Positions 1 through 20,000 are shown, counted from the first letter of the stretch. The stretch is 20,000 nucleotides of DNA from an uncultured virus (IMG/VR IMGVR_UViG_3300032132_000753) (IMGVR_UViG_3300032132_000753); one strand, 5' to 3'. The notes: generated from the letters alone by a model not told the origin. Made by a program: numbers and translations.

Positions 1-640
1 GGCCAATTTTACAAGGGAACTTTTCAAGTCCTTCAAGGATTTCGCCTTCTTCTGTCGATACTTCAATAAAAGGACAAATTTGAGGAATCATTGGTCCAAT
101 TCGTGCCTGGTCCCAATCATAAAGAGGTAGTGGCATCAAGCCGACTTCAAGATTTCTTACTTCACCCTTACGGAAACGTTTATCAAGAGGTTCAAATGCG
201 AATCGTGGAGTAATAAGCCCATCATCTAAGAACCAACCATCCTGGAAGATCCAGAATTTGTTACATTGAGATAACCAAAGCTCTTCATCATCAAAATCGA
301 ATGTGGACAGATTTGTGGGTTCAGAACCAATAAACCGCCAGACATCGAAATAAATGCCCTCTTTAAATGTGTCTGGGACTTGGAATTCGACTACATAAAC
401 TCCGGGGCGTGTAGGATCAACAATAGCTGGTGCTGGATACCCAGTTAAATCAGGAGTGCCAAACAAAATCTGTGCTACCAAATTGTCATCTTTTACAGAT
501 TGATGGTATACATCTACTCTACGCAACGCGAATGGATCTTGGGATACTCCATTACGATTAAAAGTGACATTCAAGCCTACAGGCTGCCCAGTGCGGCCCG
601 AAATTCGTGGGTATAATCCGTCTGGTCCTGCTGTTGACAT
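1..640 (-). CDS. Hypothetical protein, partial (runs off the left edge); possibly virion-associated
   Basis: Not in the ORF track. ATG at 640-638 overlaps the TAA of the upstream gene (TAATG coupling). Manual translation stays open for 213 codons: MSTAGPDGLYPRISGRTGQPVGLNVTFNRNGVSQDPFALRRVDVY...GVYVVEFQVPDTFKEGIYFDVWRF...LEKFPCKIG. Confidence 0.85.
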   Translation of the reverse strand, partial: MSTAGPDGLYPRISGRTGQPVGLNVTFNRNGVSQDPFALRRVDVYHQSVKDDNLVAQILFGTPDLTGYPAPAIVDPTRPGVYVVEFQVPDTFKEGIYFDVWRFIGSEPTNLSTFDFDDEELWLSQCNKFWIFQDGWFLDDGLITPRFAFEPLDKRFRKGEVRNLEVGLMPLPLYDWDQARIGPMIPQICPFIEVSTEEGEILEGLEKFPCKIG

Positions 641-1215
641 TATGATCCTAAAATCTGGTCTATGATTTCATCGAAATCTTCATCTATAGTTTTGGATACG
701 TACAGAGATTCTTTAGTACCCCTCAGTTTGGACATGCCTCTGGCAGCTTGACGGTTTGTTGGAGTTTGATAGTGGTATTTCCCATCCATAGACTGGACAT
801 ATCGTCCTTTGGCAGGATTTTTAATACCAGAATCACTCATGTTTTGTCGCTCATGCTCGCTAGACCCAGGAGGACGCCTAGCTGGAGCAACGACCTGGTC
901 ATCGCGCATTTTGGCGTGTTCTGATTCCTTACGACTAGCATTTTTAGTTGGTGATTCATCAGGAAGTTGAGACCTCTTCCCACCGTTTTGATAAAAAGCA
1001 AGAAGAGCTTCATCTGCCTCGTTGCCATCAGGTGGCGGATCAGGAGCGCCACCACCAGGTTCTACAACTTTACCAGAATCATCACGACCGGCGCGGTGAG
1101 ATTGGCCCCTAGAATCCAATGGCTTACCTTGACCTTTAGAGGCCCTAGCTTGTTTAGAAAAGTAATCAAACTGCTTTTTGCTAACAATTTTAGCGATTTC
1201 ACCTGGTCTAGCCAC
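640..1215 (-). CDS. Hypothetical, largely disordered basic protein with an acidic C-terminal helix (191 aa)
   Basis: ORF track. Overlaps both neighbouring genes. K/R/S/G/P-rich and ends IDEDFDEIIDQILGS. Confidence 0.75.
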   Translation of the reverse strand: MARPGEIAKIVSKKQFDYFSKQARASKGQGKPLDSRGQSHRAGRDDSGKVVEPGGGAPDPPPDGNEADEALLAFYQNGGKRSQLPDESPTKNASRKESEHAKMRDDQVVAPARRPPGSSEHERQNMSDSGIKNPAKGRYVQSMDGKYHYQTPTNRQAARGMSKLRGTKESLYVSKTIDEDFDEIIDQILGS

Positions 1216-1444
1216 GATTTAACACATCCCCGTTTATTGGTCCAAAACCTTGAGCAATCAAATTGATATTAGCCAAAACCCTTGCCTCCGCAGTAGGTTG
1301 TCTAGCACCGTCTGGTCTAAGCTGAATGTTGATTGCAACATTTGGCTTAATTATATGAGGGTTTTTGGCCATAGGAGGTGTAGAAATATACCTTCCAATT
1401 GGTGGATAGGCACAACGTCCGCTCTTTTTGGCTTTAATTTGCAT
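1208..1444 (-). CDS. Small hypothetical protein (78 aa, MQIKAKKSGRCAYPP...), probably leaderless
   Basis: In-frame ATG at 1444 within ORF 1208-1465, 4 nt downstream of the motif CAAATATA (1456-1449). Overlaps the next gene by 8 nt. Confidence 0.6.
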   Translation of the reverse strand: MQIKAKKSGRCAYPPIGRYISTPPMAKNPHIIKPNVAINIQLRPDGARQPTAEARVLANINLIAQGFGPINGDVLNRG

Positions 1445-1448
1445 ACAA

Positions 1449-1470
1449 TATATTTGGGTCCCCAAACATA
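1449..1470. promoter_or_regulatory. Back-to-back divergent putative phage promoters: CAAATATA (minus, 1449-1456) and CAAACATA (plus, 1463-1470)
   Basis: The sequence tatatttg-ggtccc-caaacata lies between divergent genes. The same motif recurs at every apparent transcription start. Confidence 0.7.
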
Positions 1471-1482
1471 TAAATAAGTACT

Positions 1483-1893
1483 ATGGAATATACCAGACCA
1501 CAACTAAGGCTTCTAACCGAAAACAGGCAAGAAAGATTCCTAAGATTCGCCAGAATGATTGAAGCCAATCCAGGCAGTCTATTACAGATCTTAGATGACG
1601 CCAGAGGGGCCCGTTTTAACGAAACTGACCTCATTCAACTTCTAGCTTGGGCACAAAAAAAGAAAATAATTTCATTAAACCAATATAAACAATACTCCGA
1701 TAGGCTGGGCCAGTCTAAGACAGGTAGGATCAGACGTACCGGCAAAACTGGTAGACGAGATACCGCTTTATTAAAAGACAAAAGCGATGACGGTGAAGTT
1801 ACTTGTGCTTTCTGCAAAGACTCGGTTCCCGCGCACCGGGCTGATTTAGTAAAAGGCGGCGCTTGGATGTGTAATGTCTGCAGCGGAAGTTAA
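1483..1893 (+). CDS. Hypothetical protein with a C-terminal zinc ribbon (136 aa)
   Basis: ORF track. CAFC...CNVC Cys pairs at the C-terminus. Promoter motif upstream. Confidence 0.75.
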   Translation: MEYTRPQLRLLTENRQERFLRFARMIEANPGSLLQILDDARGARFNETDLIQLLAWAQKKKIISLNQYKQYSDRLGQSKTGRIRRTGKTGRRDTALLKDKSDDGEVTCAFCKDSVPAHRADLVKGGAWMCNVCSGS

Positions 1894-1904
1894 ATCGATT
1901 TAAC
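1889..1904. repeat. Perfect 16-bp palindrome GTTAAATCGATTTAAC
   Basis: Reads identically on both strands. Overlaps the stop of 1483-1893 and ends 4 nt before the promoter motif at 1909. Confidence 0.6.
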
Positions 1905-1908
1905 AATT

Positions 1909-1916
1909 CAAATCTA
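1909..1916 (+). promoter_or_regulatory. Putative phage promoter motif CAAATCTA
   Basis: Matches CAAANNTA, 16 nt upstream of the ATG at 1933. Confidence 0.6.
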
Positions 1917-1932
1917 CACCATAGGTTGAACT

Positions 1933-4900
1933 ATGGGTATTATCGTACGTGGAAAAGACTCTGCATCTGGCCAGAATAGAGAAGCTCTATTACCAGATGA
2001 ACTGCTTACCAAAAGCGGTGAATCCCTATCGCCGTTATTCAACGACGGAACTTTCCTAGCACGTAGTCAAAGCACTACCGTAACAGGTTCACACACGTTC
2101 GCCCAAGGTGAAAACGTCGTAACTGATGGTACAAACCTCTTCGCGCAAGGGTTTGGAATTGGCATCGGAGCTGATGGCTCAGAAGTTTTCGCTCAGGGTT
2201 ATAATGTCAACATTGCCGCTGATTCTGACAACGTTTTCGCTCAAGGTTTTGGAATTAGCGTACAAACTAATGATCCTACTGTAGGTCCAGACGACGTTTT
2301 TGCCCAAGGTTCAGCAATAAATACAGCTGGGCAAGCCGTGTTTGCCCAAGGTTATAACAACGACGTTTACGGCAATTACAACCTAGCTCAAGGTAAAAAT
2401 CTAACAATTGGTGGACCTACTAGCACCGAATGGTTTAATTTAGTACAAGGTCTTGACATCGACGTTCAAGGCAGCCGTGTCTTCGCTCAAGGGCGTGACA
2501 TCACCGTTGATAAAAGTCGCGGATTCGCTCAAGGCTCCGACATTACTTTATCCTCGTACCACGGTTTTGCTAGTGGTACTGATATCCGAATCTTAGCTAA
2601 TAGTTCTGCTGGAATTGGTAACGACATTTACGTTACTGATTACTTCTCATTCGCCCAAGGGCGTGACATCATCATTAATGATAGTCGAACGCCAACTAAC
2701 GGCGGAGGCGGAACAGCCCGTGGAGCGTTCGCCCAAGGATACAAAGTCCACGTCTATGACCCATATGTCTTAGCTCAAGGCTATGATATCACAGTCGGTG
2801 AGCCAAACAACGATACTTCATACTACGTGTTTGCACAAGGCCGTAATATTCAAGCTAGCGGCGATAGCATCTTTATGCAAGGAAGAGACATCTATAGTGT
2901 TGGTTCTTCAGATAATGTGTTCGCGCAAGGTGAAGATATCAGCTTACTTGGGTGCGACTACACTTTAGCGCAAGGAGAAGAAATCACTTGCGCTGATGGT
3001 GTCGACTATACTTTGGCTCAAGGATATGGATTAACTGTCGGATATGACTCAGAAAGAGTCCTAATTCAAGGATATAATAATACTGTTGGTGCTGGAAACG
3101 ATGATGTTTTCGTTCAAGGTTATGATGTTGTAACAGCCGATTATGTCAAAGCATCTTTCGCGCAAGGTGACAATGTCGATATGCGCATGGGTAATTCTTT
3201 TGCCCAAGGCAGCGACATCTATATGGGAACTACCTACCCGTCTGCCGGTTTTCAAAACTTCGCACAAGGTTCCAACATTACTGTACACAATGATTGTGTG
3301 CAAGTAATGGCTCAAGGCGGATTAATCACAGTTGCAACCGATGCTTACGAGATTTTCGCGCAGGGATTTAGTATCAATATTGGAACTCTACCAGTAGGCG
3401 CAGGAACATATCTGCACAATGTTTTTGCGCAAGGCCGGTTTCTATCTGTTGGCAATGACTCTAACGAAATTTTCGTTCAAGGTAATAACATTACCATGGG
3501 CGAGGATAACGATCAATTATTCGCGCAAGGCGCGAACATTACAGTTACAGGGTCCAACCAAAACACAAATATGCTACAGGGTTACGACATTACAGTTAGT
3601 GATGATGTCATTTTGGCTCAAGGATGGACTATCAACGTTGCAGGCGATTATGTCCTAGCCCAGGGACGCGACATTGATGTTAATAATGATTATACTTTAG
3701 CGCAAGGCTATCACATCACTACAAACGGTGATTACTGCTTCGCCCAGGGCTACGAAATCACCACCGCCGCATACGACAACAACTTCGCTCAGGGATACCA
3801 AATCGACTTATCATTAGGTGAAGATGAAGTCTTCGCCCAAGGATGTGATATCACCGTTTATGGTGGCGCTGAAAAAGTCTTCGCCCAAGGCGACAATATC
3901 AACATCGGTGGAGATTACTGCTTTGGACAAGGCGACGATATTTATCTGCCAGAATTCTCAGATTATTGCCTGGCTCAAGGATACGATATCCGCATCACTA
4001 GCCCATCAAAAGCACTAGACCCTAACGGAATCTCATTAGGACAAGGGTTTAACATTGATATTACCGCGTCACATTGCCTTGCGCAAGGTCGAAACATCCT
4101 TATTGAGGCAGACAACTGCTTCGCACAAGGGTTTGGAAACGACATCGATGCAGCAAACCAAGTCAATAGTTTCGCACAAGGTAACAGCAACTATATTGGC
4201 GGTGAAGGATACAACAACTTCGTACAAGGCGACAGCAATACAATCTATTATGGATACCACTGCTTCGCCCAAGGATATAGCAATTATGTCGAAGGAAACA
4301 CAGGAAGCTATGTCTACCAAGCTTTCATGCAAGGATACGATAACACAATTTCTTATTCCAACAACAGCATGGCACAAGGGTATACAAACGACATTAGTTC
4401 TAATGACGGTCAAAACTTTGCGCAAGGGTACGAAAACGTTATTACAGGAGAAAGCTGTTTTGTCCAGGGAAATGGCAACTTTATAGACGGAGACAACAAC
4501 TTCGCACAAGGATCTGACATCTCTATAGGCGCTCCATTCTCAACTGATACCGATGCCTGCTTCGCACAAGGATACATGATTACCTTCTCTGATGGGGTTA
4601 AATTCTCATTTGTACAAGGTGCTTATGCCAATGTTACCGCTTCCTACACCATGGCCCAAGGCGCTTATGTTGAAGCTATACGTGAAGGGCAACGTTCGTT
4701 CGGATCTAATAGAACTACTGGAATTGGCCATGGACAATCTAGTTTCATCGTCAGACATGCCAAAACTACTGACGCAACAGCAACAAATATCATAACGCTA
4801 GCTCTAGCTGAAGACAAGAGTTACATCATCTGGGGTTACGTAATCGCAAGAAACACAACAACAGATGATGAAACAGCATCATTCCGCCTTGGACAGTCTA

Positions 4901-5121
4901 CCGCATATAGGGATACTGCCGGGGATGCTGTTTTAATTGGAGCTGGGCCAACGTCACCAATCACTTTCACATCACAAGATTCAGGCGGTGGTAGTGTAGA
5001 TTGGATAGTTGAAATCTTGCCGGAAGCTTCATCGGCCAACGTACATATTGAAATCACCGGGGATGCTACTGATACAGTTGAATGGGTAGCACACATTAAC
5101 TTCTGCGAAGTCGCAGGATAA
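1933..5121 (+). CDS. Long fibre/adhesin-like virion protein with ~55 'FAQG' beta-solenoid repeats (1062 aa)
   Basis: Repeats of about 14-16 aa, [F/L]AQGxxIxV, resemble YadA-head/Hep_Hag-type beta-roll repeats. The non-repetitive beta-rich C-terminal domain (TTDATAT...VEWVAHINF) resembles phage fibre tips. Confidence 0.75.
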   Translation: MGIIVRGKDSASGQNREALLPDELLTKSGESLSPLFNDGTFLARSQSTTVTGSHTFAQGENVVTDGTNLFAQGFGIGIGADGSEVFAQGYNVNIAADSDNVFAQGFGISVQTNDPTVGPDDVFAQGSAINTAGQAVFAQGYNNDVYGNYNLAQGKNLTIGGPTSTEWFNLVQGLDIDVQGSRVFAQGRDITVDKSRGFAQGSDITLSSYHGFASGTDIRILANSSAGIGNDIYVTDYFSFAQGRDIIINDSRTPTNGGGGTARGAFAQGYKVHVYDPYVLAQGYDITVGEPNNDTSYYVFAQGRNIQASGDSIFMQGRDIYSVGSSDNVFAQGEDISLLGCDYTLAQGEEITCADGVDYTLAQGYGLTVGYDSERVLIQGYNNTVGAGNDDVFVQGYDVVTADYVKASFAQGDNVDMRMGNSFAQGSDIYMGTTYPSAGFQNFAQGSNITVHNDCVQVMAQGGLITVATDAYEIFAQGFSINIGTLPVGAGTYLHNVFAQGRFLSVGNDSNEIFVQGNNITMGEDNDQLFAQGANITVTGSNQNTNMLQGYDITVSDDVILAQGWTINVAGDYVLAQGRDIDVNNDYTLAQGYHITTNGDYCFAQGYEITTAAYDNNFAQGYQIDLSLGEDEVFAQGCDITVYGGAEKVFAQGDNINIGGDYCFGQGDDIYLPEFSDYCLAQGYDIRITSPSKALDPNGISLGQGFNIDITASHCLAQGRNILIEADNCFAQGFGNDIDAANQVNSFAQGNSNYIGGEGYNNFVQGDSNTIYYGYHCFAQGYSNYVEGNTGSYVYQAFMQGYDNTISYSNNSMAQGYTNDISSNDGQNFAQGYENVITGESCFVQGNGNFIDGDNNFAQGSDISIGAPFSTDTDACFAQGYMITFSDGVKFSFVQGAYANVTASYTMAQGAYVEAIREGQRSFGSNRTTGIGHGQSSFIVRHAKTTDATATNIITLALAEDKSYIIWGYVIARNTTTDDETASFRLGQSTAYRDTAGDAVLIGAGPTSPITFTSQDSGGGSVDWIVEILPEASSANVHIEITGDATDTVEWVAHINFCEVAG
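2092..4662 (+). repeat. Coding tandem repeat region: ~55 degenerate units anchored on ttcgcNcaagg (FAQG)
   Basis: Counted by hand in the translation. Most units are 14 or 16 aa, with occasional loop insertions. Confidence 0.9.
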
Positions 5122-5122
5122 A

Positions 5123-5130
5123 CAAAAATA
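5123..5130 (+). promoter_or_regulatory. Putative phage promoter motif CAAAAATA
   Basis: Matches CAAANNTA. Followed by a GGAG SD and the ATG at 5147. Confidence 0.55.
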
Positions 5131-5146
5131 AATCGGAGAACAGATT

Positions 5147-5437
5147 ATGCCACTCGTAGATGTAAAACCCGATCCTAGCCAAGATCCAAACGCTGATGTG
5201 TGTGCTGCGAGAGTTCGTAAACAACTTATTAAAGCACAGCGATCAGCTAAACGCGCATTAAAACAAATTCAAGCTGTTGTTCAAGCTGGTAGCGGCCACG
5301 GTATTACTACTGGAAACATCAGGACCAGTTTAGGTGCTGATGATGCCGAAGCACAAACAATACTAACTAAATTAGTCGCACTCGCAAACGATCACGCTAA
5401 AACTGGCGATGACGTTCTGACAAACCCGCTACCGTAA
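5147..5437 (+). CDS. Small helical hypothetical protein (96 aa); possible fibre-associated protein or chaperone
   Basis: ORF track, with a GGAG SD. The role is inferred only from its position directly after the fibre gene. Confidence 0.75.
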   Translation: MPLVDVKPDPSQDPNADVCAARVRKQLIKAQRSAKRALKQIQAVVQAGSGHGITTGNIRTSLGADDAEAQTILTKLVALANDHAKTGDDVLTNPLP

Positions 5438-7318
5438 TTACCCAGCCCAATCTTCTTCCTTGATAAATCCCATGTCGACTAAGAATCGAGATGGGATCGT
5501 CCCTATCGGGGTGCTACCGTCGACTCTAGTTCCAGACCTTGATAGATAAAGATAATCCCTTGGCCTGGTAACAGCGACATAACAGACTCTGCGCTCCTCC
5601 TGGACTTTATTTTCAGCAATTGATCTCTTATGTGGGAATGTAGATTCCTCTAATCCTGGCACAAATACAACATCGAATTCTAGACCTTTAGCGGCGTGAC
5701 ACGTCATGATTCTAAGAGCGTCTTCCTCCGACTCTTTGTCACTGTTAGAAATCAACATCACTTCTTGAAGATATTCAGCAACAGAAGGATTACCAGATCG
5801 TCGGCAGTAACCGTGGAATCCCCTCAAAAGTTCCAAAACATTATCTTCACGGTGTTCATTCTTCTGCTTATCAGTAGACCTAAGATAGTCCAAAAATCCT
5901 GATTCCTCAAAAACCGTAACAACGGAATGATAGGGGTCCGCTTTATCAAATTTCGCTAAAACTTCAACAAAATAACTTAAACAATCAGCGGTTTTCTTTC
6001 TAAACCCTTTGATATTTTTACTCTGACTACATGCATCAACAAAAGACAATTCGTTCTCTAATGCATAATCCAGAACACTAATGATTGATTTAGTTCCCAT
6101 TCCTCTCGGCGGGACATTAATAATTTCCTCAAAGGAGAGCGCATCCTCAGGATTGGCTAAGAATTTCATACACGCAAGAGCGGTTTTAACTTCTTTTCTA
6201 TCATAGAATCCAAAAGTCCCAATTAAAACATATGGGATCTGTTTCCTCCTAAAACATTCTTCAAAAGACCTAGTTAATGAATTAGTTCTGCAAAGAATTG
6301 CCATTTCTTTATAGTCGTACCCATCCCACTTGCGAGCCATGGCTAAATCAGCGATGCCTTCGGCTTCATCCTCTGGTTCATCATATTCAGAATAAACGAC
6401 TTTCTGCCCACCAAGACCCTTATGGGATTTCAAAGGAACCATACGACGGTCGGTGTTAGCATTAATGAGTTTTTCGGCGTTAGATAGAATTTCTGCCGTG
6501 CTCCTATAATTGGTGCTTAGATGAGTAACCGCTGCGCTAGGAAAATGAGTCTCAAATTTTTCAATATTTGCAATGCAAGCACCACGCCAACCGTAAATCG
6601 ACTGATCCTGATCTCCAACAGCAATAACGTTATTGTGTTTAGACGCCAAATGCCTAATCATATCTAATTGGGCTTTATTAGTATCCTGCATTTCATCTAC
6701 AAGAATATGCCTAAACCTAATAGCATAAGCATCGCGAACTCTCGGGTTCTCATTAAACACCTTGACGGTGTTATAGATTAAATCTCCGAAGTCCATAGTG
6801 TTAGACAGTTTAAGAGTTTTCTGATATTGTCTGAAAATTTTTACGTATTCTTCTTCTAAATGAAGTTCAAATTCATCGTCTGAAAGAACCTGGTTTTTCT
6901 TGCCTTCTAACATCTTGATTAGACGTCGATAATCATACTTAGCTTCTTTAGGATCCAATCCTAAACCTTTAGTAATCTTAGTTAAAAGGTTTTTCTGGGA
7001 GTGGGCATCGCAGATGCTAAAATTGGTCTTATATCCTAGAAGTTTTCCGCATTTTCTTAAGATTTTAACCCCAAGAGAGTGGAATGTCGTAATTAACAAC
7101 TTTTGGCCGTAACCTTGCCGTCTAACACGCTCAGCCATTTCTTTTGACGCTTTATTCGTGAATGTTACAGCCAAAATATTGGTTGGCCGAACATCATTTT
7201 CTAACAACGTAATAATTCGTTCTGTAATACAGCGCGTCTTGCCACTGCCTGGACACGCTAGAACAAGAAGAGGACCGCCAGGGTGGTCAACCACCATTTG
7301 TTGTTGTGGATTCAGCAT
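5438..7318 (-). CDS. uvrD: UvrD/PcrA/Rep-family SF1 DNA helicase (626 aa)
   Basis: Motifs LACPGSGKT (Walker A), AVTFTNKA, TFHSLG, LVDEMQD (Walker B), VGDQDQSIYGWRGA, NYRS, MTCHAAKGLEF, EERRVCYVAVTR, PSRFL. Confidence 0.96.
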   Translation of the reverse strand: MLNPQQQMVVDHPGGPLLVLACPGSGKTRCITERIITLLENDVRPTNILAVTFTNKASKEMAERVRRQGYGQKLLITTFHSLGVKILRKCGKLLGYKTNFSICDAHSQKNLLTKITKGLGLDPKEAKYDYRRLIKMLEGKKNQVLSDDEFELHLEEEYVKIFRQYQKTLKLSNTMDFGDLIYNTVKVFNENPRVRDAYAIRFRHILVDEMQDTNKAQLDMIRHLASKHNNVIAVGDQDQSIYGWRGACIANIEKFETHFPSAAVTHLSTNYRSTAEILSNAEKLINANTDRRMVPLKSHKGLGGQKVVYSEYDEPEDEAEGIADLAMARKWDGYDYKEMAILCRTNSLTRSFEECFRRKQIPYVLIGTFGFYDRKEVKTALACMKFLANPEDALSFEEIINVPPRGMGTKSIISVLDYALENELSFVDACSQSKNIKGFRKKTADCLSYFVEVLAKFDKADPYHSVVTVFEESGFLDYLRSTDKQKNEHREDNVLELLRGFHGYCRRSGNPSVAEYLQEVMLISNSDKESEEDALRIMTCHAAKGLEFDVVFVPGLEESTFPHKRSIAENKVQEERRVCYVAVTRPRDYLYLSRSGTRVDGSTPIGTIPSRFLVDMGFIKEEDWAG

Positions 7319-7330
7319 CCTATTAAGATA

Positions 7331-7612
7331 CTAGCAACGACCTCTTGTCGGGTGAGCACGATACTCAGTTGCCAAAATCGGCCTGCGGAAAACTGTCCTC
7401 TGAGAACGGATCCGTCTTGGCTTAATAGGGCAGATAGTGACTTGATTATCTGTTAATTTCTTAACGATCCAAGCGCTACCCGCTCTATTAGAAACATAGC
7501 AAATGTCTTTTTTCTGTTGGAGATACCCACCTGCTCTAATCCCAGATAATTCCGATGCCTTGGGAGGGGTGACCACATAAGGTAATTGATGTCCGTCGGT
7601 TGCTGCACTCAT
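7331..7612 (-). CDS. Small basic hypothetical protein (93 aa), probably leaderless
   Basis: ORF track. Fills the gap upstream of the helicase. The ATG is 4 nt after the motif variant TAAATATA. Confidence 0.6.
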   Translation of the reverse strand: MSAATDGHQLPYVVTPPKASELSGIRAGGYLQQKKDICYVSNRAGSAWIVKKLTDNQVTICPIKPRRIRSQRTVFRRPILATEYRAHPTRGRC

Positions 7613-7616
7613 ATTT

Positions 7617-7641
7617 TATATTTAACTAACGCGCAAACATA
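7617..7641. promoter_or_regulatory. Divergent putative promoters: TAAATATA (minus, 7617-7624, variant) and CAAACATA (plus, 7634-7641)
   Basis: Motif pair located in the divergent intergenic gap. Confidence 0.6.
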
Positions 7642-7666
7642 AAGCATAAATTAGGAGAATTTAAAA

Positions 7667-8155
7667 ATGGCTGTAAGCGATTTAACCATCAGGGTAAGCG
7701 GCACAGTTGCCTATAGTGATAACTCACACGGATCATTCGAAGCCACCGCCGTTTGGAAAACTAACTTAGGTGGCGTTATCGCACAGCATAGCTCTGTCGA
7801 TTCTCAACTTCATTTTGCGCAATTGTATGCCGATAAAGCCGCTGAAGTTAATGCTACACTAGCAATTCTACCAGCCGGGTCTGAAGGCGTTGTAGGTGTT
7901 ACACCTCCATCACCTAGCCCAAATAAGTTGGTAACAAGTTTTGTTATGGAAGTATCAGGCTTAGTAACCCTTGACGACAACAGCAATAGCTCGTTTGTTG
8001 CTCAATGGGTGAACGGAGTCCTCGATCTTTATCCTGACGAGACTGTTCCAGCCTGGCGATCTATCGCTGGCTTCTCAACTGAAGGCACCAACCCATATTT
8101 GGTTCAGGTTTTCGAAGCATTAGCTGGTGCTGGTAACGCAACAATTTCTGTTTAA
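7667..8155 (+). CDS. Hypothetical protein, likely virion structural, with an internal two-fold repeat (162 aa)
   Basis: Strong AGGAG SD. Repeats LTIRVSGTVAYSDNSHGSFEA and FVMEVSGLVTLDDNSNSSFVA. Confidence 0.8.
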   Translation: MAVSDLTIRVSGTVAYSDNSHGSFEATAVWKTNLGGVIAQHSSVDSQLHFAQLYADKAAEVNATLAILPAGSEGVVGVTPPSPSPNKLVTSFVMEVSGLVTLDDNSNSSFVAQWVNGVLDLYPDETVPAWRSIAGFSTEGTNPYLVQVFEALAGAGNATISV

Positions 8156-8156
8156 T

Positions 8157-8173
8157 CCGAATAAACTATTCGG
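8157..8173. terminator. Small hairpin between convergent genes (CCGAATA-aac-TATTCGG)
   Basis: 7-bp inverted repeat just after the stop at 8155. No clear U-tract. Confidence 0.35.
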
Positions 8174-8186
8174 GCGGAGATAGTCC

Positions 8187-8387
8187 TCAGCCTTCTCCTA
8201 TAGGCTTCGTTGATTTTTTCTCTCTCTTACGCACTTGCGCCTTTTTTGGCCCCTTTGAAGGTCCCTTGGACGCTCCTAGACGTGGACGGGTAGTAGCCTG
8301 AGAATCAGCAGCTTCCGCCTCACTGACTAGGCCAAGAGCCTCATCCAACGCACGATCAAATTCTTCTTCTAAATCTTCATCAGGCAT
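8187..8387 (-). CDS. Small protein with an acidic N-terminus and basic C-terminus (66 aa)
   Basis: ORF track. Starts 2 nt after the upstream stop. MPDEDLEEEFDRALDEALG...KREKKSTK. Confidence 0.65.
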   Translation of the reverse strand: MPDEDLEEEFDRALDEALGLVSEAEAADSQATTRPRLGASKGPSKGPKKAQVRKREKKSTKPIGEG

Positions 8388-8389
8388 AA

Positions 8390-8797
8390 TTAACTCACAT
8401 GGATGTATTGAACTTGGAAGTCGGGAGCGATAAACAACCCGTCTTTACAAATAAATACTAATTGTTCATCTTCTCTAAAAATTTGTGGAGCACCGACCGC
8501 AGCATATTTATATGTCGGAACGATGTAACAGTCTTGATAATTTAAATCGTCTGAAATTAGGATGCGTTTTACTCTGAATGATACATCTGGGGCACGCATT
8601 CTGCGATTATGAATTTGCACCAGTTTAACGCAATAGTCTGGAAGGACGAAAGTTCCATGAGGCTTGCATCGAAAAGCTAATTGTGCATCTTCGAAGATAT
8701 CAGGAATTCCAAGATTTTCTCCGCTTTCATAGTTGAAAATTTCAACTTTTTCATACGGAATGTTACCTTCAATAGTGATACGAAGTGCTTTAATCAT
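8390..8797 (-). CDS. Hypothetical protein with an internal duplication (135 aa)
   Basis: ATGA overlap with the upstream gene. Repeats QLAFRCKPHGTFVLPDYCV and QLVFICKDGLFIAPDFQV. Confidence 0.75.
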   Translation of the reverse strand: MIKALRITIEGNIPYEKVEIFNYESGENLGIPDIFEDAQLAFRCKPHGTFVLPDYCVKLVQIHNRRMRAPDVSFRVKRILISDDLNYQDCYIVPTYKYAAVGAPQIFREDEQLVFICKDGLFIAPDFQVQYIHVS

Positions 8798-8970
8798 AAT
8801 ATTCCTGGATGTCGTCTATTGATCGCGGCAAACGTCCACCGTTTTACAATAGCTCTCTGGCCCTCTAAACGATCCAACAAATTGGAGATAGCTTCATCTG
8901 GGTCGACGAGGTATTCTGCCTCGAAGAGATGCACCATATCACGGGATTTTCTCCACAACTTGTTGTTCAT
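8794..8970 (-). CDS. Small hypothetical protein (58 aa, MNNKLWRKSRD...), probably leaderless
   Basis: In-frame ATG at 8970 within ORF 8794-9030, 4 nt after the motif CAAAGATA. Its stop overlaps the next ATG (ATGA). Confidence 0.65.
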   Translation of the reverse strand: MNNKLWRKSRDMVHLFEAEYLVDPDEAISNLLDRLEGQRAIVKRWTFAAINRRHPGIL

Positions 8971-8974
8971 GAGG

Positions 8975-8982
8975 TATCTTTG
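8975..8982 (-). promoter_or_regulatory. Putative phage promoter motif CAAAGATA
   Basis: Matches CAAANNTA, 4 nt before the ATG at 8970. Confidence 0.65.
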
Positions 8983-9027
8983 GCTACGCTTTACGACGTG
9001 GTCCGAGAAGGGTATTTGACCGTAAAA

Positions 9028-9035
9028 CAAAAGTA
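9028..9035 (+). promoter_or_regulatory. Putative phage promoter motif CAAAAGTA
   Basis: Matches CAAANNTA. Followed by a GGAG SD and the in-frame ATG at 9055. Confidence 0.65.
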
Positions 9036-9054
9036 TTTTCGGAGTAAACCACCT

Positions 9055-10677
9055 ATGAGACGAAGACCATTAATAGATCAAGTGTGGAAGCACGGCTCTG
9101 TCCACTATAAAATTATTAAATTAATGGCAGACGGATCACTAGAAGTTTTAACACGAAACGGAACAACCGGGAGATGGTCAACTAAAACACAAATCCTAAC
9201 ACCAACAGATTTAAACTATCTAGAATTCGTTAAAGCACCAATAGATCAACAAACTCTGCCAGAAGAACCACCAGAAGTCGACACCGTTGTAAAACGAGCG
9301 ATGTTCCGCAGAGACCTCAAAAAATCTAAACGATATGTCATAACATATGCCCAAAATTCTACACCAGTCCACACAACCTTCTGGGCGGCCTTGTTAGTTT
9401 ATTGCAAAGAAAACAACGCCGAGTTAATTGTGATTCCTGGGCGATATCGTAACCCCACAAGCGTGTGGACCGGCAACAACAAAGCATCAGAAACCTGGGA
9501 CGAGGAGGTCAGACCATACCTACTATCCAAAAGGGTTCAATTGCGCGATGACCTGATGGTTTATAGCGATATCTCAATCCAACCAACAGCAGTTCGCCCA
9601 TTGACCGGCATGGAAGTGTTCACCGGAAAAAGTTCAGCCATCTTTGGACATCCAAAACTACAGTTATTAACTGTAGCAACTAACTCCAGACGCTCCAAAT
9701 TAATGACGACCACCGGGTCATGTACAATCCTTAACTATACGTGTTCAAAAGCTGGAAAGAAAGCAGCCGCTCACCATGTCTTCGGAGCTACTGTCGTAGA
9801 ACTAGGCAAAAGTGGATTCCATGTTCGACAAATCAACGCCAACAAAAAAACCGGCAAATTCACCGATTTGAATTGGTGTTATGATGAAAACGGGAAAACA
9901 CCAGCCCCTCCAGCAGAAGCTTTAATCTTAGGAGATATCCACGCCGAAAACGTCAGTGAAAAAGCAATTGCTTCATCCTTTAAGATGATCGAGGCTCTTC
10001 AATGCAAAAGAGCGATCTATCACGACTTGTTGGATTTCAATGTAAGAAACCATCACTCAATTAACGATTTCTGCAATCGTTATACTAGAGTGACCTCTGA
10101 TAAAGCAGAAGATGTCATTGAAGACGAGTTAGAACGAACACTTGATCTTTTAGAAGCTACACCATCCTGCGCCCAACCCATCGTGATCCAATCTAACCAT
10201 GATGAAGCGTTTGACAGATGGCTAGATACATCTAATCCTAAACTTGATCCAATTAACTCACTGTTATACCACCGAATGTGGGTAGCCAAATTAGAAGAAT
10301 TTAATAGCACTCAAGAATGGATCACAGCATTCGATCTATATTATCAAATGATGGGTCTGACAAGGGCTGAATTCATCAAAAGAGATGATAATTATCCAAT
10401 TCTTGGCATCGAATGCGGTTACCATGGCGATAAAGGAATAAACGGATCCAGAGGTTCTGCCATCTCTTACGCTAAATTGGGTATTAAAACAATTGTCGGT
10501 CACAGACACACACCATCCATCCTCGATGGTTGCTATACAGTAGGTGTAATTGGAGAACTAGATCAAGGCTATAATGACTTACCATCTAGTTGGGCTCACG
10601 CCAATTGCGTGATCTATGCTAACGGGAAAAGAAGCCTCATTTTTATTCAGCCTGACACTGGTGAATGGAGAATCTAA
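9055..10677 (+). CDS. Calcineurin-like metallophosphoesterase/nuclease resembling phage T5 A1-type proteins (540 aa)
   Basis: Metal-binding motifs LGDIH, HDLLD, SNHDE, YHGD, GHRH. Blocks YAQNSTPVH, GHPKLQL, KAGKKAAAHHVFGA, NGSRGS, SSWAH and YANGKR match my recollection of A1-like phage proteins. Start moved to 9055, which has an SD and the promoter motif and avoids the antisense overlap. Confidence 0.75.
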   Translation: MRRRPLIDQVWKHGSVHYKIIKLMADGSLEVLTRNGTTGRWSTKTQILTPTDLNYLEFVKAPIDQQTLPEEPPEVDTVVKRAMFRRDLKKSKRYVITYAQNSTPVHTTFWAALLVYCKENNAELIVIPGRYRNPTSVWTGNNKASETWDEEVRPYLLSKRVQLRDDLMVYSDISIQPTAVRPLTGMEVFTGKSSAIFGHPKLQLLTVATNSRRSKLMTTTGSCTILNYTCSKAGKKAAAHHVFGATVVELGKSGFHVRQINANKKTGKFTDLNWCYDENGKTPAPPAEALILGDIHAENVSEKAIASSFKMIEALQCKRAIYHDLLDFNVRNHHSINDFCNRYTRVTSDKAEDVIEDELERTLDLLEATPSCAQPIVIQSNHDEAFDRWLDTSNPKLDPINSLLYHRMWVAKLEEFNSTQEWITAFDLYYQMMGLTRAEFIKRDDNYPILGIECGYHGDKGINGSRGSAISYAKLGIKTIVGHRHTPSILDGCYTVGVIGELDQGYNDLPSSWAHANCVIYANGKRSLIFIQPDTGEWRI

Positions 10678-11219
10678 TGACCTGCATTGTCGGGGTTAAG
10701 GATAAAAACAATATTTATTTAGGTGCCGACAGCGCCATAAGCGATAATAACCTAGTTCAAACTATGGTAGATCCCAAAGTTTGGAAAAAAGGCCGATTCG
10801 TTTTCGGATATGCAGGAACTTTAAGAGTCGGGCAGCTCATCAAGTATAAGATGAAAATCCCACCAATTAATAATCGAAAACCAACTCTATACATGGTCAC
10901 TTCCTTTGTTGACGCTATGAGAAAATGTCTTAAAGCTGCTGGAGCAGCTAGAGAAGAACACAAAGAAGAGGAACAAGAAAACCAATTCTTGGTAGCATTT
11001 TCTGGACACCTATTCGAAATTGACAACGGATATGGCGTTTGTGAAATCAATAATCCATATGCTGCAATTGGGTCTGGGACAGAATACGCTCTTGGATCAC
11101 TTTACGCAACGGAAAAATTGCCATCTGCAGATAGGGTATTGAAGGCATTAGAAGCCTCTGCCCATTTTTGTGATTCTGTAGGTGGTCCATATCACGTCGT
11201 CAAGTGTAAAGGTAAATGA
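10677..11219 (+). CDS. HslV/proteasome-beta-like Ntn-hydrolase threonine protease (180 aa)
   Basis: A start at ATG 10677 (TAATG coupling) gives M-TCIVG. After Met removal, Thr1, Asp17 (GAD) and Lys33 fall exactly at proteasome-beta numbering. GYAG and AIGSG motifs are present. Confidence 0.88.
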   Translation: MTCIVGVKDKNNIYLGADSAISDNNLVQTMVDPKVWKKGRFVFGYAGTLRVGQLIKYKMKIPPINNRKPTLYMVTSFVDAMRKCLKAAGAAREEHKEEEQENQFLVAFSGHLFEIDNGYGVCEINNPYAAIGSGTEYALGSLYATEKLPSADRVLKALEASAHFCDSVGGPYHVVKCKGK

Positions 11220-11533
11220 AGCCTATTGATTTAATAGAAGAATTATTATCCGAATATAGTCATATTATATTAAATGGTAGGCTACATCGTAAAGATTTTA
11301 TAAATTTTTCGCTATTAAAACACCAAAATCGTCGTAGGTTAGATTCAAGTGTTTCCTATCAAGTAAAATGTAATAGAGATCAAGTATCCTTCATTTCCAA
11401 GAAAATTACTAGCGTAAATATTGACGGATCGACTCCGCACCTACGTCCTAAGGAGTATGTTCTTCTAAACGTAGATCTTAAACACCCAAGAAGCATCGTA
11501 ACCATTCGCCAGTTTCTTGAGCATTTAAGATAA
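11216..11533 (+). CDS. Hypothetical protein (105 aa)
   Basis: ORF track. 4-nt overlap with the protease gene. AT-rich. Confidence 0.65.
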   Translation: MKPIDLIEELLSEYSHIILNGRLHRKDFINFSLLKHQNRRRLDSSVSYQVKCNRDQVSFISKKITSVNIDGSTPHLRPKEYVLLNVDLKHPRSIVTIRQFLEHLR

Positions 11534-11534
11534 T

Positions 11535-11542
11535 CAAACTTA
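11535..11542 (+). promoter_or_regulatory. Putative phage promoter motif CAAACTTA
   Basis: Matches CAAANNTA. Followed by a GAGG SD and the ATG at 11556. Confidence 0.6.
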
Positions 11543-11555
11543 AATTGAGGATATT

Positions 11556-12608
11556 ATGCCTGGCAAACTAAATCTACCTGAGAAATACAAAGAATATCGT
11601 GGTGAGATTGAGTTCATTATCAAGGATCGCTTGGGCAACGTCGTAGACACTTTTGTTGAACCAAACATTGTCAAGATCTTCGGTAAAGAAATTCTATCAC
11701 ACCGCATGTTCCACTCCAAAGTTTGGGACCGAACAGCAAATAGTGGTACCGGAGCCTGGATCCAAAACCCGGTTGATCCCAACGAAGACTTTTCAGTAAA
11801 GTACATCTTATTTGGCGCATCATTCGATGAAAACGGAGTCCCGTTAGACACTAACGACACTCGATACTACCAAACCGATCCGATTACTCAAATCGCCGTA
11901 CCAAACAAACTAACGCCTGGAGCAGACTGGGGTGGAGGGTTAATTAACGCCATTCCACTAGCAGAACCAGATCGCCCATTAAAACGAATAGAAAATATCG
12001 CTTTCGAGCCTACTTTCCAACCGGCAGGCACACCACAACTACAAGCCGACGTTCGAGCCATGAACAACATCGTTCTCCTCGAAACTACATTATTACCAGA
12101 AGAATATAACGGATTTGGTTTATCTTCAGGCGGCGGCGATTCTTTTACTATTACAGAAGTTGCTTTAGCGGGCGGCAGGGAACTAGATGTTATCGGTTCC
12201 TGTGAATGTGATCCGAAGAAGATCTTCCTTGAGGGAGATTCTGAAGGAATAGCACTAGCGGCAACAGCTAGCGGCAGCGATGTTATTACCCTAGACACTA
12301 CCCTAACTGATGTCAATACCATCAGAGAAGGCGATCAAATCAAGATCATAAGTGCAGGCGGTACATCAGATTCATCTGATACCCTAGGGCAAGTCACACC
12401 ATTCTATCTAGTATTATCCAAAAGCGTGGGTGGTCGAGATATCCAACTTGATCGAGTCCCTGTCGATGCCTCTCAGAATCCTATTGTTGGACCTATTGGC
12501 GTTTTCCGTGATACTCTGAGAATTTTCTCACACAGAATTTTGTCTACGCCTGTCCGAAAAACAAGCGATTTTGAAATTCTTGTACGTTGGCGAATCGTCT
12601 TTAACTAG
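11556..12608 (+). CDS. Putative baseplate/tail-fibre attachment structural protein (350 aa)
   Basis: The pattern RGEIEFIIKD...NIVK...ITEVAL...IFSHR...VRKTSDFEILVRWRIVF resembles myovirus baseplate/fibre-proximal domains, with a beta-rich insertion. Confidence 0.6.
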   Translation: MPGKLNLPEKYKEYRGEIEFIIKDRLGNVVDTFVEPNIVKIFGKEILSHRMFHSKVWDRTANSGTGAWIQNPVDPNEDFSVKYILFGASFDENGVPLDTNDTRYYQTDPITQIAVPNKLTPGADWGGGLINAIPLAEPDRPLKRIENIAFEPTFQPAGTPQLQADVRAMNNIVLLETTLLPEEYNGFGLSSGGGDSFTITEVALAGGRELDVIGSCECDPKKIFLEGDSEGIALAATASGSDVITLDTTLTDVNTIREGDQIKIISAGGTSDSSDTLGQVTPFYLVLSKSVGGRDIQLDRVPVDASQNPIVGPIGVFRDTLRIFSHRILSTPVRKTSDFEILVRWRIVFN

Positions 12609-12639
12609 TCGTTGGACGTTATCTTGCATTACCCAAAAC

Positions 12640-12647
12640 CAAATATA
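12640..12647 (+). promoter_or_regulatory. Putative phage promoter motif CAAATATA
   Basis: Matches CAAANNTA. Upstream of a GAGG SD and the ATG at 12677. Confidence 0.6.
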
Positions 12648-12676
12648 TGGTGTAGACGTACCTAGAGGGTCAAAAT

Positions 12677-14410
12677 ATGCCAACCATCGATCCAACATTA
12701 ATCCCATGCATTGATCCTGGGTCACTGTTTAGCAGGTTAACCGCAGATCCAACACTCAACGTAAGATGGTTCGTAGCGGTAGACCCAGTCACACACAGTG
12801 TACTCAACCGGCCAATTGCAGACATAGCCGTACGACAGTTGATCCTAGCTAAAACGCTAGACGCAGTATCGCTACGCCTCGGTCACCAATCAATGTTCCC
12901 GTTCCTAGTAACTGCTCAAGTAAGCAACGGAACTCAGAACGTAGACATTCCACCATCATGGATTTGGGACATGCAAGTCTCCCTTCCACAGAAATGGGAA
13001 AAAGTCCGTCTAGCTAGAGTCAAGAGACTTAGCGGAATGAATGGGGCGAGCGGAGGAGAATACACCGGATTAATCCGATTAGTTTTCACTGCCCAATCAC
13101 AAGGATCAACAACTGAAATCTCAGTATTCCAAGCAGATTTCAGAATTGACAGTGACCTAACATATCAAATCGCACGAGTCTCTATCCCTCTAGTAGGCTC
13201 AGAGCCAGCAGTCCTACCGGCTGGTGAAACGGAAACCGTCGGCGGGTTCGTCACATTCAGAACTCTAAACGCAGAAGACGCTGGCGTACAAGCATTCTAT
13301 AATGTAGTTGCTCCACCAGTCGATACTACTACTGACTCAGCCGGATTATTCATCACTCCAAATGTTATCGAAATCAACGACTCCCTCCCTGGCGGATCTG
13401 GAATCAGCAACGACTTCGATTTCTTAGCCGTAGCCCATGGCACAGGCTTGTTAACATTAAGCGCCTATAATCCCATTCCGTCTGTTGATTCAACCGTTTC
13501 AACATGGATTAATACATTCAACTATCCATTCGAAGAAGTAGCAACATTACAAGATTCTAGCGGACATGGAATTATCATTCCAACTGGGTTATTTAAAGAA
13601 TTTAACCTAGTAGCTCCAGCAGGCGACGAACCTACCGGTGATGTCTCTGGTAATTTCCGACCTGTTTGGATTAGTAGAATCGTTAGAGATGATGCCGCTT
13701 CCAATTCAGTCACTCTATACTTTAGTACTTTCAATATCGAAGCACCATCAATTGTTCCCGTTGAATTTGCTGTTCTTGTCCTTACTAGAACAGCAACTGC
13801 CGGTACAAGATTGGCGATTCTTCCTGGCGACAATTTATTCCCAACTCAAGTTAGCACTGACTGGAATCAAGGATTCGGTAAAGGTCATGTTGTCTTATCT
13901 GACCTATGGCAAACCAACCCAACTGCTATCACAGATTTCTTCGACCGCTTCCTATCAATCATCGATATTCCACCACAAGCCATCTTCACTAAAGAATCGA
14001 CTAGGCTTTCATCTTATGGATTAAGTCGAGTTCCTGATCTTACTCCAACGGTTGGACAAGCTGCGGCTCTACGTGGAACGCGTCAAGAAACAAATGAGCA
14101 CCCTAATTCTACTAACAGATATATCGTTGAATTAGATCAAGGCTTAGGTGCTCAAGTCGACTTCGCCAATGAAGCTTCCCTACCTTTAGACAGGCGTGAA
14201 AACCCAGACATCGAACGATTTGGCTGGAAGGGTGCCCTCGCTCACCGAGTAATTCGGATGTGCGTTAATACCGATGGTGGAAACCACGAGTATGACACAG
14301 ATATCCTGCCGCGCCTACGCATCCTCCTTGGACGAGACCCTGCTTTTGGTGATTTCTGGTGGGACGGCGTTACGTTGAAATTCTTCAACGGCGATGCTTG
14401 GATTACTTAA
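12677..14410 (+). CDS. Hypothetical protein, likely virion structural (577 aa)
   Basis: Long ORF, beta-rich and acidic, with an SD, adjacent to the baseplate-like gene. No recognised catalytic motif. Confidence 0.75.
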   Translation: MPTIDPTLIPCIDPGSLFSRLTADPTLNVRWFVAVDPVTHSVLNRPIADIAVRQLILAKTLDAVSLRLGHQSMFPFLVTAQVSNGTQNVDIPPSWIWDMQVSLPQKWEKVRLARVKRLSGMNGASGGEYTGLIRLVFTAQSQGSTTEISVFQADFRIDSDLTYQIARVSIPLVGSEPAVLPAGETETVGGFVTFRTLNAEDAGVQAFYNVVAPPVDTTTDSAGLFITPNVIEINDSLPGGSGISNDFDFLAVAHGTGLLTLSAYNPIPSVDSTVSTWINTFNYPFEEVATLQDSSGHGIIIPTGLFKEFNLVAPAGDEPTGDVSGNFRPVWISRIVRDDAASNSVTLYFSTFNIEAPSIVPVEFAVLVLTRTATAGTRLAILPGDNLFPTQVSTDWNQGFGKGHVVLSDLWQTNPTAITDFFDRFLSIIDIPPQAIFTKESTRLSSYGLSRVPDLTPTVGQAAALRGTRQETNEHPNSTNRYIVELDQGLGAQVDFANEASLPLDRRENPDIERFGWKGALAHRVIRMCVNTDGGNHEYDTDILPRLRILLGRDPAFGDFWWDGVTLKFFNGDAWIT

Positions 14411-14948
14411 TCTTAGGCTTGATCTTACCGATCCCTCTAGATGAAACCCCATACTTTGGGCGATAAAAAATTGCGCTATGGCGCATATGTATCGAAGAAT
14501 GCTGTGGCCAGATAGGCGCACAACCACTTGGCTTTACAGTGGTAATCTTTAAATTTTTAATCCCACTAAGGATTGCAGCAGTATCGATCCTATTAGACCA
14601 AACGATTGGGATTTCGTCTAAAACATCTTCAATAAGATTTTTAAATTCTTTCCTATTATGCTTTACTTTAGTTAGTATCGCTGGCCTAACGCCGGTTCGC
14701 ATTAACCATAGTTTACCATTACTATGATAGACAAATGTATACTCTCGTTGCCCTTGTCGCGAGCGCGCTCTGAATCTCAAGTACGGGCTATACTCCGGGT
14801 CGCATACAGTCTTTAAATCGACGTACTCTCCTGATGCATCAGAAAAGAACACGGAGCTACAAAGCGCCAGTCCTTTCCCGAACTTCGGTCTGCGACTTTG
14901 GCGTTCTTTCTTAATCTGTCCTTTAGTCTTCTTTTTCTTAGGAAGCAC
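14403..14948 (-). CDS. Highly basic hypothetical protein (181 aa)
   Basis: GTG start overlaps the peroxidase stop (TAGTG). K/R-rich. The 3' end overlaps the convergent gene by 8 nt. Confidence 0.65.
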   Translation of the reverse strand: MLPKKKKTKGQIKKERQSRRPKFGKGLALCSSVFFSDASGEYVDLKTVCDPEYSPYLRFRARSRQGQREYTFVYHSNGKLWLMRTGVRPAILTKVKHNRKEFKNLIEDVLDEIPIVWSNRIDTAAILSGIKNLKITTVKPSGCAPIWPQHSSIHMRHSAIFYRPKYGVSSRGIGKIKPKIK

Positions 14949-16450
14949 TAGCTAACCAACATGACATAATCTTGAATCTCGTCCGATATTACAGTGTTTC
15001 TACGAATAACGTCGGAAAGTTTCGTTTGTTCAAGCTCTAATAATTTAGGTCCATCAAATACGTTCTGATACCAGAATCGATCCCCATCCCGAGTGTTTTC
15101 AAATTGAATTTTACAAATAGTATAGAACAATTCTCCCAACATCGAATCTAAATATCGATCTTCTGCTAAACCGCCTACCCAAATATCAATGTCGTCAGCA
15201 GATTGATAAGCATCTTTAAGTCTGGCAACTAAAGTAAGATTTGTAGAAATCTCCTCAAAAGTTTTCCTTTTTAACCCTAAATCTTCTCTAGCATCATTAT
15301 AACTTGGAAGCCCATGATCTCTCCCGCGTTGGATATTTAACGAAGCCAAATCCATGCCACCTTGTCCAGGATTTCCAAACAAGAAATTACGAAGTTCCGA
15401 TACAGTCATCGCATCCAAAGCCTCGCAAGTTTGGCGTGCCGCGCCGCGTAACAGAGGTTCAATGCCACCGCCAACAGTTAAATGTTGTGGAGAAAAGAAT
15501 GCGTCTCTCAGTAATAACGGGCCTTCATCGATGGAATTCAACGATGAATCTAAACGTTGTAATTGAGAGGACACCAAAGAGTGCCCTAATCTATAAGCCG
15601 CTGTAGAGAACACATTCGTAACGGATGCGTCTACGTTTGGATTATATCCAGAATAATCAGAAATTCTGGAGCCAAGCAACAACGGTAAAAATTCTTTAAA
15701 AGTGATGACCTGATTTAATGCTACCACTTCCTGGCGAGCACGTTGGTAAATCTCTTCTCCGCCAATTTCAGCACAGGAAACAAATAACTCGTGGGCGATT
15801 CGATTATGCTCTCGAACCCACAAGCTATGCATGGCAGTTAGTAGAACATTTTCGTTAGCTCTAACATCTCCCGCCAAATACAAATCGCTACTATTGCCGC
15901 CAGCGTTAGGCAGCCCAGGGTGGTTAAAAGGTAACAAACCATTGGGGCCGGTTTTCAATTTTCCTGTTCCATCTAAAGTTCGAAGTGCAAAAGCTCTTTC
16001 TTGGTCAGCTCCATATACGTTGGTAGCATCGATAAAACTGCTTTGTATATTGATTTGTTGTCGAGGCCCAGTCCCAATTTCGTAAATTGACCTATTTAAT
16101 GGGATGATGGCTTTACCAGTATGGGCTGGATCGAAATATGGATCGCCTTTTGGTATTTGGATATAGAATGGTTCTGATGGATCGGCTTCGGGGGTTAAAT
16201 CAATGTCGTGATCTACAAACTGTCCCCATAGCCAAAAGAAGTCCGAAGCACCTTTTCTGTTGGTTGTTGGGTTCGATTGATTTATTACTTTGTTACTAAT
16301 GTCTCTTGCTGATGGTCGAGACGGACCAGCAGGTGCTGACATCCCGTCAGCATATCCAATTCGAAGTAGTCGTCGGAGTGGAGTATTAGCTTGTCCGTAA
16401 TGGGGATTTGATAGGTTGTTCCCTGAACCGTCTACTGATCGATATTCCAT
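14948..16450 (-). CDS. Animal-type heme peroxidase (peroxidase-cyclooxygenase superfamily), 500 aa
   Basis: YRSVDGSGNN, WGQFVDHD (distal Gln/Asp/His), SSFIDATNVYG, AGDVRANEN (distal Arg, Glu), REHNR, AAYRLGHS (proximal His), LNIQRGRDHGLP, DGDRFWY. Confidence 0.95.
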   Translation of the reverse strand: MEYRSVDGSGNNLSNPHYGQANTPLRRLLRIGYADGMSAPAGPSRPSARDISNKVINQSNPTTNRKGASDFFWLWGQFVDHDIDLTPEADPSEPFYIQIPKGDPYFDPAHTGKAIIPLNRSIYEIGTGPRQQINIQSSFIDATNVYGADQERAFALRTLDGTGKLKTGPNGLLPFNHPGLPNAGGNSSDLYLAGDVRANENVLLTAMHSLWVREHNRIAHELFVSCAEIGGEEIYQRARQEVVALNQVITFKEFLPLLLGSRISDYSGYNPNVDASVTNVFSTAAYRLGHSLVSSQLQRLDSSLNSIDEGPLLLRDAFFSPQHLTVGGGIEPLLRGAARQTCEALDAMTVSELRNFLFGNPGQGGMDLASLNIQRGRDHGLPSYNDAREDLGLKRKTFEEISTNLTLVARLKDAYQSADDIDIWVGGLAEDRYLDSMLGELFYTICKIQFENTRDGDRFWYQNVFDGPKLLELEQTKLSDVIRRNTVISDEIQDYVMLVS

Positions 16451-16454
16451 GGTG

Positions 16455-16462
16455 TATTTTTG
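16455..16462 (-). promoter_or_regulatory. Putative phage promoter motif CAAAAATA
   Basis: Minus strand reads CAAAAATA-CACC-ATG: 4 nt before the peroxidase start, with no SD. Confidence 0.65.
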
Positions 16463-16471
16463 GTATACAGC

Positions 16472-16499
16472 GACGGCCCACCATTATTGGTGGGCCGTC
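16472..16499 (-). terminator. Perfect 12-bp GC-rich hairpin just downstream of the tmRNA (terminator or processing signal)
   Basis: Plus strand reads GACGGCCCACCA-ttat-TGGTGGGCCGTC, 4 nt beyond the tmRNA 3' end. No U-tract on the tmRNA strand. Confidence 0.7.
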
Positions 16500-16503
16500 T
16501 TTA

Positions 16504-16911
16504 TGGAGATGCGGGGAGTCGAACCCCGGTGTTGGAATAAAATCCAGAGTGGATCTACGTGTGTAGTCAACGATCAATTTTTGTCCTTTACGAGGGCCGT
16601 CAACGTCCCTGATAAGGCTTGAGCTAAAAATTGTCGGCCTTCAGCTTTAGCTTACTGTTGGCTTAACCTCTCTTATTGGCTCTACCAGTCTTTCCCTCAG
16701 AGGTGGGAGTGTCCGACTGGCAACTCAGGGTTTTAAGCTGAGACTAGCTCACCGGCATCGATCCACGAGTGGATGTCAGCATCGGTGAAGCTGAAGCTGT
16801 CAACGTTGTTGTTGGCAATTAAAGTTTTTGATCACATTTTTACGAGGCCAAGTAATCATCCTCGACACGCACCATTTCCTTTGTCTATCCAGTCGATGCC
16901 AAGTCATCCCC
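16504..16911 (-). ncRNA. ssrA: tmRNA (transfer-messenger RNA), one-piece, 408 nt, CCA not encoded
   Basis: 5' GGGGATG pairs with 3' CATCTCC-A and includes the G3:U alanine determinant. 5' loop GGCATCGAC. T-arm CGGGG-TTCGACT-CCCCG. Pseudoknot pk1 (CGAGG/CCTCG and TGATTAC/GTGATCA). Resume context TTTAATT-GCC followed by a tag ORF. Confidence 0.95.
16733..16816 (-). other. tmRNA tag reading frame: ANNNVDSFSFTDADIHSWIDAGELVSA-stop (27 codons)
   Basis: Translated by hand from the GCC resume codon after pk1 to TAA at 16735-16733. Confidence 0.85.
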
Positions 16912-16920
16912 CAGATTCCT

Positions 16921-16928
16921 TACTTTTG
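16921..16928 (-). promoter_or_regulatory. Putative phage promoter motif CAAAAGTA upstream of the tmRNA
   Basis: Lies in the 18-nt gap between the upstream stop and the tmRNA, 9 nt before the mature 5' end. Confidence 0.65.
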
Positions 16929-16929
16929 G

Positions 16930-19083
16930 TTAAATACCCCATTTAGCTTTAAGATAATTAGAAATTCTCTGTCTATCGGATGTTGATATAGGTTCACCAT
17001 AAATGATAATTTCATAAATCTTGCCACTAAAAGTTCCAGCAGAGTTTCCGATCTCAATTGTTAAAAAATTGACAAGATCACCAAACCAATCCCCATTATT
17101 ACCACCAGCTACTACTGTAGAGCCTATGTTCGCTCCATCCTGCTCTAAAAACCAAAAACCACCGTTTGTAGACACATTATAAATAAACGGAACACCAATT
17201 GCCACAGATTGATTATTAACAACAATTGCATCCTGAGTGCCTCCAACTTCAACTCTGATTTCAGGACCTGTAGAGTTACTTAGAGTATCGGCTCTAATCT
17301 GAAAATTGTAACTTCCAGGAGCAGCACATACACCACGGAAAACATCCATGTCGTTAAGATCAACCGAACCTGGCTCCATGACAATGAAAATTTCGCCAAC
17401 ATTATCAGACGCAAGGCTTACTGGAGGAGCTACAGGACCGAGAACATCACCGGCAGAGTAATTAACACCATTTAACCCATTTAGCGCAGAAATCTCATAT
17501 AACGGTTGGTTTCCAGGAGTTACTTGCGAGAACACCAATCCATTTAAACTTTTGTCAGTCCAAGAAGATACATCACTGCCATTTAACCCAACGGTAGCAG
17601 CGTCAGCAGCATCTAACCAAATTCGCAAATCATTAATATCATCTGGGCGCAACGCAAATTCTTGCTTTTCATCAAATTGTTCAACACCAATGGATGGATG
17701 ATCCCCAACTAGAATACCATCACCACCAGAATCCCAAACAACATCAAAAACAGTTGGCGGAACAAGACCAGAAACAACAAGACCGTCAGTCCCAATAACA
17801 CCATCTGTAGTACTTAACAAAGTGGCTGGAGTCCTTGGACGACTGTGTTTTTTATCAAAACTCATCCGAACATTAGTCGGTGACATGACACTATTTTTTA
17901 AATCAATCCTAACCCTATAAGACCCACTAAGGTTTTCAACTTCTAAAATATCAATGTTAGATTCGTTATCGAAAAGAACTCTATCGCCACCGCCGGTTAA
18001 ATCATTAACCATGCCAAGTTGACCAGCGCCACCAACGGTTCCAAGAACTTCGATCTCATGATAAGCTCCCTTCCATTTCATAAATGTGGCTACATCGCCA
18101 GAATTGGCTCCAGCACCGTAAAGTAAAATTTCAGGTTTTCCGCCAGGATTTGCTTCTTGATCAACATAGCAACTCATGCGATAATCGACACCTAGGCCAG
18201 TAAATCCAGATGGAATAACATCATTAGTTATATTGACAGGTGAAGCTGTTGCATCAAATCTATATGCTTGTAAAGAGCCCCCCGAGTTTACTCCAACCCA
18301 AAACATCGTTGGAGTACCGAAATATTCATCTGCAAACACTGCCCATGTGGCTCTATGAGAACCAGAATTAATTCCAGCTGTAATAGTACCAACTGCTACA
18401 GCTGTATTAGCATCCAATCTAAATAGAAACGCAGCTGTAGATGAAAGAGAAACAAAATACAGTTTATCATCGAAAATGATTGGATGAACAGGTTGGACAT
18501 GAGAACCAACTGTTGCAACTTCGTTAATGGCTTGAGACCTAGGATCATAAGATATGATTCTTGCAGTCGGGGTAACGGCACTTGATGATCCGGCAAAATA
18601 GAAAATATCCTTAAAAACAATTTCTCCAAAAATTCCTGTAGAGTCAGAGGAAATACTACCTGAAGTCATCTGATCGCCTGTCTCTGTCCATGTTGTGCCG
18701 TCGAATTTTACTCCTCTAAAATAATTAACCGGCGCTCCCATGCCACCAGTAGGTCTTCCATATGTGCATACAATGTGCGGAACACCATTGACTAGCATTT
18801 GATATAGCCCAGATGAAAATTCAGACGCTAAAGCGAAAGAATGAGAAATCTGCCAGTCTAAAGTTGGGTTAGCTAAGTCATAAACATAAACAATATTATT
18901 TAATAATGCATATACTTTACCGTCAAACTGGATAACCCTATTGCGACCCTTATTTTCAGAATTATCATTATATGATTCTAAAGATCCAAAAGTACTACCA
19001 AGTAAGGTTAAACTTGTTCCATTCAGGCGATAAACACCAGGAACGCCATCAACAAATCGTAATGTGAGAAGTGGTTTAGCCAT
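16930..19083 (-). CDS. Putative virion/receptor-binding protein: beta-propeller-like N-terminal region and LamG/concanavalin-like C-terminal domain (717 aa)
   Basis: The C-terminal pattern LRIWLDAAD...VSSWTDKSLNG...FSGKIYEIIIY...DRQRISNYLKAKWGI is typical of LamG-like domains in phage structural proteins. Repeated 'FDGKVY/FKDIFY/FDDKLY' blade-like motifs occur in the N-terminal region. Confidence 0.7.
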   Translation of the reverse strand: MAKPLLTLRFVDGVPGVYRLNGTSLTLLGSTFGSLESYNDNSENKGRNRVIQFDGKVYALLNNIVYVYDLANPTLDWQISHSFALASEFSSGLYQMLVNGVPHIVCTYGRPTGGMGAPVNYFRGVKFDGTTWTETGDQMTSGSISSDSTGIFGEIVFKDIFYFAGSSSAVTPTARIISYDPRSQAINEVATVGSHVQPVHPIIFDDKLYFVSLSSTAAFLFRLDANTAVAVGTITAGINSGSHRATWAVFADEYFGTPTMFWVGVNSGGSLQAYRFDATASPVNITNDVIPSGFTGLGVDYRMSCYVDQEANPGGKPEILLYGAGANSGDVATFMKWKGAYHEIEVLGTVGGAGQLGMVNDLTGGGDRVLFDNESNIDILEVENLSGSYRVRIDLKNSVMSPTNVRMSFDKKHSRPRTPATLLSTTDGVIGTDGLVVSGLVPPTVFDVVWDSGGDGILVGDHPSIGVEQFDEKQEFALRPDDINDLRIWLDAADAATVGLNGSDVSSWTDKSLNGLVFSQVTPGNQPLYEISALNGLNGVNYSAGDVLGPVAPPVSLASDNVGEIFIVMEPGSVDLNDMDVFRGVCAAPGSYNFQIRADTLSNSTGPEIRVEVGGTQDAIVVNNQSVAIGVPFIYNVSTNGGFWFLEQDGANIGSTVVAGGNNGDWFGDLVNFLTIEIGNSAGTFSGKIYEIIIYGEPISTSDRQRISNYLKAKWGI

Positions 19084-19097
19084 GAGAACCTTTTTGG

Positions 19098-19126
19098 TAT
19101 ATTTGTGAAATAAGATATCAAAAATA
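19098..19126. promoter_or_regulatory. Divergent putative promoters: CAAATATA (minus, 19098-19105) and CAAAAATA (plus, 19119-19126)
   Basis: Motif pair in the 65-nt divergent gap. Confidence 0.65.
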
Positions 19127-19148
19127 CAACAGACTATCGAAGAACATT

Positions 19149-20000
19149 ATGGCAAATACATTCAGTCCTACAATCAGTTTCGCCGTAGAAAGAACATTAG
19201 ATGATGAATCTAATTCGTTCAGTTCTATTGCTACATTCGAAGTACAACAAATTGTTTCGGATAACTCTTTCAGCCAAGTTTTCTACCTAACAAGCCCAGA
19301 CGTGAAGTCTAACGTCGAATTCGACGTAGAAGCTACATCACAAATCGAATTTGGACGCACATTAGATTCAGACATCGAATTGGACGTCGAAACTGATGCG
19401 CAGATCACATTCGGACGCACGTCAAATGCCGATATCGAATTCGACGTAGAAGCGACCGTAGTTAAGGTAATTCAAAAAACTGTTGATACCATTATCGAAT
19501 TCGATTCTAATTCCAATGGCTTTACGGCCCTAGAACCATTTCTAGATGCAGATCTAGAATTGGATGTAGAATCGACTGGAATCTTAGATCATAGCGAAAC
19601 CTTACAAAATGATCTTGAATTCGACGTAGAAACAGACGCGCAAATAACAAAGGAAGCCACTTCTGAAGTAGAAATTGAATTCGACGTAGAAACAACTGGG
19701 TTCGTATCTGCTGGTAACATCTATATGAAATCAGTAGAAGTAGGAATTGAATTCAATAATGATGTGTTCTATGCCAGAAAAATTGGTCCATTGTTCGAAA
19801 CTGGACAAAGAGGAAATATCCGCATCGTCAACTTATCAACTAAAAACATCTCCCTAGGACGTAAACAAAAGTCAACATTAGTTCTTGCTCCTAGTGAATC
19901 ATCTTTACAAAAGCAAACCGATTTCGATTTGGCTCAACTTTCAAATCTGTCTGATGCTGGATTAATTCAAGTATTTGGTATAAACGTTAGAAATCTATGA
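19149..20000 (+). CDS. Acidic 20-aa-repeat protein (283 aa), likely structural
   Basis: ORF ends with TGA at 19998-20000. Contains seven [I/L/V]E[F/L]DVE-type repeats. Confidence 0.8.
   Translation: MANTFSPTISFAVERTLDDESNSFSSIATFEVQQIVSDNSFSQVFYLTSPDVKSNVEFDVEATSQIEFGRTLDSDIELDVETDAQITFGRTSNADIEFDVEATVVKVIQKTVDTIIEFDSNSNGFTALEPFLDADLELDVESTGILDHSETLQNDLEFDVETDAQITKEATSEVEIEFDVETTGFVSAGNIYMKSVEVGIEFNNDVFYARKIGPLFETGQRGNIRIVNLSTKNISLGRKQKSTLVLAPSESSLQKQTDFDLAQLSNLSDAGLIQVFGINVRNL
19308..19727 (+). repeat. Seven degenerate 60-bp (20-aa) tandem repeats, core gaattcgacgtagaa (EFDVE)
   Basis: The core recurs at exact 60-nt spacing: 19317, 19377, 19437, 19497, 19557, 19617, 19677. Confidence 0.85.

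Follow-up and report, generated by a model that had tools for sequence, protein, structure and literature searches.

The stretch of DNA analysed here (the window) is 20,000 nucleotides long and comes from an uncultured virus (IMG/VR IMGVR_UViG_3300032132_000753). It carries a real tmRNA (ssrA) gene, intact and in one piece. The gene lies at 16504..16911 on the minus strand and is the sole gene that ARAGORN calls in the 20-kb window, with no tRNA genes called there. The strand had been left unstated in the original prediction. The Rfam tmRNA model RF00023 matches 16501-16911 with a score of 120.2 bits (gathering score 47, E 6e-47), and the match spans the entire model, from position 1 to 374 of 374. 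The original prediction of a tmRNA with a full tRNA-like domain and a G3:U pair had named ARAGORN and the Rfam covariance model as checks, and both are positive. The acceptor stem (GGGGAUG/CAUCUCC, 7 bp, with G3:U) is of the alanine type, and the T-arm is GGGGUUCGACUCCCC, with a canonical T-loop. Pseudoknot pk1, at 16829..16864 on the minus strand, is formed by CGAGG.../...CCUCG and by UGAUUAC paired with GUGAUCA; it had been claimed beforehand, and it is present and supported by covariation in relatives. The later helices match the Rfam model. The 3' end of the gene is the discriminator A and is followed by UAA, and therefore CCA is not encoded, as had been predicted, and must be added post-transcriptionally. 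None of the 18 ORFs scanned in the window matches SmpB, in agreement with the earlier statement that smpB is missing from it.

The tag reading frame is at 16733..16816 on the minus strand, with a GCC resume codon, 27 codons, and a TAA stop. It encodes ANNNVDSFSFTDADIHSWIDAGELVSA and then the stop, and the tag given in the original prediction is identical to the one obtained from ARAGORN and by translation. The GCC resume codon aligns with the Rfam consensus GCa, and the UAA stop sits in the loop of helix 5 (CUCAG...CUGAG). The Rfam alignment has a 48-nt insertion relative to the consensus within the tag frame, and the tag is long because of this insertion. Calling the tag unusually long was nevertheless an overstatement, since 27 codons fall within the natural range of 8-35 residues given in a review, which lists ClpXP, ClpAP, and Lon as tag readers (PMC8012679). 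Other long tags found in this analysis have 33 residues (Omnitrophota) and 21 residues (Caulobacter phage C2).

The insertion contains a nested hairpin, identified from the sequence and the fold at about 16748..16790 on the minus strand (outer helix CUUCACCG/CGGUGAG, inner helix AUCCA/UGGAU, loop CUCG), and this hairpin dominates the predicted fold of the tag region. The nested inverted repeats noticed earlier are thus real, and they are kept in relatives. The description of the tag as structured holds insofar as the hairpin exists, but the structure is thermodynamically ordinary: the fold of the tag region has an energy of -23.9 kcal/mol (z = -1.44), and 12 of 200 shuffles are as stable.

The tmRNA starts 18 nt past the stop codon of a 717-aa ORF on the same strand. 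The proposal that it shares an upstream motif with the virion genes is unsupported. The 8-mer TATTTAAC, located 18 nt upstream of the tmRNA, is the only tmRNA-proximal 8-mer that recurs upstream of another gene; the window has 3 copies of it against 1.1 expected, and 15/200 shuffles also reach 3 copies. In a consensus scan, the sequence immediately preceding the tmRNA lacks a sigma-70-like promoter. The same scan calls no intrinsic terminator, including at a GC-rich 11-bp hairpin read from the sequence at 16472..16499 (GACGGCCCACC / GGUGGGCCGUC). This hairpin begins 4 nt past the 3' end of the tmRNA, is without a U-run on the tmRNA strand, and may be the site of 3' processing or termination. 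Read-through from the 717-aa ORF followed by RNase P processing would be the simplest way to produce the tmRNA.

The genes of the window are phage-like, and four of its 18 ORFs match PHROG families. A T5 A1-like "DNA transfer" protein is encoded at 8929..10677 on the plus strand (phrog_1745, E 2e-149). Its best tblastn matches, at 39-41% identity, are in the jumbo phages Xoo-sp13 (309 kb), CM1 and RAS14 (about 320 kb each), and XacN1 (385 kb), and the next-nearest are in the Caulobacter Bertelyviruses (303-327 kb). A UvrD-type helicase ORF also has a PHROG match (E 3e-120); its best matches are unannotated records, which are uninformative on the host. An HslV-like Ntn peptidase is encoded at 10665..11219 on the plus strand (phrog_1040, E 8.5e-23). 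It matches the NCBIfam HslV family far under the cut-off and has a Thr right after Met5, and it is possibly a phage protease. The 717-aa ORF (16930..19083, minus strand), the C-terminal part of which resembles LamG/jelly-roll domains, matches phrog_10356, "virion structural protein" (E 3e-19). By tblastn it matches a virion structural protein of Cyanophage KBS-S-2A, and its LamG-like part has Atlas structure matches to viral clusters (TM 0.83-0.86 by row). A 350-aa ORF (11556-12608) falls in ESM-Atlas clusters that are 92-97% viral, with a score of 0.97. Directly downstream of the tmRNA on the same strand, at 14948..16450, is a 500-aa haem peroxidase of the peroxidase-cyclooxygenase type (PF03098, E 5e-152), which is part of the context and lies outside the tmRNA.

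The recorded contig that bears the window's peroxidase is 311,419 bp long. A length of 311 kb is like that of the related jumbo phages, which supports a phage setting, although that setting has been judged from 20 kb of the 311-kb contig. Megablast of positions 14000-20000 against 50,697 deposited phage records gives no match, and tblastn of three large unknown ORFs of the window against phages gives none either. Most of the other ORFs have no relatives in the 50,697 phage records, and therefore the phage is very novel. The 717-aa ORF and the peroxidase have distant C-terminal matches only, or none, in viral contigs.

The tag belongs to a small family that is found in metagenome DNA only and whose longer contigs are phage-like. 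A pattern of twelve back-translated tag codons (D-I-H-x-W-I-D-A-G-E-x-V), with third positions free, matches six loci in JGI metagenome contigs. Rfam identifies a tmRNA in five of the six (89-148 bits), and ARAGORN calls one in a single locus. In contig L021 the tmRNA is interrupted by an insert of 557 bp between nt 68 and 69. This insert holds an endonuclease VII/HNH ORF and is missing from contig L018, which is otherwise 92% identical. In four of the five intact relatives the T-loop, GGCAGUA, departs from the canonical form. The tags are ANENVDSFSFTDADIHAWIDAGELVTA in L017, ANTNSTDALTDAEIHSWIDAGELVTV in L019, ANTNEADSLTDAEIHSWIDAGELVTV in L022, and ANTINADVLTDAEIHSWIDAGELVTV in L020, while L018 and L021 have the L019 tag with V first (VNTNSTDALTDAEIHSWIDAGELVTV). 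All six loci and the window have a common tag end of 18 residues, [FL]TDA[DE]IH[SA]WIDAGELV[ST][AV]. The longer contigs, L019 and L021, encode GroES, two Holliday-junction resolvases, a Cas4-like exonuclease, endonuclease VII, UDG, patatin, and metallophosphoesterase, along with tRNA genes and many ORFs of unknown function. L017, L020, and L022 are too short to be called phage or cell, and the upstream ORFs of L017 are unrelated to those of the window. A six-frame search of the loci examined finds the tag core in the tmRNAs themselves only.

Outside these metagenome contigs the tag is not found in the collections searched. The wobble pattern has no matches in 185,579 bacterial and archaeal species, each represented by one genome, although these are GTDB representatives and the true host, possibly the owner of the tag, may be missing from them. 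The check proposed earlier, for a bacterial lineage with a nearly identical tag, accordingly returns nothing from these genomes. IMG/VR viral contigs contain neither the wobble pattern nor an exact 24-nt tag pattern. The relaxed pattern WIDAGExV matches 34 loci in viral contigs, none with a tmRNA, and these are chance matches in protein genes. In the 50,697 phage records, the window tmRNA and the L019 tmRNA (both by blastn) and the tag (by tblastn) are unmatched apart from one chance hit with E = 10, and a PDB sequence search with the tag gives one insignificant match (E 0.28). Pieces of the tmRNA are present in contigs of sequencing runs from four other studies, covering a seawater sample (X2, 0 differences in 151 nt), two sediment samples (X3, 3 differences in 164 nt; X4, 3 differences in 151 nt), and a groundwater sample (X6, 13 differences and one gap in 217 nt). 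Over the remainder of the window, the contigs of these runs either match at about 80-88% or have no match; the pieces are short and of low depth, those from sediment being contigs of 151-168 nt at depth 2-3.

The conservation of the tag suggests that it is selected as a peptide. Of the three parts of the RNA (upstream, tag, and downstream), the tag varies least. Between the window and L017, identity is 88% in the tag, 73% upstream of it, and 60% downstream, and against the other four intact members the corresponding values are 69-74%, 55-66%, and 41-47%. The relatives, of which only five are distinct, were found with a pattern that fixes 22 tag bases, and because of this the amino acid identity in 12 codons is partly by construction. 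Among the positions that the pattern leaves free, 3/8 first, 1/7 second, and 11/17 third codon positions vary. The 18-codon core has 6 invariant codons, 7 with synonymous changes only, and 5 with conservative replacements (F/L, D/E, S/A, S/T, and A/V). The three codons just 5' of the pattern, T-D-A, are invariant in amino acid, and two of them have synonymous changes. A 3-nt indel in the variable N-terminal part of the tag keeps the frame, and TAA, TGA, and TAG all serve as the tag stop at one site in the family. The 18-residue end is kept across the family, and from this it is probable that the peptide is produced and is under selection. The conserved acidic and aromatic residues ahead of the last three look like a putative binding site for a partner.

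The final residues are VSA in the window and VTA or VTV in the relatives, an outline (hydrophobic, small, small or hydrophobic) that is akin to LAA without the AA. Changing the end of the E. coli tag to LVA or AAV, as in engineered variants, alters the rate of degradation without abolishing it. LVA, AAV, and SVA are named in a review passage as variants of the last three tag residues.

The RNAs of the family are under tmRNA-type constraint. In a six-sequence alignment, compensatory changes are present in 30 of 100 predicted pairs, including pairs of the acceptor stem, the T-arm, and helix 2. The G3:U pair is found in 6/6 members, and acceptor pairs 5-7 have compensatory changes. In pk1 of the relatives 90% of cells are paired, compared with 23-48% when the partners are slid; helix 1 of pk1 is 97% paired, and 4/7 pairs of helix 2 have changed on both sides. 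The pairs of the tag hairpin are invariant across the family or have one-sided changes to G-U, with 0 compensatory changes. Because the conserved core overlaps this conserved hairpin, part of its conservation may reflect constraint on the RNA, as the invariant or G-U-only pairs suggest.

The best explanation, to which we give a probability of roughly 0.7, is that the window carries the intact one-piece tmRNA of an uncultured large marine phage, with a tag end conserved as a peptide, and that this tmRNA would act in ribosome rescue during infection. One alternative is that the molecule acts mainly as an RNA rather than through its tag, either as a decoy that titrates host SmpB or tmRNA partners or as a protein-binding hairpin in which the frame is incidental. 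There is some precedent in the tmRNA-like gene of mycobacteriophage DS6A, which consists of the TLD only and has been discussed as a possible inhibitor (PMC4131195). The coincidence of the conserved core with the nested hairpin and the aberrant T-loop of four relatives also fit such a role. However, the RNA of the window has the complete tmRNA architecture and a canonical T-loop, and its hairpin is not unusually stable. Variation that falls mostly at third codon positions, a frame that survives an indel, and stop codons that interchange at one site also speak against a mainly RNA-level role, which is very unlikely. An even less probable idea, that the gene is the host's own ssrA on a chromosome, bordering an integrated prophage, is close to refuted. 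It draws on the fact that ssrA is a known and common attachment site (PMC9004378) and on the adjoining peroxidase, which has bacterial homologues at about 57% identity. The nearest relatives of that peroxidase, on the other hand, are 64-67% identical to it, are short (500-509 aa), and group separately. Phage-type or unknown genes, rather than the chromosomal flanks against which the original prediction was to be checked, extend for 16.5 kb on one side of the tmRNA and 3 kb on the other. None of the 18 ORFs matches an integrase family, and the window has neither a second copy of the tmRNA 3' end nor an att-like repeat. Together with the 311-kb contig and the absence of the tag family from bacterial genomes, this supports the original view that the gene is phage-encoded; its position inside phage-like DNA, away from a prophage edge, is well supported.

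The tag could also have been copied from the ssrA of an unsampled bacterium, perhaps in or near the PVC group, in which case the phage RNA would top up trans-translation of the host type. Phage tmRNAs usually resemble those of the host lineage (PMC9004378), and the scaffold of the RNA points in this direction. A 19-base pk1/helix-2 signature (GCGTGTCGAGG, 9-14 nt, GGCCTCGT) was searched for in the species genomes, and this signature, GCGUGUCGAGG...GGCCUCGU, is present at at least 120 loci. Among the matches listed, ARAGORN calls a tmRNA at 40 of 120 loci, and 39 of these 40 carriers are from Planctomycetota, Verrucomicrobiota, Kiritimatiellota, Lentisphaerota, or Omnitrophota (the PVC group). 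The remaining signature loci among the matches listed are chance matches in GC-rich genomes. The PVC group is thus the likeliest provider of the RNA scaffold, and perhaps of the host, a lead that we put at roughly even odds. Weaker pointers to the group are the LamG domain of the 717-aa ORF, whose nearest feature clusters are from Planctomycetota with a borderline score of 0.91, and the presence of Planctomycetota MAGs among the bacterial homologues of the peroxidase. Long natural tags exist within the group, such as those of 33 residues in Omnitrophota, and the sediment runs have near-identical pieces of the tmRNA with little else of the window. Those pieces are so short and shallow, however, that the missing remainder means little. 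Against copying of the tag itself, the pattern is absent from the 185,579 species genomes, and among the matches listed no bacterial tmRNA aligns with that of the window past the signature region. In addition, the same tag core is found in phage-like DNA at 39-60% GC, which argues for different hosts. Capture of the tag from a bacterium is therefore unlikely, although less so than the two alternatives above.

If the window encodes a working phage tmRNA, its course during infection can be outlined from known trans-translation. The RNA would probably be transcribed together with the upstream virion-protein-like gene or shortly after it, trimmed by host RNase P and 3' nucleases, and given its CCA by the host CCA-adding enzyme. 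Host AlaRS would charge it with alanine via G3:U, and SmpB and EF-Tu would deliver the charged RNA to ribosomes stalled on broken mRNAs without a stop codon. Degradation of host transcripts by the phage, if it occurs, should supply many of these mRNAs. After switching to the tag frame, the ribosome would add Ala and 27 residues, terminate, and be recycled. The most speculative steps concern what happens afterwards: the tagged proteins may still be destined for destruction, and recognition of the tag core may fall to a different partner from that of the host's short AA-ending tag. If a different partner does read the core, the phage sets the fate of the rescued proteins. The conjectured redirection of rescued peptides to another protease or adaptor, which the original prediction raised, gains indirect backing from a tag end that different phages keep as a peptide and that departs from the AA-ending tags of the PVC group, the likely source clade. 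That the tmRNA counters defences that cleave tRNA or mRNA, as was also proposed originally, is speculation.

A stronger version of this idea is tentative, and we consider it improbable, though less so than capture of the tag. It holds that these phages have a tagging system of their own, in which the 18-residue end is a peptide module that cellular tmRNAs lack and that is read by a partner of the phage's choosing. The partner might be the phage HslV-like peptidase, an adaptor, or a host factor other than ClpXP, and unfinished proteins might be recycled fast to amino acids or shielded from host proteases. The HslV-like peptidase, 6 kb away, is a candidate reader by proximity only, and the 15-18 kb surrounding the L019 and L021 tmRNAs show no HslV-like gene. 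If such a system exists, proteins left unfinished through the wreckage of host mRNA would escape host quality control.

Phage tmRNAs are already known, and the family described here is new among them. The usual view of tmRNA tags is that they are simple "destroy me" labels tuned to the cell's own proteases. Here a tag end without AA is conserved as a peptide in unrelated phage-like genomes, is not found in the genomes of 185,579 bacterial and archaeal species, and differs from the AA-ending tags of the PVC group, the likely source. This suggests that in some phages both the rescue of ribosomes and what becomes of the rescued products are under phage control. What is new is a rare, metagenome-only, phage-linked family of tmRNAs with a conserved tag core that lacks an AA end; the carriage of tmRNA by large phages and a length of 27 codons, which is within the natural range, are not new. 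The statement in the original prediction that some large phages carry tmRNA is established in the literature. Mycobacteriophages (Bxz1/Catera and others) and Bacillus phage G carry tmRNAs (Hudson et al., PMC4131195), huge phages encode tmRNAs and SmpB (Al-Shayeb et al., PMC7162821), and tmRNAs have been reported in 402 of 18,146 phage genomes, with 133 unique and 53 two-piece tmRNAs (Buchholz et al., PMC9004378). A full-text search found no literature on families of phage tmRNA tags, which is not proof of absence.

Comparison with other tmRNAs shows a familiar RNA combined with an unfamiliar tag. The window tmRNA has the same G3:U acceptor stem, T-arm, pk1, resume codon, and helix 5 stop as canonical SsrA (RF00023; E. 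coli tag AANDENYALAA), and the mechanism is presumably common to both. Unlike canonical SsrA, it is phage-borne, and its tag has 27 codons, is acidic and aromatic, and ends in VSA rather than LAA. It also differs from E. coli-type SsrA in that CCA is not encoded and smpB is not nearby. The PVC-group tmRNAs have the pk1/helix-2 signature in common with it, but their tags are short and mostly AA-ending: among the matches listed, 36 of the 40 carrier tags have 8-12 residues, 2 have 17, and 2 (from Omnitrophota) have 33, and 37 of the 40 end in AA. XacN1 and Caulobacter phage C2, which are near the window by the A1-like protein, likewise carry tmRNAs. ARAGORN finds a permuted tmRNA with the tag ANANTFDYALAA in XacN1 and a permuted tmRNA with the 21-residue tag VNASNDNDVVVSTMTSVKLAA, ending in KLAA, in C2. 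These are two-piece RNAs that score below the Rfam cut-off and have the canonical LAA end, whereas the tmRNA of the window is one-piece. Rfam finds no tmRNA above the cut-off in the four related jumbo phages (0/4), which give tRNA-like matches only.

A parallel in the use of a tag may be the SsrA of Mesoplasma and Mycoplasma. These bacteria are a lineage without ClpXP, and their tag has no sequence likeness to that of the window. It is nevertheless also long and not of the ClpXP type, and in Mesoplasma the long tag is read by Lon (PMC9382460), a precedent for a tag that co-evolves with a different reader. The Mesoplasma tag has already been exploited as an orthogonal degradation tag, and the tag of the window could yield another.

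The gene directly 3' of the tmRNA in the window lies within phage DNA and encodes an intact 'animal haem peroxidase' of 500 aa (14948-16450, minus strand; PF03098, E 5e-152). Its identity to six metagenome homologues of 502-509 aa is 64-67%, while bacterial homologues are about 57% identical and have lengths of 570-650 aa. Because roughly 90 residues found at the N-terminus of the bacterial proteins are absent from the phage form, the phage enzyme may be cytoplasmic. In a literature search, the 10 top-ranked of 455 papers included no phage-encoded member of the PF03098 peroxidase family.

The window also encodes a distant HslV/proteasome-like Ntn peptidase (10665-11219, plus strand; phrog_1040, E 8.5e-23), whose NCBIfam HslV score is far under the cut-off. 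A threonine immediately follows an internal methionine, Met5, which could be the true start of the protein. No partner ATPase is present within the 20-kb window. Two further genes on the plus strand are built from repeats. The first encodes a protein of 1062 aa (1933-5121). Its degenerate repeats number in the dozens, and each has the core TTCGCnCAAGG (F-A-Q-G); the distances between them are multiples of 3 nt and frequently measure 45-60 nt. Family searches with this ORF gave only a weak beta-roll match and tblastn gave no match in phages; the product probably forms a beta-helical fibre or spike. The second ORF (19149-20000) is open at the window edge, and its repeats at 19317-19696 (GAATTCGACGTAGAA...) are spaced at multiples of 60 nt and code for an acidic repeat protein with no match in family searches.

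Among the metagenome relatives of the window tmRNA, four GC-rich members have GGCAGUA as the T-loop instead of the near-universal UUCGAnU (L018, 8695-9105; L019, 7247-7657; L020, 1147-1562; L022, 410-819). The T-stem covaries in the family despite this loop. These four tmRNAs have Rfam scores of 89-116 bits, and none of them is called by ARAGORN. In another relative, L021, the tmRNA gene is split (9755-10724). It is interrupted inside pk1, between nucleotides 68 and 69, by a 557-bp insert with an endonuclease VII/HNH ORF. The insert is missing from the L018 counterpart, whose contig is 92% identical, and it looks like a mobile homing-endonuclease gene. No intron was matched there by Rfam at gathering thresholds.

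Searches of species genomes with the pk1 signature found further tmRNAs and tmRNA-like loci. Two loci on the same Planctomycetota MAG chromosome (OY780932.1), L037 and L043, are about 30 kb apart across the record ends. Both have the signature together with tmRNA-like 5' and 3' motifs, and ARAGORN called no tmRNA at either; they may represent a duplicated ssrA. Chromosomal tmRNAs of Omnitrophota MAGs (L063, 133-570; L069, 145-570) have tags of 33 residues that are rich in Ala, Pro, and Met and end in LAV or PVI, which shows that very long tags without an AA end exist naturally in one bacterial phylum.

Among related jumbo phages, ARAGORN identifies permuted two-piece tmRNAs in XacN1 (L009, 1514-1934) and Caulobacter phage C2 (L015, 1475-1907). 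Because these score below the RF00023 cut-off (33 and 24 bits, respectively), phage tmRNAs are under-counted by Rfam-only screens.
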